Source: a bacterium
GTDB lineage: Bacteria; Patescibacteriota; Microgenomatia; JAADGY01
Direction of reading: 5' to 3'
DNA length: 62,685 bases
Assembly (NCBI GenBank): GCA_027028625.1
Contig: JALVIH010000036.1
Coordinates: 1 to 62,685 of the forward strand
Positions 1-62,685 of this stretch are shown here, piece after piece (position 1 is the stretch's first letter; every line of letters starts with the position of its first letter). The notes under the pieces are model-generated. The model made no database searches. It was not told where the DNA came from and saw only the letters and a program-made list of their open reading frames with translations. Position numbers and translations under genes: made by a program.

Positions 1-192
1 ACGGTTCCATTGCTTATTTAAAAACTTTATTACGCATCCATAAAGGTATGAATTTATCCTTACGACATAAAATTACAGATGAGGTTCTGAGAGAATTACC
101 AACTAAAAAATTTCATTAAGTCTAAAAATAAAAACTATTAATCTCCCAAGATTAACGGAGATAACCAACTTCGGAGGTTGATTAATTATGGC

Positions 193-795
193 TTACTCAA
201 ACTTCCTTTCGTCTTGGCGCTCGTGCTCGAAGCGGGCCGAGGTTAGGCCAACTTTTAATTCTCGGCGGGCGGTTTCCCACCAGCTTTGTTTCTTTCCCTC
301 CTGCCACAATTGTTGAAGATCTGCTAACTTTTTAGCAGATAGCCCTTTCAACTTAGCTTGGTCCCACTCCTGACTAGTGAAGGTAAAGATGAGAAAACGG
401 CTTTTCACCGGGCGGCGGAACTCCTCCGCTTCAGCCTCAACCTTTTTGAATAAATCGCGGGCTGGATTGAGGCTGCCGCTGGCTAGAGCCAGCTGGCGGA
501 TCCAACGGCGCAAAGTCGTTTCCTCTCTGGGAAGGTGGTCCACTAAAAACTGACTAAAAGGCGGCAAATCATCTTTAAACCCCAAACCGCGAACGATGAT
601 TTTTTGGTCCTTCTCCACCAAAGCGATTACCTTTTTCTTAACCAGCCAATAAATCTGGCTGAGAAATGCCTCTTCAAACATCAAATCGCCATTAATCATT
701 GTCCCTTGAGGAGAGCGCCAGTTAGATGGCTGAGAGCCCTTTAGCAGCTCGCCGGAAAGGAGATAAAAATAGGTAGCTACTGACTTGTCCTCCAT
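193..795 (-). CDS. hypothetical protein (200 aa)
   Basis: Uninterrupted 200-codon ORF with an ATG start. I recognise no domain. A TAAAAT -10-like hexamer lies 6 nt upstream of the ATG. Confidence 0.55.
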   Translation of the reverse strand: MEDKSVATYFYLLSGELLKGSQPSNWRSPQGTMINGDLMFEEAFLSQIYWLVKKKVIALVEKDQKIIVRGLGFKDDLPPFSQFLVDHLPREETTLRRWIRQLALASGSLNPARDLFKKVEAEAEEFRRPVKSRFLIFTFTSQEWDQAKLKGLSAKKLADLQQLWQEGKKQSWWETARRELKVGLTSARFEHERQDERKFE

Positions 796-819
796 AAGCT
801 TATTTTATATCATAAAATT
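796..819. promoter_or_regulatory. 24-bp divergent gap with back-to-back -10-like hexamers (minus TAAAAT at 802-807, plus TATCAT at 808-813)
   Basis: Each hexamer lies 6 nt from its ATG (795 on minus, 820 on plus). There is no room for a Shine-Dalgarno leader. Confidence 0.35.
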
Positions 820-1119
820 ATGTTGCTCAAAATCTTTCGCCCCGGCCTCAACCGTCAAATCCTCATCGGCTTTGGAGTAGTTATCTTGGGTATTTTTCTC
901 ACCCCTTTCCTCATCGGCGTACCCATCTTCATTCTCGGTTGGCTAATTATCCTTCAAGGCTTCTTCGTCGAACTCTTCAATCGCTGGCGGCAAGCGGCCA
1001 ACTGGCTCGAGTTACTCGGCCTCAGCCAGTTGCCGGAAGAAGCCCAAAACAAAATCCGAGCTTATCTTCTCGTGATAGTGGTAGCAATTTCTTTGGCTGC
1101 TCTCTTCCTTCTCCGCTAG
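820..1119 (+). CDS. small integral membrane protein (99 aa, about 3 hydrophobic segments)
   Basis: ATG-started ORF with hydrophobic stretches GFGVVILGIFLTPFLIGVPIFILGWLIIL and LLVIVVAISLAALFLL. Confidence 0.5.
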   Translation: MLLKIFRPGLNRQILIGFGVVILGIFLTPFLIGVPIFILGWLIILQGFFVELFNRWRQAANWLELLGLSQLPEEAQNKIRAYLLVIVVAISLAALFLLR

Positions 1120-1793
1120 TCGGCAAAGTAGGCTTTCATCTTTCTTTGGACCTCTTTCACCAATGGTTGGACATCAGGCTGGTTGTTAATCGCTTCTTGG
1201 GCATATTTAGGCGGAAACATCTGCTTAATCGAGGTAACATATTTATCCCCTTCCTTCGGCTGGTAAACATCCTGGACTTTCAACTGGTCTCCTTTTCGTT
1301 CAAGAACAAAGAGAACCGGCTCGCTAACTCCGGCTCCTTCCTCAATTTTGCCCTCCGGAGTGTGGGTATATTCTTGGCAATAAATCCAAGCATAAGCGCG
1401 GACGGCATCGGGTTTTTCATTCCACCCATAAAGGTAATGGGCACAAAAGACCTCGCCCTTGCCGCTGGTAAGGCTAAACAATGACTCCTGAGATAAAAAG
1501 TCATCAATGGCCTTCTTTATTTTTCCCTCTGGAGAATGAGAAGTAGGGGTCGGCGAGAGACTAGAGGCGGGAGAAATGTGTCCCAAAGTAGGAGTAGGCT
1601 GGGGTGAAGAAATAGGAGAATGTTCCCTTTTGAGCGATAGTTTCTTAGACCTTGAGAATAAACCGATGCCAACAACCACTCCAAGAAAAACAATGCTGGC
1701 TATCAGCCCGCTTATCCACAAAAGCTTTGTTATAATTCCGCCTTTCATCATTGCTGTTAAGATTATTATAACCAAAAATCTCAAATAAAACAC
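1116..1793 (-). CDS. membrane-anchored hypothetical protein
   Basis: 225-codon ORF with a GTG start at 1793; ATG alternatives at 1751 and 1748. It has an N-terminal TM segment followed by a Pro/Ser/Thr linker and a globular C-terminal part. Confidence 0.55.
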   Translation of the reverse strand: MFYLRFLVIIILTAMMKGGIITKLLWISGLIASIVFLGVVVGIGLFSRSKKLSLKREHSPISSPQPTPTLGHISPASSLSPTPTSHSPEGKIKKAIDDFLSQESLFSLTSGKGEVFCAHYLYGWNEKPDAVRAYAWIYCQEYTHTPEGKIEEGAGVSEPVLFVLERKGDQLKVQDVYQPKEGDKYVTSIKQMFPPKYAQEAINNQPDVQPLVKEVQRKMKAYFAD

Positions 1794-1864
1794 TGAGGGC
1801 AGAGCTGGAATTGGCCTAATTATTGACTAAAGAAAAAAAGGACATTAGAATAATAATTGAACTA

Positions 1865-2572
1865 ATGAAAAATAAACAGGCCGTCATTTTAGCTCTAGTT
1901 TTAGTTTTGCTAGGGGGTTTGTTCTTAGTCACTAAAAACAGAAGTAAGCCGCCTTCTTCCAAAACCCAGCAAACAGCCTTGGACCTAGCCCATAAAAACT
2001 TGAGGGAACTTACTGGAGAAAAAGAAAAAAGTTCTTTTGATGGTGAGATTAAGAAAGAGCAAGAAGTTACCCTTAAGTTTCTAATGCACGATTACAGCCA
2101 GGTCCCTAAAAATGCCAAGTCATTCCAAGAAATAAAAGAGAGCTTAAAACCATTAGAGGGGCAGGCCAGTTTTAAGATTAAAGAAATAGGCGAAACTACT
2201 CAGGTAAGTGCTTTAAATAAAGCTAGGCAGGGAAAGAAATTTTATTACCTTATCTTTGAGTTTAAAGGAGACCCTTCAATTCCCCAAAATGGTTTAGTCC
2301 ATCCTCAGTTTCTCCAGGAAACCGGCTGGGATCCAGCCCCTCAGTTCGTAGCTATTATCAACGGCAAGGACCATTATTCTAAATCTCTTTACGCCAGATC
2401 ACTCCTTAAAAGCAAGGGCTATAACCCACCCTTAGGTAGTACTCCTCTAAATTCGTCAGAGTGGACTACTCAAGCAGCGGTCTGGATAGTTGAGGACAAA
2501 AGCCAGCCAACCTTAGCTCTTAAATACATCGCCCCTGACAAGAGCGTCCATTATCTCAAGGTAAAAGAATAA
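1865..2572 (+). CDS. membrane-anchored hypothetical protein
   Basis: The ORF is open from 1823 (TTG). The first ATG at 1865 gives MKNKQAVILALVLVLLGGLFLV, a signal anchor. No known domain. Confidence 0.55.
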   Translation: MKNKQAVILALVLVLLGGLFLVTKNRSKPPSSKTQQTALDLAHKNLRELTGEKEKSSFDGEIKKEQEVTLKFLMHDYSQVPKNAKSFQEIKESLKPLEGQASFKIKEIGETTQVSALNKARQGKKFYYLIFEFKGDPSIPQNGLVHPQFLQETGWDPAPQFVAIINGKDHYSKSLYARSLLKSKGYNPPLGSTPLNSSEWTTQAAVWIVEDKSQPTLALKYIAPDKSVHYLKVKE

Positions 2573-2613
2573 GAACTTAGCTTCTCTCCCCCATATTTTG
2601 TTATGATATTAGA

Positions 2614-3762
2614 GTGAAGAAGAAAACTCGAATCAAAGTTGACATTCGTTCCCTCTTTTTAAGTGGAACCAATGTTCGAGGTATTGGCCGCTACACCAAC
2701 TTTCTGGAAAAAATAGCCCATCCTGAGATAAGTTTCATTCCTCATCAGCCTAGTATTGATTACTATTTTCTCAAATTTTTAAAAGAGGCTGAAAGAACAC
2801 TTCCTAAAAACCGGCTTACTTTCAAAATCTTCCATTCTAGCCAACTAGCCACCATCACCCTAGAAAATCTGGTTTTAAGTTTAACATCCCAATCTTCTTA
2901 CCTTTATCACTTCCCAAATATCTACCTGGCTCCGCCAATCCTCCCCAGAGGTAAAATTATCCTCACTCTCCATGATCTTATTCCCCTCGAGTATCCGGAA
3001 GAACATCTCAAGGGGGGTTTATTCAACAAAACTATCTACCTTCATAACCTCAAGCTTTATTCTCAAAAGGCAACAGTAATTTTAACCGTTTCCTACGCTA
3101 GCAAAAAGCACCTCTTAAACCACCTCAAAATTCCTCCAGAGAAAATAAAGGTTGTTTACAACTCTATTGAGGATATTTTTTTCACTCCCAATCCCTACAG
3201 AAAACCCAAACCTTACATCTTATACGTTGGTGGGGTTGACTATCGAAAAAACATCCCAACTATTATTAAAGTATTTCATCGGTTAAAAAAGGCTGGGTTA
3301 ACACAACATCTTATCTTAGTTAGCGCCGATATGCTCTCCCAACGCAACTCGGAAACCACAAAAATCTGGAGATTAATTCGAAAGCTGAACCTTAAAAACT
3401 CGGTTATTATCAAGTCCCACTTACCAGATCATCAACTTCTCAAACTCTACCAACAGGCCCAACTCCTTCTTTTCCCCAGCTTAGCTGAGGGCTTTGGCTA
3501 CCCCCTAGTTGAGGCAATGGCCAGCGGCTGCCCCGTAGTAGCCTCCAAGATCGACGTCTTTCAAGAAATAAGCCAGGGAACAGTCCTTTTAGCTCCACCT
3601 CAAGATGAAGAAGCCTTAAGCCAAGAAGCTAAAAAAATTATCCAACAACCCCAGCTTCGAGAAAAACTAAGCCAAGAAGCTAAAAAGAAAGCCCGAAAAT
3701 ATTCCTTTGCCCAGTTCCAAAAAGAGATGGTTAAGTTATACTTTCAACTTCTGAATCAATAA
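2614..3762 (+). CDS. glycosyltransferase family 1 (GT4-type)
   Basis: C-terminal GT1 motif FPSLAEGFGYPLVEAMASGCPVVAS. GTG start. 382 aa. Confidence 0.85.
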   Translation: MKKKTRIKVDIRSLFLSGTNVRGIGRYTNFLEKIAHPEISFIPHQPSIDYYFLKFLKEAERTLPKNRLTFKIFHSSQLATITLENLVLSLTSQSSYLYHFPNIYLAPPILPRGKIILTLHDLIPLEYPEEHLKGGLFNKTIYLHNLKLYSQKATVILTVSYASKKHLLNHLKIPPEKIKVVYNSIEDIFFTPNPYRKPKPYILYVGGVDYRKNIPTIIKVFHRLKKAGLTQHLILVSADMLSQRNSETTKIWRLIRKLNLKNSVIIKSHLPDHQLLKLYQQAQLLLFPSLAEGFGYPLVEAMASGCPVVASKIDVFQEISQGTVLLAPPQDEEALSQEAKKIIQQPQLREKLSQEAKKKARKYSFAQFQKEMVKLYFQLLNQ

Positions 3763-5178
3763 CCGCCAACGATACTCGCCAAACTCTCGAAGTCGTTTAA
3801 ATAAATTCTCTCTGGTTAAACTTTTCAAGAAAATTCTTACGGCCAATCTTTCAGAACGGCGGGGGTTTAATAACTCTTTCTCCAAACGCTTAAGTAAGCT
3901 CTGTTGCCACTTTAAAAACATCTTGAAAAGCTCAAGAACTTCCTCCCTTTTCATCTTTTTATCCTCTACATACTTATTCCCTATCTTCCGGAAACCTTTA
4001 AGCCAAAGCCGAGACTTAAAGTTCTTGTAATCCCGCAAGATCTTATCTAAACCTCGGCTAGAAACAGGAAAGATATCCTCTTGAGTAGTTTCTATATCAC
4101 TGAACTCACCATTATGGACCACTATATATTTGCCACTCCACATTACCCCGATGCTCTTAGGATGAAAAGTGAAGGTAACTGGCCGAGGAGAAAGTTGTTT
4201 TCTCCCAGCAACTATCGCCGGCATAATATCTATTAAAGAAACAGCCTCTTTATTTACAATCCTTTTTGCTTGTTTGGGTTGTTTAATTATCAACGGCACT
4301 AAACTTAAAACCGGATGCGCTAAAATCCCATGACTAAAGAATATATTTTCCTCTCCCATTAACTCTCCATGATCAGCCGTAAAAACCAGTTGACTGTTAT
4401 TAAAAAGAGCTTCCTTTTCTAGAAAGTGGCAAAAAGCACCAACATTTTTATCTAGTTGATAAATTCCCATATCGTACTTGGCTATATACTCAGCCACTCG
4501 CCTCTCGTAATCTTCTCCCTGCATTATAGCTTGATACTTAGGCATAACTTTGAATGTTTCCAAGGTTTCGGCTGTCACCCCACGAAAAGTAGTTGGAACC
4601 AACTTGTCTACCATCCGATTATCTTGGCGGTAAAGCTCATCGCCTTTAAAAATAGAATCCAACTGAGGCACATAAGGACCATGAGCTTCCATTAAGTGAA
4701 TGACTACAAACAACTTATCTTTTTTATGCTTTTTAACAAAATCCTCAACTGCTGTCAAAACTACCTCTGCTTTTTGGTATAACCAAGCTGGCCGGTTTAA
4801 TTCTTCCTCTGTTAAATTATCCCAAAAATAATCAAAAAACTCATTGAGGTTAGTTTTGAGGCTTGAAGTAACGATATTAGCTGTAAACATAGCGGTGGTG
4901 TAGCCTTGTTTCTTCAACTCTAGTAGGGTAGGGAAGTCATCCTCTTCAAATCGGCCACTGGTGAAGGCATTGGACAACTCAATCGGGTACTTGCCAGCAA
5001 GGATTGAAGGCACTGAGGCTAAGGTGTAAGGAGCTGGAGCAAAAGCCCAGTTATACACCTCAGCCTGTTTAGCCAACTTGTCGATATTAGGAGTTGTTTT
5101 TCTCTGATATCCATACAAACTCAAATGATCCTTCCTGACCGCATCCAAGATAAAAAGAAAAATATGTTTTGGACCCAT
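3736..5178 (-). CDS. sulfatase-like hydrolase/transferase (alkaline-phosphatase superfamily)
   Basis: N-terminal FILDAVRKDHLSLYGYQRKTTPNIDKLA, plus TADHGE and MEAHGPY metal-site motifs. The Cys/Ser-x-P-x-R FGly motif is not canonical (SVPSI). Confidence 0.75.
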   Translation of the reverse strand: MGPKHIFLFILDAVRKDHLSLYGYQRKTTPNIDKLAKQAEVYNWAFAPAPYTLASVPSILAGKYPIELSNAFTSGRFEEDDFPTLLELKKQGYTTAMFTANIVTSSLKTNLNEFFDYFWDNLTEEELNRPAWLYQKAEVVLTAVEDFVKKHKKDKLFVVIHLMEAHGPYVPQLDSIFKGDELYRQDNRMVDKLVPTTFRGVTAETLETFKVMPKYQAIMQGEDYERRVAEYIAKYDMGIYQLDKNVGAFCHFLEKEALFNNSQLVFTADHGELMGEENIFFSHGILAHPVLSLVPLIIKQPKQAKRIVNKEAVSLIDIMPAIVAGRKQLSPRPVTFTFHPKSIGVMWSGKYIVVHNGEFSDIETTQEDIFPVSSRGLDKILRDYKNFKSRLWLKGFRKIGNKYVEDKKMKREEVLELFKMFLKWQQSLLKRLEKELLNPRRSERLAVRIFLKSLTRENLFKRLREFGEYRWRLLIQKLKV

Positions 5179-5251
5179 GTTAATTATTTAATTTAACTCC
5201 TCATTAAAATGTTTAAATTAAAAATTTCAAATTTCAAATTAAAAATTATCC

Positions 5252-5944
5252 CTACCAATACCCTAACTTCCTTAATCTTTGCATTATCTTTTCTTTGGTG
5301 GCTTCCCGTCCAGCTCGCTCTGGGGCATTAGGATCATCTACTGGTTTGGTAAAAGGAGCTTCTCCTAGTGATTTATAGCCTTTATCATACAAAGAAACAT
5401 AGGGTACATTGTAGGTTTTTATGTACTGCCATATATCATCTAAAGTAAAGTGAAGAATAGGATGGACCCGAGTATGGGTTGATCGAGGAGAAAAATATCT
5501 TTCCTTTGAACGAGCAGGATGTTCATCCCAGCGGATGCCAGAAATAAAAGCCTTAATCTTGTATTTATCTAAAGCATAGTTGATAGCATTGATCTTGGCT
5601 ATTCGCATTATCTCCATAGCCTCATCTTTGTTACCTTCTTCCATAGCTTGATGATAAGCAGTCAGATCTTCATCAAGATGTTTTATCCATAACAAGTCTA
5701 GATTCCATTCTTTTTGATATTTTTTAATAAACTCATAGATTTCTTTAAACTCAATAGTTGAGTCATTAAACATTACCTTAAAGGGTACCTTGCCATCAAA
5801 CACCTCCCTTACCAAATGTAAAACCACTGTTGAGTCTTTGCCTCCAGTCCAGGCTACAGCAATCTGATCATGGGGCCATTTATTAGCTGCTTGTTTTATG
5901 ATTTCGAGGGATTTTTGGATTTTGTCGGCTAAGGTCATCTTCAT
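5252..5944 (-). CDS. PAPS-reductase/CysD-like ATP pyrophosphatase family protein
   Basis: PP-loop-type WTGGKDSTVVLHL and a C-terminal ERAGR...LRKLGYW tail resembling CysD/FAD-synthetase-like members. Confidence 0.75.
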   Translation of the reverse strand: MKMTLADKIQKSLEIIKQAANKWPHDQIAVAWTGGKDSTVVLHLVREVFDGKVPFKVMFNDSTIEFKEIYEFIKKYQKEWNLDLLWIKHLDEDLTAYHQAMEEGNKDEAMEIMRIAKINAINYALDKYKIKAFISGIRWDEHPARSKERYFSPRSTHTRVHPILHFTLDDIWQYIKTYNVPYVSLYDKGYKSLGEAPFTKPVDDPNAPERAGREATKEKIMQRLRKLGYW

Positions 5945-5974
5945 AAGGTATTATAGCGTAGATTTAAGTAAGGA

Positions 5975-7831
5975 TTATCTAATCTTAAGATACTCTTTCT
6001 GGCAGGCATCTCGCAAGATAATAACGTCAGTATACTTATACATCCATCTCAAGGCCCTGAAGGCTTTATCTTTGGGAAAGGCCTGATAGGCGCATCGGTA
6101 AAAAACATCCTTGGCCTTTCTTTTTTGGTTATGGCGGAGATAAAAGGCAGCTAATTTTAGATAGGGCCGCGGCGAAACTAAAGGATTAATCTCCACCGCC
6201 TGCCGATATCTTTTCTCCGCCTCTCGGGGCCGACCCTTTGCCTCAGCAATAATTCCCAAGTTATACTCTATCTCTCCCAAGTAAGGGTAGATCTTCTCCG
6301 CCCGCCTCAACCAGTATGAGGCTTTATCCAAATCTTTCAGCCTCATATAACCAAGACCGGTAAGAAAATAGTTGCGGTAGTTGAAAGGATAATATTTAAT
6401 AGCCAACTGGCTTTTTTCTAGCCATTGCTTTCTATTTAATTGCCGCTGACCTAGTTCTGCCCGCAGTTGGGAGGAAAGCCTCATCCCTAAAATCACATAA
6501 ATAACCACCAGACCAATTAAACCGATACTACTCTTCATTAAAAGAGGAGAAACATTTTTGGCTTTTTTCTTATCTTCACTCAGGCCTATAATTACCCCCC
6601 CTATGACTACATACCAAAATACAAGGGAAACGAGAGACAAGTCCATATCAATCAGTGAATGAAGGCTCTCAGATAAAAATCCCCAAGTTAACAAAAAAGC
6701 CAGCATTCTTTTATCTCTGCTTCCTCGACCACTAGTTACAAAACTCAGACCACACCATATAATCCATCCTACCCAAACTAGCCACAACAAGCCTACTACC
6801 ACTCCTCCTTCGGCTGCTAACTGCAAAGGCTGACTGTGAACAAAATTAACCATAATCCAGGGATGGTTCTGAATCAAACGGTAGTAGTAACGAAAATCAC
6901 CCAGGCCAACCCCCAATAATGGCCGCTGGCGAATAACCCTTAAAGTATCTCTAAAAGCAATTAACCGATACTCCCAACTAATCGAGGCCGGACCTCGCGA
7001 TTGGTTCTGGCCTTTAGATTCTTCTATTAGAACCTCAGTATGACCAGTAACCATCTTAACAATATGGCGGTTAAAAATAAGCATAAAGGAAAAAGTAAGA
7101 ATAAATGCTAATCCCACTTCCTTCCAACTGAGAAAAAAGTATTCTCTTACTTTCTTCTTAAGCCCCAACCAAAATAACAAAAAGAACAGAGAGATCAACC
7201 AAGCCAGCCAGCTGCCGCGAGAAAGGGTCATACTCAATAAAGCCAAACTAGTAGCGTAAACTAAAATGTAAACCAAGCGGGCAGATTCCTCCTTTTTCTT
7301 ATAAGCCAACCATAAGAGGGTAGGGGAGACCATTAGCAACCAGCCACCCATTTGGTTATGCCAATAAAAAGGGCCGCTTATCCGAGGAATTCTACCTAAC
7401 CCATAAGCTTGAAGGTTAAACCAGCTGATTAAGAAAAAAATAGCTAAATAAATTAGCATTCCAACCGCTGCAAAAGAAAAAATGTCTTTACCTTTCCATT
7501 CCTTACTTATTTCTTTCATTTCTAGGAAAACAAGAAAAAGTAAGCTATAGACCAATCCCCACTTTAAGGTGGTCCACTTATCGATGGCAGCCGCGATCAA
7601 ATTGGCAATTACCAAAAAATTAAAGCCCAGCCAAATTAAAAAATCTCTTTTTCTCCATTCTCTTACAAAAAGAGCGCCTATCCCCACACTTAGCCAAAGA
7701 CCTAACAAAAGTTGTGAGTTAAGATCTCCAGCTCTGGACCAAAACCAGATAGAGACGACTAAAGCTACACCTAGAAGGAGTTGGAATAAAAAGCTTTTTT
7801 TCAACTTAATCAACAAACTTACGGCAGACAA
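5975..7831 (-). CDS. O-antigen ligase/polymerase-like (Wzy_C) polytopic membrane protein with C-terminal TPR repeats
   Basis: At least 10 hydrophobic segments, an LSRGSWLAWLISLFF motif typical of the Wzy_C family, and C-terminal TPR-like repeats (YNLGIIAEAKGRPREAEKRYRQAVEINP). Its start overlaps the pilin stop by 13 nt. Confidence 0.7.
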   Translation of the reverse strand: MSAVSLLIKLKKSFLFQLLLGVALVVSIWFWSRAGDLNSQLLLGLWLSVGIGALFVREWRKRDFLIWLGFNFLVIANLIAAAIDKWTTLKWGLVYSLLFLVFLEMKEISKEWKGKDIFSFAAVGMLIYLAIFFLISWFNLQAYGLGRIPRISGPFYWHNQMGGWLLMVSPTLLWLAYKKKEESARLVYILVYATSLALLSMTLSRGSWLAWLISLFFLLFWLGLKKKVREYFFLSWKEVGLAFILTFSFMLIFNRHIVKMVTGHTEVLIEESKGQNQSRGPASISWEYRLIAFRDTLRVIRQRPLLGVGLGDFRYYYRLIQNHPWIMVNFVHSQPLQLAAEGGVVVGLLWLVWVGWIIWCGLSFVTSGRGSRDKRMLAFLLTWGFLSESLHSLIDMDLSLVSLVFWYVVIGGVIIGLSEDKKKAKNVSPLLMKSSIGLIGLVVIYVILGMRLSSQLRAELGQRQLNRKQWLEKSQLAIKYYPFNYRNYFLTGLGYMRLKDLDKASYWLRRAEKIYPYLGEIEYNLGIIAEAKGRPREAEKRYRQAVEINPLVSPRPYLKLAAFYLRHNQKRKAKDVFYRCAYQAFPKDKAFRALRWMYKYTDVIILRDACQKEYLKIR

Positions 7832-8355
7832 ATGTAGTAGTTACCATTATTTATCTCGTCTTCAACAAAAGACCAATCTGCCGCATGCTTAGCCGATTCC
7901 TTTTTGAAGGAATTGGAGGATGGTTTGAAACAAGCATAAACACCTTCTACATCGCCATCGCTTTGGGCGCCGGCTGGGTCAACATAGATATAAATATGAT
8001 TTTCTGGCTTAGAAGCATCGTTTACTAGTCGGGTCTTAAAACCTTTTTTAATTTCCTTGGTATCCACTAAGTTCTTTAATAGGGAATTAGCAAGTTCTGT
8101 GTTAACTGCATGTAGACCTCCATCCGCTACTGCTTGAACATCAAAGGGGTATTCCTCTTGGGAAGCATAATACCTATCTATGGCATTTAAGATTTGGGCT
8201 GCATCTGACCTCTTCTTAGTGTCTCGACCTTTATTTATTTGTTCAAGAGGGTTAATAGAAGAAAGCACCGCCACTGCTAAAACACCGATCACTGCAATCA
8301 CTACTAATAACTCAATCATTGTAAAACCTGGCATTTTTATTTTTTTAAGTAGCAT
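7819..8355 (-). CDS. type IV pilin (prepilin with class III signal peptide)
   Basis: N-terminus MLLKKIKMPG/FTMIELLVVIAVIGVLA, with the G|F cleavage site and Glu5. Two C-terminal Cys. Strong AGGAGG Shine-Dalgarno upstream. Confidence 0.85.
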   Translation of the reverse strand: MLLKKIKMPGFTMIELLVVIAVIGVLAVAVLSSINPLEQINKGRDTKKRSDAAQILNAIDRYYASQEEYPFDVQAVADGGLHAVNTELANSLLKNLVDTKEIKKGFKTRLVNDASKPENHIYIYVDPAGAQSDGDVEGVYACFKPSSNSFKKESAKHAADWSFVEDEINNGNYYICLP

Positions 8356-8396
8356 AAGCTCCTCCTAAACTCTTTCTATATTACCAATGTAAATCA

Positions 8397-9602
8397 TTAA
8401 AACTGACTTGTCAAGTTGTAAATTGGGGTAATTATCGAAAAGACTAAGAAGCCAACCCCTAAACTAAGGATAATGATGATAATTGGTTCGATGCTAGTAG
8501 TTAGGTTCTTGACCTTTTGGGAAGCCTCAACCTCAAAGTAGTGGGCTAATTTATAGAGCACTTTATCCAGCTCTCCTGTTTGTTCTCCTATACTAACCAT
8601 TTGAGAAAGAATTCGAGGAAAAACGTCGCTTATCTCCATCGCCGTTGACATCGGAATACCTTTTTCCACTTGGCTCATAACCGCCTTTACTTCCTCACTA
8701 TAGTACTTATTCCCAGTTGTCTCAGCACTGATATCTAAGGCAGTAATTAAGGGCACTCCCGCCTCCAATAACATAGAGAGAGTATAACTAAAATTAGTCC
8801 AGATTACCTCCTGTTGCAAACTTCCCCAAACTGGCAGCTCAACTATCATTTTGTCCCACAAATAGCTTCCCCAAGGAGTCCTTCTCACCCACTGAATAAG
8901 ATTAATTAAGCCAATCAAACCAATGAGAAACAACCACCAGAAATGGACCATAAAATCAGAAAAAGTAATCAGGATACGGGTAGAAAGAGGTAGTTGGGTA
9001 TGAAAACTCTGATAAAGCACATTGAGCTTCGGAATAACCACCACCATCATTACTGCTGCCACTAAGACCATAGCAATAATGACAATTGCCGGGTAAATTA
9101 AAGCGCCTTTGACCTTGCTCATAAAGTCACGGTTCTTCTCCAGATTATCAGCCAGACGTTCCAGTACTTTATCTAAGGCCCCCGCCGCTTCTCCTGAACG
9201 AACGAGAGAAATATAAACCCGACTAAAGATACTTGGATAATGGGAAAGAGCTGATCCTAAAGATGACCCTTCTCGGATGTCTACTAGAATTTGCTCCAAA
9301 ACTTTTTTCATTGGACCGCTGGCTTGGGAAGCAAGAATTTCTAGGGCATTGGTTAGAGGCAGACCAGCATTGAGCATAGTTGAGAGCTGGCGGGTAAAGT
9401 TAGTCAACTCATTCTGACTAACCTTTCTATGCAATCCCAATCGGCTAAAAAGGTTCGTTTTCTTTTCCTTTTCCGACAGCTTGATAATGTGGTAACCTCG
9501 TTTGAGAAGAAGGTTCTTAGCCCCTTCAAGAGAAATAGCTTCAATAACCCCCTTTACTTTTTGTCCCTCATCACTTCTGGCTACAAAAGCAAATTTCTTC
9601 AT
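8397..9602 (-). CDS. pilC: type IV pilus assembly platform protein PilC (GspF family)
   Basis: 401 aa with a duplicated GspF-type domain and three TM segments; it follows pilT and pilB. Confidence 0.9.
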   Translation of the reverse strand: MKKFAFVARSDEGQKVKGVIEAISLEGAKNLLLKRGYHIIKLSEKEKKTNLFSRLGLHRKVSQNELTNFTRQLSTMLNAGLPLTNALEILASQASGPMKKVLEQILVDIREGSSLGSALSHYPSIFSRVYISLVRSGEAAGALDKVLERLADNLEKNRDFMSKVKGALIYPAIVIIAMVLVAAVMMVVVIPKLNVLYQSFHTQLPLSTRILITFSDFMVHFWWLFLIGLIGLINLIQWVRRTPWGSYLWDKMIVELPVWGSLQQEVIWTNFSYTLSMLLEAGVPLITALDISAETTGNKYYSEEVKAVMSQVEKGIPMSTAMEISDVFPRILSQMVSIGEQTGELDKVLYKLAHYFEVEASQKVKNLTTSIEPIIIIILSLGVGFLVFSIITPIYNLTSQF

Positions 9603-9609
9603 CCTTCTT

Positions 9610-10662
9610 TTAGAGTAACTTTTCTAGATTCTCCGGCTTTAGGGCATAAGACAGAGCCACTTCTCTATCAACAGCCCCTGACTTAACTAGGGAGGCCAAG
9701 GACATTTCCAAACTCATCATTCCTTCTTGCACCGAAGTACTAATAATGTTATCCAACATTGTTACTTTTCCTTCCCGAACAGTATTTCTGACAGCAGGGT
9801 TGGCAATTAAAATCTCCGTTGCTGGTAAGCGGCCACCTTGGGTAGCCGGAACTAAACGTTGGGAGATCACCATTTCCAAAGTAGTAGAAAGCTGCAACTT
9901 CACTTGATCCTGTTGTTCTTCAGGAAAAACATCGACAATTCGATTAACTGTCTGGGCGGCAGAGTTAGTGTGTAAAGTAGCTAAAACCAGGTGGCCTGTC
10001 TCAGCGATAGTCAAGGCAGCAGCAATTGTTTCATAATCCCTCATTTCTCCAATAAGAACGATGTCTGGATCTTCTCTAAGGGCGCTTCGCAGAGCCGCTG
10101 ACCAAGAAAGGGTATCGTTATACATCTCTCGCTGAGAAATAATGGAAATGTCAGAATAATAAACATACTCTATTGGATCCTCAATGGTAATGACATGAAC
10201 CGGCCGGGTTTTGATTATTTGATCAATAACTGAGGCAAGAGTTGTTGACTTACCATGGCCAGTTGGGCCAGTCACCAAAACCAAACCCTGGCGAAGATCA
10301 AAGATCCGCCGCAGCACTGGAGGTAGATGTAATTCAGTCAAGGTGGGAATCTTACTAGGAATTGCCCGAGCAGCCAGGGCCGGCTGGCCTTGTTGATAGT
10401 AAATATTAACCCGAAAACGGACCTTGTTAAGATAAGAAAAAGAAAAATCCAGCTCTTTTTTCTTCTCAAAAATCTTCTCTTGTTCTGAAGTAGTAACTGC
10501 CTTTATGCATTCTTCTACCTCTCCTTTAGTTAACGCTTGGGAATATTTCTTAAAAAAACTGAGTTGGCCATCTATCCGCCACATTGGTGGCTTACCTACT
10601 AAAAGATGAAGATCACTAGCTTGATGTTGAAGAGTTTCTTCTAAAAGTGCTTTTAGTTCCAT
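9610..10662 (-). CDS. pilT: twitching-motility retraction ATPase PilT
   Basis: 350 aa. Walker A GPTGHGKST, and an AIRAALRHDPD-like SALREDPDIVLIGEMRD box; size is typical of PilT. Confidence 0.9.
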   Translation of the reverse strand: MELKALLEETLQHQASDLHLLVGKPPMWRIDGQLSFFKKYSQALTKGEVEECIKAVTTSEQEKIFEKKKELDFSFSYLNKVRFRVNIYYQQGQPALAARAIPSKIPTLTELHLPPVLRRIFDLRQGLVLVTGPTGHGKSTTLASVIDQIIKTRPVHVITIEDPIEYVYYSDISIISQREMYNDTLSWSAALRSALREDPDIVLIGEMRDYETIAAALTIAETGHLVLATLHTNSAAQTVNRIVDVFPEEQQDQVKLQLSTTLEMVISQRLVPATQGGRLPATEILIANPAVRNTVREGKVTMLDNIISTSVQEGMMSLEMSLASLVKSGAVDREVALSYALKPENLEKLL

Positions 10663-10674
10663 TTTTTCCTTTTC

Positions 10675-12459
10675 TTAACTTTCTAATGTATCTGATTGGG
10701 ATATCTGGGCTACTCTGAGTACCTCTTCGATAGAGGTTATTCCTTGTAAAGCCTTAAGATAACCATCTTGTTTCATTAAGATCATTCCCTCTTTTAAGGC
10801 AGCTTCTTCTATCTCCCCTGAAGAGGCTCTTTTTAAGATTAGCTTAGTAATAGTTTCAGTAACATAAAGAACCTCAAATATGCCAATTCTTCCCATATAG
10901 CCGGTGTTGTTGCATTTAGAACAACCTTGAGGCTCCCAAACCTTAATCTTATCCTCAGAAGGATATATAGACTTATACATATCTCCTAATACATTAATAA
11001 TATCTTTTTTGACTTCTGGGGAAGGATTGTCTATTTCTTTTTTACAGTGGTTACACAATCTCCGAACTACCCGCTGGCCAACTACACAAGTCATTGAGGA
11101 AGCTAACAAAAAGGGTTCCGCTCCCATATCTAACAAACGAGGGAGGGCTCCAGCCGCTGAGTTAGTATGTAAAGTTGAGAAAACCAGGTGGCCTGTCAAG
11201 GCAGCTTGAATGGCTAGCTCAGTAGTCTCCCGATCACGAATCTCTCCAACGAGAATAATATCCGGGTCTTGACGGAGGAAGGAACGCAAAGCAGTGGCAA
11301 AGGTAAGACCAGCTTGAGGATTCACCTGAACCTGAGTTACTCCAGGAATCTCATACTCAACCGGGTCCTCAACTGTCATTATATTTACTTTTGGAGAGTT
11401 AATCTTGGAGATTATTGAGTAAAGGGTGGTTGTTTTACCTGAACCAGTTGGACCAGTAATTAGAATAATTCCATGAGGAACCTGAATAGCCTTTTCCAAA
11501 CGCTTGAGACCAATCCCGCTTAGGCCCAGCTGGGGGAGGGTAGGGGCAGCTGTCGATTTATCCAGCAACCGCATTACTATCTTTTCCCCATGGATAGTAG
11601 GAAGACAAGAAACACGGAGATCAATCTCTTTGTCTCCTCGGCGATAAGTAAATCGCCCATCTTGAGGCACCCGCTTTTCATCTATCTTCATATCAGACAG
11701 AATCTTGATGCGCGAAACCAAAGCATCATGAAGACTTTTAGGAAAAACTGTCTTTTCCCTCAAAATTCCATCAATTCGGTACCTAACCCTTGTTTTATCC
11801 TCCAACGGCTCGATGTGAATATCTGAAGCCCGACTGTTAATAGCCAGATCGATTATCGAGTTGATAATGTTAGCAATGGGCATATCCTTAATAAAGGTTG
11901 TCTTCCCGTTCTTATTCTTAATAGTTACTTCACTTTGAGTCTTCTTCTGATTAATAGACTTTACCTCAGCTAAAACCTTACTGACATCTCCAAGCATCTC
12001 CTGAGTGTAGTTATTAGAGATAGCTAGATCTATTTGTTGGAGAGGGGCAAAGTAGGGCTTAATCTTGACATTTAATTTCCGAGAGAGGAAGTTTATCAAA
12101 TCCAGATCTAAGGGGTCAGCCATTGCCAAAGAAAGAGTGTTGTTTTTCTCATCATAATCAAAAGCAACAACATGGTAGTGGCTAGCCAAATCCCCCGACA
12201 ACTTCTTAACTGCCTCATAGTTGAAAGCAACATTGTTCAGATCAACTTTGGGAATGTTGAAAAGCTCGGCCTTGGCTTCAGCTATATCTTCTGGAGTAAC
12301 CAGATTAGTCTGCTCCTTCAGATAATCTTCAACCGTTATCCCCTTCAGAGCAGCTTCCATTTCTATCTTTTTCGCCTCTTCTGGCTGTATCTTCCCCTTG
12401 GCCACTAAGATGCTCAGGAGAGTTTTTGGTTGCTGCTGTTTCTTCTCATCCTTTCCCAT
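10675..12459 (-). CDS. pilB: type IV pilus assembly ATPase PilB (GspE family)
   Basis: Walker A GPTGSGKTT, RSFLRQDPDIILVGEIRD, and a tetra-Cys motif CNHC...CSKC. 594 aa. Confidence 0.9.
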   Translation of the reverse strand: MGKDEKKQQQPKTLLSILVAKGKIQPEEAKKIEMEAALKGITVEDYLKEQTNLVTPEDIAEAKAELFNIPKVDLNNVAFNYEAVKKLSGDLASHYHVVAFDYDEKNNTLSLAMADPLDLDLINFLSRKLNVKIKPYFAPLQQIDLAISNNYTQEMLGDVSKVLAEVKSINQKKTQSEVTIKNKNGKTTFIKDMPIANIINSIIDLAINSRASDIHIEPLEDKTRVRYRIDGILREKTVFPKSLHDALVSRIKILSDMKIDEKRVPQDGRFTYRRGDKEIDLRVSCLPTIHGEKIVMRLLDKSTAAPTLPQLGLSGIGLKRLEKAIQVPHGIILITGPTGSGKTTTLYSIISKINSPKVNIMTVEDPVEYEIPGVTQVQVNPQAGLTFATALRSFLRQDPDIILVGEIRDRETTELAIQAALTGHLVFSTLHTNSAAGALPRLLDMGAEPFLLASSMTCVVGQRVVRRLCNHCKKEIDNPSPEVKKDIINVLGDMYKSIYPSEDKIKVWEPQGCSKCNNTGYMGRIGIFEVLYVTETITKLILKRASSGEIEEAALKEGMILMKQDGYLKALQGITSIEEVLRVAQISQSDTLES

Positions 12460-12465
12460 ATTTCA

Positions 12466-12495
12466 ATAATAAAGAAAGTGAGAGACAAAAGTCAA
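12466..12495 (-). promoter_or_regulatory. sigma70-type promoter abutting the pilB ATG (TTGACT-18-TATTAT-6-ATG)
   Basis: On the minus strand, -35 TTGACT is at 12490-12495 and -10 TATTAT is at 12466-12471. The ATG is at 12459, 6 nt downstream. Confidence 0.5.
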
Positions 12496-12545
12496 CATTA
12501 AGAATAACAAATAGAGATAAGAAAAATGTATGGTATTATAAGGTA

Positions 12546-12623
12546 ATGAAAAAGGCGGCCAAAGTTTTTGGCTTTATAGCTGTAATTTTGGTAATTCTTG
12601 CTGTTATTGGTTTTTTTTGTTAA
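12546..12623 (+). CDS. 25-aa signal-anchor fragment (MKKAAKVFGFIAVILVILAVIGFFC), probably the true N-terminus of the next ORF
   Basis: The ATG is preceded by TGgTATTAT (12532-12540) 5 nt upstream. The frame ends just after a T8 run (12611-12618), and the downstream ORF continues in the +1 frame. Confidence 0.5.
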   Translation: MKKAAKVFGFIAVILVILAVIGFFC

Positions 12624-14019
12624 TAAAACCCTCACTAAAATCATTAATGCTCAGCTGAATGCCATCAAGGCCGGAAAGTTAGAGGAAGCATATTATGCCT
12701 ACACCTCTAGTCAGTTTCAAAAAAACGTTAGTTTAGAAGAATTTAAACATTTTGTTCAACAGTACCCCGCTTTAAGCAAGAATAAAAAAGCCCACTTTAC
12801 CAGTTGGAAAATCGAAAACAACCGGGGCTATGTTAAAGGAACTCTAACAGGAGAAGATGGCTCTACTTTACCAATAGAATATCGAATGGTAAAAGAAAGT
12901 GGCCAGTGGAAAATTTTGTCAATCAAAACTGAAGAGGGCGGAATTGTTAGTAGTAGAAAAAGCGAAGGCAAAAAAGGATCAACAATAGGAGACTGGAAGA
13001 CTTTTTCCGATCCTTCTTTAGGCTACCGCATCCAATATCCTGCTGACTGGATATGGAAAAAAGATTCTGAAACAACAATAATCTTTAGCGGCGAAGAGGG
13101 CACAGATGCATATTATTCAACTGTGACAATTCAAAATTTGGCTTCAACCAAGATGGGTGGAGTTTATCAATCGGTTGACGAAGTCGTCAAAAGAATTCAA
13201 GACCAACTTTCTCAAGCAGAAAACTCAACTGTCACTTCATCAGAAAAGATAGATTTTCAAGCAGAAGGAGGGGAAACAGTTGAAGGAAAAATGTTTTTGA
13301 CTCAATATAAAATGCAAGGCGAAGATTTTAAACAATTGGTTATTGTTGTCCCAAGAGCAGACGGAAAAATATTTTATACCTTCACTTATACTTCTCCAGT
13401 TGACCAATACGATAAGTTTTACAAAAATGCCGATGCGATGTTTAAAACTTGGGAAATTTTGCCTGCAAATGCAGGCGGTACAGAAGAGAAGAGCAAAACT
13501 TCAAATGCAGATAGCAGCTTGCCTGTTGAGTTAAGCCTCGTTAAAAAGCAAGATGTGATAGATGATTACGATAAACCTTATTCTGTAACTCTCAAACTTA
13601 CAAATAAAGGAAGTGAGACAATTAATGCTCAAAGATTTTTGCCCTTTGATAAAAGCTGGAATAAAGATGATATTTACTTTTTTAGCTTTTGTTGTCAAAG
13701 ACCCAATGGCGAGTCTTCTTGCTGGACTACAGCTGATCGTGGAGCCAAGTGCTCCGCAACAAGAGGCTATAACGCAGCCAAATTTGATTCTTTCGAATCA
13801 ATCCCAACTGGAAAAGAAGGACAAGTTACCTTCCACTTTTGCGGCAGTGCTTTTTCTGAACTTTTGTTAAATCAAGGAAAAATAGTTCCAACCATTCAAC
13901 CACCAAAAACCCTTACTTGCCAAATCTCCCTTTATCATCGCGGAACATCTGCAGAAGGCGATAAACTCATAGGCCAAACCCAACCTTTTGGTTTAGATTT
14001 TGGGTTCAATTTAGATTAA
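12598..14019 (+). CDS. secreted/membrane-anchored protein with DUF4864-like N-domain and Cys-rich C-terminal domain
   Basis: 473-codon ORF. AIKAGKLEEAYYAYTSSQFQKNVSLEEFKHFVQQYPAL resembles DUF4864. As drawn it starts at TTG; see the frameshift finding. Confidence 0.7.
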   Translation: MLLLVFFVNKTLTKIINAQLNAIKAGKLEEAYYAYTSSQFQKNVSLEEFKHFVQQYPALSKNKKAHFTSWKIENNRGYVKGTLTGEDGSTLPIEYRMVKESGQWKILSIKTEEGGIVSSRKSEGKKGSTIGDWKTFSDPSLGYRIQYPADWIWKKDSETTIIFSGEEGTDAYYSTVTIQNLASTKMGGVYQSVDEVVKRIQDQLSQAENSTVTSSEKIDFQAEGGETVEGKMFLTQYKMQGEDFKQLVIVVPRADGKIFYTFTYTSPVDQYDKFYKNADAMFKTWEILPANAGGTEEKSKTSNADSSLPVELSLVKKQDVIDDYDKPYSVTLKLTNKGSETINAQRFLPFDKSWNKDDIYFFSFCCQRPNGESSCWTTADRGAKCSATRGYNAAKFDSFESIPTGKEGQVTFHFCGSAFSELLLNQGKIVPTIQPPKTLTCQISLYHRGTSAEGDKLIGQTQPFGLDFGFNLD

Positions 14020-14033
14020 GTTAAGAAAGGAAA

Positions 14034-14069
14034 AAGAATTGGGTGTTAAAAAGCACCATCTCAATTCTT
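14034..14069. terminator. hairpin between convergent genes (possible bidirectional terminator)
   Basis: aagaattg(ggtg ttaaaaag cacc)atctcaattctt has 8-bp outer and 4-bp inner stems. It lies between the 14019 stop and the holB stop at 14109. Confidence 0.4.
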
Positions 14070-14108
14070 AGAATTTCAACCCTTAGAAACGTTTTCTTGT
14101 TCTAAAGC

Positions 14109-14795
14109 CTAATAATTATCTTTAATTTCCTTGGCCTGCCAGAATAGATGGATGAGGAGATGTTTGAGGTTGAGGTTGTGATTTAACCCTTTAAGGGTAA
14201 AAGAGAATAATCCAAAGAGCTCACCCTGTTTAGGAAGATCCCTTTTCTCCAAAATTTCTCGCTGGCATTCTTGGAGAAAAAGTTTTACTTTTTCTCTATC
14301 TTGGAGAGCTAAGCGCTCGGCTACCAAGCGAAGCTGGGGGTAGGGGAGGGTTAAGTTTTTAGCTAACCAGCTCCAGCCTTTAGTTTGTTGAGGCACATCA
14401 TTTGACAAAGAAATAACTTCCACTCGGGAGATAATGGTTGGTAGGAGTTGGTCCGGGCTTTCTGCTTCTAAAATAATGTAGCGCTGGGGGAGTGGTTCTT
14501 CCAAAGTTTTAAGAAGAGTATTTTGGGCAGGAATACTTAACAACGGGGCTTGATAGATAAGCCAAACCTTAATTCCCCCCTGGTTGTGAGCTGACAGATT
14601 CAACCACTGAATTTGTTTCTTGATCATTGAGACGACACTTTCTTTCTTCTGTGATTCCTTTATCTCCTTTACTGACCAACTGACAACATCAGCTAACTCT
14701 ACATTAGAGGGGGCAAAGATTCTCTCAACTAACCTTTTTATTTCTTTCTGTCGGTTATCAAAGTTAGAACCAGTAACCAGAATAGCGGAAAGCAT
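14109..14795 (-). CDS. holB: DNA polymerase III delta-prime subunit (short form)
   Basis: IPAQNTLLKTLEEPLPQRYIILEAESPDQLLPTIISRVEVI, the sensor/SRC region typical of clamp-loader delta-prime. Confidence 0.75.
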   Translation of the reverse strand: MLSAILVTGSNFDNRQKEIKRLVERIFAPSNVELADVVSWSVKEIKESQKKESVVSMIKKQIQWLNLSAHNQGGIKVWLIYQAPLLSIPAQNTLLKTLEEPLPQRYIILEAESPDQLLPTIISRVEVISLSNDVPQQTKGWSWLAKNLTLPYPQLRLVAERLALQDREKVKLFLQECQREILEKRDLPKQGELFGLFSFTLKGLNHNLNLKHLLIHLFWQAKEIKDNY

Positions 14796-14806
14796 TCTCT
14801 TAACTT

Positions 14807-15037
14807 TTAAATCTTTTCACTCGACTCAACCTCAAGTTCTTCACTTATTTCTTCTATCTCCAACTTTACCTTCTTCAACTGTTCTTTCAATCGCTTAACA
14901 ATAGCCACTCCTTCCTTAAAAAGACTGATTGAACTTTCCAAGTCCTCTTGCTCTCCACTCAGTTGGGTAATTATCTCTTCTAAATGCTTAAAGTCTTGGC
15001 TGATAGAGGTCTTCTCTTCTTTTTTGCTTGCTTTCAT
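14807..15037 (-). CDS. xseB: exodeoxyribonuclease VII small subunit
   Basis: 76 aa. FKHLEEIITQLSGEQEDLESSISLFKEGVAIVKRL matches the XseB helical hairpin pattern. Confidence 0.8.
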   Translation of the reverse strand: MKASKKEEKTSISQDFKHLEEIITQLSGEQEDLESSISLFKEGVAIVKRLKEQLKKVKLEIEEISEELEVESSEKI

Positions 15038-15154
15038 CTTACTTTAATATTAGCACAACATTACCCTCTTCCTACGTGTTATAATCAAAAGGTATTTTAA
15101 GAGGTAGTAAGTTCAAAAGGAAAAAATTTCCGACTATAAAAAAGGTAGTCTTAA

Positions 15155-17119
<1,965 letters not shown>

Positions 17120-17171
17120 AAAGTTAGAAAGTTCATAAAGTTTATAAAGTTAAAAAGCAAAAGGAGGAAAA

Positions 17172-17693
17172 ATGTTACAAAAATTAACCACGGGCAAAAA
17201 CCCGCCTCAAGAAATTAATGTGGTTATCGAAATCCCAGCTGGATCGAATATTAAGTATGAAATAGATGAAGAGACTTTATGCCTTTTCGTTGACCGTTTC
17301 CTTTACACCTCAATGAGTTATCCTTTCAATTATGGCTTCATTCCCAAAACAGCCGGAGAGGACCACGACCCCTTGGATGTTATGGTCCTTTCATCTTTAC
17401 CAGTAGTTCCTCGGTCTGTCTTACGAGCCAAACCAGTGGGGATGCTCAAGATGAAGGACGAAGAAGGCATTGATACCAAGATCTTAGCCGTCCCAATTCC
17501 CAAGATAGATCCAGTTTACGGGGCTATCGAAAGTGTAGAAGAGGTAGCCGAGATAACCAAGCAAAAAATCGAGCATTTCTTTAAGCATTACAAAGAGTTG
17601 GAGAAAAACAAGTGGGTAGAAACAGCTGGCTGGGACTCTAAGGAGGCGGCTGAGGAGAAAATCCGCCAGGCTATCCAACGCTTCAATAAATAA
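17172..17693 (+). CDS. ppa: inorganic pyrophosphatase (family I)
   Basis: NVVIEIPAGSNIKYEID...YPFNYGFIP...DHDPLDVMVL. AAGGAGG Shine-Dalgarno upstream. Confidence 0.93.
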   Translation: MLQKLTTGKNPPQEINVVIEIPAGSNIKYEIDEETLCLFVDRFLYTSMSYPFNYGFIPKTAGEDHDPLDVMVLSSLPVVPRSVLRAKPVGMLKMKDEEGIDTKILAVPIPKIDPVYGAIESVEEVAEITKQKIEHFFKHYKELEKNKWVETAGWDSKEAAEEKIRQAIQRFNK

Positions 17694-17709
17694 CCAATAA
17701 GTAAAAAGT

Positions 17710-20322
17710 ATGGCTGAAAAAAAGAAACTTATCAGACTTGGCAAGGTCATTCCTCGGGAAATAACCGAGGAGATGAAGCAAGCATACCTTGATTATGCGA
17801 TGAGTGTCATTGTGGCTCGGGCCTTACCTGACGTCCGGGATGGCTTAAAACCTGTTCATCGGCGGATCCTTTACGCCATGAAGGAACTAGGGTTGTCTTA
17901 CAAATCAGCCTATAAAAAGTCGGCTCGTATCGTTGGTGAGGTCTTAGGTAAATATCATCCTCACGGTGATCAGTCAATCTATATGGCTCTGGTCCGTATG
18001 GCTCAAGACTTTTCGATGCGTTATCCCCTCGTTGACGGCCAAGGAAACTTCGGTTCCATCGATGGCGACAGCCCAGCAGCTATGCGATACACCGAGGCTC
18101 GTTTGGCTCGGATAGCTGAGGAAATGTTGGAGGACATTGATAAAGAAACTATCGACTTTATCGATAATTTTGACGCTTCCCATCAAGAACCAGTAGTTCT
18201 ACCCACCAAGATTCCTAACCTCCTCCTCAATGGCTCAGAAGGAATTGCCGTCGGGATGGCTACTAAGATTCCTCCCCACAACTTAACCGAGGTTGTCTCT
18301 GCTTTAGAACATATGGTTAATCAGAGCCAAATTATCGACCTTACACCAGAGGAAAAAAGGTTTAAGGGGGACCTAAAGGCTTATCTTGAGGACATCTCAG
18401 AAAAGGCTCGGGTAGATTATCACTACTTTATCCACCGCCAATTTCAATCAGAAGTCAGCCTAGAGGAGCTCTTGAAATTTATTAAAGGTCCTGACTTCCC
18501 CACAGGAGCCAACATTTATGACATAAACCAAATAAAGACGGCTTACGCTACTGGACGAGGACAGATTCCTATTCGAGCAACTACCGAAATTGAGACTGAG
18601 GGCAATAAAAGCCGAATTATCATCACCGAGATACCTTATCAAGTAAACAAATCTCAGCTCATCAAAAAAATTGCCCAACTTGTTAAGTCCAAAGTTATCG
18701 AAAATATTAGTGAGATCCGCGACGAATCTGATCGCCAAGGGATGCGTATAGTCATTGAGGTCAAGAAAAATGGCCGGCCGAAAGTCGTTCTCAATCGTCT
18801 CTTCAAGCATACTCAGTTGCAAACCAGCTTCCCGGTTAACTTGGTGGCCTTAGTTAATGGCGTCCCTCAAACCCTAACCTTAAAAGAAATTCTTCTTCAT
18901 TTTCTCAACCATCGGCTGGTTACTGTTAGTCGGCGCCAAGTTTATCTTCTCAACCAAAACAAGGCTCGAGCCCACATCTTAGCTGGCTTAAAGAAGGCTC
19001 TTGATAACTTAGATGCTGTTATCGAAACAATCAAGGCCTCGAAAACTGCAGAAACAGCTAAAACAAACTTAATGGAAAAGTTCTCTTTCTCAGCAACTCA
19101 GGCCCAAGCTATCCTAGATATGCAACTTCGCCGTCTAGCCGCCCTGGAAAGGCAAAAGATAGAGGATGAGTACAATCAAGTTTTAAAGGTAATAGAAGAG
19201 TTGAGCCTAAGCCTGATTAAGCCAGAAAAACTGACAGCTATTATTCAAAAGGAGCTTAAGGATATAAAAGCAAAATACGGCGATGACCGGCGGACCAAGG
19301 TCCATAAACAAAGTTTATCAAACCTCTCAGTTGAAGACCTTATTCCAAGTGAAGATAACATCATTACTATTACTAAAGACGGTTATGTTAAACGGCTACC
19401 TCTAGACACCTACCGTCTCCAGCGGCGAGGTGGCAAAGGAGTCTCCGGACTCCAACGGAAAAAGGAAGATGAGGTGGCCTTTATTATGGTAGCCAACACT
19501 CATGATAAGATTCTTTTCTTTACTAACAAAGGACGAGTCTTTTCCTTAGATTGCTGGCAGATACCCAAAACCAGCCGTCAAGCCAAAGGAATGGCTGTAA
19601 TCAACCTCATTAATATTCACCCCGACGAAAAAGTCCAGGCTGTTCTCCCCCTGGAAAAGGATAAACTATCAGGCTATATCGCTCTTATCACCAAGAAAGG
19701 AATTATCAAGAAAACCTCTCTAGATAAATTTAAAAACATTCGCTCTAACGGGATAATGGCTATAAAGTTAGACCAGGGGGATGAGCTAATCAACGCTCGT
19801 TTAACCAGTGGCGACGATGATATTATCGTTGTTAGCTTAAGAGGTAAAGCCATCCGTTTTAGCGAGAAAGATGTCAAAGCTACCGGCCGAGCCAGCCGAG
19901 GAGTAAAAGCCATCCACCTCAAACCAAATGATGAGGTTACTGTTTTTGAGGTTTTCTCTCCTCTTTACAGTCGGCCGAAGGACAAACGGCGAAAGTTTTT
20001 CCGAGATATCCTAGTTGTCTCTCAAAATGGTCTAGGCAAGCGGACGCCTTTAGAGTATTTCCACAACCAAAAGCGGGGTGGGGTAGGGGTAAAGATAATG
20101 AAGATCAATCAAAAAACTGGGCTAGTGGCTAAAGCTAGAATTGTAACTGAAAAGGATGACTACCTAATAATTACCTCTAAAAAGGGCCAGATAATTAAAC
20201 TTCCTCTAAAAAACATCCCCCAACTTAAGAGAGATGCTCAAGGAGTTATCTTAATGCGTTTCTCAGACAAAGAGGATAAAATTGCCAACATCGCCGTCGT
20301 TCAGAAAGAAGAAAACTCTTAA
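17710..20322 (+). CDS. gyrA: DNA gyrase subunit A
   Basis: [32 protein letters not shown] (active-site Tyr) and a C-terminal beta-pinwheel. 870 aa. Confidence 0.97.
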
Positions 20323-20424
20323 TATCCATCTCCTTTTTCCCGAGGTTGACAGAGATATTCAACCTCCGAGGTTGGTTTTCTCCATTAACCTCGGGAGAGC
20401 GGGGATCTGTTATTATAATCTTGT

Positions 20425-21012
20425 ATGCTTGATTTAAGTTACTTAATTCCCTCAGCCATTGCTGTTGGTTCAACTAATCCAGTCAAGATTAATGCTGTCA
20501 AAACAATCCTGGACAAACTAACTCCTAATCAAATTACTATCCTATCCACCGAGGTAGAGTCGGATGTTTCCCATCAACCTCGATCAGATAAAGAAACCCG
20601 CCAAGGAGCTATCAACCGAGCTCTTAAGGCTCTGGAACATATCCCTAGAGCTGAATGGGGGATAGGCCTAGAGGGCGGAGTTAGAGACATTAAATACAAC
20701 TATCAAGGTAAGGAAAAAGAAGAACTAATCGAAGTAGCTTGGTGTGCTATAACCGACAGGCAGGGTAACCTTGCTCTCGGCGGCGGGGCAGAATTTCAAC
20801 TACCGAAATTAATTCGTCAAAAATTAAAAGCCGGTGGCGAGCTTGGGCCCATTATGGATGAACTTCTTAACGACCACGATGTCAAGAAAAAGGAAGGGGC
20901 CATTGGCACCCTCTCAGCTAACCTTCTGACTCGCCAGGGCATCTACGAACAGTTAGTCAAGTTAGCTCTGACTAAATTCATCAGCCTAACTAAACAGCCT
21001 CAGTGGTGGTGA
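20425..21012 (+). CDS. inosine/xanthosine triphosphatase-like NTPase (DUF84/YjjX family)
   Basis: N-terminal IAVGSTNPVKINAVK with acidic/His motifs typical of YjjX. TATAAT at 20414-20419 lies 5 nt before the ATG. Confidence 0.65.
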   Translation: MLDLSYLIPSAIAVGSTNPVKINAVKTILDKLTPNQITILSTEVESDVSHQPRSDKETRQGAINRALKALEHIPRAEWGIGLEGGVRDIKYNYQGKEKEELIEVAWCAITDRQGNLALGGGAEFQLPKLIRQKLKAGGELGPIMDELLNDHDVKKKEGAIGTLSANLLTRQGIYEQLVKLALTKFISLTKQPQWW

Positions 21013-21567
21013 TAAAATCTGGAACTAGGAACTAGGTTAGAAAATAACAAATCATAAATACCAAGTTCTAAACAAATCCTAAATCCTAAACTCTAATATC
21101 TAAACAAATCCTAAATTCAAATGACCCAAATTCTAAACCTTGTTTCTTGGGTCACCCTGAACGAGCCGTCAGGCGAAGTGAAGGCCCCCCTTCGGTAGGG
21201 GTAAAATCTAGCGAGCGGAGCGAGTGCAAGGATTAGCACCAACGTTCAGAAACACATACATGCGTCTCCGGCTAGACCCCGACAAGTCGGGATGACATGG
21301 AAAAAAGGAAACATGAATTCTTCTCTCTGAGTCATTCTGACCCTCCGGGGCGGAGGGGAAGAATCTAGCGAAGCGCTCTTATTGGTATCTTGTTTGAAAT
21401 TTGATAATTGGAACTTGTTTGAAAATTGGTCATTTTTAACCTAGTTCTTAGTTCCATTTGTGTCCTTGGAATTTATGTTTTAGTGCTTTCTTGCCAAGTT
21501 CTAAGTTCTGAGTTCTGAGTTCCAATAACTAAGTTCCAAGCTCCAAGTTCTAAGTTCTATTTCCAAT
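21013..21567. repeat. mosaic palindromic intergenic cassette A
   Basis: Left GGAACTAGGAACTAGG at 21021-21036, arm-core-arm hairpin at 21151-21296, a truncated second unit from 21331, and a right 9x heptamer array at 21496-21558. Confidence 0.9.
21496..21558. repeat. tandem heptamer array, 9 units (AAGTTCT AAGTTCT GAGTTCT GAGTTCC AATAACT AAGTTCC AAGCTCC AAGTTCT AAGTTCT)
   Basis: Strict 7-nt periodicity read directly from the sequence. Arrays of the complementary GGAACTW orientation bound the left side of cassettes. Confidence 0.9.
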
Positions 21568-22515
21568 TCACTCCTTCAAGGAATGAAATTTCTGATATAC
21601 GTCCCGAAGGCGCTTGTTGGTTACATGGGTGTAAATCTGGGTAGTAGCCAGATTCTTATGCCCCAACAATTCTTGGACAGCCCGGATATCAGCTCCCTGG
21701 GAAAGAAGGTCAGTAGCGAAACTATGCCGCAGACTATGGGGAGTTATCTTCTTGGCCAAACCAGCTTGAAGAGCGTACCTACGGACTATTCTCTCCACAC
21801 TCCGAACTGACAAACGCATCTTCTCCCCTCGATTATAAGGAATAACTTTGCCTCTATGACGAATAAAAAGAGGCTTCCAATCATCTTCCCGCATAAGGAG
21901 GTACTTCTTCAACCACTCTAAGGCTCGAGGCGATAAAAAAACTAAGCGAACCTTCCGCCCTTTGCCAACCACACTAAACTCTCCGGTCTTGAGATCTACA
22001 CTGTCCCTATCTAAACCAACTAACTCTGAAACCCGCAGTCCAGAAGAAAATAAAACCTCTAAAATTGCCTTGTCCCGCACCCCAGATAAAGTAGTAACAT
22101 CCGGACCAGCCAGGAGTTTCTCCACTTCATCTAAACTCAAAAAATTGGGGAGGTGAGGCGATGTTTTGGCTAAAGTTATCTGATCCGGAGTTATCTTAGG
22201 CTTCACTCCCTTTTTAATTAGGAAGCGGAGCAGTCCTCGAAGGGCGATTAAGTAGTAATTCTGAGTCTTAGCGGAAAGAAAAATCTTCCGCCGTTCGTCC
22301 AACATCTTATTAGATAAAAATACCCGGTAAGAATCAATATTCTCCAAGGTGAGATTAGCTAGGGTGGGGGTGTTTACTTTTTTTTCTCCAACTAAAAAAT
22401 CATAAAACTCTCCTAAGTAAGCGCGATAATTCCTTACTGTAAGAGGAGAGTAATTCCGCTCAACTTGAAGATACAAGACAAACTGTTCTATCCAGTAATC
22501 CAACTCTTTAATCAT
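21568..22515 (-). CDS. xerC: tyrosine site-specific recombinase XerC/XerD family
   Basis: C-terminal RHSFATDLLSQGADIRAVQELLGHKNLATTQIYTHV (R-H-R-Y catalytic set) and an N-terminal SAM-like domain. TATAAT at 22521-22526 (minus) lies 5 nt before the ATG. Confidence 0.9.
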   Translation of the reverse strand: MIKELDYWIEQFVLYLQVERNYSPLTVRNYRAYLGEFYDFLVGEKKVNTPTLANLTLENIDSYRVFLSNKMLDERRKIFLSAKTQNYYLIALRGLLRFLIKKGVKPKITPDQITLAKTSPHLPNFLSLDEVEKLLAGPDVTTLSGVRDKAILEVLFSSGLRVSELVGLDRDSVDLKTGEFSVVGKGRKVRLVFLSPRALEWLKKYLLMREDDWKPLFIRHRGKVIPYNRGEKMRLSVRSVERIVRRYALQAGLAKKITPHSLRHSFATDLLSQGADIRAVQELLGHKNLATTQIYTHVTNKRLRDVYQKFHSLKE

Positions 22516-22988
22516 ATCTCATTATATAATCCCCTGAAGGGTGAAGAACTTGGAATAATTGGAACTAGGAACTAGGGGGTTGATTAATTTTAAATTTGAA
22601 ATTTTTAACCTGCCTGCCGGCAGGCAGGTTTTTAATCAAATCAAATTTTAAAATCTTAATATCAAAATTCAATGCCTTCTTTATCGGGTCATCCTGAGGA
22701 GCTGGGGCGACGAAGCCCCCCTTCGGTAGGGGTAAAATCTAGCGAGCAGTAGCGAGCGCAAGGATTAGTACTCAGGCTTGAGTTTACTCTCGTGCGCCTT
22801 CGGCTAGATTCTTCGTCACTTTGGCTCCTCAGGATGACACGAAGAATTATACCCATTATAAAGGTCTAATTACTCGAAAGACAAAAACAAGCACTCACCG
22901 CTCCCGGCTGCTAAAAACACCACCATCAATCGCCTTACATTTTTAGCTTATAATAAAAGAGTATCGCCTGTCAAGAACAAGGGAAATT
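22516..22988. repeat. mosaic palindromic intergenic cassette B
   Basis: Heptamers at 22546-22577, a 24-nt perfect palindrome at 22607-22630, and an arm-core-arm hairpin at 22688-22838. Confidence 0.9.
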
Positions 22989-23504
22989 ATGAATAAAATT
23001 AAACGGCCAGATCTCAAATTATTCTTAATTTTAGAAAACATCAGAAGCCTCTTTAATGTAGGAGCCCTTTTTAGAACAGCTGATGGGGTAGGGGTGTCTA
23101 AAATTCTTCTGGTAGGCTACTCAGGAGTAAAGTTAAACCCCAAGACTAACCAAGCTCAACTTCATCCTCATCTTCATAAAACAGATATGGGGACAACTAA
23201 ATTTGTTCCTTGGCAACACTTTTCCTCCATTCAGGAAGCCATTGATACTCTAAGAAACCAAGAAAAGGAAATAACCATCGCTTCTTTAGAGCAGAACCCT
23301 CAAAGCCACAATCTCCTTACCTATTCACCAACATCACCGGCCTTAGCCCTAATCTTAGGCAATGAAATTATGGGGGTTTCTTCAACAGCCCTCCAGCTTA
23401 GCGATATTATCCTGGAGATCCCCCAATGGGGTAAACACAACTCCCTTAATGTAGCCGTTGCTGGCTCAATCGCTCTCTATCAACTGCTCCGAAATAGTCT
23501 ATAA
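22989..23504 (+). CDS. TrmH/SpoU-family RNA 2'-O-methyltransferase
   Basis: LILGNEIMGVS ... IPQWGKHNSLNVAVAGSIALYQL, the SPOUT knot motifs. Confidence 0.85.
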   Translation: MNKIKRPDLKLFLILENIRSLFNVGALFRTADGVGVSKILLVGYSGVKLNPKTNQAQLHPHLHKTDMGTTKFVPWQHFSSIQEAIDTLRNQEKEITIASLEQNPQSHNLLTYSPTSPALALILGNEIMGVSSTALQLSDIILEIPQWGKHNSLNVAVAGSIALYQLLRNSL

Positions 23505-23511
23505 TCTAAAT

Positions 23512-24180
23512 ATGCAAAAACCAGTTATTGAGTTCCAGGATGTCAGCTTTACCCACCAAAGCAAGGACCAGAAGAAGGTAATCCTCGAACACTTTAACCT
23601 TAAAATTTATCCTCAAGATAAAGTCATCATCTACGGCCGATCAGGTTCTGGTAAAACCACTCTTTTCTCCCTTCTTTTAGGCTTTAACCAACCCGACAAG
23701 GGAAAGATCTTAATAAATGGGCAGCCGCTTGACTGTCATCGCATTTGGGAACTCCGAAAGCAGTTTGCTTACGTCGATCAAGACAGCATCTTAGGGCAGG
23801 GGAGAGTCAAAAAAATAATTCAGGAATATCTCCATTTTAAAGTAAACAGATCACGTTTTCCTGAGTCGTGGAAAAAATTCAAATTTTTTCTCCGCCAATT
23901 CAACTTAACTCCGGATATACTCGAGAAAAAGGTGGAGAATGTCTCTGGCGGCGAACGCCAACGTCTCGCTCTAGCCTTAGCCCTTTCCCTTAACCGCCCT
24001 ATTCTTCTCCTAGATGAGGTTACTTCCTCTCTCGACCCTAATAATAAGAAGGTTGTAACTCAGACCATCTTGAAAGAGAAGGATAAAACTCTGTTAGTTG
24101 TTACTCACGATGCTCTTTGGCTTAAACAACCAGAGGTAAAAATATTCAATTTCGAGGAGAAAAGATGGCAGTTGAGATAA
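23512..24180 (+). CDS. fetA: ABC transporter ATP-binding protein, FetA/YbbL-like
   Basis: Walker A GRSGSGKTT, signature VSGGERQRLALA, and Walker B LLLDEVTS. ATG at 23512 within the longer ORF 23458-24180. Confidence 0.8.
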   Translation: MQKPVIEFQDVSFTHQSKDQKKVILEHFNLKIYPQDKVIIYGRSGSGKTTLFSLLLGFNQPDKGKILINGQPLDCHRIWELRKQFAYVDQDSILGQGRVKKIIQEYLHFKVNRSRFPESWKKFKFFLRQFNLTPDILEKKVENVSGGERQRLALALALSLNRPILLLDEVTSSLDPNNKKVVTQTILKEKDKTLLVVTHDALWLKQPEVKIFNFEEKRWQLR

Positions 24181-24950
24181 CCTTAATAAGATTCTTTTGG
24201 GTTTTCCTTCTTCTCCTTATTCCTTTAGGAGTAAGTAGATACCTCCAACTCAACCTTAGTAAAGCTATCCTTGTCGCCGTCTCCCGAATGACAATTCAAC
24301 TCTTTCTCGTAGGCATCTTTCTTAAGTACATCTTCTACATTAACAATATGTGGCTTAACTTAGGTTGGCTGTTACTAATGACCTTTACAGCTGTCTTTTC
24401 CGCTCTTCACCGTTCAAAACTAAAACTGACTTTTATATTTCTCCCTGTCTTCATCTCTTTCATTATCTCTACCTTTAGCATTCTCTTTTACTTTAATTTC
24501 TTCGTCCTACGTCTCGACTACCTTTTTGACGCTCGATACTTAATCGCCTTGGGAGGCATGCTTCTAGGCAATGTTTTAAGCGTTAATATCATCGCTATTA
24601 ACTCCTTTTATCAATCTCTCCGCTCATCGACTAAGGTCTATCTCTACCGCTTGGCTTTAGGAGCCAGCCAGCTTGAGGCTTTATTACCTTTCATCAGAAG
24701 CAGCTTCCGTTTGACTCTTATTCCTGTCTTGGCTAAAACAGCCACTATGGGGATTGTTTCCTTACCCGGAATGATGACCGGCCAAATTCTCGGCGGTTCA
24801 TCACCCGAGACAGCTATTCGCTATCAAATCGCTATTATGGTAGCCATCTTTACAGCCGGTGTCTTAAGCATCGTCCTCACTTTTGTCTTAGCTACCCGAA
24901 AAAGCTTTAACCATTGTGGCATTTTGAAGCCAAATATCCTCAAAAAGTAA
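24165..24950 (+). CDS. fetB: ABC transporter permease, FetB/YbbM (UPF0014) family
   Basis: 261-aa polytopic protein overlapping the ATPase stop by 16 nt. GIVSLPGMMTGQILGG is a motif typical of UPF0014. Confidence 0.75.
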   Translation: MAVEITLIRFFWVFLLLLIPLGVSRYLQLNLSKAILVAVSRMTIQLFLVGIFLKYIFYINNMWLNLGWLLLMTFTAVFSALHRSKLKLTFIFLPVFISFIISTFSILFYFNFFVLRLDYLFDARYLIALGGMLLGNVLSVNIIAINSFYQSLRSSTKVYLYRLALGASQLEALLPFIRSSFRLTLIPVLAKTATMGIVSLPGMMTGQILGGSSPETAIRYQIAIMVAIFTAGVLSIVLTFVLATRKSFNHCGILKPNILKK

Positions 24951-25501
24951 CATTCTATCTCTGTTAAATCGCATAATCGCTTCATTTTGGACCGTTTTTA
25001 AAAAGTAACTATAAACTTAATTATCTTATTTAAAATGGTTTTTAGCATTTTCGGCCAGTTTGACCTTCTTGGCCACATCCGCCAACCAACCCAACCAAAG
25101 GTAGACAAAAAAGATCAACTGGAGAAGAGTTGGAAGAGGAGAAAAAAGAAAAAAAGAAAAATATTTTTGAAAATTCTTTTAATTAAAACAAAAAATAAAC
25201 AATTAATAAAGGCAATCCCCCTTAAGAGGGATCTTGCTATTCGTTCGTAAAATGTATCTTGTGCGACATATTGTTTCTCCTAACCTACTCCCACTAATTG
25301 AACTATTTAAAATAGAGGAGCGGTCAAGGAAAATAAAAAAGAAAATAATTTTAATCGAAGAAAAAGGAAAATTTAGCAAACATTTAAAACTCAATTCCAG
25401 AACTCTCCAACAGTTCCTACAGTTTTACCGCAGCCTTTCACTCGAGAAACTATATCAAAGTATGACAAGAGTTAGCCTTTTAGATTTATAATTAGTAAGT
25501 C

Positions 25502-25575
25502 CGGGGATTAGCTCAGATGGCTAGAGCGCTACGTTCGGGACGTAGAGGTCGGCGGTTCAAGTCCGCCATCCCCGA
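25502..25575 (+). tRNA. tRNA-Pro (anticodon CGG)
   Basis: Cloverleaf read by hand: acceptor CGGGGAT/ATCCCCG, anticodon stem CTACG/CGTAG with loop TTCGGGA, and T-arm GGCGG TTCAAGT CCGCC. No encoded CCA. Confidence 0.9.
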
Positions 25576-25712
25576 CTAAAAAGAAAACTAAAAAAAGTTT
25601 TCCACAATAAGGATAAAGGGTAATTGCGTTGCATTTTTCTTCACGATCCAAAAGATCACTTCTCTCATTCTAGGCACTTCCTACTTTTTATTTTCACAAG
25701 CCGCGTGAAAAT

Positions 25713-25772
25713 ACTATAGGAACATATCCTCCCCACACTATAGGTACATATATTTACTATAGGAACTTATCC
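25713..25772 (+). repeat. three direct repeats ACTATAGGWACWTATMY (25713, 25737, 25756)
   Basis: actataggaacatatcc / actataggtacatatat / actataggaacttatcc, read directly. They lie 70-130 nt upstream of the island promoter. Confidence 0.85.
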
Positions 25773-25844
25773 ATTCTCCCCCCTACCCTCTACAGAGCCG
25801 ACTAAAAAATTTCTCCTTCCGCGAAATCATAAAAAACCATAAAA

Positions 25845-25873
25845 TTGACATATTTAAAAAGGCAAATTATCAT
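25845..25873 (+). promoter_or_regulatory. sigma70-type promoter TTGACA-17-TATCAT, with the ATG 5 nt downstream
   Basis: TTGACA at 25845-25850, TATCAT at 25868-25873, ATG at 25879. Predicts a leaderless transcript. Confidence 0.5.
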
Positions 25874-25878
25874 AATTT

Positions 25879-27180
25879 ATGCCCAGACAACAGGAAGAGG
25901 GCTTGTCTTACCTCAAAACCGAAGAAGTATTAAGCCAAGAGCTAGGAGATAACAAAATTACGGAAGAGTATTCTTGGCTAGCAGCTATCAAAGCTATAGC
26001 TAAGGAAATAAACAGCTTAACAATAAAAGAAGCTAAAGAAGGAGAACCTAAATTTGACTCTGAAGCTTTAACTTTTTATTTAAAACACAACCCTACCCTC
26101 CAGGAAGTAATGATGGTTACTCGTCAGTTCATGGAGAAAAGACAAGAAGAAGGAAAAAAGACTAAAGAGGATATAACCAGGGTCGGTATAACCCTTCAAG
26201 ACATCACTATTCTCTTAGCCAAAGAACTGAAAAACACAAAAATCACAGACAACCAAACCAGAAAAAAATTAGAAGAAACCTTAGTAGAGATATATAGACT
26301 CGGAGTAGTCATTCAAACCCTCGAACTTAAGAAGGAAAGAATACCCTTTGAAGACCTAACAAAGAAAACACTCCATTATCCTCAAGGTGACGAGGAATCA
26401 AAAAAGGTATATGAAAGAGAGCTATGGTTTTTCATCTTAGGCAAGTATCATCCTACCATCGCTTTAAGAAGTGAGTATGATATGTCCTCGTATAAACTGA
26501 GAAAAAAACCACCGCCGAGAAACTACTGGGATATGTATGAGGATTGGTCAGAACGATTCCTTAAAACCAAATTAAGAAGAGTGGAAACAAAACAATTAGG
26601 TATGCCTCACTTATTTTCTGATGAAATTAACCCCCAACTTAGAAAACTCCATGAAGCAATAACAGCTATTGAAAGTGGAGATATGACAGGGCAAAAAGAC
26701 AAAACTAGGGAAGCTGAGATTGCTATTACTCAATATATCCTAAACAAATTAGAGGATGAAACTTTTAGAGTGATTGATACTATCATTGATAGATGCCCAT
26801 CACCAAATCTAGAAACAATTCTTCAAACCCTTAGCAAGACAATTAATATTCTAATGAGTCATCAAAAAGAATTACTTACTCAGGTCTTTGAGACTAAAAT
26901 CTGGAGAAAGAGAAATTTAATTAAACAACAAGCACTCAGATTCATTTTAGAGAGAAACTCTTTGTCCCCTCACACCGACGAGGCTTTAAAAGAAGTAAGC
27001 CGCACTGGCATAGAAGGACAATTTCTATCTACCTTTTTAGAGCATGGTTTGGATGAAGTAGAAGAAAAAATGAAACTACCAAAACAAAGCTTCACTGCTT
27101 TTTTAAGACTTCTTAAGGAATATGCTCCAATTCAAGCGATAAAAATCCTCAAAAATAACTATGGTGAACATTATTTTTAA
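25879..27180 (+). CDS. hypothetical protein (433 aa, predicted mostly helical, Lys/Glu-rich)
   Basis: Long uninterrupted ORF. I recognise no motif. Confidence 0.65.
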   Translation: MPRQQEEGLSYLKTEEVLSQELGDNKITEEYSWLAAIKAIAKEINSLTIKEAKEGEPKFDSEALTFYLKHNPTLQEVMMVTRQFMEKRQEEGKKTKEDITRVGITLQDITILLAKELKNTKITDNQTRKKLEETLVEIYRLGVVIQTLELKKERIPFEDLTKKTLHYPQGDEESKKVYERELWFFILGKYHPTIALRSEYDMSSYKLRKKPPPRNYWDMYEDWSERFLKTKLRRVETKQLGMPHLFSDEINPQLRKLHEAITAIESGDMTGQKDKTREAEIAITQYILNKLEDETFRVIDTIIDRCPSPNLETILQTLSKTINILMSHQKELLTQVFETKIWRKRNLIKQQALRFILERNSLSPHTDEALKEVSRTGIEGQFLSTFLEHGLDEVEEKMKLPKQSFTAFLRLLKEYAPIQAIKILKNNYGEHYF

Positions 27181-28090
27181 AAAAGCTGGCGATGAAATTA
27201 AAAGGAGAGAGAAAAAAGAAGGAAAACTCACTCCCCATCAAAAAGCTAAAATAATTTTCCAATTAGTTGCTCATTATCCCTATAAATTAACTTATTCCCT
27301 AACTGAAGCTATCAAGAGCCGAGGGTTTGAATGTAACTTAAAAGCTATTATCGCTGCCAGCCTTCTAAGGAAATTAGTCCCTGAAATAAAGGTATTTGGA
27401 GTATTGTCTTTTGGACATGTTTTTTTAGGCTTACAAATAGGGAAAGATATATATATTTTTGACCCCACTAATCACATATTTGAATCGGCACCATCCAGTT
27501 TATCTCAAACAGTACATCAATATATAAAAAGTGGCCAAATAGCTTCTAGGCGAACCACTTATATAATCCCTCCTTCTTATCGTTACATATACTATGAGGT
27601 AGGCCAACCAGAAAAAATATTCTTGAGCTCTCTACTTTATAATATTTCCTCCCTAAATTCAGCCCCCTACCTACAAAAGCAGATTACAGAGTCGAGCATA
27701 AGAATTAATCCACTTCTTGATCTGCCTCTCAATACATTGGGGACTATGTTTTTCGACACAGCCCAGTTCCAGAAAGCGCAAGATTATTACAGAAAAAGTA
27801 CAAGTATAAATCCTCAATACTATAATCCTTATAATAATATTGGTGTTATCTACGATGAGTGAGGAAGATATAATGAAGCAATTAAGTATTATAAAATGGC
27901 CTTGATTCTCAAACCTGCATACTCTTCCCCTTGGGAAAACTTAGCTGATCTTTTCCTTTCTCTTAATGAATATCAGAAAGCGACCATTTGTTATCAAATG
28001 GCACTAAGATATACAAAAGATCCAACCATTAAACAAAACATTTTAGAAAAACTTAAACAAGCAAAGGAAGGCTTACAACATTCTTCTTAA
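27161..28090 (+). pseudogene. transglutaminase-like Cys-His-Asp domain + TPR protein interrupted by an in-frame TGA (27860-27862)
   Basis: A C...H...D spacing (GFECNLKAIIAASLLRKL ... FGHVFLGLQ ... IYIFDPTNH). A TPR repeat runs through the stop in the same frame: NNIGVIYDE*GRYNEAIKYYKMALILKP. Confidence 0.6.
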
Positions 28091-28905
28091 ACACTAATTC
28101 CTACAGGATAAAAAATGTGAGTAAGGTAGTGGTACTCATTGTCCGTATTGAATGGACCCTTGAGATACATCTCAAAGACTGGCGGACTAATAGGTAGCTT
28201 ATTCTTTCTAAAGTAAAGATCCAATTTCCGATAAACCATTGCCAAAAAGCGGTATGGACCAAGAAAGGAAAACCTGTAAGCCGGCCGCCGCTGATATCTT
28301 TCTACTTTAAAACCAGAAGGTAGCTTCTCCTCCTTTACCCTCCCCCCTTTGATGATTAAACCTATCTTCAAATCAGCCTCCAAAGGACTAAAATAAGGCG
28401 TTTGATAAAAGGTAATTTCTAAAGGTTCAAACTTCGCTCCACTTCTATCAGCTACCTCCCATAATAACTTAACATAGTCATTTATCTGATAATAACTCCC
28501 CTTTACTTTATAGGTTAGAAGCTGCCAACCACCAATCCACACCTTCTTTAAGGCTGGCCGTCGACTATTCAAAAATTTATTAAAGGAAAGAATAAAATCT
28601 CTCTTAGCTTGGAGAAGTTTTATCTCCTCATCTAAATTAGCTACCATATCTGAAACTTTTACCTTTCCCCTGCCCTGTTCACCTATCTCCTTTAACCCTA
28701 ACCCTAGCTCTTGTAACCACTTAATCTTTAATACCTTCTCTATTTGATCCAACCGATAATAACGATAGCCAGTCCACTTATCTTGATAATCAGGTTCAAG
28801 AAGTCCTTTTTCCTGCCACAAGCGTAAAGCCCGAGGAGTAGTTAGAGCTACTTTAGCAAACTCTGCTATCCTTAAAAGTTTGACTTGACTTTGACCCTGC
28901 GTCAT
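28087..28905 (-). CDS. MerR-family transcriptional regulator with GyrI-like/effector-binding C-terminal domain
   Basis: N-terminal HTH LLRIAEFAKVALTTPRALRLWQEKGLLEP...GYRYYRLDQIEKVLKIKWLQELGLGLKEI. 272 aa, as in BmrR/TipA-type regulators. Confidence 0.85.
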   Translation of the reverse strand: MTQGQSQVKLLRIAEFAKVALTTPRALRLWQEKGLLEPDYQDKWTGYRYYRLDQIEKVLKIKWLQELGLGLKEIGEQGRGKVKVSDMVANLDEEIKLLQAKRDFILSFNKFLNSRRPALKKVWIGGWQLLTYKVKGSYYQINDYVKLLWEVADRSGAKFEPLEITFYQTPYFSPLEADLKIGLIIKGGRVKEEKLPSGFKVERYQRRPAYRFSFLGPYRFLAMVYRKLDLYFRKNKLPISPPVFEMYLKGPFNTDNEYHYLTHIFYPVGISV

Positions 28906-28942
28906 AGTTTATTATACTCCCACTATGACAGCTATCTATCAA
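28891..28942. promoter_or_regulatory. symmetric bidirectional promoter in a 19-bp divergent gap (core ATTATACT at 28911-28918)
   Basis: Plus strand: TTGACC (28891-96)-16-TATACT (28913-18)-6-ATG (28925). Minus strand: TTGATA (28937-42)-20-TATAAT (28911-16)-5-ATG (28905). An 8-bp dyad GTCATAGT/ACTATGAC (28901-08 / 28922-29) embeds both start codons. Confidence 0.5.
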
Positions 28943-30640
28943 ATTTTAGCCAAAAATGAAAATTTAACTCTGGCCGACTGGCAGGAGTTGGAAAGAAAAA
29001 TAAAACCGTTCACTCGGTCCTTTTCCCTTTTTATCGACATTAAGGATTACAAATTCCATTTCTACCTTTTAACTCCAAAAGATATCTCTTCCTCTCTAGC
29101 TGATCAGTCTCACCTTTTCTTTAAAAAGATTACCGCCCTTCCTCTGCCCCATCATCGACTTCCTCATATTTTCCGCTTGCCTAAGAAAAATCTTTTTGAT
29201 CTTATTACCTATTACCAGTTAAGGAAAAAGGAACAACTAAACCAACTTCTTATCACTTACCATAACTTTCCCTGGCCGTTCTATTTAACTACCTTCTTCC
29301 TAGGCAATTCTTCCAGCACCTTTTTTACCTTTTCTCCTCCCTACCATCTTCTTCAACTCAACTTCAAAAACCACCACACTTTCAAACTCAAGAAGTTGCC
29401 AGACTTTCTCAATCCAGACAAAATACAAACTCTTCTTACCTTCGACTCGAAACTAGCCTTAGCCAAAGTAGACCTCTTCCCATATTTAACTAAACCCGCT
29501 TTCTTCCCTGTTTCTAGTCTTGATTTAGCCAAACACTCCCTCATTGTTGGCCAAACAGGTACTGGTAAATCAAAACTTATCCAACTGATAATCAGCCAAC
29601 TTCTGAATTTTCAGTCTCAGCCTTTTCATATAATTCTTATTGATCCCCACCTAAGGTTAGCTCAACAGCTCCATCTCAACTTTCCTCAGAGAAGCCAGCT
29701 GATTGATTTTATCCACCAAACTGTACCCCTTCTCTCTAGTCTCCATCAACCTCAAACCGCTACGGAACTAACTATTCTTCTTTTTAAAACTTTACTAGCC
29801 AACCAGTTTAATTCTTACCTCCAACGTCTTCTCCGCTACACTCTCTTTACTCTTTACACCACTCAGTCGGCCTCCCTAACCAACCTTTACAAATTTTTAA
29901 CAGATGAGGAATATAAAAACCAGTTAACCAACAAGCTTCCTCAAGATTATCAACATCTAAAACACTTCTTCGACACCGATTTTATTAAGTATCAAACCGC
30001 CTACTATGACATTACTTTTATGCCCCTTATCTCTCTTCTAGAGGAGCTTAATTTTCTCCCCTCCTTCACCTCCTCCAAATCCAAATTATTACCCCTTGAC
30101 AAGACAATCAACACCTACCCTCTGACCCTCTTTGCTCTCGACCAACTGTATCTGGGAAATGCTAACTCCAAACTTATTTCCGGCCTCATTGTTCAACAAA
30201 TCTTCCTCCTGGCTCAGAAAGGAGGACTAACTCACCCAACTCTCCTAATTATTGATGAAGCCCCCTTAGTCGAAAACGAGGCTTTAGCCACCATTCTTTC
30301 CCAGTCACGAAAGTTTAAGCTCTCTATGATTCTCTCCTACCAGTACCTTAGCCAGACTAAACCTAACATCCTTGAATCTATAAAGACAAATGTCTACAAC
30401 TATTTTATCTTCAAAACTTCTGATAACGATGCCAAACTCTTAACTAATCTTATCGAGTTAGACCTAAAAAACAAAACCACTAACCCTATTCATCAAGATC
30501 GCTTTCGAACTCAGATTATCACCTCTCTCAACCCCCGCCAACTGCTTATTCGCCCTTTTTTCGAAAACAAATTTTATCCAGCTTTCAAAGCCGAAACTAT
30601 TGACATTAAAAACTTATTTCCATCAAAAGATGCTAGCTAA
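28925..30640 (+). CDS. FtsK/HerA/TraG-superfamily P-loop NTPase (571 aa) with an unknown 200-aa N-domain
   Basis: Walker A VGQTGTGKS (29549-), Walker B LLIIDEA (30242-30262), then SQSRKFKLSMILSYQYLSQ (the Arg/Gln-rich motif of this superfamily). Amino-acid composition is highly unusual. Confidence 0.75.
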   Translation: MTAIYQILAKNENLTLADWQELERKIKPFTRSFSLFIDIKDYKFHFYLLTPKDISSSLADQSHLFFKKITALPLPHHRLPHIFRLPKKNLFDLITYYQLRKKEQLNQLLITYHNFPWPFYLTTFFLGNSSSTFFTFSPPYHLLQLNFKNHHTFKLKKLPDFLNPDKIQTLLTFDSKLALAKVDLFPYLTKPAFFPVSSLDLAKHSLIVGQTGTGKSKLIQLIISQLLNFQSQPFHIILIDPHLRLAQQLHLNFPQRSQLIDFIHQTVPLLSSLHQPQTATELTILLFKTLLANQFNSYLQRLLRYTLFTLYTTQSASLTNLYKFLTDEEYKNQLTNKLPQDYQHLKHFFDTDFIKYQTAYYDITFMPLISLLEELNFLPSFTSSKSKLLPLDKTINTYPLTLFALDQLYLGNANSKLISGLIVQQIFLLAQKGGLTHPTLLIIDEAPLVENEALATILSQSRKFKLSMILSYQYLSQTKPNILESIKTNVYNYFIFKTSDNDAKLLTNLIELDLKNKTTNPIHQDRFRTQIITSLNPRQLLIRPFFENKFYPAFKAETIDIKNLFPSKDAS

Positions 30641-31370
30641 AGAAGCCTTCCAATTAGTAGATCATGTTTGGAGTTCAATCTTTAACCAGCCAATGCCTTT
30701 TAAACACCTCGAGGAGGTCAAAACAATCCTAGCTGCTTCTATCCCTTTACCTACCCAGGTGAAAACTATCCGCAAGACCACTGCTTATCTTACCCCTACC
30801 TACTTTCCCATACCCAACACCTACTTGGATTATCAAGACCTCAAACCAGCTTCTGTCAAATCCCAACCATCCCCACTTCCTTCACCAGACCAATTTATCA
30901 AGGCTTGGCAGGAAAAAAAGATCTGGGTGGTTAATAAAAACATCAGCTCAGCCAAGATCAGCCAGTCCGATAATGTTTACCAAAGCCAAAATGTTTACAA
31001 CTCTTGTTATGTTTTTAATTCTAAAGACATCATCTTCAGCCGCCAGTTGGGTTCTTGCCAGCGGCTTATTGCCAGTTACAACAATGACTCTTGTACCTCC
31101 AGTATTCGCTTAAGTGACAGTCTCAACTCCTCTTACTGTTTTGAAGTTTCTTGGTCCAATAAAGTTTCCCATTCGATGTTTATCCACAATGGTTACAATC
31201 TTTATGAATGCCTTTTCTGCCAGAATCTCTATTCTAAAAAATACTGCATCGCCAACATCCAGTTTTCCCCTACTGATTACTTCACCCTTAAAGAACAAAT
31301 TATTGCCTACCTAGCTAAAGATAACTGGTCCAACCTTATTCCTTTAATCTCCCCTGCTCGCCGCCGCTAG
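30630..31370 (+). CDS. Cys/Ser/Asn-rich repeat protein (about 246 aa), unknown function
   Basis: The ATG at 30630 overlaps the ATPase stop by 11 nt. The C-terminal half has repeated S/N-x-Y/C patterns with 9 Cys (…NSCYVFNS…GSCQRL…DSCTSS…SSYCFEV…YECLFCQNLYSKKYC…). Confidence 0.55.
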   Translation: MLAKEAFQLVDHVWSSIFNQPMPFKHLEEVKTILAASIPLPTQVKTIRKTTAYLTPTYFPIPNTYLDYQDLKPASVKSQPSPLPSPDQFIKAWQEKKIWVVNKNISSAKISQSDNVYQSQNVYNSCYVFNSKDIIFSRQLGSCQRLIASYNNDSCTSSIRLSDSLNSSYCFEVSWSNKVSHSMFIHNGYNLYECLFCQNLYSKKYCIANIQFSPTDYFTLKEQIIAYLAKDNWSNLIPLISPARRR

Positions 31371-31857
31371 ATAGTTTCCCTAAGAAACGAGCTAAGATAC
31401 CTTTTTTGGGGCTCTCTGGCAAGTGGACAGCTTGTCTTTTCTTAGCCTCCTCTTCCTTCTTTTTTCTTTCTTTCTCTTGCTCTTCAGCCAAACGTTTTCT
31501 CTCTTCTTCTTGAGCTTTCCGCTTTCTATAAGCCTTAATTTCTTCCTGGATTCTGTTGTAGCGGGCAATAATCTGTTTCAAGCGGGCTTCCAACTCAGCC
31601 TTCTTTCTTCTTTGTTCCTCTTGTCTCTTCCTTTCTTCGGGTGATAAAACCTTTTGAGATGTACTACTTCTACTTTTCCCCTGCCCTACTCCTTCCTGAC
31701 CACCTCCACCTTGACTATTACTTTTTTCCATTAACTCACTCAAGAGTTTATTCAAATCAGCTGGCGGTTGGTTTTGGCCACCAGAAGAATCGCTCTTCCC
31801 CTCTTCAATCGCTGTCGGCGGCTTCAAACCACCGCCCCCCATCGTCCCATTAGTCAT
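31336..31857 (-). CDS. low-complexity protein: Gly/Ser/Gln-rich N-terminal half plus Lys/Glu/Arg coiled-coil
   Basis: 173-codon ORF directly downstream of the 429-aa gene. Composition is biased, so the coding status is less certain. Confidence 0.45.
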   Translation of the reverse strand: MTNGTMGGGGLKPPTAIEEGKSDSSGGQNQPPADLNKLLSELMEKSNSQGGGGQEGVGQGKSRSSTSQKVLSPEERKRQEEQRRKKAELEARLKQIIARYNRIQEEIKAYRKRKAQEEERKRLAEEQEKERKKKEEEAKKRQAVHLPESPKKGILARFLGKLSSGGEQGRLKE

Positions 31858-31863
31858 AGTTCA

Positions 31864-33153
31864 TTATATCTGTTTCCAACGTAAGGGCAAACACCTAGTT
31901 TTAAAATTAACCAATACTTCGTCATTTGGCTTAAAAGTATAATATCCGCTTAATCCACCTGCTGTTTTTTCCTGTCCCCACTGAGCCAGGGAAAAATTAT
32001 CTGTATAGCTATCTATATGAGTTCTGCCCCAATCCTCTCTCCCCGCCCGTTTAGCTATCTCTTCCCATTCTTCCTTTTCTTTTTCTGGAACTACTAATCG
32101 CAAATGGCGTAATGGTATTTCGCAACCACGTGGGTTTTCTTCTCTGTAGCTATCCGCAAAAATATGGATCTCGGGTGTAGAATTATGACCTGTAGTATTA
32201 GGAAAATAAACAAATTTATAATCTTCTGCTAATTGAGGAATCGTAGTTGTAAAAAATATAATAGGAATACTCTCTCTAGCAAATTTACCATAAGGCATAA
32301 CACTACCAAATGAAAAAGAAATATGTGGTAAAACCCTCCCCTCATATTTATCTTTAATAGGCGCAGTTTGAATTACTTTTCCACCCATTTCTCTCTGTCG
32401 GAGAGCGGATTTTAAAGAACCTTCTTCAATAACCCGTCTAACTATTTCTTCATCTCCAGGAACATGGATCAAAGGCGTTTCCTGAAACCTTTTACACCAC
32501 TCAAAAAAATTTCTTCTATATCCTTCCCATGCCCAATCTTCATTGTTAATTCTTTTAAGAAACCTAATAATCAACTGATCATCGTCATCACCTAATACTT
32601 TATATAACCTTTGTATCTCTTGAGATAATTTATTCAATTCCTTTATTTGCTGTTCTGAAGGAACAATAATTGGAGGATGTCGATAAATTCCTTCCCCATG
32701 CACATCTAAATTAAAAAAGCGATTTTGAAGATCAGTCACTTTATGCGACGGCCAATAACTCCATTCTTCATCTGAAAGGAATTTTCTCAACCGTTTCCAA
32801 AAAATAAAATTAAGACGACTTTGTAATTGTTTTAATACTTCTTCCTTTCTTCCCCTAGTAAGAAATAACTTTTCTTTCCAACTCCTTGGATGAATTTCCC
32901 TTTTTAACAAAATTCCAACAGCTCTTTTTAGAATGGCGTCAGAAAAGCCATTTCCCCATAACTTCTCTGCAATATTTTCCACTTCTTTTTTACCTACCTG
33001 GGTATTATAATCAGGAGACAAAAATGGTTCAAAAATAGCTCTAATCCTCTGTACAAAAAGCTCCGCCGGCATACTAAGCGGCTCCGATCCAATTAAAAGT
33101 TCTATCTTTTCCTCCCCTTTTACTTCCTCTGGGTATTCACTCCTTTTTATCAT
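31864..33153 (-). CDS. hypothetical protein (429 aa)
   Basis: Long uninterrupted ORF with balanced composition. No recognisable motif. Confidence 0.65.
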   Translation of the reverse strand: MIKRSEYPEEVKGEEKIELLIGSEPLSMPAELFVQRIRAIFEPFLSPDYNTQVGKKEVENIAEKLWGNGFSDAILKRAVGILLKREIHPRSWKEKLFLTRGRKEEVLKQLQSRLNFIFWKRLRKFLSDEEWSYWPSHKVTDLQNRFFNLDVHGEGIYRHPPIIVPSEQQIKELNKLSQEIQRLYKVLGDDDDQLIIRFLKRINNEDWAWEGYRRNFFEWCKRFQETPLIHVPGDEEIVRRVIEEGSLKSALRQREMGGKVIQTAPIKDKYEGRVLPHISFSFGSVMPYGKFARESIPIIFFTTTIPQLAEDYKFVYFPNTTGHNSTPEIHIFADSYREENPRGCEIPLRHLRLVVPEKEKEEWEEIAKRAGREDWGRTHIDSYTDNFSLAQWGQEKTAGGLSGYYTFKPNDEVLVNFKTRCLPLRWKQI

Positions 33154-33719
33154 TACCTTAAATTTTACACCGATAATATCTTTTCCTCCATTTCATCCTG
33201 AGTTATCGGGATGTAGCCAAAGGCGCGGGGGATTGGAACTTGGAGCTTGGAATTCAGAACCTAGTCGAAAAGAAGAAGACTTAGCCAGTCTAGAGTAAGT
33301 AAGAGCTTAGAAAAAACTTGGATACCAGTACCTTTGCGCTCGCTTCCGCTCGCTAGATCCCGACAAGTCGGGATGACATGGAGAAATAGGTATGCCTTCT
33401 CCTCGAGTCATCCTGAACGAGCCGTCAGGCGAAGTGAAGGATCTAGCCGAAGGCGCACGAGAGTAAACCAAAGCCTGAGTGCTAATCCTTGCGCTCGCTA
33501 TTGCTCGCTAGATCCTTCGTCGCTCTGGCTCCTCAGGATGACTTCCTAAAAAAGGTTTTTATTTGGTTGTTGGAATTTATGTTTTAGTGCTTTCTTGCCA
33601 AGTTCTAAGTTCTAAGTTCCAAGCTTTAAGATCATCACACTCTCGAAGAGTGATAAATCACACTTCGGGAGAGTGATTTATTCAAGTTCCAAGTTCCGAT
33701 TACCTAGTTCCTAGTTCCT
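33154..33719. repeat. mosaic palindromic intergenic cassette C
   Basis: Heptamers at 33231-33262, a variant core at 33288-33377, an arm-core-arm hairpin at 33407-33542, heptamers at 33598-33630, a 46-bp palindrome at 33631-33682, and heptamers at 33684-33719. Confidence 0.9.
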
Positions 33720-34373
33720 TCAATACCCTTCGCTGTGAATGTCTATGGAATTAAGGCCGGCCTGGCGGACGAGTTGGCCAATCTGGCGGACAAAGGACAA
33801 AGAACCAACGATATAATAAACCGTCTCATCTGTTAGCCAGGAAGAGAGATAATCCTCAATATGACCATTCTTAATCCCAGCTACTTTCTGCCGAGACAAA
33901 ACCGGCTGGTAATCAGCATACTTCCGAAATAAATTAGCCCAAACCAGATATTCCTGGTAACGTTCCTGATGAACTACTCGTTGTTTTCTCCTCTTTTTAA
34001 ACTCTAGGACTAAACTCCTCACCCCAGCCACGCCGCATCCTGCCACCAAATAAGTAATCCTAGGCAGATCTTGAAAATGACCGCTATGGTGGACTCCCAT
34101 TGGCCCAGAAATCTCCACCTCACTCCCTATCTCTTTATTAAAAAGATGATTGGACATCTTCCCTCCAGGCACCCGGCGGATATAAAACATTAAGAAGTCT
34201 TCACTTGGATGGGAAGATAAAGTATAAGCCCGGCGAACAAACTGACCATTAATAGTGTCGCCTATCATCACAAACTGGCCAGGATGATAAGTAAAACCTG
34301 CCGGCCGATTGGTAGTCAAGATATACTTCTCCTCCCCTACCGGCCGGCGGTCTTGAATAATTACTTTACTCAT
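33720..34373 (-). CDS. ferredoxin-NADP reductase-type FAD/NAD(P)-binding oxidoreductase (217 aa)
   Basis: RRAYTLSS (RxYS FAD motif), GGKMSNHL, ISGPMG, LVAGCGVAGV, and a terminal aromatic residue (…HSEGY). Confidence 0.8.
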   Translation of the reverse strand: MSKVIIQDRRPVGEEKYILTTNRPAGFTYHPGQFVMIGDTINGQFVRRAYTLSSHPSEDFLMFYIRRVPGGKMSNHLFNKEIGSEVEISGPMGVHHSGHFQDLPRITYLVAGCGVAGVRSLVLEFKKRRKQRVVHQERYQEYLVWANLFRKYADYQPVLSRQKVAGIKNGHIEDYLSSWLTDETVYYIVGSLSFVRQIGQLVRQAGLNSIDIHSEGY

Positions 34374-35045
34374 CTACTTTTTCTTAGGAGTTAGTTTCTT
34401 ATGGCAAAACCACCAATCAAAGCAGTCGTACTTTTTACTCCTCTCCCCTGCTGTCTTAACATCCTCAGCTGGCGGAACAATACCTTCATCTTTAATCAAT
34501 TCGTTATTCGGCCAGTTGGCTGGTAAAGCCACTTTCTGAGCATCGCTTGTCTGCAAAGCTTTGACAGCCCGAAGAATCTCATCTACATTTCTCCCAATCT
34601 CTTGGGGGTAAAAGAGAATAAGGCGTATTACTCCCTTCGGATCGATGATGAAAACTGCCCGAACTGTATTAGTCCCTTTGGCTGGATGAAGCATTCCCAA
34701 ACTGTCAGCTACCCACCCCATATCATCAGCAATTATGGGAAAAGGAATCGTAACTCCTAACTTCTCTTCAATCCACTCTACCCACTTAATATGGGAAAAA
34801 ACTTGGTCAATTGACAAACCCAAGAGTTCGGTATTTAATTTTTTAAACTGGGAATAACGCTTGGCGAAGGCAACAAACTCAGTAGTGCAAACCGGAGTAA
34901 AGTCAGCTGGATGGGAGAATAACACCAACCATTTGCCTTTGTAATCATCAGGTAAGACCTTTTTGCCATGAGTGGTTTTCACCTCCATAAAAGGAAATTG
35001 GTCACCAATTAAAGGAAATTCATTTATTACTATCTCATCCTCCAT
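34374..35045 (-). CDS. peroxiredoxin (Prx6/archaeal-type)
   Basis: Peroxidatic site [12 protein letters not shown] and a C-terminal CFDWWFC pair of Cys. GGGAGG Shine-Dalgarno upstream. Confidence 0.92.
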
Positions 35046-35481
35046 CTCTGCCTCCCTATCAATTTTATTAATTTATTAACTACCATTAGTTTAACACAAA
35101 ACGGAACTTGGTTATCAGAACTTAGAACTCGAATAAATCACTCTCCCGAAGTGTGATTTATCACACTTCGGGAGCGTGATGAACTTGGAGCTTGGAACTT
35201 AGAACTCAGTAAAAATAACCAATTATCAATGATCAATTTTCAGACAAACTCCAAGCACCAATGATCCAACTTCTAAACCTTGTCTATCAAGTCATTCTGA
35301 GTGTTAACGAAGAATCTAGCGAGCAGCGCGAGCGCAAGGATTAGCACCCAAGTTTGAGAGCACTCTCATGCGCCTTCGGCTAGATTCCGACAAGTCGGGA
35401 TGACCCGAGAGGAGGTTGTACTTTATAACTTTATGAACTTTATGAACTTTCTAACTTCATAAACTAAGTTCTAATCTCGTG
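35046..35481. repeat. mosaic palindromic intergenic cassette D
   Basis: Heptamers at 35101-35130, a 46-bp palindrome at 35131-35181, heptamers at 35181-35208, an arm-core-arm unit at 35290-35403, and a ctttatgaa-type repeat at 35420-35474. Confidence 0.9.
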
Positions 35482-35552
35482 TTGCCGGGCAGGGATTCGA
35501 ACCCCGAATGACTGGTCCAGAGCCAGCCGTGATACCATTTCACCACCCGGCA
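35482..35552 (-). tRNA. tRNA-Gln (anticodon CTG)
   Basis: Minus-strand cloverleaf: acceptor TGCCGGG/CCCGGCA (U1:A72, typical of bacterial tRNA-Gln), anticodon stem GCTGG/CCAGT with loop CTCTGGA, and T-loop TTCGAAT. Confidence 0.85.
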
Positions 35553-35575
35553 GGATATTCTATTATACTTAAAAG

Positions 35576-35650
35576 CGTCCCTGGCAGGATTTGAACCTGC
35601 GACCTCACCGTCCGGAGCGGTGCGCTCTATCCAAACTGAGCTACAGGGAC
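35576..35650 (-). tRNA. tRNA-Arg (anticodon CCG)
   Basis: Minus-strand cloverleaf: acceptor GTCCCTG/CAGGGAC, D-arm GCTC...GAGC, anticodon stem CACCG/CGGTG with loop CTCCGGA, and T-arm GCAGG TTCAAAT CCTGC. Confidence 0.9.
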
Positions 35651-36159
35651 ATCCGAACTCATTTATTTTACTACACCCCAGGAATAAATCCTAAACCTGC
35701 CTGTCGGCAGACGGGTCCGAAATCCTAAGCTCCAAACCCCCCTTCGGTAGGGGCAGGCAAATCCTAAATTCTAAACTCTTCCGCCACGGCGGATCCGCCT
35801 TAGGCGGAAAATCCTAATGATCAAAATATAAGACTTCTTAAGAGATGTCATCCTGAGGAGCCAGAGCGACGAAGGCCCCCCTTTGGTAGGGGTAAAATCT
35901 AGCGAAGCGCAAAGTCGCTGGCATCCAAGCTTAAGTAGACACTCATGCGCCTATCGGCTAGATCCTTCACTTCGCCTCTCGGCTCGTTCAGGATGACTCC
36001 CTAAACAGAGTTTTGATTATTGGGATTTGGAATTTGTTTGGATACTTGGAATTTGCTATTTGGCGCTTTCCTACCAAGTTCCAAGCTCCAAGTTCATCAC
36101 TCTCCCGAAGAGTGATAAATCACACTTCGGGAGAGTGATTTATTCCAAGTTCTAAGTTC
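35651..36159. repeat. mosaic palindromic intergenic cassette E
   Basis: A degenerate GC palindrome at 35694-35717, C(UUCG)G stems, an arm-core-arm hairpin at 35847-35997, heptamers at 36074-36095, a 46-bp palindrome at 36095-36144, and heptamers at 36144-36166. Confidence 0.9.
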
Positions 36160-36900
36160 CTAGTTCCGATTGCCTGACAATCTCTTAAGGACAGCTTCAA
36201 GGTCTGGAGGTAAAGGAGAAGTAAAGGTAACCTCTTTTTTACTTGAAGGATGGCGAAAGGTTAAGGAGGCGGCATGAAGAAAGATACGTGGCGTCAGGTC
36301 AGAGGTAGTTTGGAATTTCTTCCTCCCACTATAAAATGAGTCGCCCACCAAAGGATGCCCAAGATAACGAAAATGGACTCTCACCTGATGAGTCCGCCCC
36401 GTTTGAGGAAAGACTTCAACCAAAGAGTACCACTTTCCTTGATAAGAAAAACTTTCTTTCAAACGATATTTTGTTTTGGACGGCCGGCCACCAATAAAAA
36501 CAGTGAAGCGCCGCCGATTAAAGGGGTTGCGTTGAATCGGAGCATCAATCACTCCTTCTTCCGGCACTGAACCATGAACTAAGGCCAAATACTTCTTTTT
36601 TACTCTCCGTTCTTTGAACTCAGCTAACAAAAACTCTAAAGCCGACGGAGTCCGCCCAATAAGAAGAACTCCGCTAGTATCCTTATCTAAACGATGAGCC
36701 AAACCAGACCGCTGAGCGAACACCTCATTCCCCTCTCCTGGTTTTACCCAACCTTCTTCTTCTAACCAGTCTTGGAGTGTTTTTGTCTTCACCGACTCTG
36801 CCCGATTGACCACCAATCCAGCTGGTTTATCAACTACCAAGATATAATCATCCCAATAGATTGGCCGAATGTTTAACTTACTTTCTTCACTAGCCACCAT
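36160..36900 (-). CDS. RluA/RluD-family pseudouridine synthase (no S4 domain)
   Basis: Catalytic HRLDKDTSGVLL and GRTHQVRVH motifs. Confidence 0.88.
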   Translation of the reverse strand: MVASEESKLNIRPIYWDDYILVVDKPAGLVVNRAESVKTKTLQDWLEEEGWVKPGEGNEVFAQRSGLAHRLDKDTSGVLLIGRTPSALEFLLAEFKERRVKKKYLALVHGSVPEEGVIDAPIQRNPFNRRRFTVFIGGRPSKTKYRLKESFSYQGKWYSLVEVFPQTGRTHQVRVHFRYLGHPLVGDSFYSGRKKFQTTSDLTPRIFLHAASLTFRHPSSKKEVTFTSPLPPDLEAVLKRLSGNRN

Positions 36901-37235
36901 AAAACTCCTCCACTAATTAAAAGATCAGCTAGGTTAAGATTGATAATCCCTAATCTAATATAATCCACTACTCCACCCCACATAAATCTATCTAAAATAT
37001 TACTCAAACCGCCAATTAAGATAGCTCCTTTAGCGGCTTCAGGCCGGCGATAAAAAAAGAGAAAAATTATCAACCAAACAACTACCAAGCTGCCATTAAG
37101 AAGGTAACTGGGGTAAGGTAAGGAAAAGCTGATTACCCTATTTAAGTCCTGAGACAAGAACTGGCTTTTAAGAAAGCGGTCAAGGATAAAAACAACTCCC
37201 CCTACACTTAAACACCACCAATCCTTCTTCCTCAT
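36873..37235 (-). CDS. lspA: lipoprotein signal peptidase (signal peptidase II)
   Basis: GGLSNILDRFMWGGVVDYI (LspA catalytic Asp motifs). 120 aa, 4 TM. Confidence 0.85.
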   Translation of the reverse strand: MRKKDWWCLSVGGVVFILDRFLKSQFLSQDLNRVISFSLPYPSYLLNGSLVVVWLIIFLFFYRRPEAAKGAILIGGLSNILDRFMWGGVVDYIRLGIINLNLADLLISGGVLWWLVKKVS

Positions 37236-37603
37236 TACTTCTTCTCTAATTGCCGCTCACAATCAATACACAACTCCGCTGTTGGCCGAATAGCCAGGCG
37301 GTCAGTGTTAATCATCTTGCCACAACGGCGGCAAAATCCATAACTGCCATCATCTATTCGCTGAAGGGTCCGCTTAATCTCCTCCAAACTTTTGATTATT
37401 TGTTTTTTAAGAGCAGTTATTTTATCATGCTCATTATTCTCGTAACTGTCATCTCCAGCTTCGTTATCACTTATTCGCCCCGGCTCATTATAAGGATCAC
37501 CAGACTCTAACTCGGCTAACTGTTTAGTTAACTCTTCCTCCTCAGCTTGAAGATACTCTTTAAGTGGCTGAAGCACTTTACTGGGATATCTTTTAAAACT
37601 CAT
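37235..37603 (-). CDS. DksA/TraR-family C4 zinc-finger protein
   Basis: C-terminal CRRCGKMINTDRLAIRPTAELCIDC preceded by a coiled-coil. Confidence 0.8.
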   Translation of the reverse strand: MSFKRYPSKVLQPLKEYLQAEEEELTKQLAELESGDPYNEPGRISDNEAGDDSYENNEHDKITALKKQIIKSLEEIKRTLQRIDDGSYGFCRRCGKMINTDRLAIRPTAELCIDCERQLEKK

Positions 37604-37604
37604 C

Positions 37605-38438
37605 TTAACCTTTCTTTTTACCTTGATAATCAGTCCTCTTTTTATCCTTCTTCTTCAATTTTAGCAGACTTATGCTGGACCAATGGAGAAGATTAGCCCA
37701 AAAAGCAAAAACTACCCATAAACTTAAACCACTAATCAGCCAAAGAAAAGCAGTAAGATCAAGGCCAAAAACTAGAGGAGAAGGGTTTACTCTCCATAGA
37801 TCAATAAAAAGAAAATGCCCTAGGGCGTAACTGGCTTGGCTAAGCCAGAAAACAAAACCCATCCGACCACTAGGATACCACTTCAGAGTTTTATAACGAA
37901 AACGAAGCTTACTAAAGAGAGTCAACAAACCTAAGGTAAAGAGAAGATGGAACAAACTAAGAGGATAGCGTCGGCCAGGCTGCCCCAACACTGGCCAAGC
38001 AAGAGGAAAGGAAGTTATCTTCCCCAACCAACACCAACCACCGAAACAGGCTAAAGACAACCAAAAAAGGAAAACTAAACTCACCCAGGCCAAAATATCT
38101 AGAAACTGCCACTCAGGCCAGCCAGTTTTTTTGACTTGGTACCAACTTAAGAGCCAGAAAACAAACCAAAATGCCCAGCCATTCACTCCAGGATAACTGC
38201 CCCACTTAAAGAAATACTGCCAACCTAGATGATAACTTAAAACCAACTGAATCAAGCGGCCGAGAACAAAAGCCCAAAAAAGGGACTTAATAACCAAAGA
38301 AAAAGCTGCATCTTCATCCCAGCTAGTATGGCTCAACTCCCGCCAAAAAATAAAAGCAGCTACTAAGATCCCCAAGCTTAAGATAACCCCATAAGAAAAA
38401 ACTGAGATAAAACCTAGGTTAAAGAGTAAACCGAACAT
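37605..38438 (-). CDS. Trp-rich polytopic membrane protein, function unknown (Lgt-like position next to lspA but no Lgt signature seen)
   Basis: The ORF is open to 38513, but the ATG at 38438 (MFGLLFNLGF...) starts 1 nt after the proS stop and removes a 74-nt overlap. About 7 hydrophobic segments. Confidence 0.55.
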   Translation of the reverse strand: MFGLLFNLGFISVFSYGVILSLGILVAAFIFWRELSHTSWDEDAAFSLVIKSLFWAFVLGRLIQLVLSYHLGWQYFFKWGSYPGVNGWAFWFVFWLLSWYQVKKTGWPEWQFLDILAWVSLVFLFWLSLACFGGWCWLGKITSFPLAWPVLGQPGRRYPLSLFHLLFTLGLLTLFSKLRFRYKTLKWYPSGRMGFVFWLSQASYALGHFLFIDLWRVNPSPLVFGLDLTAFLWLISGLSLWVVFAFWANLLHWSSISLLKLKKKDKKRTDYQGKKKG

Positions 38439-38439
38439 C

Positions 38440-39855
38440 CTAGTAGGCCCGAGCAAACAAAGTAACTTTTCCTTCGCCTTTTCGGGTGTAAAAATCTCTT
38501 CCCTTTTCTTCAAAAGTGCCCAAAGGAATGCATCTGGCAGTGGCTTTAGTCTCTTCTTTTATCTTGGCTTCTATCTCAGGGTTATCCTGGTAAAAAACTT
38601 GGACTAAATTACCCTTCTTAACCTCTTCTTTGAAAGCGGAATAAGAATCAACTTTAACGATATGGTCCAAAGTAAAGCGGCGGTGCTCTTCTAATAAATT
38701 ATCTTGAATCTCCACCAAAAGGTTACTCAGGAAAGTATAATTAAGCTGACCAGTTAGACGTTCATTTTTATCCCGCCGGAGGAGCGTTAAACTCTTTTCC
38801 TTAACTTCCTTCTGGCCTATCTCCACCCTCAGAGGAACCCCTTTCATCTCCCAGTGGTTAAATTTATACCCCGGAGTGTGATCACTCTCATCTAGGAAAA
38901 CCCGAAAACCCATTCGTTTTAACTCCTGATAAACTTGCCGAGACCAGTCAATTACTTCCTTCTTCCCTTTTCCTTTAGGAATGGGAACTATAACTATCTG
39001 AATGGGGGCAATTCGCGGCGGCAGGCGCAAGCCCTTATCGTCACCCAAAGCTAGGATTAAACCGCCGATTATTCGAGTCGATAACCCCCAGCTAGTTTGC
39101 CAAGGATATCTTAATTCCCCTTTTTCATCTAAAAACTGGAGCTGAAAACTCTTGGCGAAATTCTGCCCCAACATATGACTAGTCCCTGCTTGCAAGGCCT
39201 TACCATCTTTGAGAAGAATCTCAATCGAGGTAGTATAAACTGCCCCGGCAAACTTCTCACTTTCAGTTTTAAAACCAGCAATCGAGTAAAGAGCCAACTC
39301 TTCTTGAACAAAATCTCTATACATTAAAAGGGCAGCTTTAACCAACTCATCAGCTTCTTTTTTAGTCTGATGAACGGTATGCCCCTCTTGCCACAAAAAC
39401 TCCAGGCCCCGAATGAAGGGTAAAGTTCTCTTCTCCCAACGGACTACATTGGCCCACTGGTTAATCTTCAGAGGCAGATCCCGATAGGATTGAATCCAAC
39501 GAGCAAAAGCAGCATACATTATAGTCTCACTCGTCGGCCTGACTACCAAAGGTTCTTCTAACTTCTTGCCACCACCATAAGTGACCAAAGCTAGTTCAGG
39601 AGAAAAACCAGCTATATGCTCTTTTTCTTTTTTTAGGAAGGAATAAGGAATAAAAAGAGGAAAATAAACGTTCTCTACTCCCAATTCTTTAATCCGCTCG
39701 TCTAGTTTTTTTTGAATCATCTCCCACAAAGCGTAACCATAGGGGCGAAAGATTATTGTTCCTCTTACTGGGCCATAATCAGCCAACTCTGCTTTTTGGA
39801 CCACTTCTTGATACCATTTAGCCTGGTCTTTACTCCGTGGAGTTAAGCCTTTCAT
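38440..39855 (-). CDS. proS: proline-tRNA ligase (archaeal/eukaryotic-type, no INS editing domain)
   Basis: KWYQEVVQKAELADYGPVRGTIIFRPYGYALWE and class II motifs. 471 aa, with a C-terminal Zn-domain-type tail. Confidence 0.93.
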   Translation of the reverse strand: MKGLTPRSKDQAKWYQEVVQKAELADYGPVRGTIIFRPYGYALWEMIQKKLDERIKELGVENVYFPLFIPYSFLKKEKEHIAGFSPELALVTYGGGKKLEEPLVVRPTSETIMYAAFARWIQSYRDLPLKINQWANVVRWEKRTLPFIRGLEFLWQEGHTVHQTKKEADELVKAALLMYRDFVQEELALYSIAGFKTESEKFAGAVYTTSIEILLKDGKALQAGTSHMLGQNFAKSFQLQFLDEKGELRYPWQTSWGLSTRIIGGLILALGDDKGLRLPPRIAPIQIVIVPIPKGKGKKEVIDWSRQVYQELKRMGFRVFLDESDHTPGYKFNHWEMKGVPLRVEIGQKEVKEKSLTLLRRDKNERLTGQLNYTFLSNLLVEIQDNLLEEHRRFTLDHIVKVDSYSAFKEEVKKGNLVQVFYQDNPEIEAKIKEETKATARCIPLGTFEEKGRDFYTRKGEGKVTLFARAY

Positions 39856-39972
39856 AAACCAATTTTAGCAGATTAGTGCTTCTTTACCTACTAAAAAGAG
39901 CTACCTCCCAGTTGGATTACCATAAGGAAAAGAATCAGCCACAAGACAAGAAAAATTAAGAAAAACTCCAAC

Positions 39973-41313
39973 CTATCCTTCATCTTCTTGACGATAACCT
40001 TCATAGTTGCGGAACTTAATTAGCTTGTCTTCAAAAAGAAGCTTTATCTTCCCCACTGGGCCATTACGGTGCTTGGCTATTTCTAAAGTTCGAACACTCT
40101 TGTTCTCATCCTCATCATCATGGTAAAGGAACATAACTACATCGGCATCCTGCTCAATAGCTCCTGATTCTCGAAGATCCGCTAACTGAGGCCGATTGCC
40201 TCCTCGATGTTCGACTGCCCGAGAAAGTTGAGAAAGGGCTAAAAGCGGCACCTTCAACTCCCGGGCTAGATTCTTTAATTCTTGGGAAATATAAGAAACT
40301 TCTTGAACCCGCCCCTCAAAACGGCGGCGAGGTTTAATAAGTTGGAGATAGTCTACAACTATTAAATCTAATCCTTTTTCAGCTTGAAGACGACGAGCTT
40401 TAGTCCGCATATCGATAATGCTTAACCCAGGAGTATCATCAATAAAGAGATTAGCCTCAGCCAAAATACTCATAGCCTCCATCAATTTCTGCCAGTCACC
40501 TTCTGAGAAGTTTCCCACTTTCAACCGCCAAGCATCAATGTCAGCCTGAGCTACCAATAAGCGGTCCACTAATTCCTCATGACTCATTTCTAAGGAAAAA
40601 AAGCCGACATTCTTTCGGCCAACCACACTTGCATAATGGGAGATATTCAAAGCCAAAGCTGTCTTCCCCTGCCCTGGCCGAGCGGCTAAGATAATCAAAT
40701 TACTCTTTTGTAAGCCAGACAATTTTTTATCCAGATCGACAAAACCAGTCTCCAAGCCCCGCATCTGGCTCTGGTTTTTATGGAGCTCATCCAACCTATC
40801 AAATGAGTCTGTCAAAAGGTCACGGATGGTTACAAAATCCTGGCGAATGCTTTCCTTAGATAAAGAAAAAATCATTCCTTCGGCTTCATCCAAAAGCTTC
40901 TTGGTGTCACTTTGAACATCAAAAGCTTTTTCCACCAACTGGCCGGCCATATTTATTAGTTTTCGCCTGAGATAAAGGCCTTTAATTATCTCGGCGTAGT
41001 CCTCAATATGGGCCGAGGTGGGAACCGCCTCAGCTAGACCGGCTAAAAAAACACTGCCTCCAACTTTTTTTAGAGCTCGATGTTTCTTTAATTGTTCACT
41101 CAGGGTGACCACATCAACCGCCTGGCGGTTGGAGTATAGCTCAACAATGCTGGTATAGATTAACTTTAGTTTTTGGTTATAAAAATGATCTGGGGAAAGC
41201 TTGCCTACTACTAAAGATAAAGCCTCAGGATCAATTAAAATAGCTCCAATGAGGGAGCGTTCCGCTTCTTCAGAGTGCGGCGGTACCCGGCTAGGATTAT
41301 CAGTAGATAGCAT
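39973..41313 (-). CDS. dnaB: replicative DNA helicase DnaB
   Basis: PPHSEEAERSLIGAILID, Walker A ARPGQGKTA, and SLEMS. 446 aa with no intein. Confidence 0.95.
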   Translation of the reverse strand: MLSTDNPSRVPPHSEEAERSLIGAILIDPEALSLVVGKLSPDHFYNQKLKLIYTSIVELYSNRQAVDVVTLSEQLKKHRALKKVGGSVFLAGLAEAVPTSAHIEDYAEIIKGLYLRRKLINMAGQLVEKAFDVQSDTKKLLDEAEGMIFSLSKESIRQDFVTIRDLLTDSFDRLDELHKNQSQMRGLETGFVDLDKKLSGLQKSNLIILAARPGQGKTALALNISHYASVVGRKNVGFFSLEMSHEELVDRLLVAQADIDAWRLKVGNFSEGDWQKLMEAMSILAEANLFIDDTPGLSIIDMRTKARRLQAEKGLDLIVVDYLQLIKPRRRFEGRVQEVSYISQELKNLARELKVPLLALSQLSRAVEHRGGNRPQLADLRESGAIEQDADVVMFLYHDDEDENKSVRTLEIAKHRNGPVGKIKLLFEDKLIKFRNYEGYRQEDEG

Positions 41314-41315
41314 CT

Positions 41316-41969
41316 TTACTTCTGTCTTTCTAAAACAACTACCTGAGTCGGCTGATCTTTTTCTATTGTTTTGAGAACTAATTGAGACTGTGTTACCTCC
41401 TCTTTCTTTACTCCCATTTCTTTAAGAAAAGCATCTAAGGGTTGGATTTTGGCAAATTTATCACTATGTTCGGTTGTTCGATAATGCATAGGAACAACAT
41501 AATGAGGTTCTAACTGATCAATGACTTTAATCACATCCTCGAGAGGTAAGGTGTAAAAGCCACCAACTGGAATAAAAAGAACATCTACCTGACCAATCTC
41601 CTCAACCAATTTATCCTCGAGAGGATGGCCTAAATCACCTAAATGAAGAAGAGAAAGATTATCCTCCACCAACTGATAAATGGTATTCACCCCTCTCTCT
41701 TGGCCTTTTTTCTTATCATGATAAGTTGGCCAACCATTAATTCTCACTTGATGAAATTCATACTCGCCCGGCCCGTTTATTAACATAAAATCACCTTTCA
41801 CTCCCTCGATGTAAGAATGGTCAAAATGATTATGGGTCACTAAAACTAAGTCAGCTTCTACCTTCTTCATCTTAAAGCCTACACTTGGAGGAAAGGGGTC
41901 AATAACCGCCCGCAGTTTAGGAAAACGGAAATAAAAAGCCGAATGTCCAAGCCACTGTACCTTGATCAT
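41316..41969 (-). CDS. metallo-beta-lactamase-fold hydrolase (UPF0173-like)
   Basis: THNHFDH metal-binding motif. 217 aa. Confidence 0.8.
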   Translation of the reverse strand: MIKVQWLGHSAFYFRFPKLRAVIDPFPPSVGFKMKKVEADLVLVTHNHFDHSYIEGVKGDFMLINGPGEYEFHQVRINGWPTYHDKKKGQERGVNTIYQLVEDNLSLLHLGDLGHPLEDKLVEEIGQVDVLFIPVGGFYTLPLEDVIKVIDQLEPHYVVPMHYRTTEHSDKFAKIQPLDAFLKEMGVKKEEVTQSQLVLKTIEKDQPTQVVVLERQK

Positions 41970-42482
41970 ATTCCTATTTTACAACACTCGTGGGTTGCTG
42001 AAGGGAAACTGGAACTAGGAACTAAGAACTAGGAGCTAGGTTAGAAAAAAGCACTAAATCCGAAACCTGCCTGCCGGCAGGCAGGTTCGAAATCCTAAGC
42101 TCCAAATAAATTCTAATCTCTAAATCCTAAATTTTAAACAACTAAAAAGGAGTCATTCTGAGGAGTCAGAGCGACGAAGAATCTAGCGAGCGATAGCGAG
42201 CGCAAGGATTAGCTCTCAAGTTTGGGTTTACTCTCGTGCGCCTATCGGCTAGATCCTTCACCTCGCCTATCGGCTCGTTCAGGATGACTCGAGGAGGAGG
42301 CATACCTCTCTCTCCATGTCATCCCGACTTGTCGGGATGACACAATACTAAACCCCAAGCACCAAATTCCAAGTATCCAAACCCCCCTTCGGTAGGGGCA
42401 GGCAAATTCCAATACCAATGATCAAAATATTAAGAGGAGGAATTAAAAATTAAGAATTAAAAATTTCAAATTTTAAACTCCC
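41970..42482. repeat. mosaic palindromic intergenic cassette F
   Basis: Heptamers at 42009-42042, a 24-nt palindrome at 42064-42087, an arm-core-arm hairpin at 42152-42288, a perfect 24-nt palindrome gtcatcccgacttgtcgggatgac at 42318-42341, and an A/T module at 42441-42477. Confidence 0.9.
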
Positions 42483-43274
42483 CTATCCTCCTCCCCAGCG
42501 AGTGACTAAAAAGACACTTCCAGTAATTAAAAGCATCAACCACCAGAGTTCGTTTTCCGTCTGTTTAAAAACTTTTTCTAAGAAATGAGCTTGATAAAGA
42601 CCTCCTAAAGCATAGACCAACGAAGCTACAAAGATGGCTTTTACTGTTAGAGGGGTCGGCCAGAAAGAAATAACCAATGACCCTTCACTCACTAAGAGAG
42701 TAAGAATAAAGGCATAATACCAGTAAATCTTTTTAAAGCTGTCAGACAGATCCACGATCCAGATAAGATAAAGGCTTATAGGGAAAACTAGGATAAAAGT
42801 AAGGAGAGCATTCAACCAGGCTGAGAATCGAAAGACCAAGACTGCATCCATAACCAAAAAACAACCAACTATTACCAAAAAAAGGCTGATACCGAGAGCG
42901 GCTTGAAAAAGTTTAATTGTCCGCTGGCTGGAAACTAAAAATATATTGCTGTCTAAAAAAGAGGCGTAGAGAAAAATAAAGACCATTATAGCTTCTAAAA
43001 GGTGGAGCCAAACCAAGGAAGGAAGAACCAACTCAAACATCAAACTTCCCCCTAAGATGTAAGCTGGAACAAAAGCCAAAAGCCAGTAGCCTACCAAATG
43101 GCGATGATGCCAAAAAATGAGCCCAAAAGTTATAAATGTTAGGAAAAAGAGGAAGGGCAAAAAGTAAAGACGGCTATAATAATCCCTAAGACTCAGCCCG
43201 TAGAAGAAAATTAGACTCAAAAAAAGCGAACCTAACAAAAATCTCTGACGGTAACCAAGATAAGATAATCTCAT
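42483..43274 (-). CDS. polytopic membrane protein (263 aa), unknown function
   Basis: At least 7 hydrophobic segments. It overlaps the yebC stop by 4 nt. Confidence 0.6.
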   Translation of the reverse strand: MRLSYLGYRQRFLLGSLFLSLIFFYGLSLRDYYSRLYFLPFLFFLTFITFGLIFWHHRHLVGYWLLAFVPAYILGGSLMFELVLPSLVWLHLLEAIMVFIFLYASFLDSNIFLVSSQRTIKLFQAALGISLFLVIVGCFLVMDAVLVFRFSAWLNALLTFILVFPISLYLIWIVDLSDSFKKIYWYYAFILTLLVSEGSLVISFWPTPLTVKAIFVASLVYALGGLYQAHFLEKVFKQTENELWWLMLLITGSVFLVTRWGGG

Positions 43275-43993
43275 TGTTCCTGCTCTACCCCACTATGGTA
43301 AAGAGCATAAACATCATCAATATTTTCCAGTTGCTCCAATAGGTTGACTAACCGCAACCATTCTTTTTCTTCTAAATGAAGTGGGTTTTTAGCTAGAAAA
43401 CCAAGCTGCTCTTTACTCAAAGGATAGCCTGTTTGAACTAATTTTTCTCTCAAATTACTTAGTTGCTCAGGCTTGACATAAAGGATAGTTTTCCCTCCAT
43501 CAAAACGGAAGTCAACTAAACCCAATTCACTCCATTCTAAAATCTCCTCATCACTAATCTTCTTGTCAACTTCTATAATCACTACCTCCTCAAACATATA
43601 ACTTACCGCTCCACTCTGCCCTAAACTCCCCCCATGTTTTCCTAAAACGTTTTTGACTTCTCCTACAAAACGGCGGCGGTTATCAGTTAAACCTTGGACT
43701 ATAATTCCTACCCCAGCCGGTCCAAAAACTTCTAAGGTTACATTCTCAATCTTGTCTTTTTCCTTACCGTAGACTCGATCAATTGCCTTTTTAATTTTTT
43801 CTAGGGGCATATTAGCCTTCTTAGCCTGCTCCACCGCTAACCTTAATTTATAGTTGGTCTCCGGATCAGGACTTCCCCCTCCCCGGGCAGCTATACTTAT
43901 CATCCGTGATAACTTAGTAAAAACTTTACCCCGTTTTGCATCCTGTGCTTCCTTCTTGTGTTTTATAGTCGCCCACTTAGAATGTCCAGACAT
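43271..43993 (-). CDS. yebC: YebC/PmpR-family DNA-binding transcriptional regulator
   Basis: MSGHSKWATIKHKKEAQDAKRGKVFTKL, the invariant family N-terminus. Confidence 0.93.
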   Translation of the reverse strand: MSGHSKWATIKHKKEAQDAKRGKVFTKLSRMISIAARGGGSPDPETNYKLRLAVEQAKKANMPLEKIKKAIDRVYGKEKDKIENVTLEVFGPAGVGIIVQGLTDNRRRFVGEVKNVLGKHGGSLGQSGAVSYMFEEVVIIEVDKKISDEEILEWSELGLVDFRFDGGKTILYVKPEQLSNLREKLVQTGYPLSKEQLGFLAKNPLHLEEKEWLRLVNLLEQLENIDDVYALYHSGVEQEQ

Positions 43994-44002
43994 TTCTTCC
44001 TC

Positions 44003-44893
44003 CTAAAAATTTAAAGACTGAATAATTAAACCAAGGTCAGATCGAAAATCAGCTCTTTTTACCTCTGTCAGCAGACAATTAAAAAGAAGATCGATCTTCA
44101 TCTCTTTCCTTAACTTAGCGGCGGCTGGGCCAAAACAATAATTAACCTCCTCTCCATTATAGTCCATCTCCGCTTCAACTGGAGCAGTAAGAACTTTTTC
44201 CTGAGCCACTTGCCAACCTAAATTTCTAACCAAGCGATGGTAATAACGGCGGAGAGGAAGGTTATCAAAACGATAAAAAAGAGCCACCCGGTAACTAGAT
44301 GACGAATCATTATATTTCTGCCAAAGAGTGTCCCACTCAGAACGATTAATTCTCCCTTCTTTATCAGGCCTTACTTTTACCACCGCCATTTCTTGACCTC
44401 CAAAGCGCTGCCAGTAGGCAATCGATTGCCACCACTTTTTATGGAAAAGATGCTTATGAGGCAGATAGTTTTGCTTCAAACACTTTTCAGCCAATAAAGG
44501 ACATTCTCCTTTTTCTTGGCTAAGGTAAAAATTGCTTAAAGGAATAGCTAGGTTCATTTTAATTATTTTTCTTGCCTCCTCCGGCTGACGAATCAATTGG
44601 TCAAGGCCAATATATTGATGAGAAAAATAAGAGTACCACTTCACTTGAGGAGGAAAGAAAAAAATAACTCCCTTTTCTTGAGAAGATGAAGAAGTAAAAA
44701 GGACCAAACCATTCCGATTTAAAGAAACTAAATTAAAGTTATTCTGATGGGACCACTGCCAAAAAGTTCTAGCTTCAAGCCCAAAACGAACTAAAAAGAT
44801 AATGAGAATCAAACTAACCAATCCCAACAACCAAAAGGAAAAAAGCTGCCAGGCAGAAAAACGCCCTTTTATCCTCTTTTTTTTCTTCAACAT
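44003..44893 (-). CDS. membrane-anchored hypothetical protein (296 aa)
   Basis: An N-terminal basic stretch plus a TM anchor. No motif recognised. Confidence 0.55.
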   Translation of the reverse strand: MLKKKKRIKGRFSAWQLFSFWLLGLVSLILIIFLVRFGLEARTFWQWSHQNNFNLVSLNRNGLVLFTSSSSQEKGVIFFFPPQVKWYSYFSHQYIGLDQLIRQPEEARKIIKMNLAIPLSNFYLSQEKGECPLLAEKCLKQNYLPHKHLFHKKWWQSIAYWQRFGGQEMAVVKVRPDKEGRINRSEWDTLWQKYNDSSSSYRVALFYRFDNLPLRRYYHRLVRNLGWQVAQEKVLTAPVEAEMDYNGEEVNYCFGPAAAKLRKEMKIDLLFNCLLTEVKRADFRSDLGLIIQSLNF

Positions 44894-44914
44894 ATAACTA
44901 TTATACTTATTAAT
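44894..44914. promoter_or_regulatory. symmetric bidirectional promoter in a 21-bp divergent gap (core ATTATACT at 44900-44907)
   Basis: Minus strand: TATAAT (44900-05)-6-ATG (44893). Plus strand: TATACT (44902-07)-7-ATG (44915). It has the same 8-mer core as the merR/ATPase gap. Confidence 0.45.
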
Positions 44915-45988
44915 ATGGAGTTGACGACAAAAGACTTCGATTACTCCCTCCCTTCAGAATTAATAGCTCAAAAGCCAGCTCAGCCAGCTGACTCAGCCAA
45001 GTTAATGGTCCTCGACCGTCGTCAACAAAAAATCAACCAAACTCATTTTTATGATTTAGCTAAATTCCTTCCCCCTGGATCCATTTTCGTTTTTAATAAA
45101 ACCCGTGTTCAGCCAGTCCGCCTTTTTGGCTACAAACCCAGTGGCGGGAGAGTCGAGATTTTTATCCTTAGTTTGTCTCCTAAGTTAAAAGCTTGGCTCC
45201 ACCCAGGACTAAAAGTCGGCCAAACTGTCACCATCCCCACTAACTCCCTTGGAAAAGATGTCGTCTTAAGCGTCGGCCATCAAGAAGAAAAAGAATTCAC
45301 TTTAGAAGTTGTTAAGGGGAAACTTGATCTCCAGTTTCTTCGTCAGTACGGCCACACTCCCCTTCCCCCTTACATCCATTCTTCCGAAAAAGAGTCACTC
45401 CTTCGCCGCTGGTACCAACCTGTTTTTGCTAAAGAGGGCTTTTCAGTAGCCAGTCCAACCGCTTCTCTTCACTTCACCCCTCCTCTTCTTGAAGAACTTA
45501 AGAAAAAAGGCTTTTCTTTCGCTTTTGTCCGCTTAGATGTTGGCCGAGGAACTTTTGAACCAGTAAGAAGGGAAAAAATAAAAGAACACCAGATGCACTC
45601 AGAATTTTTTACCCTCTCAAAACGGACAGCCCATCTCCTCAACCAAGCTAAAAAGAATAAACAACCTATCATTGCTGTAGGAACTACTGTAGCCCGTACC
45701 CTCGAATCCAGTTATTCCCCCAAGGATGGTTTTATAGCCCAAAAAGGAGCTACAACCAACCTTTTTATCTACCCGCCTTACCAATTCCACTCCTTCGATA
45801 TCCTGATTACCAACTTTCATCTGCCCCGTTCTACCCTCCTTATGTTAGTTTCAGCTTTTGTTAGCTGGCCAAATACCTCAACTCCTTTTACCACTTTCTC
45901 TCAAAGTCTTTTGGGGAAAGCTTATCATCTAGCTATTGAAGAGAATTACCGCTTTTATTCATTTGGCGACGCTATGCTTATTCTTTAA
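44915..45988 (+). CDS. queA: S-adenosylmethionine:tRNA ribosyltransferase-isomerase
   Basis: FDYSLPSELIAQKPAQP..., GHTPLPPYI, VGTTVARTLES and LITNFHLPRSTLLMLVSAF. Confidence 0.93.
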   Translation: MELTTKDFDYSLPSELIAQKPAQPADSAKLMVLDRRQQKINQTHFYDLAKFLPPGSIFVFNKTRVQPVRLFGYKPSGGRVEIFILSLSPKLKAWLHPGLKVGQTVTIPTNSLGKDVVLSVGHQEEKEFTLEVVKGKLDLQFLRQYGHTPLPPYIHSSEKESLLRRWYQPVFAKEGFSVASPTASLHFTPPLLEELKKKGFSFAFVRLDVGRGTFEPVRREKIKEHQMHSEFFTLSKRTAHLLNQAKKNKQPIIAVGTTVARTLESSYSPKDGFIAQKGATTNLFIYPPYQFHSFDILITNFHLPRSTLLMLVSAFVSWPNTSTPFTTFSQSLLGKAYHLAIEENYRFYSFGDAMLIL

Positions 45989-45994
45989 CAACTA

Positions 45995-46024
45995 TTGACA
46001 ATCCTAAGAAGGTAGTTCTAATAT
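45995..46024 (+). promoter_or_regulatory. sigma70-type promoter TTGACA-18-TAATAT, with the ATG 5 nt downstream (lepB)
   Basis: TTGACA at 45995-46000, TAATAT at 46019-46024, ATG at 46030. Confidence 0.5.
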
Positions 46025-46029
46025 GGGTT

Positions 46030-46596
46030 ATGCTTGGTCACATTTTAAAAGAGTTTTGGGCTTTTATTCTTGATCTTTTTGAAACAACAGTCCTAGCCCT
46101 AGTTATTTTCCTTCTTATTTATCTCTTTCTTTGGCAACCTCATCGAATCAAGGGACACTCTATGGAACCTAATTTCCATGACGGTGAGCTTATTTTAACT
46201 AATAAGATCTCTTATCAACTTCATCCTCCTCAGCGAGGGGATGTCATCGTCTTTCGGGCTCCGATGGAAGAGGACAAAGATTACATTAAAAGAATCATCG
46301 GCCTACCTGGTGAAAAAGTAATGGTTAAAGACGGTTCTGTATATATTAACGGTAAACTCCTTAAAGAACCTTACTTAGCTCCTGAGGTACGGACTAAAGG
46401 TAGTTATTACCTGCCAGATGGGCAAGAAAAAATTGTCCCCCCAAATAGTTACATCGTGATGGGTGATAACCGACCGTACTCCAGTGATTCCCGCGAGTGG
46501 GGTCCCGTGCCGGAAAAGAATATTATTGGAAAAACCTGGTTGCGCTATTGGCCTTTCTCCCGTTTCGGCCTCATCAAAAATCCTTTTCTTAATTAG
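46030..46596 (+). CDS. lepB: signal peptidase I
   Basis: GHSMEPNF (catalytic Ser), YIKRIIGLPGE (Lys box) and GDNRPYSSDSR. Confidence 0.92.
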   Translation: MLGHILKEFWAFILDLFETTVLALVIFLLIYLFLWQPHRIKGHSMEPNFHDGELILTNKISYQLHPPQRGDVIVFRAPMEEDKDYIKRIIGLPGEKVMVKDGSVYINGKLLKEPYLAPEVRTKGSYYLPDGQEKIVPPNSYIVMGDNRPYSSDSREWGPVPEKNIIGKTWLRYWPFSRFGLIKNPFLN

Positions 46597-47072
46597 AACT
46601 TAGAACTCAGAACTTGGAGCTTGGAGCTTGGTACTCAGTCGGAAAGAAGAAAACTTAGGCAGTCTAGAGTGAGTAAGAGCTTAGAAAAAACTTGACTGCC
46701 AATACCTTTTGCGCTCGCTTACCGCTCGCTAGATCCCGACAAGTCGGGATGACGCGGGGGGCAGGAAAACAGCTTCTTAGGATGACACAGAAGCACGACC
46801 CTCTCTTCGAGTCATTCTGAGCCCTGCGAAGAATCTAGCCGATAGGCGCACGAGTGTGCTCCTAAATGTTGGTGCCAATACTTTTGCGCTACGCTAGATC
46901 CTTCGTCGCCTTGGCTCCTCAGGATGACCCGAGAAAGAAGATTTTGGATTTTGGTAATTAAGATTTTGATATTGTTTAGAATTTAGGATTTAGAGTTTAG
47001 TGCTTCCTTTAACCTAGTTCCAAGTTCCAATTCCCTCTTGCCTCTTACCACTATTTTTTGCTAAGCTAAGGT
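46597..47072. repeat. mosaic palindromic intergenic cassette G
   Basis: Heptamers at 46594-46637, a variant core shared with cassette C at 46640-46753, an arm-core-arm hairpin at 46811-46928, and heptamers at 47011-47034. Confidence 0.9.
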
Positions 47073-48800
47073 ATGCTTCAAGAAATGGGGTTAGCGGTTG
47101 ACCTGGTTACTCTCTTTAGTCTAGCTTTAATTGGAGGTATTTTAGCCAAACGCTTCAAACAACCCATCATCCTCGGCTACCTAATAATTGGCCTTCTTTT
47201 TTCCCTCATTCCCCACCACTTCCTCGACTGGAAAAACCTCAAGGTAATGGCTGATATAGGGGTCGCTTTCCTTATGTTTACTCTAGGACTAGAGTTCTCT
47301 TTCAATCGTTTCCGAAAGATAAAAGATGTTGTTCTCTGGGGAGGAATTCTCCAAATCACTCTTGTCCTAGCTATTTTTCTAGTTATTCTTCCTCTCCTTG
47401 GTTTTTCTTTTGCTGACAGCTTTTACATCGCCGCCGCTTTTTCCTTATCATCTACTGCTGTAGTAGTTAAAATTCTCTCCGATAAGGGACAACTTTTAAC
47501 TCTACCTGGACAGATAATGGTTGGTTGGCTTCTTCTTCAAGACTTAGCTGTCTTGCCGATGATGATTCTTCTCCCTTCTTTTGCCAGAGCTGAATCAGCG
47601 GGCTGGAGTCAGGTTTTACCCTCTCTTGGACGGAGTATTGTTGTTCTTTATGTTGTTCTCATCTTAGCTAAAAAAATAGTCCCTAAACTGGTAGACTGGG
47701 TTGCTTCTTTCAATAGCCGTGAGCTTCTTCTTCTTTTTGTCGTTTCTCTCGCCCTTCTGGCCGCTTTCTTTACCTACTCGCTAGGAATGTCTTTTGCCAT
47801 TGGAGCCTTTATTGCCGGCCTTATCATTTCTTCAACGGTCGAATCATACGCTATCTTTGCTGAGATCAGGCCCCTCCGCGACTTATTCATAACCGTCTTC
47901 TTCCTCATCTTAGCTATGACTACCAATCCTCTCCAATGGCTTATTCACTGGCAATTAATCTTGGAATTGGTTTTAATTCTTATCTTAGTCAAATTACTAG
48001 TGGTTTCCGGCCTCATCTTCTACTTTGGTTACCATTCAAAAGTAGCCTTCTTAGTTGGTGTAGGTCTGGTCCAAGTAGGTGAATTTGGTTTTGTTTTGGC
48101 TCAGGAAGGATTACATCAAAGTTTAATAACCCCCACCAGCTACTCAACTATTATTGCTGTTACCCTCCTAACCATTATTCTTACTCCTTTTCTTTTTGAC
48201 AGTGGAACAAAAGTATATGAGGCCATCCGCCGTTTTACCCACCGCTACCTACCCCAGTTAGCTGTCTTTCTCTTTCCTGAATACCAGGAGGACAAAGCTG
48301 AGGAAGAGCTGGATATTAAAAATCACATCATTATCTGCGGCTACGGCCGAATGGGGCGATATATTGGCCGAGCTCTTCAACTAAGCAAAATCCCCTTCAT
48401 CGTCATCGATTACAACAAACAAGTAGTCGCTCAGCTTGAACAAGCTTCCATCCCTGTCATCTACGGAGATCCGGCTGAGTTTGAGGTTTTAAAGCGGGCT
48501 CAAGTAAAAACAGCTAAGGCCATTGTTATTGCTATTCCTGATTTTTACACCCAATCCAGGATAATCACTCAAGCCAAGACATTGAACCCTCAGGTTAAAA
48601 TTCTCTGCCGAACTCACCAGGAAGGAGATGTTCCCCGACTGCGGACTTTGGGAGCCGAGATAATCGTCCAACCCGAGTTCGAAGCCGGCGTCTATGTGGT
48701 CAACAAACTAGCCCATCTTTTTCATTTCTCAGAGGACCCAAGGCAACACATCCACCGCTTGCGGATCGAACACGGAATCATCGCTAATACGGTAACTTAG
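47073..48800 (+). CDS. Kef-type cation:proton antiporter (CPA2) with C-terminal TrkA-N/RCK domain
   Basis: About 12 TM segments followed by a HIIICGYGRMGRYIGRAL Rossmann motif. Confidence 0.88.
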   Translation: MLQEMGLAVDLVTLFSLALIGGILAKRFKQPIILGYLIIGLLFSLIPHHFLDWKNLKVMADIGVAFLMFTLGLEFSFNRFRKIKDVVLWGGILQITLVLAIFLVILPLLGFSFADSFYIAAAFSLSSTAVVVKILSDKGQLLTLPGQIMVGWLLLQDLAVLPMMILLPSFARAESAGWSQVLPSLGRSIVVLYVVLILAKKIVPKLVDWVASFNSRELLLLFVVSLALLAAFFTYSLGMSFAIGAFIAGLIISSTVESYAIFAEIRPLRDLFITVFFLILAMTTNPLQWLIHWQLILELVLILILVKLLVVSGLIFYFGYHSKVAFLVGVGLVQVGEFGFVLAQEGLHQSLITPTSYSTIIAVTLLTIILTPFLFDSGTKVYEAIRRFTHRYLPQLAVFLFPEYQEDKAEEELDIKNHIIICGYGRMGRYIGRALQLSKIPFIVIDYNKQVVAQLEQASIPVIYGDPAEFEVLKRAQVKTAKAIVIAIPDFYTQSRIITQAKTLNPQVKILCRTHQEGDVPRLRTLGAEIIVQPEFEAGVYVVNKLAHLFHFSEDPRQHIHRLRIEHGIIANTVT

Positions 48801-49367
48801 GCTTTGTTCAAAACGTAGCTTTTCTTCTAATAACCAAGAGAGGTACTCTACCCCCCGCCGCCAGTTGTGGTTACTGTGGTAAGAGATAGGATTATAACGC
48901 CTCTCAATAGAAGCTAGGTGAATCAAACCATGATTCAAATAGCTCCGCCTCAGGCCCGCACCAACTGTCCAGATGGCCTCCGACCAAGAATTAAAAACTA
49001 TCACCTGTCCTTTAGTTACCCCCCAACCAAAAGGATTATAAGAATTCCTTCCTCGAACATAAGGAACGTGCTTACCAAAAGAGGATTCCTTTCCTGCGAT
49101 GGCTGGGAGCAAAGTCCATGGCAAATGGTATTCATCGGCTGCCTCCACAAACTGAGGAGCATAAGGCGCTAAGGGCGAGTTCCGTTCTTCTAAAAAATGA
49201 TGGAGAGCTGCTATCTTCTTTTCTCTCTCATCTGAGGTCTGATTCTCCACCTGCTGAAACTTAACTATCTGAAAATGATAGTCTTGCCAATGATGAAGAA
49301 AAGGAAACAAGGAAAAAACAAGACCAAGATACAAGCTATAGAAATAGATTCTTTTGGAAAATGGCAT
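48729..49367 (-). CDS. secreted protein, possible glucosaminidase/muramidase-like peptidoglycan hydrolase
   Basis: LPAIAGKESSFGKH ... NPFGWGV resembles the ES-x-G / N-x-FG pattern of glucosaminidase domains. N-terminal hydrophobic anchor. Confidence 0.45.
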   Translation of the reverse strand: MPFSKRIYFYSLYLGLVFSLFPFLHHWQDYHFQIVKFQQVENQTSDEREKKIAALHHFLEERNSPLAPYAPQFVEAADEYHLPWTLLPAIAGKESSFGKHVPYVRGRNSYNPFGWGVTKGQVIVFNSWSEAIWTVGAGLRRSYLNHGLIHLASIERRYNPISYHSNHNWRRGVEYLSWLLEEKLRFEQSLSYRISDDSVFDPQAVDVLPWVL

Positions 49368-49380
49368 AGGAAAGAAGTTT

Positions 49381-50352
49381 TTACTTAATTAAGCTTATCT
49401 CTGGAGAAGCAATCATTAACTTAGGTTGATTATCTAGAAAAACCACTAAAACCTGAGTCTCCAAACCAATATCAGTTATCTTTAAAGGCTTAGCATTCAG
49501 ATCTACCACCTTCAGTTCATTCAATTTTATCTCTTTGACTTTGTTCTTCAGATCAGCTAGCTGGCATATTTTTTTAACATCATCAACCTTTGTTATCTTT
49601 CCTTTAAACCAACTAAGGTCAGGCCAATCTAGATGGGGAGTGATAAGAAGCTTAATTAACTCCCCTTCGTTCTTTCCTTCGCCCAATGGCTTGAAAATAA
49701 CCAAAGCTTTCTTTCCTTCTAGGCTCTTATCTAACTCAGTTAAGGTTACTCGGCGGCCATCTTCTTTGAAAGCATAAAGTTGGCTTTGCGGTAACACTTT
49801 CAACTCTAATCTACCACTTGGAGTAATAAGTTCCACCCTTCTCTCCTCCACCGTTTTAAGGAGACCAAAACTACCCCCAGCGGATTGAGGATATTTTTTA
49901 TTCGATAAAACCCCACTTAAGGTAGCTACAAGAGAAGGTTGGAGCTCATCAGAAATTTGAAAAACTCGCACTAAGTTACTGCCACTTTCTAGAGAGAGAG
50001 GATAAGAAAAATCACTCTTAGTAGCATTAGTAAGATAAACTTTATCTCCATTTTGAATAAGAAAAACAGCCCCAGGGCTAGTCTTCAACTCCAATTTTAT
50101 CTTTCCTTCTTTTACTAAAAAGTAATTAGAGGGAGAAATAAGATGGGTGGATGTTACCTCTGGAGTGGGAGTAACTGAAGAAACAATAACTGTCGGTTTT
50201 TCCATCTTGGTAGGTGTATTAGAAATATTAGAAGTCATTGGCTGTCGATAATGAAGCCAGTGAATAATAACTGGAAAATGGCTCACAATCATAAAAATAG
50301 CTAAACCAACAATTAAGCCAAAGATAATAGCTAAAAGACTTTCCTTATTCAT
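49381..50352 (-). CDS. membrane-anchored hypothetical protein (323 aa)
   Basis: An N-terminal TM anchor followed by a beta-rich ectodomain. No motif recognised. Confidence 0.55.
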
Positions 50353-51385
50353 ACAACTCCTCTTTTAAAGACATTATAACTTCATCTAGATCACCTGCCA
50401 AAATATCTTCTAGATTATACCAGGACTTACTTATTCGGTGGTCAGTCACCCGGTTTTGGGGGAAGTTATAGGTTCGAATCTTCTCAGCTCGCATAGCCCG
50501 GCCAATAGCTTTTCTAGCTTGAGCTATCTCAGCCAAACGCTTTTCTTCCTCTATCTGCCACAAACGGCCCCGAAGTAACTCTAAGGCTATTCTCCTATTT
50601 TGCAACTGGCTTCTTTCCCGTTGGCAGGTAACTGTGATGCCTGTTGGCTTATGAATCAAACGGACAGCCGTATTAACCTTATTAACATTCTGCCCCCCAT
50701 GGCCACCGGAGCGGTAAAACTGCCACTCCAAATCTTCTTCTTTTATAACTACTTCTTCTGCTTTTACCTCTGGAATGACTGAGACGGTGGCGGTTGAGGT
50801 ATGAATTCGTCCTTGGGCTTCAGTAACCGGCACCCTCTGAACCCGATGGACTCCGGACTCATAGCGGAATAAATCATAAACTTCTTTCCCTTTTATCTCC
50901 AAAACGTTCTCCTCCAACAAACGAAACTTGAGACCTTTTTTCTCAGCATACCGCTGGTACATTCGTAAAAGGTCCCCCGCCCAAATTTTAGCCTCTTCTC
51001 CTCCCACTCCCGGCCTGATTTCTAAAGTTATGGAACGTATTTGGCTGCCTCCTCCATCCTTAAGCATCTTTTTTACTTCCTTTTCTAACTCCCCTTCTAA
51101 ATCTCTCAACTCCTTTTGAATGATTGTTACCTCGGCCTTAGCCATCTTCTTTAATTCTTCATCTTCACTATCCAAGAGCCCTTTAGCCGACTGGAGCTGG
51201 GCCTTCTTCTCTTTAATCTCAACAGCCACTTCATAAGCAGACCGATACTGGCTCTCTACTTGGCCAGCTTGAGACAACTCTTCAGGAGTAGCCTCAGCCG
51301 GCTGGTTAAGAACCTTTAAGGCTTGCTGATATTTATCAATAATTTGTTTGGGGGTAATCATATTACTGTCCGATAAATTAAACAA
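50345..51385 (-). CDS. prfA: peptide chain release factor 1
   Basis: [19 protein letters not shown] (GGQ) and [20 protein letters not shown] (PxT tripeptide of RF1). TTG start at 51385; alternative ATG at 51361. Confidence 0.92.
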
Positions 51386-51389
51386 GAGG

Positions 51390-51689
51390 CTAGCGGGACT
51401 TCGATTTTAGCTTAGCTATAGCTTCTTTGTAGGAGCCAATCACCGGCTTTTTCTTCTTAGTCTTAGCTTTCTTCTGTTTAAACTGTTGAGCTAACTTCAT
51501 CCTTCTCTGGAACTTCTCAACCTTCCCCATCGTGTCCACATACTTCATCTCCCCTGTAAAGAAAGGATGACATTTGGAACAAATATCCACCTGTATCTCA
51601 GGAACAGTGGAGCCAACATAGAAGGTATTCCCACAAGCACAAACAACCTTAGCTTGAGGGTAATACTTAGGATGTATACCTTTTTTCAT
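51390..51689 (-). CDS. rpmE: 50S ribosomal protein L31 (Zn-binding type) with a Lys-rich C-terminal extension
   Basis: [10 protein letters not shown]...CACGNTF...[10 protein letters not shown]. Confidence 0.92.
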
Positions 51690-52220
51690 AACTTCTTATT
51701 TTAACAAAGAAATCAACTTTCAGCTACAAGAAATCAGAACTTGGAACTTGGAGCTTGGAACTCGGTAAAAAAATGACCAATTATCAATGATCAATTTTCA
51801 AACAAATTCCAAGCACCAATAATCAAAGTTCAAAACCTTTTTAGGGGGTCATTCTGAGCCCCAGCGAAGAATCTAGCGAAGCGCAAAGTTGCTGGCATCC
51901 AAGCTTAAGTAGACACTCGTGCGCCTATCGGCTAGATTTTACCCCTACCGAAGGGGGGCTTCGTCGCCTCAGCTCCTCAGGATGACTCAGTATTAAATTC
52001 CAAGCACCAAATTCCAAGAAACAAACCCCCCTTCGGTAGGGGTAAAATCTAGCCGATAGGCGCATGAGAGTGAACTCAAGCGTTGGAGCTGATCCTTGCG
52101 CTCGCTCCGCTCGCTAGATCCCGACAAGTCGGGATGAGGCGGGGGGACAAGAAAGCAGCTTCTTAGGATAATGGGGAAACAAGCCAAAAAAATACCGATA
52201 GAGGCTATAATAAAGGAGTT
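51690..52220. repeat. mosaic palindromic intergenic cassette H
   Basis: Heptamers at 51734-51765, an arm-core-arm hairpin at 51848-51986, and a second inverted core unit at 52026-52136. Confidence 0.9.
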
Positions 52221-52613
52221 ATGGAGTGTAAATTCTGTCAGATAGCTAACCATCAGGCTCCAGCTTTTGTTGTTTATGAAGATGAGAACTTTATAGCTTT
52301 TCTAGACCTTTACCCTTGGGTTGAAGGGCATACTTTGGTTATCCCTAAAAAACATTACCGCTGGGTTTGGGATATGCCTCCTAAACTAGCTGGAGAATAC
52401 TTTCAAGTAGTCCACAAAATCGCCAACCATTACCGCCAAGTATTCCAAACTGAGTTTGTGATGAGCCGTATCTATGGTTACGATGTCCCTCATGCCCACA
52501 TCCACCTCTTTCCGGATGCCAGAGGAAAAATAGCTTTTTACCCTAAACAGCGTTTGGGGCGTCTTTCTCTTGAAAAGGGAAACGAGCTAAGCCAAAAGCT
52601 ACGCCTTAAGTAA
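52221..52613 (+). CDS. HIT-family nucleotide hydrolase/transferase
   Basis: Histidine triad HAHIHLFP and an N-terminal C-x-x-C. Confidence 0.88.
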   Translation: MECKFCQIANHQAPAFVVYEDENFIAFLDLYPWVEGHTLVIPKKHYRWVWDMPPKLAGEYFQVVHKIANHYRQVFQTEFVMSRIYGYDVPHAHIHLFPDARGKIAFYPKQRLGRLSLEKGNELSQKLRLK

Positions 52614-53816
52614 TTTTGCTTGACGAATAACTGCCTTCAGGTGAGCCTGCAAGGCAGTTAGGGAGTTGTACTTCTGAGCTATTCTTAAGTTCTTTTCCCC
52701 CACCCTTTTCAACTTCCCTTCTTTCCGCCAACTAAGGTAGGTATCCACTGCTCTTTTTATCTTCTGAGAACTCACTTTTCTCAGACCACTCTCAGTTAAA
52801 CGACTCTGACTGCCTAATGAAATTACCTCATACCCCTTTGGTTTTATATCCGCTCTAAAAACAGGATACTCAAAAACAAGGATAGGCTTTTTAAAGAAAA
52901 CTGCCTCCAAAAACTGGTTTCCATACCCTTCCCATAAGCTGGGGTAACTGATAATATCAGCCAAGTGATAATTATCCCAAAAGGAAAAATCGTCACCCAA
53001 AATTTTTGGCAAATAAAGCATCTCTACCCCTAATCCTTGAGCATATTTGACCAATTTCTCATAATAACTTTTTGATTGGGGAACAGCTTCATCTAAGTAA
53101 TTGCCTATTAGAAATGCTACTCTCTTACTCAGCCGTTGTTGGAGCTGGGCGGCGAAACTTAAGCCTAACTCTATTCCTTTTCGAGGTACTACCCGAGTAG
53201 CTTGGAGAATAACTATTGCACCATCCAGACCTAAACGCTTTCTAAGAGATAGAGCATCAAAAGAAGAACTAACCTCCATCTGAAAGTCAAAAACATCCGG
53301 AAAAACAAGGGAATGAATTCGGCGGCGGCGCCAGAGCTCAGTGGCGGCTAAGGAGTTGATAACCACCTGCTGAAGATAGGACCGCCGAGGCAGCTGCCAC
53401 TTTTGCCAAAACTGTTTGAGCTGGCGGCTGGCAGAACTAACTAAATCCTTTCTTTCCCAATAAAAATCATGATGAACAGCCACCGCTGGCCGTCTTAACT
53501 CATCTAAAAACTCAACCACCTCTTTAGCTGCCAGGGGGTGACGGCCCAGGCTGAGAATATTATGAATAAACCATAACTCTATCTTCTCCCGCCGCTGAAT
53601 CTGCCAAAGTCGGCGTTTAATTTTTACCTTTTGGGTTAGGGAAATAGAAGGAGGAATCTGCAGATCCGGAATAACATAGTCGGCTCCTTGTTGAAGAGGT
53701 CCCGAAACCAAAACAACTTGATGGCCCATTTTTTCTAGAAGGCGTTGCCGCTTGGCAATTTCTAAAGATACTCCATCGGTTTTCCCTACCCGGTGATGAA
53801 GAATGCCTATCTTCAT
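52599..53816 (-). CDS. glycosyltransferase family 1
   Basis: 405 aa. YPSLWEGYGNQFLEAVFFKKPILV (an E-x7-E-like GT1 C-terminal motif). Confidence 0.75.
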   Translation of the reverse strand: MKIGILHHRVGKTDGVSLEIAKRQRLLEKMGHQVVLVSGPLQQGADYVIPDLQIPPSISLTQKVKIKRRLWQIQRREKIELWFIHNILSLGRHPLAAKEVVEFLDELRRPAVAVHHDFYWERKDLVSSASRQLKQFWQKWQLPRRSYLQQVVINSLAATELWRRRRIHSLVFPDVFDFQMEVSSSFDALSLRKRLGLDGAIVILQATRVVPRKGIELGLSFAAQLQQRLSKRVAFLIGNYLDEAVPQSKSYYEKLVKYAQGLGVEMLYLPKILGDDFSFWDNYHLADIISYPSLWEGYGNQFLEAVFFKKPILVFEYPVFRADIKPKGYEVISLGSQSRLTESGLRKVSSQKIKRAVDTYLSWRKEGKLKRVGEKNLRIAQKYNSLTALQAHLKAVIRQAKLLKA

Positions 53817-53822
53817 CGTCTC

Positions 53823-54347
53823 TCAGGTATACTTACTAACATCGGCTAGTTTGAAACGTAATAATTTATCCTTCCACTCTCCAGCGTACTCCACCCCCAC
53901 ACGAGGGAGAATAAGAATATCCTTCTGGTCTACATCTACTCCTTTTTCTAGCCACAAGCCACTCCTTTTAGCTGCTGGTTGGCCATTGAAACTTTTATCT
54001 ATCTCCAAACTTCGAGTTAAGCGGCCCGGTCCCTCTACCCCCTTAAGTCCTCGAAAAAGAACCGCCTGGGGATCGTTGACTGGTGAGGTAACCAGATTTA
54101 ACATATAGTACATCCCGTAGATAAGATAAACATACCAGTAACCGGCCGGTCCATACATTACTTCCGTCCGCTTGGTCCGCCCCTTAGAAGAATGGCAGGC
54201 TTTATCCTTCTCCCCTAAGTAGGCTTCTACCTCGGTAATAAGGTACTTTTTAACCTGGCCATTAGGAAAACGCCGACAAAGATAGTAGCCTAAAAGTTGG
54301 CGGGCCACTTTATCAGCATCCAAGTTCAAATCTAGAGGCCAACTCAT
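53823..54347 (-). CDS. mpg: DNA-3-methyladenine glycosylase (Mpg/AAG family)
   Basis: ITEVEAYLGEKDKACHSSKGRTKRTEVMYGPAGYWYVYLIYGMYYMLNLV, the family core. Confidence 0.88.
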   Translation of the reverse strand: MSWPLDLNLDADKVARQLLGYYLCRRFPNGQVKKYLITEVEAYLGEKDKACHSSKGRTKRTEVMYGPAGYWYVYLIYGMYYMLNLVTSPVNDPQAVLFRGLKGVEGPGRLTRSLEIDKSFNGQPAAKRSGLWLEKGVDVDQKDILILPRVGVEYAGEWKDKLLRFKLADVSKYT

Positions 54348-54349
54348 AT

Positions 54350-54913
54350 CTAGTCTTCCTCTAAATGGTTAAGTTTGGGGTAACATTTCGGGCAACAAGC
54401 TCCATAGAGATCAGCCCCACCAACTACCACTTGGCCTTGGCGTGGCTTCTTCCGATAACTTAAAGTTGCCTTACCACCGCAGCCATCACAAATAGCATAG
54501 AGCTGGACTACCTCATCAGCATACCGCCGCAGATGGTGAATGGGGCCGAAAACCTGGCGGCGATAATCATACTCTAGTCCGGCTAGAAAAACAGTTCTTC
54601 CTTTTTCTAGCCAAAACTGCAGTTGGGGCCATAGATTAGAAAAAGAAAAGAAGTTAACCTCATCTAGAAAAAGATACTCATATTTGGAATCATAAAGCTG
54701 AATCAAGTCACTTCTACTCTTTTCATCAACTATCTGGGCAGATAACTTAAGGTGGTCGTGGCTGACTATTGCCTTTTTGCTATAACGACTGTCCAGTTGC
54801 GGCTTAACAATCAGTACCTTCTCTTCCCCCAATTTGGTAGCTTGATTAATAAGATAGGTGGTCTTGCCAGCAAACATTGGCCCAATAATTAAAACAAGCT
54901 TCCCTTTTTTCAT
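54350..54913 (-). CDS. tdk: thymidine kinase
   Basis: Walker A GPMFAGKTT, with C-terminal Zn ribbon CDGCGG...CCPKC. The ATG at 54913 is preferred over the TTG at 54949. Confidence 0.9.
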   Translation of the reverse strand: MKKGKLVLIIGPMFAGKTTYLINQATKLGEEKVLIVKPQLDSRYSKKAIVSHDHLKLSAQIVDEKSRSDLIQLYDSKYEYLFLDEVNFFSFSNLWPQLQFWLEKGRTVFLAGLEYDYRRQVFGPIHHLRRYADEVVQLYAICDGCGGKATLSYRKKPRQGQVVVGGADLYGACCPKCYPKLNHLEED

Positions 54914-54949
54914 TCCTTTTATTATGAAAAAGCCCCCTCCAAAAGTCAA

Positions 54950-55232
54950 TTATTGAAGCTGGAACTAGGAGCTAGGTTAAAAAATAACCAAATTCCAAAT
55001 TCCAAGAAACAAACAAGGTCTAAATCTCAATGTTCCAAACTTAACTTAATTTTCATTATTTTTGATCATTGGTTATTGTTATTTGTTTGTATCCTTGGAG
55101 TTTGATACTTGGAATTTAATACTGAGTCATCCTGAACGAGCCGCCAGACGAAGTGAGGACCCCCTTCGGTAGAGGTAAAATCTAGGCTGAAGGCGCAGGG
55201 GTTGGAACTTAATCTTGAAGCCTAGAACTTAT
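54950..55232. repeat. mosaic palindromic intergenic cassette I (truncated)
   Basis: Heptamers at 54959-54977, inverted A/T modules, and a left arm plus partial core at 55126-55200. Heptamers at 55202-55231 are in the same orientation as the left end. Confidence 0.85.
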
Positions 55233-56009
55233 CTACACAGATACCTGCACTATGTAGCCCTTATTGCCATCCAAAAGGCCTTCTCTTATTTTATCAAGTG
55301 CTTCTTCTAAAGCTCTCTTAGCAATCTCCACGTCTTCCAATGGCTTTTCACCCGAATAAACTGCTTGAATAACTACACCTTCCTTAGGTAAAATTCCATT
55401 CGCATCCACATTTTCATCAGAAGAGACAAGTATTGACCATGTCGTTCCTGCATAAGTAGCTACACCATTCCCTTCATAAATTTCTCTTTTAGGAGAATTA
55501 TCTCTCAAGGTTACTGCTGTTCCCAATTGACGAGCAGCCTCTACCTTTTTATACGCATATTCTTTATAATCCGCAGGCGAAAGGGGTGGTTCTGTCGGAT
55601 CCTCAGGCCATCGACTTGTCGCACCCTCTTTATTCACTGGTAAAATCACAATTACTTCACCCAACTTTCTTTCGTTATATGCTGATACTCTGATACCTAT
55701 AGCTCCGTAATGTCCATCTTGTCCAGTCACTCCTTTCATTACCTCATAAGCTACTTCTTGCATAACCATTGCTAACCCCAAAACTTTTCCAACATCAACT
55801 CTTCTTTCAATACCTCCATTAACTTCTTCTTCTACAATAACCCCTCTGAAAAACCTCCCTAACTCCGGATCTTTTATAATAAATTCCTTTATCATTCCAA
55901 AAGTTCTCAAAATATCTCTTGGATTAGGGCATCGCTTTTCATCTTTTATCCCCTTCTCACACCCACTTAAATCACCAACGCTAGGAACAATTAATCGTTC
56001 TGAGTTCAT
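55233..56009 (-). CDS. hypothetical protein (258 aa)
   Basis: Uninterrupted ORF with balanced composition. It has only a faint resemblance to GlcG/DUF336-type proteins (…VIQAVYSGEKPLEDVEIAKRALEEAL). TATAAT at 56017-56022 (minus) lies 7 nt before the ATG. Confidence 0.6.
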   Translation of the reverse strand: MNSERLIVPSVGDLSGCEKGIKDEKRCPNPRDILRTFGMIKEFIIKDPELGRFFRGVIVEEEVNGGIERRVDVGKVLGLAMVMQEVAYEVMKGVTGQDGHYGAIGIRVSAYNERKLGEVIVILPVNKEGATSRWPEDPTEPPLSPADYKEYAYKKVEAARQLGTAVTLRDNSPKREIYEGNGVATYAGTTWSILVSSDENVDANGILPKEGVVIQAVYSGEKPLEDVEIAKRALEEALDKIREGLLDGNKGYIVQVSV

Positions 56010-56381
56010 ATAGTATATTATATATAAATTGTCAAAAGGGAGTCATTCTCAGAAACCAGAGCGACGAAGGATCTAGCAAAACGCAAAGATTTTGAATCCT
56101 ACACCTAGGAATACACTCATGCGCCTCCGGCTAGATTCTTCCCCTCCGCTTCGGGGGGTCAGAATGACACAAAAGACAAAGTTTTGGAGCTAATAGCAAA
56201 AATGTGTTGATTTTTTGCTATTAGCTCAAGTTTTGGATTTTGGTATTTGTGTTTTGGTGCTTTCTTACTGAGTTCCAAGTTCCGAGTTCCAAGTGCTGTT
56301 TTATTTGAAAATTGGTCATTGATAATTGGTCATTTTTACTGAGTTCTATTTCCCCCAGTGTTGTAAAATTAGGTATTGCTA
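56010..56381. repeat. mosaic palindromic intergenic cassette J
   Basis: An arm-core-arm hairpin at 56052-56168, a hairpin gctaatagcaaaaa...tttttgctattagc at 56189-56226, and heptamers at 56269-56296. Confidence 0.9.
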
Positions 56382-56466
56382 GCCGCGGTGGCGGAACTGG
56401 TAGACGCGCACGCTTGAGGTGCGTGTGAGGAAACTCGTGTGGGTTCAACTCCCACCCGCGGCACCA
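56382..56466 (+). tRNA. tRNA-Leu (anticodon GAG), CCA encoded
   Basis: Acceptor GCCGCGG/CCGCGGC, anticodon stem CACGC/GCGTG with loop TTGAGGT, a long variable arm, T-arm GTGGG TTCAACT CCCAC, and a terminal ACCA. Confidence 0.9.
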
Positions 56467-56479
56467 AAAAGAGGAAGGT

Positions 56480-57154
56480 ATGCTAACTAAATTACTAGGA
56501 ATAAAAGAGTTTAAATTCCCCTACTCTGACTTTGATTTCCCTGGCAAACACAGTCAGGAGAAAGTTCTCTTTGTTACTCGAGAATCAGAAAAAATCCTCT
56601 TCATCCGCCTCTTCTTAGTTTTCCTCGCCACTTTATTTTTCTTTCTCTCTCTTCTTTTTAGCCTAAAAGTAGTCCAAACATTCATCTTTATTTCTCCCTC
56701 ACTTCTCCGATCTATAATCTTCTACTCAATAGTAATCACCCTTACCTTCTTCTTATTAGCGGTATGGTGGTTTATCACTTTATGGGAAAAGTCAGTTTTT
56801 ATCGTCACCAATCGACGCCTGACCAAGATTATCTACACTAGTCCTTGGAATAAATACCATCTCTCCCTTAATTTGGATAAAATCGTTGATGGAGGAGCTT
56901 ACCAAAAAGGTTTCCTCCAACCCCTCCTTGGCCTAGGTTACTTCGTGGCCCGTTCCTCAGCCGGCAACATCAAAAACTTTAAGATCGTCAACATTGATTT
57001 TGCCGAAGACCTACATAACTACTTAACCAAACTTCTTTATACCTTCAACACCCATAAACAACAATTAGAAAATTTCCGCCCCTTTATTCCTTATATGAAA
57101 GGAGAGGAACGGCGGAGATTCGCCCCAGAGTATTACCAAGAAGAGAATAATTAA
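56480..57154 (+). CDS. membrane protein with bacterial PH-like (YdbS/YdbT-type) domain
   Basis: Two TM segments followed by VFIVTNRRLTKIIY..., a pattern typical of bPH_2 proteins. Confidence 0.45.
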   Translation: MLTKLLGIKEFKFPYSDFDFPGKHSQEKVLFVTRESEKILFIRLFLVFLATLFFFLSLLFSLKVVQTFIFISPSLLRSIIFYSIVITLTFFLLAVWWFITLWEKSVFIVTNRRLTKIIYTSPWNKYHLSLNLDKIVDGGAYQKGFLQPLLGLGYFVARSSAGNIKNFKIVNIDFAEDLHNYLTKLLYTFNTHKQQLENFRPFIPYMKGEERRRFAPEYYQEENN

Positions 57155-58317
57155 CTCTTACTAGCCTCTAAACGGACAGTTACTGTTTTAGTTTGGCCAT
57201 CCCGCCACAGCTCTACTTTTATTTCTTGGCCAACTTTCTTGTGTTGAATTATTCGGACCAAACCACCATTTTTCTCCCGCACCGGCTGGCCATCAACTTT
57301 GGTAATGATATCACCCTTCTCAATGCCTGCTTTGGCAGCTGGCGAGTCCTCCAAAACATCCACCACATAAGCCCCTTCCGGCACCTCGTTGAGGATAGCC
57401 AACCGTTGGCTAATCATTTTGTACCTCACTCCTAGATAAGGCCGGTTAAACTTGCCGGTTGTCTCGAAGGTTTTTAGCACCTCTTTAACAGTATTGATAG
57501 GAATAGCAAAACCAATATTCTGCGCCCCCGCAGCCATAGCCACATTGACTCCAATAACTTGGCCAGCTGAGTTTAAGAGAGGACCACCAGAGTTGCCTGG
57601 ATTAATGGCGGCATCGGTCTGAATAACATTATCAAGCTTCTCAGCAAATTCTCCCATACCATCTCCAGCCACAATTCCCCGACCTAAACCAGAAATAACC
57701 CCAACCGTAACTGTGTTCTTAAACTGGCCCAGAGCCGTCCCGATAGCAATAGCCATCTGACCAAGCTTCAACTTATCCGAATCACCTAACTCCAACGGCT
57801 TAAGGTTAGTGGCATTAATCTTTAAAATAGCCAAATCAAAGAGAGGATCCCGATATATTTTTTCTACTTTGTACTCCTTGTTATCGTTAGTAATCACCTT
57901 GTAACTAGCTTGAGTATCGGAAACCACATGCTTATTGGTGATAATTAAGCCATCTTTAGAGACAATAAAACCAGAACCAATATTTTGTTCGACTTTCTTC
58001 TTTTTAATTGAAGGAGGAGCTAAATTAAAGGGATCAAATAAATCCTCAAAGGGGTCAAAAACGATTGTTGTTTTTTTAATGCCTACGGTGACTACTGAAG
58101 GGGTGGTTTTGGCCACTACATCAGTAATAACCGACTCTTGATAAACCACTCTCTCATTTTCAACTATCTTTTTAGAAGTATTTTGACTCCTTAACCAACT
58201 AACATTCCAATGAAGTTTGTTTCCAATTTTACTTAGAAGCTGATTTTGGCTAGCCCCACCTGCAAAGGCAGCCACAATTACTAAGAGCAGTGCTAAAAAC
58301 CAAAATATTTTCTTCAT
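57151..58317 (-). CDS. htrA: HtrA/DegP-family serine protease with PDZ domain
   Basis: Catalytic [15 protein letters not shown] (His) and DLAILK (Asp), plus a C-terminal PDZ domain. Confidence 0.92.
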
Positions 58318-58721
58318 TTTATCTTTACCTCAAAATCAATCTTAACTTTTTCCTTCCCTATCTTTATCTCTACTGTATACTTCCCGACCTTCTTAATCGG
58401 TTGTTTTAGTTTAATATCTTTTTTATCAACTTGCAACTTGTCAGCTAAAACCTTCGCCGTAAGAGCCTTAAATAACTTGCCGCTCTCCTTATTTCCATCC
58501 AATTTAAAAGTTACTCTTTCCTTTTTTAATCTCTCAATTATCTTCTTAGCTTCTTTTTCTTTCTTTTCTTCTTCAGTTTGCCTCTCTGCTTTTAACTTTT
58601 CCAACTTCCTAAGGTTCGCTGGCGTGGCCGCTACTGCTAAACCTCGTGGAAAAAGATAGTTAAAAGCATAACCAGATTTAACCTCCTTTACCTGACCACT
58701 ATCTTTGATTATTACCTTCAT
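58314..58721 (-). CDS. rplI: 50S ribosomal protein L9
   Basis: [30 protein letters not shown]. Confidence 0.9.
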
Positions 58722-59985
58722 AGAACTCTTTCAAGTAATGAGAGTAATTTAATAAAACTTTTTCAGCTTTTTCTAGATAAAGCTCTTCTATTTGATTATA
58801 ATCTTTCCCTTTCATCTCTTCTTCTTTTACCTCTATCTGTGGTTTTATCCCTCGATTATGAACCCACTCTCCAGTCGGCGTCAACCATTTAGCGATGGTA
58901 ATATGAAGACCAGCTCCTCCAGCCAAGTCCTTAACTTCTTGAATAGTTCCCTTACCAAAAGTTGTTTGGCCAACAATAATAGCTCGGTGGTGATCACGTA
59001 AAGCACCAGTAACAATTTCTGAGGCTGAAGCACTTCCTTTGTTTACTAAAACCACTAATGGTTGATTAATTAACCTACCCTGGCGATTGACCTTACTTAA
59101 CTGCCGACTACCATCCCGATTTTCTTCTATTACTATAGTTCCTTTATCGATGAACTCAGAGGCTATATAGATGGCACCATCAAGATAACCACCAGGGTTA
59201 TTTCTCAAATCTAAAATCACCCCTTTAAATTCTTGAGGATGTAACCTCTGATAATTAATTATCTTATCCACTGCCTGACGCCACTGGCCATCAGTTAAGT
59301 CACCAAATTTATAAAGGCTTAGATGGGCAAAACTACCCTCTGAGGTTTGAAGAATCTTCAACTCAACGGTGGGGACAGTAATGGTATCTCGAACAATTTT
59401 AATATTTAAAGGTTGAGAAACACCTTGACGAATTATAGTCAGAACAACTGGTGTTCCTTTAGGCCCGCGGATTTTTTTAACTGCTTCTGGCAAGGACATA
59501 TGGAGAGAATCTTGACCATCAATGGCAGCTATAACATCTCCTGCTTTTATTCCTGCTCTATAAGCTGGAGTATTAGGCAAAGGCGAAATAACGCTTAGTT
59601 TATTATCTCGATATCCAAGCTGAATCCCTACCCCTTCAAATTGTCCTTTCAAATTATCCTTACTCTCTTTGTTTTCTTGGGGGGGAAGGTAAGCGGTGTA
59701 AGGGTCCCCTAAAGAAGCCACCATTCCTTGAATCGCTCCTTGAACCATTTTTTTAGGTTGGACTTTATCTTGAAAGAGGAAATCACTTTTGATTAATCCC
59801 CAAACCTGCCAAAAACTCGACATATCCACCTTGTCCTGGTGGCATAGTTGGGAAACAGAGGTAATCTTATTTGTTTCTAGATTATATCTTTTCCAATTAA
59901 GGGATGGGTAATAGCTAGCCGCCCCGCTTCCAAGAACAAAGCCGATGAGTAAAAGAAGAATTATCTGTAGTTTTTTAAGCTTCAT
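58699..59985 (-). CDS. ctpA: carboxy-terminal processing protease (S41 family)
   Basis: A PDZ domain followed by [19 protein letters not shown] and FGKGTIQ motifs. Confidence 0.9.
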
Positions 59986-60701
59986 TAAATAACCCCCAAT
60001 TTACTCTTGTTGATAATCAACCATTTATCCTCAAAATGAGGCAGATTTCCTTTTTTAATCTTCACCTCCCAGCCTAATCCAGAACAAAGGTTTTTTGGGA
60101 CTTTACTTGAGTTTAACACTACTCCAGTTGCTGATAAAGCCTTAATTAACAAACATACTTCTTGGCTTGGCTTATCAACTATTACCCCCCTACCCTCAAT
60201 TCTTAACCTATCCATTAACTCCACTTGCTCGGGATATGTTCCTTTGATGATTATATCCTCTTTATAAGGAGTTAACCACTCTATCTCTATTTCTTGCCAA
60301 CATTCGCTTCGACACCACAAACCTTCTTTTTCCTCCCTTTCAATCACTACTGGAAAGGGGAGCTGATAAGTTACCTTCTTCCCTTTTTGGGGCTGAATAA
60401 CTACTTCACCTTGACTTACTTCTTCAATAACACCGCTTAAGGGCATAACTAACTGGTAAGCATTTTTACTTAAAAAACGCCTCTTTTCCCAAATTACTTC
60501 TCCTTCGGTTAACTGGCGACCAATAAGAGGTTGAAAAATCTTTTTTACTTCCTGATAATTCAAATCTAATTCAGCCACCACATCCCAGATGAATTTCTCT
60601 CCTCCTATCTCTCCTATAGCAATTGGTTCATTAGGAGAAATCTTCTCCCCCTTTTTGGCCTTAAGTTCTAATTTGCCGGGGGTTGACCAAAAGAAGCGCA
60701 T
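59985..60701 (-). CDS. hypothetical protein (238 aa)
   Basis: ORF embedded in the rpsR-ctp-rplI operon. No motif recognised. Confidence 0.55.
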   Translation of the reverse strand: MRFFWSTPGKLELKAKKGEKISPNEPIAIGEIGGEKFIWDVVAELDLNYQEVKKIFQPLIGRQLTEGEVIWEKRRFLSKNAYQLVMPLSGVIEEVSQGEVVIQPQKGKKVTYQLPFPVVIEREEKEGLWCRSECWQEIEIEWLTPYKEDIIIKGTYPEQVELMDRLRIEGRGVIVDKPSQEVCLLIKALSATGVVLNSSKVPKNLCSGLGWEVKIKKGNLPHFEDKWLIINKSKLGVI

Positions 60702-60703
60702 AA

Positions 60704-60958
60704 CTATCTCATTCGGTAACTCTTCGGGTGGGTAAATGGTAAAAGAGCTAACATCCGAGCCCGTTTAATCTCTCGGCTAAGACGGCGCTGATGCTTAGCG
60801 CACACTCCAGTCAGGCTTCGGGGCAGAATCTTCCCTTGAAGGGAAATAAATTTTTTTAAAGTCTCCACATCTAAGTAGTAAGGTTCCTTCTTTTGACTAC
60901 AAAAGGGGCATTTTTTGAATCGCCGGTTCTTGGTTGTTTTACTCCTCTTTGGTTTCAT
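60704..60958 (-). CDS. rpsR: 30S ribosomal protein S18
   Basis: CPFC...[48 protein letters not shown]. Confidence 0.93.
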
Positions 60959-61487
60959 CTTTCTTCTCCTTTTCTTCTTCTTTTACCGTCTCACTTTTCC
61001 CTTTCTCCTCTTCCGCCGCCTCAAATGGCAGGTCATCATCAGGTAACTCAATAACATCCAATTCATCTTCTTGAGGCACATCTAAGGGCATATCTCCAGG
61101 AGCTGTAGAAGGAGATGATGGCTGAGAAGTAGAAACAGCTGCTTCATAAGGCTTTCCTCCAGCTAAAAGAATCATATCAGTAATAATAATTTCAGCAACA
61201 TCCCGCCGAACATTTTCAGCAGTTGTCCAACTTCGGTAATGAAGCCGACCTTCAACATAAACCTTACTCCCCTTGACTAAGAGTTGGGAACAGATCTCAG
61301 CTAACTTATCCCAAGCCACAATCCGATGGAACTCTGTCTCTTCCTTCTTAGTCCCATTGGTAGTCCAACGGCGGCTGGTAGCCACAGTAAAAGAAACAAC
61401 TGCTTTATTATTTGGGGTATACCGGAGTTCCGGATCCCGGGTTAAGTTACCTATTAATTGAATACGGTTAAGCGATCGAGACGCCAT
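60939..61487 (-). CDS. ssb: single-stranded DNA-binding protein with a C-terminal extension beyond the DDDLPF tip
   Basis: OB-fold [30 protein letters not shown]...[13 protein letters not shown] occupies residues 150-155 and is followed by 27 acidic/Lys residues. Confidence 0.9.
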
Positions 61488-61497
61488 ACTACCTCCT

Positions 61498-61779
61498 TTA
61501 ATCTTCCTTTGTTACTAACAAATGACGCAAATATCCCTTATTATTTAGATAAAAGAAACGGTTTATTTTAGCTGCTAAATCCATATCCTTCTTCGTCTGA
61601 AGGGAAAAGAAAGAATAATTAGCTTTTAGCTGCTTTTTTATTGGGTAAGCAAGAGACTTCACTCCTAATGACCGAGTTTCTTTTATCTCTACTTTTTCCT
61701 TAGCCAATTCTGTTTTTAATTGTTCAATTAACCCCTTGCTGTTGACGGTGGTTAAAACAACTAATTCATATTTTTTCAT
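61498..61779 (-). CDS. rpsF: 30S ribosomal protein S6
   Basis: MKKYELVVLT..., 93 aa, first gene of the rpsF-ssb-rpsR order. GGAGGA Shine-Dalgarno upstream. Confidence 0.88.
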   Translation of the reverse strand: MKKYELVVLTTVNSKGLIEQLKTELAKEKVEIKETRSLGVKSLAYPIKKQLKANYSFFSLQTKKDMDLAAKINRFFYLNNKGYLRHLLVTKED

Positions 61780-61832
61780 TCAATCCTCCAACTCACACAT
61801 AGAGAGTATATCATAGCCTAGCAAAATACTAC

Positions 61833-62483
61833 CTAAGCCAATCCAAAAAAGATAACTACTCCTAAACCAATTAACAAAATACTCCAGCTAAGCGTCGAGG
61901 TAAATAAGGATGATGGCCCTGTAACTGGCAAAGTTGGGGTCGCTGAGGCTGAACTAGTTGGCGAGGCTGAAGCAGTGCTTAAGCTAGATGTGGAGGAAGT
62001 AGTAATAGTATAAGTTCCGCCACTTACTGTTGCCAGAATGTCCTGATTATTTGAGGTAACATTAGAGTCATCTGTTGAACCCTGAGTAAAAACAAAAGTT
62101 ACCGGAGCTTGACCAGTTGCTAGAGCCTTAAAAGTAATAGTAGCTATCTTATCTACTCCCGTAAATGTTCCTGATGAAGTAGTTAAGTTAATATGTAAGG
62201 TCCCTTTAGGGCTGTCTTGAACCGAAACATTAGGAAAACTAGTGGTAGCTGTAGTTTTAATGTACTCTAACTTCGTAGTGGGATAGTTTAAAACAACATC
62301 AACACTTGAAACAGCTGCTCCATCAGTGTCTAGATTAACATCAACAGCTAAATTATCTCCTACTTCTACTGTTTTAGTTTTGGGTGACAAGGAAAGAGAA
62401 GCATCCGCAGCTAGAGCTGCCGAAGCAAAAGAAGTAAGAAATAAAAATACCAAGGCTAATCCAAAAACAAACTTTCTTTTCAT
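61833..62483 (-). CDS. secreted cohesin-domain surface protein with LPVTG sorting-like motif
   Basis: A signal peptide, a cohesin-like beta domain (LAVDVNLDTDGAAVSSVDVVLNYPTTKLEY...), a Ser/Thr linker, and LPVTG followed by a hydrophobic tail with no basic end. Confidence 0.6.
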   Translation of the reverse strand: MKRKFVFGLALVFLFLTSFASAALAADASLSLSPKTKTVEVGDNLAVDVNLDTDGAAVSSVDVVLNYPTTKLEYIKTTATTSFPNVSVQDSPKGTLHINLTTSSGTFTGVDKIATITFKALATGQAPVTFVFTQGSTDDSNVTSNNQDILATVSGGTYTITTSSTSSLSTASASPTSSASATPTLPVTGPSSLFTSTLSWSILLIGLGVVIFFGLA

Positions 62484-62685
62484 TCAACCACCTATTAGTT
62501 TTAATCTACCTTCTTTTAATAATATCGTCAAGACCCCCCCTTACTTAATTTTTAATTTGAAATTTGAAATTTTTAATTACCTAATTATCAAAGCTCGGAA
62601 CTCAGTCTCAGAACTTGGAACTCAGTTTATCTGGAACTAGGAACTAGGTAATCGGAACTTGGAACTTATAACTTAGCTTGTTAGG
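62484..62685. repeat. mosaic palindromic intergenic cassette K (cut by the window end)
   Basis: An A/T module aatttttaatttgaaatttgaaatttttaatt at 62545-62578 and GGAACT-type heptamers at 62593-62675. Confidence 0.85.

Follow-up and report, generated by a model that had tools for sequence, protein, structure and literature searches.

The repeated element at positions 35847 to 35997 of the window (the whole 62,685-nt stretch of DNA analyzed here) is probably a NIME/BIME-like mosaic of Ssn-type hairpin repeats, in which two tagged arms and the conserved, palindromic spacer between them form an HH dimer. It is a DNA element without coding function, neither a gene nor an RNA gene, and our remapping agreed with the span from 35847 to 35997 given by an earlier sequence-only reading. 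It consists of a left arm (35847 to 35903), a core (35904 to 35956), and a right arm (35957 to 35997). In the genome (724,557 bp), we counted ∼190 arms, and 72 arm-core-arm units were clean; all are intergenic, and the units alone account for 1.3 to 1.7% of its DNA. The sister species has 90 clean units. Within the window, the motif GTCATYCTGA (with at most one mismatch) occurred 32 times versus 5.8 ± 2.4 expected, a count that 0 of 100 shuffles reached.

Anatomy of arms and core

Each arm is a hairpin of its own. A GTC tag leads into a 5-bp stem that covaries; next come a tandem G·A pair and a variable helix, and C-TAG(C) forms the tail. In some arms, a third hairpin is inserted. In the focal unit, the left arm lies on the plus strand and is of type A with this extra hairpin. 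Its GTC tag (35847 to 35849) is followed by the outer stem, where ATCCT (35850 to 35854) pairs with AGG...AT, then by a tandem G·A loop (GA at 35855 to 35856 opposite GA at 35871 to 35872) that encloses the inner helix GGAGCCAGAGCGAC (35857 to 35870). The optional inserted hairpin CCCCCCTTTGGTAGGGG occupies 35876 to 35892, and the tail ATCTAGC occupies 35897 to 35903. The right arm is of type B and reads GTCATCCTGAACGAGCCGAGAGGCGAAGTGAAGGATCTAGC on the minus strand.

About eight arm types could be distinguished, with the common pattern GTC-[ATYCY]-GA-helix-GA-[RGRAT]-CTAGC. The stem starts with AT in every arm; a plain 8-bp stem occurs only in arm D, whereas the other types combine a 5-bp stem with the tandem G·A loop and another helix. 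In 494 simple arms, the outer stem was Watson-Crick paired in 95.8% of cells and came in four covarying versions (ATTCT/AGAAT, 184; ATCCT/AGGAT, 183; ATCCC/GGGAT, 43; ATTCC/GGAAT, 6), and 422 of these arms had the tandem GA/GA. Essentially all arms have an unpaired terminal GTC before the stem, preceded in turn by a variable base (A, 62; C, 31; G, 38; T, 26; n = 157). The C directly after the palindrome and the conserved 5′ GTC together make this an oriented hairpin, with a C-TAG(C) tail that is of the NTS-type CYRG kind and not CCA. Folding as single-stranded DNA (ssDNA) was strong on both strands (z = −4.6 and −6.5).

Three other readings of the arms were discarded. The CUGANGA...GAA of the arm recalls a hammerhead, a reading rejected on the lack of a stem I between GUC and CUGA and of any Rfam match; a kink-turn would have the 3-nt bulge that is absent here, the GA/GA loop being a symmetric tandem sheared pair; and the signature is unlike that of an integron attC site.

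The focal core, GAAGCGCAAAGTCGCTGGCATCCAAGCTTAAGTAGACACTCATGCGCCTATCG on the plus strand, is a spacer of the short form (53 nt). Its ends form the mini-hairpins GC-GAA-GC and GCC-GATA-GGC, and its center is variable. Two core types had been described from the sequence; we found one core family with three forms. The short form (51 to 53 nt) opens with GC-GAA-GC and the long form (58 to 62 nt) with GCGAGC-GGA-GCGAGC; the third form is expanded and reaches 134 nt. Together with the arm tails, the cores build the nested inverted repeats CTAGC/GCTAG and GCGCA/TGCGC. The paired columns of the core are invariant, and pairing within it thus lacks support from covariation. Overall, the cores are only ∼65 to 85% alike, and near-identical pairs are scarce.

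A first pattern, based on the GATAGG variant, had suggested that the core is a novelty of this genus. This idea was dropped after a 17-mer scan across all species genomes, in which the core ends proved to be common to several phyla. The shared composite (arm, CTAGC, G(A/T)AGC-GCA ... TGCGCC-TTCG, GCTAG, arm) was seen in Clostridia, Christensenella, Butyrivibrio, Parasutterella, and another Microgenomates genome. In the family to which the genome studied here belongs, the two other species had zero arms, which points to acquisition of the repeats and their expansion within the genus.

Copies in the window

All nine full copies listed in the sequence-only reading are present, two of them with slightly different limits: the copy placed at 35290 to 35403 spans 35291 to 35404 (arm F, long core in plus orientation, arm D), and the one placed at 56052 to 56168 spans 56042 to 56168, with the A-like arm GTCATTCTCA at its left end, a short core in plus orientation, and arm E. 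Long cores in plus orientation are also found in the units at 21151 to 21296 (between arm B with the extra hairpin and arm D), 22688 to 22838 (between arm A with the extra hairpin and a second arm A), and 42152 to 42288 (between arms A and B). The unit at 33407 to 33542 joins arms B and A by a long core in minus orientation, and that at 46811 to 46928 joins arms C and A by a short core in minus orientation; arm C, a short core in plus orientation, and arm A with the extra hairpin make up the unit at 51848 to 51986. The unit at 22688 to 22838 is the sole homodimer among the 72 clean units.

The five copies that had been called truncated (starting at 21331, 33288, 46640, 52026, and 55126) are real and of mixed nature. 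Those at 33288 and 46640 are parts of units with an insert of ∼80 to 100 nt at the core center. The former falls within an expanded-core unit at 33192 to 33377, composed of a degenerate D-like arm, a 134-nt core with the central insert, and arm D, and the latter is an expanded-core remnant at 46640 to 46753 that has lost its left arm and ends in arm D (46728 to 46753). On the plus strand, 21331 to 21369 is a half unit with a solo arm E and then the core stub GAAGCGC, and 55126 to 55207 is arm B with the extra hairpin, followed by a truncated core. The partial unit at 52023 to 52138 has lost the outer tagged hairpin on its left, where only the extra hairpin and the tail are left, and continues with a long core in minus orientation and a degenerate arm D with CTCAT in place of GTCAT. 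We also observed a lone perfect palindrome, GTCATCCCGACTTGTCGGGATGAC (42318 to 42341), which is an arm-D hairpin with the tag on both strands and is connected by a purine/pyrimidine linker hairpin (42289 to 42317) to the unit at 42152 to 42288. The repeats give rise to spurious open reading frames, such as "VILNEPSGEVKDLA...LRMT".

Architecture and boundaries of the units

The 72 and 90 clean dimers of the two genomes all have their tags pointing outward and share one conserved spacer family. Homodimers were depleted, with 1 of 72 versus 11.5 expected in this genome and 6 of 90 versus 14.1 expected in the sister species, and arm type was associated with the core end (p = 4e-4). The arms do swap, as previously described, yet in a non-random way, with strong depletion of same-type pairs; we propose that the instability of long perfect palindromes is what maintains pairs of different arms. 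What had been taken for one long terminal inverted repeat (TIR) is a pair of independent tagged hairpins, usually of unlike types. Nor is an invertible core needed: the arms are symmetric modules, and the orientation of the core relative to them is therefore meaningless on its own.

Copies become alike precisely from the G of GTCAT onward, the position of 471 HSP ends in this genome and of 998 in its sister; most nearby positions had ∼20 to 60, with shoulders of up to ∼225 within 3 nt outside GTCAT. The unit ends are true element boundaries. No target-site duplication was found at them, direct matches of 2 to 8 bp being at chance level, and the duplications around whole cassettes ranged from 0 to ∼57 bp with no fixed length. 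Arrays are short, comprising 1 to 3 units, and lie within further palindromic layers.

We considered whether the family might be an inert relic, that is, an old repeat burst that is decaying and, lacking an enzyme of its own, is merely shuffled by ordinary homologous recombination. The many partial units, the limited likeness of the cores, and the truncated state of the sole GIY-YIG gene of this genome would fit such a history. However, the arm stems are still almost fully paired and covary, heterodimers are selected, and in the sister genome clean units are 1.25-fold and pattern-matched arms ∼2.5-fold more numerous, while shared sites differ in content, all of which makes a relic very improbable.

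Genomic placement and turnover

The units are confined to the gaps between operons, and 54 of the 127 gaps above 200 bp contain one. Occupancy of divergent, tandem, and convergent gaps followed the number of large gaps in each class. Cores were oriented 16:16 and 17:9 with respect to the direction of genes and have no strand bias relative to them. These data, along with the absence of a T-tract, are in line with the previous view that the unit is not a simple terminator.

Placement at operon borders might nevertheless reflect a function in RNA, as a bidirectional terminator, a stabilizer of mRNA 3′ ends, or an RNase processing site. Such a role would agree with the exclusive location between operons, with the strong folding on both strands, and with the tandem G·A and GNRA-like loops, which are common RNA motifs; moreover, mRNA stabilization by REPs is mentioned in PMC3733652. 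Yet divergent gaps, which contain only promoters, hold units as often as their number predicts, and the cores are not oriented with the genes. On the tagged strand, G·T wobbles were no more favored than A·C mismatches (26 versus 55). A search against Rfam brought only tRNAs above the thresholds and no match for the units, and content at the same sites is not conserved in the sister species. Given this balance, we regard an RNA-level role as unlikely, if still deserving some weight.

Turnover was evident from the comparison with the sister species, where 18 of 20 orthologous gaps also contained arm-bearing cassettes and 0 of 20 kept the same arm types and core orientation. At other sites, the two genomes differed in the presence or absence of whole cassettes. 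The earlier proposal of a modular, recombining hairpin element is supported. In a third genome, the unit at an orthologous site is conserved. That genome is a close relative (97 to 98% identical in conserved stretches), and its unit was accordingly rejected as a sign of constraint; the conservation does mean that turnover is not rapid on short time scales.

Several gene presence/absence differences between the sister genomes adjoin cassettes, for example at 31864 to 33153 and 34374 to 35480 of the window and at 4950 to 5649 of contig C46 in genome G000, and one segment of a surface-like protein encoded beside a cassette is hypervariable between close relatives. Many contig ends of the sister genome fall within the repeats; in practical terms, the repeats break assemblies.

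One could imagine that the arrays are domesticated sites for the control of recombination or DNA uptake, marking operon borders at which ssDNA that enters the cell or is being replicated is cut or recombined, and that they promote or limit the exchange of neighboring genes, a reading which overlaps with that of a hairpin-repeat mosaic and adds a host function to it. The arrays are syntenic and of variable content, several gene differences and the hypervariable segment do lie beside cassettes, and there is a precedent in Neisseria, where such a role has been proposed for NTS and NIME. Large indels, though, were not enriched for arms (17/29, versus 27/35 for other gaps; p = 0.18), and the cognate nuclease was not found in this genome. 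Domestication of this kind appears rather unlikely to us.

Nucleases and transposases

In other genomes of the class, arms lie on both sides of a single-domain GIY-YIG gene of ∼95 aa. Arm-flanked small GIY-YIG genes were seen in genomes G228 and G105 and, as judged from arm positions only, probably in G169. An arm-flanked Ssn-like protein of Gottesmanbacteria has 93 aa. Small GIY-YIG genes of any kind were uninformative as a marker, since they occur in 258 of 301 genomes, and the arm-flanked subfamily was therefore isolated for the test. This Ssn-like gene was present in 30 of the 37 genomes with at least 10 arms and in 57 of the 264 others (odds ratio, 15.6; p = 2e-12; 301 class genomes, kinship ignored). 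The association held in both Y1_Tnp strata, and the one between arms and Y1_Tnp vanished after stratification by the Ssn-like gene.

Among 21 genomes, there were only three arm-rich exceptions, and the genome under study and its sister account for two of them. The only GIY-YIG sequence of this genome is a truncated open frame with internal stop codons (contig C44, 9621 to 9746). The sister species has two intact but divergent small GIY-YIG genes (83 and 86 aa; contig 26, 235 to 483, and contig 21, 3010 to 3267), which are 30 to 41% identical to the arm-flanked ones of the class and have tRNA fragments, not arms, as neighbors. The arm-flanked Ssn-like subfamily was found in neither of the two assemblies, which are 88 to 91% complete and might have lost it in a gap. 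In this genus, the hairpin family looks either orphaned or served by a divergent nuclease.

Searches for a transposase with ends matching these arms found none. Y1_Tnp/RAYT and IS110/Piv genes, the latter being of the dRS3 integrase type, are absent from this genome. A Y1_Tnp-like gene of the sister genome is flanked by a different hairpin family, ACGAGCCCGGCTCGGAAAACCCGGCTCGT, and RAYT was ruled out as the mover on these two grounds.

The sequence-only reading had favored a modular MITE, and several observations would suit a classical one, i.e., a non-autonomous TIR transposon moved in trans by a transposase that recognizes GTCAT...ATGAC: the ends are sharp and constant, intergenic copies are many and dispersed, whole cassettes are present or absent between sister genomes, and the sister genome does have a Y1_Tnp-like gene. 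Against it stand the lack of a target-site duplication at the unit ends, the variable length of the cassette-flanking duplications, the usually unlike types of the two "TIRs," and the transposase results given above, including the loss of the class-wide Y1 link once Ssn-like genes are accounted for. The earlier reading had also held that the MITE interpretation would suffer if copies across the genome lacked consistent termini or flanking duplications and no related autonomous element existed in any related genome. The latter does not fully apply: related gene-bearing units, of the form arm-ssn-arm, do exist in the class, and they carry a nuclease instead of a transposase. A MITE in the strict sense is consequently quite improbable.

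Proposed mechanism and implications

The mosaic of Ssn-type hairpins could arise as follows. Exposure of a single strand, be it in replication, repair, or DNA uptake, would let each arm fold alone. An Ssn-type nuclease may then recognize the stem along with its GTC tag and the C that comes next, and nick just outside the unit, and repair, template switching, and recombination at such nicks would copy, swap, and delete modules. Nick-driven turnover of this kind would account for the sharp GTCAT boundary, the mosaic of arm types, and the absence of target duplications. It would also leave arrays in place between operons while their content changes, as in the NIMEs of Neisseria and the BIMEs of E. 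coli.

A bolder version, fairly unlikely as a whole and put forward here tentatively, is that the units are gene-less derivatives of arm-ssn-arm elements copied as ssDNA by a GIY-YIG nuclease and not a transposase, that they have escaped their canonical nuclease in this genus, and that the arrays are exchange joints. If so, this would be a nuclease-driven class of mobility parallel to RAYT/REPIN, the units would rely either on the divergent GIY-YIG genes next to tRNA fragments or on enzymes of external origin, and cassettes and neighboring genes would be exchanged at the arrays among ultra-small, uptake-dependent CPR cells.

NIME-like arrays were formerly thought to be specific to Neisseria, and their presence in a 0.72-Mb CPR genome extends this range. 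Within the literature collection searched, we found no account of such repeats in CPR/Patescibacteria, and queries with sequence strings gave unrelated primers or nothing. Ssn nucleases and their hairpin targets were not described until 2025 (PMC11893778). The present data add a branch with G·A-bulged arms and an extended tail (CTAGC, GNA mini-hairpin, GCA), which spans CPR, Firmicutes, and Betaproteobacteria and is missed by the published search pattern. Within one CPR class, the arm-flanked Ssn-like gene is a far better correlate of arm abundance than a tyrosine transposase is. The two arm-richest genomes sampled lack the canonical nuclease and provide a natural test of how far the repeats depend on it.

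Comparison with known systems

By sequence and predicted fold, the arms belong to the class of CGTC-tagged REPs and NTS-SRM hairpins (PMC3733652, PMC11893778). CGTC-tagged REPs include dRS3 of Neisseria and RPE-4 and RPE-6 of Rickettsia (Di Nocera, De Gregorio & Rocco 2013, BMC Genomics 14:522, PMC3733652). As in those families, an unpaired GTC tag stands at one end, the stem begins with A-T and T-A, and a short unpaired tail follows; HH dimers with outer tags, commonly heterodimers, are extragenic and have no dedicated transposase, and the spacers (20 to 100 bp) are conserved, with small stem-loops at their ends. The CGTC families, however, have a plain 8- to 9-bp stem and a 4- to 5-nt loop, whereas most arms here have a 5-bp stem, the G·A loop, and an extra helix. 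The tail here is CTAG(C) and not the consensus CCA, and the base before GTC is not a set C; tag variants such as TGTC are allowed in that class (PMC3733652). The host also differs, being a CPR bacterium and hence from a group outside that survey.

In Neisseria and other bacteria, hairpins of the NTS class are bound as ssDNA by small GIY-YIG Ssn nucleases, such as SsnA, which cut a few bases 5′ of the hairpin tag and for whose binding the C after the stem is the most crucial base (PMC11893778). The Ssn nuclease of that system is a single-domain protein of ∼94 aa, typically encoded by a motif-flanked gene (Chenal et al. 2025, Nat Commun 16:2388, PMC11893778). Arm D (NGTC-ATCCCGAC-TT-GTCGGGAT-CTAG) can be matched to NTS (CGTC-ATTCCCGC-GMAV-GCGGGAAT-CYRG) position by position. 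Both are oriented hairpins (GTCAT...stem...ATC-YRG) that keep the C after the stem, and both occur in hundreds of copies per genome. The present case differs in that the arm-flanked Ssn-like subfamily was not found in this genus and the published degenerate SRM pattern gave 4 matches per genome, all spurious and none in an arm (reversed control, 0 to 1).

BIMEs and REPINs of E. coli and Pseudomonas are likewise inverted pairs of tagged hairpins with typed linkers and a mosaic of hairpin types, and their spread is thought to run through ssDNA hairpins (PMC3116915, PMC2817692). They differ in the tag, which is GTAG there and GTC here, and no RAYT flanked by these arms was found.

The NIMEs, in which inverted dRS3 repeats flank repeat units of 50 to 150 bp (Bentley et al. 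2007, PLoS Genet 3:e23, PMC1797815), differ in having more than 100 spacer families in Neisseria, versus one family in two or three length forms here. The dRS3 consensus is ATTCCCNNNNNNNNGGGAAT and the closest arm here is ATCCCGACTTGTCGGGAT, and the dRS3-specific phage recombinase (IS110/Piv type) has no counterpart in this genome. In both systems, nonetheless, inverted tagged hairpins enclose repeat units, the cores here measuring 51 to 62 nt and up to 134 nt; some NIME units have 5-bp terminal inverted repeats, as the cores here have CTAGC/GCTAG; and the arrays occupy syntenic intergenic sites at which number and content differ between relatives.

Unit ends and arm structure

All nine full copies listed in the sequence-only reading were found, the focal unit at 35847-35997 exactly as placed there and two others with shifted coordinates (35291-35404 and 56042-56168). 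The terminal decamer GTCATYCTGA, at ≤1 mismatch, has 32 matches in the window against an expectation of 5.8 ± 2.4, a number attained by 0 of 100 dinucleotide-preserving shuffles. In the whole assembly containing the window (724,557 bp in 54 contigs; here, the focal genome) we counted ∼190 arms and 72 clean arm-core-arm units, with another 90 such units in the genome of a sister species from the same genus. Their location is intergenic throughout, the few "in-gene" cases being spurious open reading frames that cross cassettes, as we term the intergenic arm-bearing blocks. The unit ends mark true limits of the element: in an all-against-all comparison of copies, each with 300-bp flanks, alignment ends stacked immediately ahead of the G of GTCAT (471 in the focal genome and 998 in the sister, versus ∼20 to 60 at most neighboring positions).

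What had been described as terminal inverted repeats proved to be a different structure, each arm being a self-contained hairpin and not one half of a long inverted repeat. An arm consists, in order, of GTC, a 5-nt stem strand (ATYCY), GA, a variable helix and loop, GA, the partner strand RGRAT, and a C-TAG(C) tail, with approximately eight types distinguished by the inner helix. Among 494 simple arms, 95.8% of the outer-stem cells are Watson-Crick, and the stem covaries in four versions (ATTCT/AGAAT, 184; ATCCT/AGGAT, 183; ATCCC/GGGAT, 43; ATTCC/GGAAT, 6). Of these 494 arms, 422 have the tandem GA/GA loop, which the 51 D-type arms replace with Watson-Crick GA/TC; some arms additionally contain an inserted hairpin, CCCCCCTTCGGTAGGGG. 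Mismatches on the tagged strand show no G·T bias (26 G·T versus 55 A·C).

Core family and pairing rules

The two core types proposed from sequence hold insofar as short and long forms exist, but all belong to one family that also includes expanded forms. Short cores (51 to 53 nt) begin with a GC-GAA-GC mini-hairpin and long cores (58 to 62 nt) with GCGAGC-GGA-GCGAGC, while expanded cores of ∼134 nt carry a central insert. Together with the arm tails, the core forms invariant inverted repeats, CTAGC/GCTAG and GCGCA/TGCGC, nested about a center that varies; since the paired columns never vary, these repeats yield no covariation evidence. Folded as ssDNA, both strands of the focal unit perform far better than shuffled sequences (z = -4.6 and -6.5). 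The swapping of arms is likewise real yet constrained, as same-type pairs are depleted both in the focal genome (1/72 units versus 11.5 expected) and in the sister (6/90 versus 14.1 expected), and arm type is associated with the core end (P = 4e-4), with arm D found at the CCGAAGG end in a ratio of 20:2.

RNA gene, terminator, and transposon readings

A search against Rfam gave nothing above threshold except four tRNAs. Relative to the direction of genes, cores split 16:16 by orientation in the focal genome and 17:9 in the sister, and the distribution of units over tandem, divergent, and convergent gaps (32/16/9) mirrors that of all gaps of >200 bp (68/37/22). These counts make it unlikely that the unit is a plain terminator or an oriented RNA gene, in agreement with the earlier statement that the unit is not a simple terminator. 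Taking them together with the fold and the mismatch pattern, we regard a role of the units at the RNA level as conceivable, although unlikely.

At the GTCAT/ATGAC ends, where a test for target-site duplications had been suggested, direct matches of 2 to 8 bp occur at chance level, and the flanks are themselves recurrent modules placed on either side as reverse complements. The suggested search for an IS200/IS605-type TnpA/RAYT gene revealed no Y1_Tnp/RAYT gene in the focal genome, and no IS110-type gene was found there. A classical MITE thus appears quite improbable.

Turnover of cassettes between related genomes

The sister genome ("Candidatus Microgenomates bacterium S014_63"; 711 kb) was compared whole and shows ∼83% identity to the focal genome in long alignments. 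Both genomes carry arm-bearing cassettes at 18 of the 20 comparable orthologous gaps, but these cassettes differ in their arm types, in the form and orientation of the core, and in how many units they contain; a sister unit with matching arm types and core orientation was found in 0/20. The two gaps that are armless in the sister contain unrelated, mostly unique sequence in one case and flanking modules only in the other. Elsewhere, whole cassettes of 450 to 715 bp occur in only one of the two genomes, and the flanking genes are contiguous. Duplications at cassette junctions have no fixed length (none or 2 bp, 7 bp [GAGGTTT], ∼15 bp, and ∼57 bp); this does not look like the action of one transposase and could fit recombination, template switching, or deletion between short repeats. 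Arms were present at 17/29 large indels versus 27/35 comparison gaps, with no significant enrichment. A host recombination or uptake function, viewed against these indel counts, is in our estimation distinctly unlikely, and the reading of the units as inert relics, set beside this turnover, is extremely so.

Units are stable over short divergence, because an orthologous unit with the same arms in the same orientation is kept in JALWAP010000149.1, a 9.6-kb contig labeled as an Anaerolineae MAG. This contig matches contig C5 of the focal genome at 78.5% over 1.3 kb, with stretches of 97 to 98%, and is probably a wrongly binned Microgenomates contig from a close relative. Adjoining a cassette, C5:447-2459 encodes a 671-aa protein with a Thr/Pro-rich linker, which may be a surface protein; a segment of this gene (C5 ∼611-1048) is only 58 to 65% identical amid the 97 to 98% stretches and looks like an imported or diversifying allele.

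Several presence/absence differences involve genes. An insertion in the focal genome at C46:4950-5649 (versus sister contig 27:22021-22080) carries a small nucleotidyltransferase-like gene and one unit and is flanked by a ∼57-bp direct duplication of the neighboring gene's 3' end; the ends of other cassettes are formed by a further type of terminal inverted repeat, AGYCYTACCYAMTCAAAAATCGG. A 429-aa gene (window 31864-33153) and a 223-aa gene along with the cassette next to it (window 34374-35480) are absent from the sister's syntenic contig, where flanking genes and tRNAs abut or only a cassette intervenes.

Association of arms with an Ssn-like nuclease

Small GIY-YIG genes occur in 258/301 genomes of the class, so their presence alone says little. 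In the focal genome, the only match of a generic GIY-YIG search was a truncated frame, interrupted by stop codons and adjacent to a tRNA (C44:9621-9746); this copy (C44:9621-9800) ends after ∼31 codons, next to the same kind of tRNA as in the sister. The sister has two intact genes, of 83 and 86 aa (within contig 26:150-545 and contig 21:2930-3330), which begin 3 to 4 nt past a tRNA or tRNA fragment. Direct repeats of a ∼60-nt tRNA 3' half, and not arms, enclose each gene, so that it resembles a mini-element targeting tRNA genes.

Arm-rich genomes contain a distinct GIY-YIG subfamily with arms within ∼40 to 60 nt on both sides. It was recovered from two other genomes of the class, G228 (two loci) and G105, and is probably also present in a third, G169, judging from arm positions around an ORF that was not recovered. 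The three recovered proteins share 52 to 62% mutual identity and are ∼55 to 60% identical to proteins from several phyla. No close homologue was found in the focal genome or the sister (assemblies 88 to 91% complete), where the best matches were the tRNA-flanked genes (30 to 41% identity); given this completeness, a repeat-flanked nuclease gene could sit in an assembly gap.

The generic arm pattern is present in 107/301 genomes of the class (reversed-pattern control, 0 to 1), and we compared it across the same genomes with the arm-flanked Ssn-like subfamily and with Y1_Tnp. With kinship ignored throughout, an Ssn-like gene occurs in 30/37 genomes with ≥10 arms versus 57/264 others (odds ratio [OR], 15.6; P = 2e-12), a link kept in both Y1 strata (OR, ∼13), whereas the arm/Y1_Tnp link (OR, 4) drops to a nonsignificant ∼2.3 once stratified by Ssn. 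Among the 21 genomes with ≥20 arms, only the focal genome, the sister, and one other are without an Ssn-like gene.

We consider it reasonably probable that the element acts at the DNA level, via ssDNA hairpins targeted by an Ssn-type nuclease. Such a nuclease would nick DNA at the hairpins, and repair and recombination at the nicks would produce the sharp tag boundary and module swapping, leave no target duplication, and keep arrays syntenic but fluid. Heterodimers would be retained because long perfect palindromes are unstable. The structure, covariation, boundaries, turnover, and association are seen directly in the data, while we infer this cleavage, as well as the mode of copying and any benefit to the host.

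Lineage distribution and neighboring modules

No arms were found in the two other species of the same family, which fits acquisition and expansion within the genus. Scanning one genome per prokaryote species for TGCGCCTTCGGCTAGAT revealed the composite arm, CTAGC, GNAGC-GCA ... TGCGCC-TTCG, GCTAG, arm in Clostridia, Christensenella, Butyrivibrio, Parasutterella, and another Microgenomates genome, with shorter, AT-rich centers; single matches elsewhere look like chance. Since several lineages have the composite in common, the core ends are an extended conserved tail of the arm branch, with only the long center lineage specific.

Units lie centrally in larger nested palindromic cassettes made of other modules (window 21012-21150, 21370-21568, 33543-33720, 35045-35290, 35651-35846, 35998-36160, 41969-42151, and similar gaps). 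Among these modules are arrays with a 7-nt period (GGAACTW... mirrored by ...WAGTTCC and AAATCCT... mirrored by ...AGGATTT), CCTGCCTGCCGGCAGGCAGG hairpins, and ATCACTCTCCCGAAGAGTGAT doublets (window 35137-35180, 36096-36139, and 33640-33683). Cassettes in C5:9564-9908 and several sister contigs encode open frames of 96 to 114 codons, with peptides such as "VILNEPSGEVKDLA," "SLRMT," and "VIPTCRDLA," and likely feed false "hypothetical proteins" into annotations.

A 1.65-kb insertion in the sister (contig 42:1929-3582), absent from the focal genome (C11:719-767), contains a Y1_Tnp (RAYT-like) gene of 220 aa alongside an ORF of 277 aa and is bounded and divided by three copies of a different hairpin, ACGAGCCCGGCTCGGAAAACCCGGCTCGT. 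Copies of this hairpin number 14 in the sister and 3 in the focal genome, and gene and hairpin are likely a separate RAYT-REP pair.

Comparison with known hairpin repeats

CGTC-tagged REPs have an unpaired tag, a stem opening with A-T pairs, and a short tail, and form chiefly HH dimers (tags outside), frequently heterodimers, around conserved 20- to 100-bp spacers that may have small stem-loops at their ends; they have no dedicated transposase (Di Nocera et al. 2013, PMC3733652). The Neisseria NTS, defined as CGTCATTCCCGCGMAVGCGGGAATCYRG, is bound solely as ssDNA by SsnA, a 94-aa GIY-YIG protein that cleaves a few bases upstream; binding hinges chiefly on the C following the palindrome, and the motif typically flanks ssn genes (Chenal et al. 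2025, PMC11893778). Arm D (NGTC-ATCCCGAC-TT-GTCGGGAT-CTAG) has the same layout as the NTS, position by position. Because the published degenerate SRM pattern matched no arm, and because the G·A loop and second helix set most arms apart from the CGTC families, we treat the arms as a variant branch within the CGTC-REP/NTS class and not as members of families already published. The layout as a whole has its parallel in the Neisseria NIMEs, whose syntenic arrays vary among strains and consist of 50- to 150-bp units surrounded by inverted dRS3 repeats; some of these units have 5-bp terminal inverted repeats (PMC1797815).
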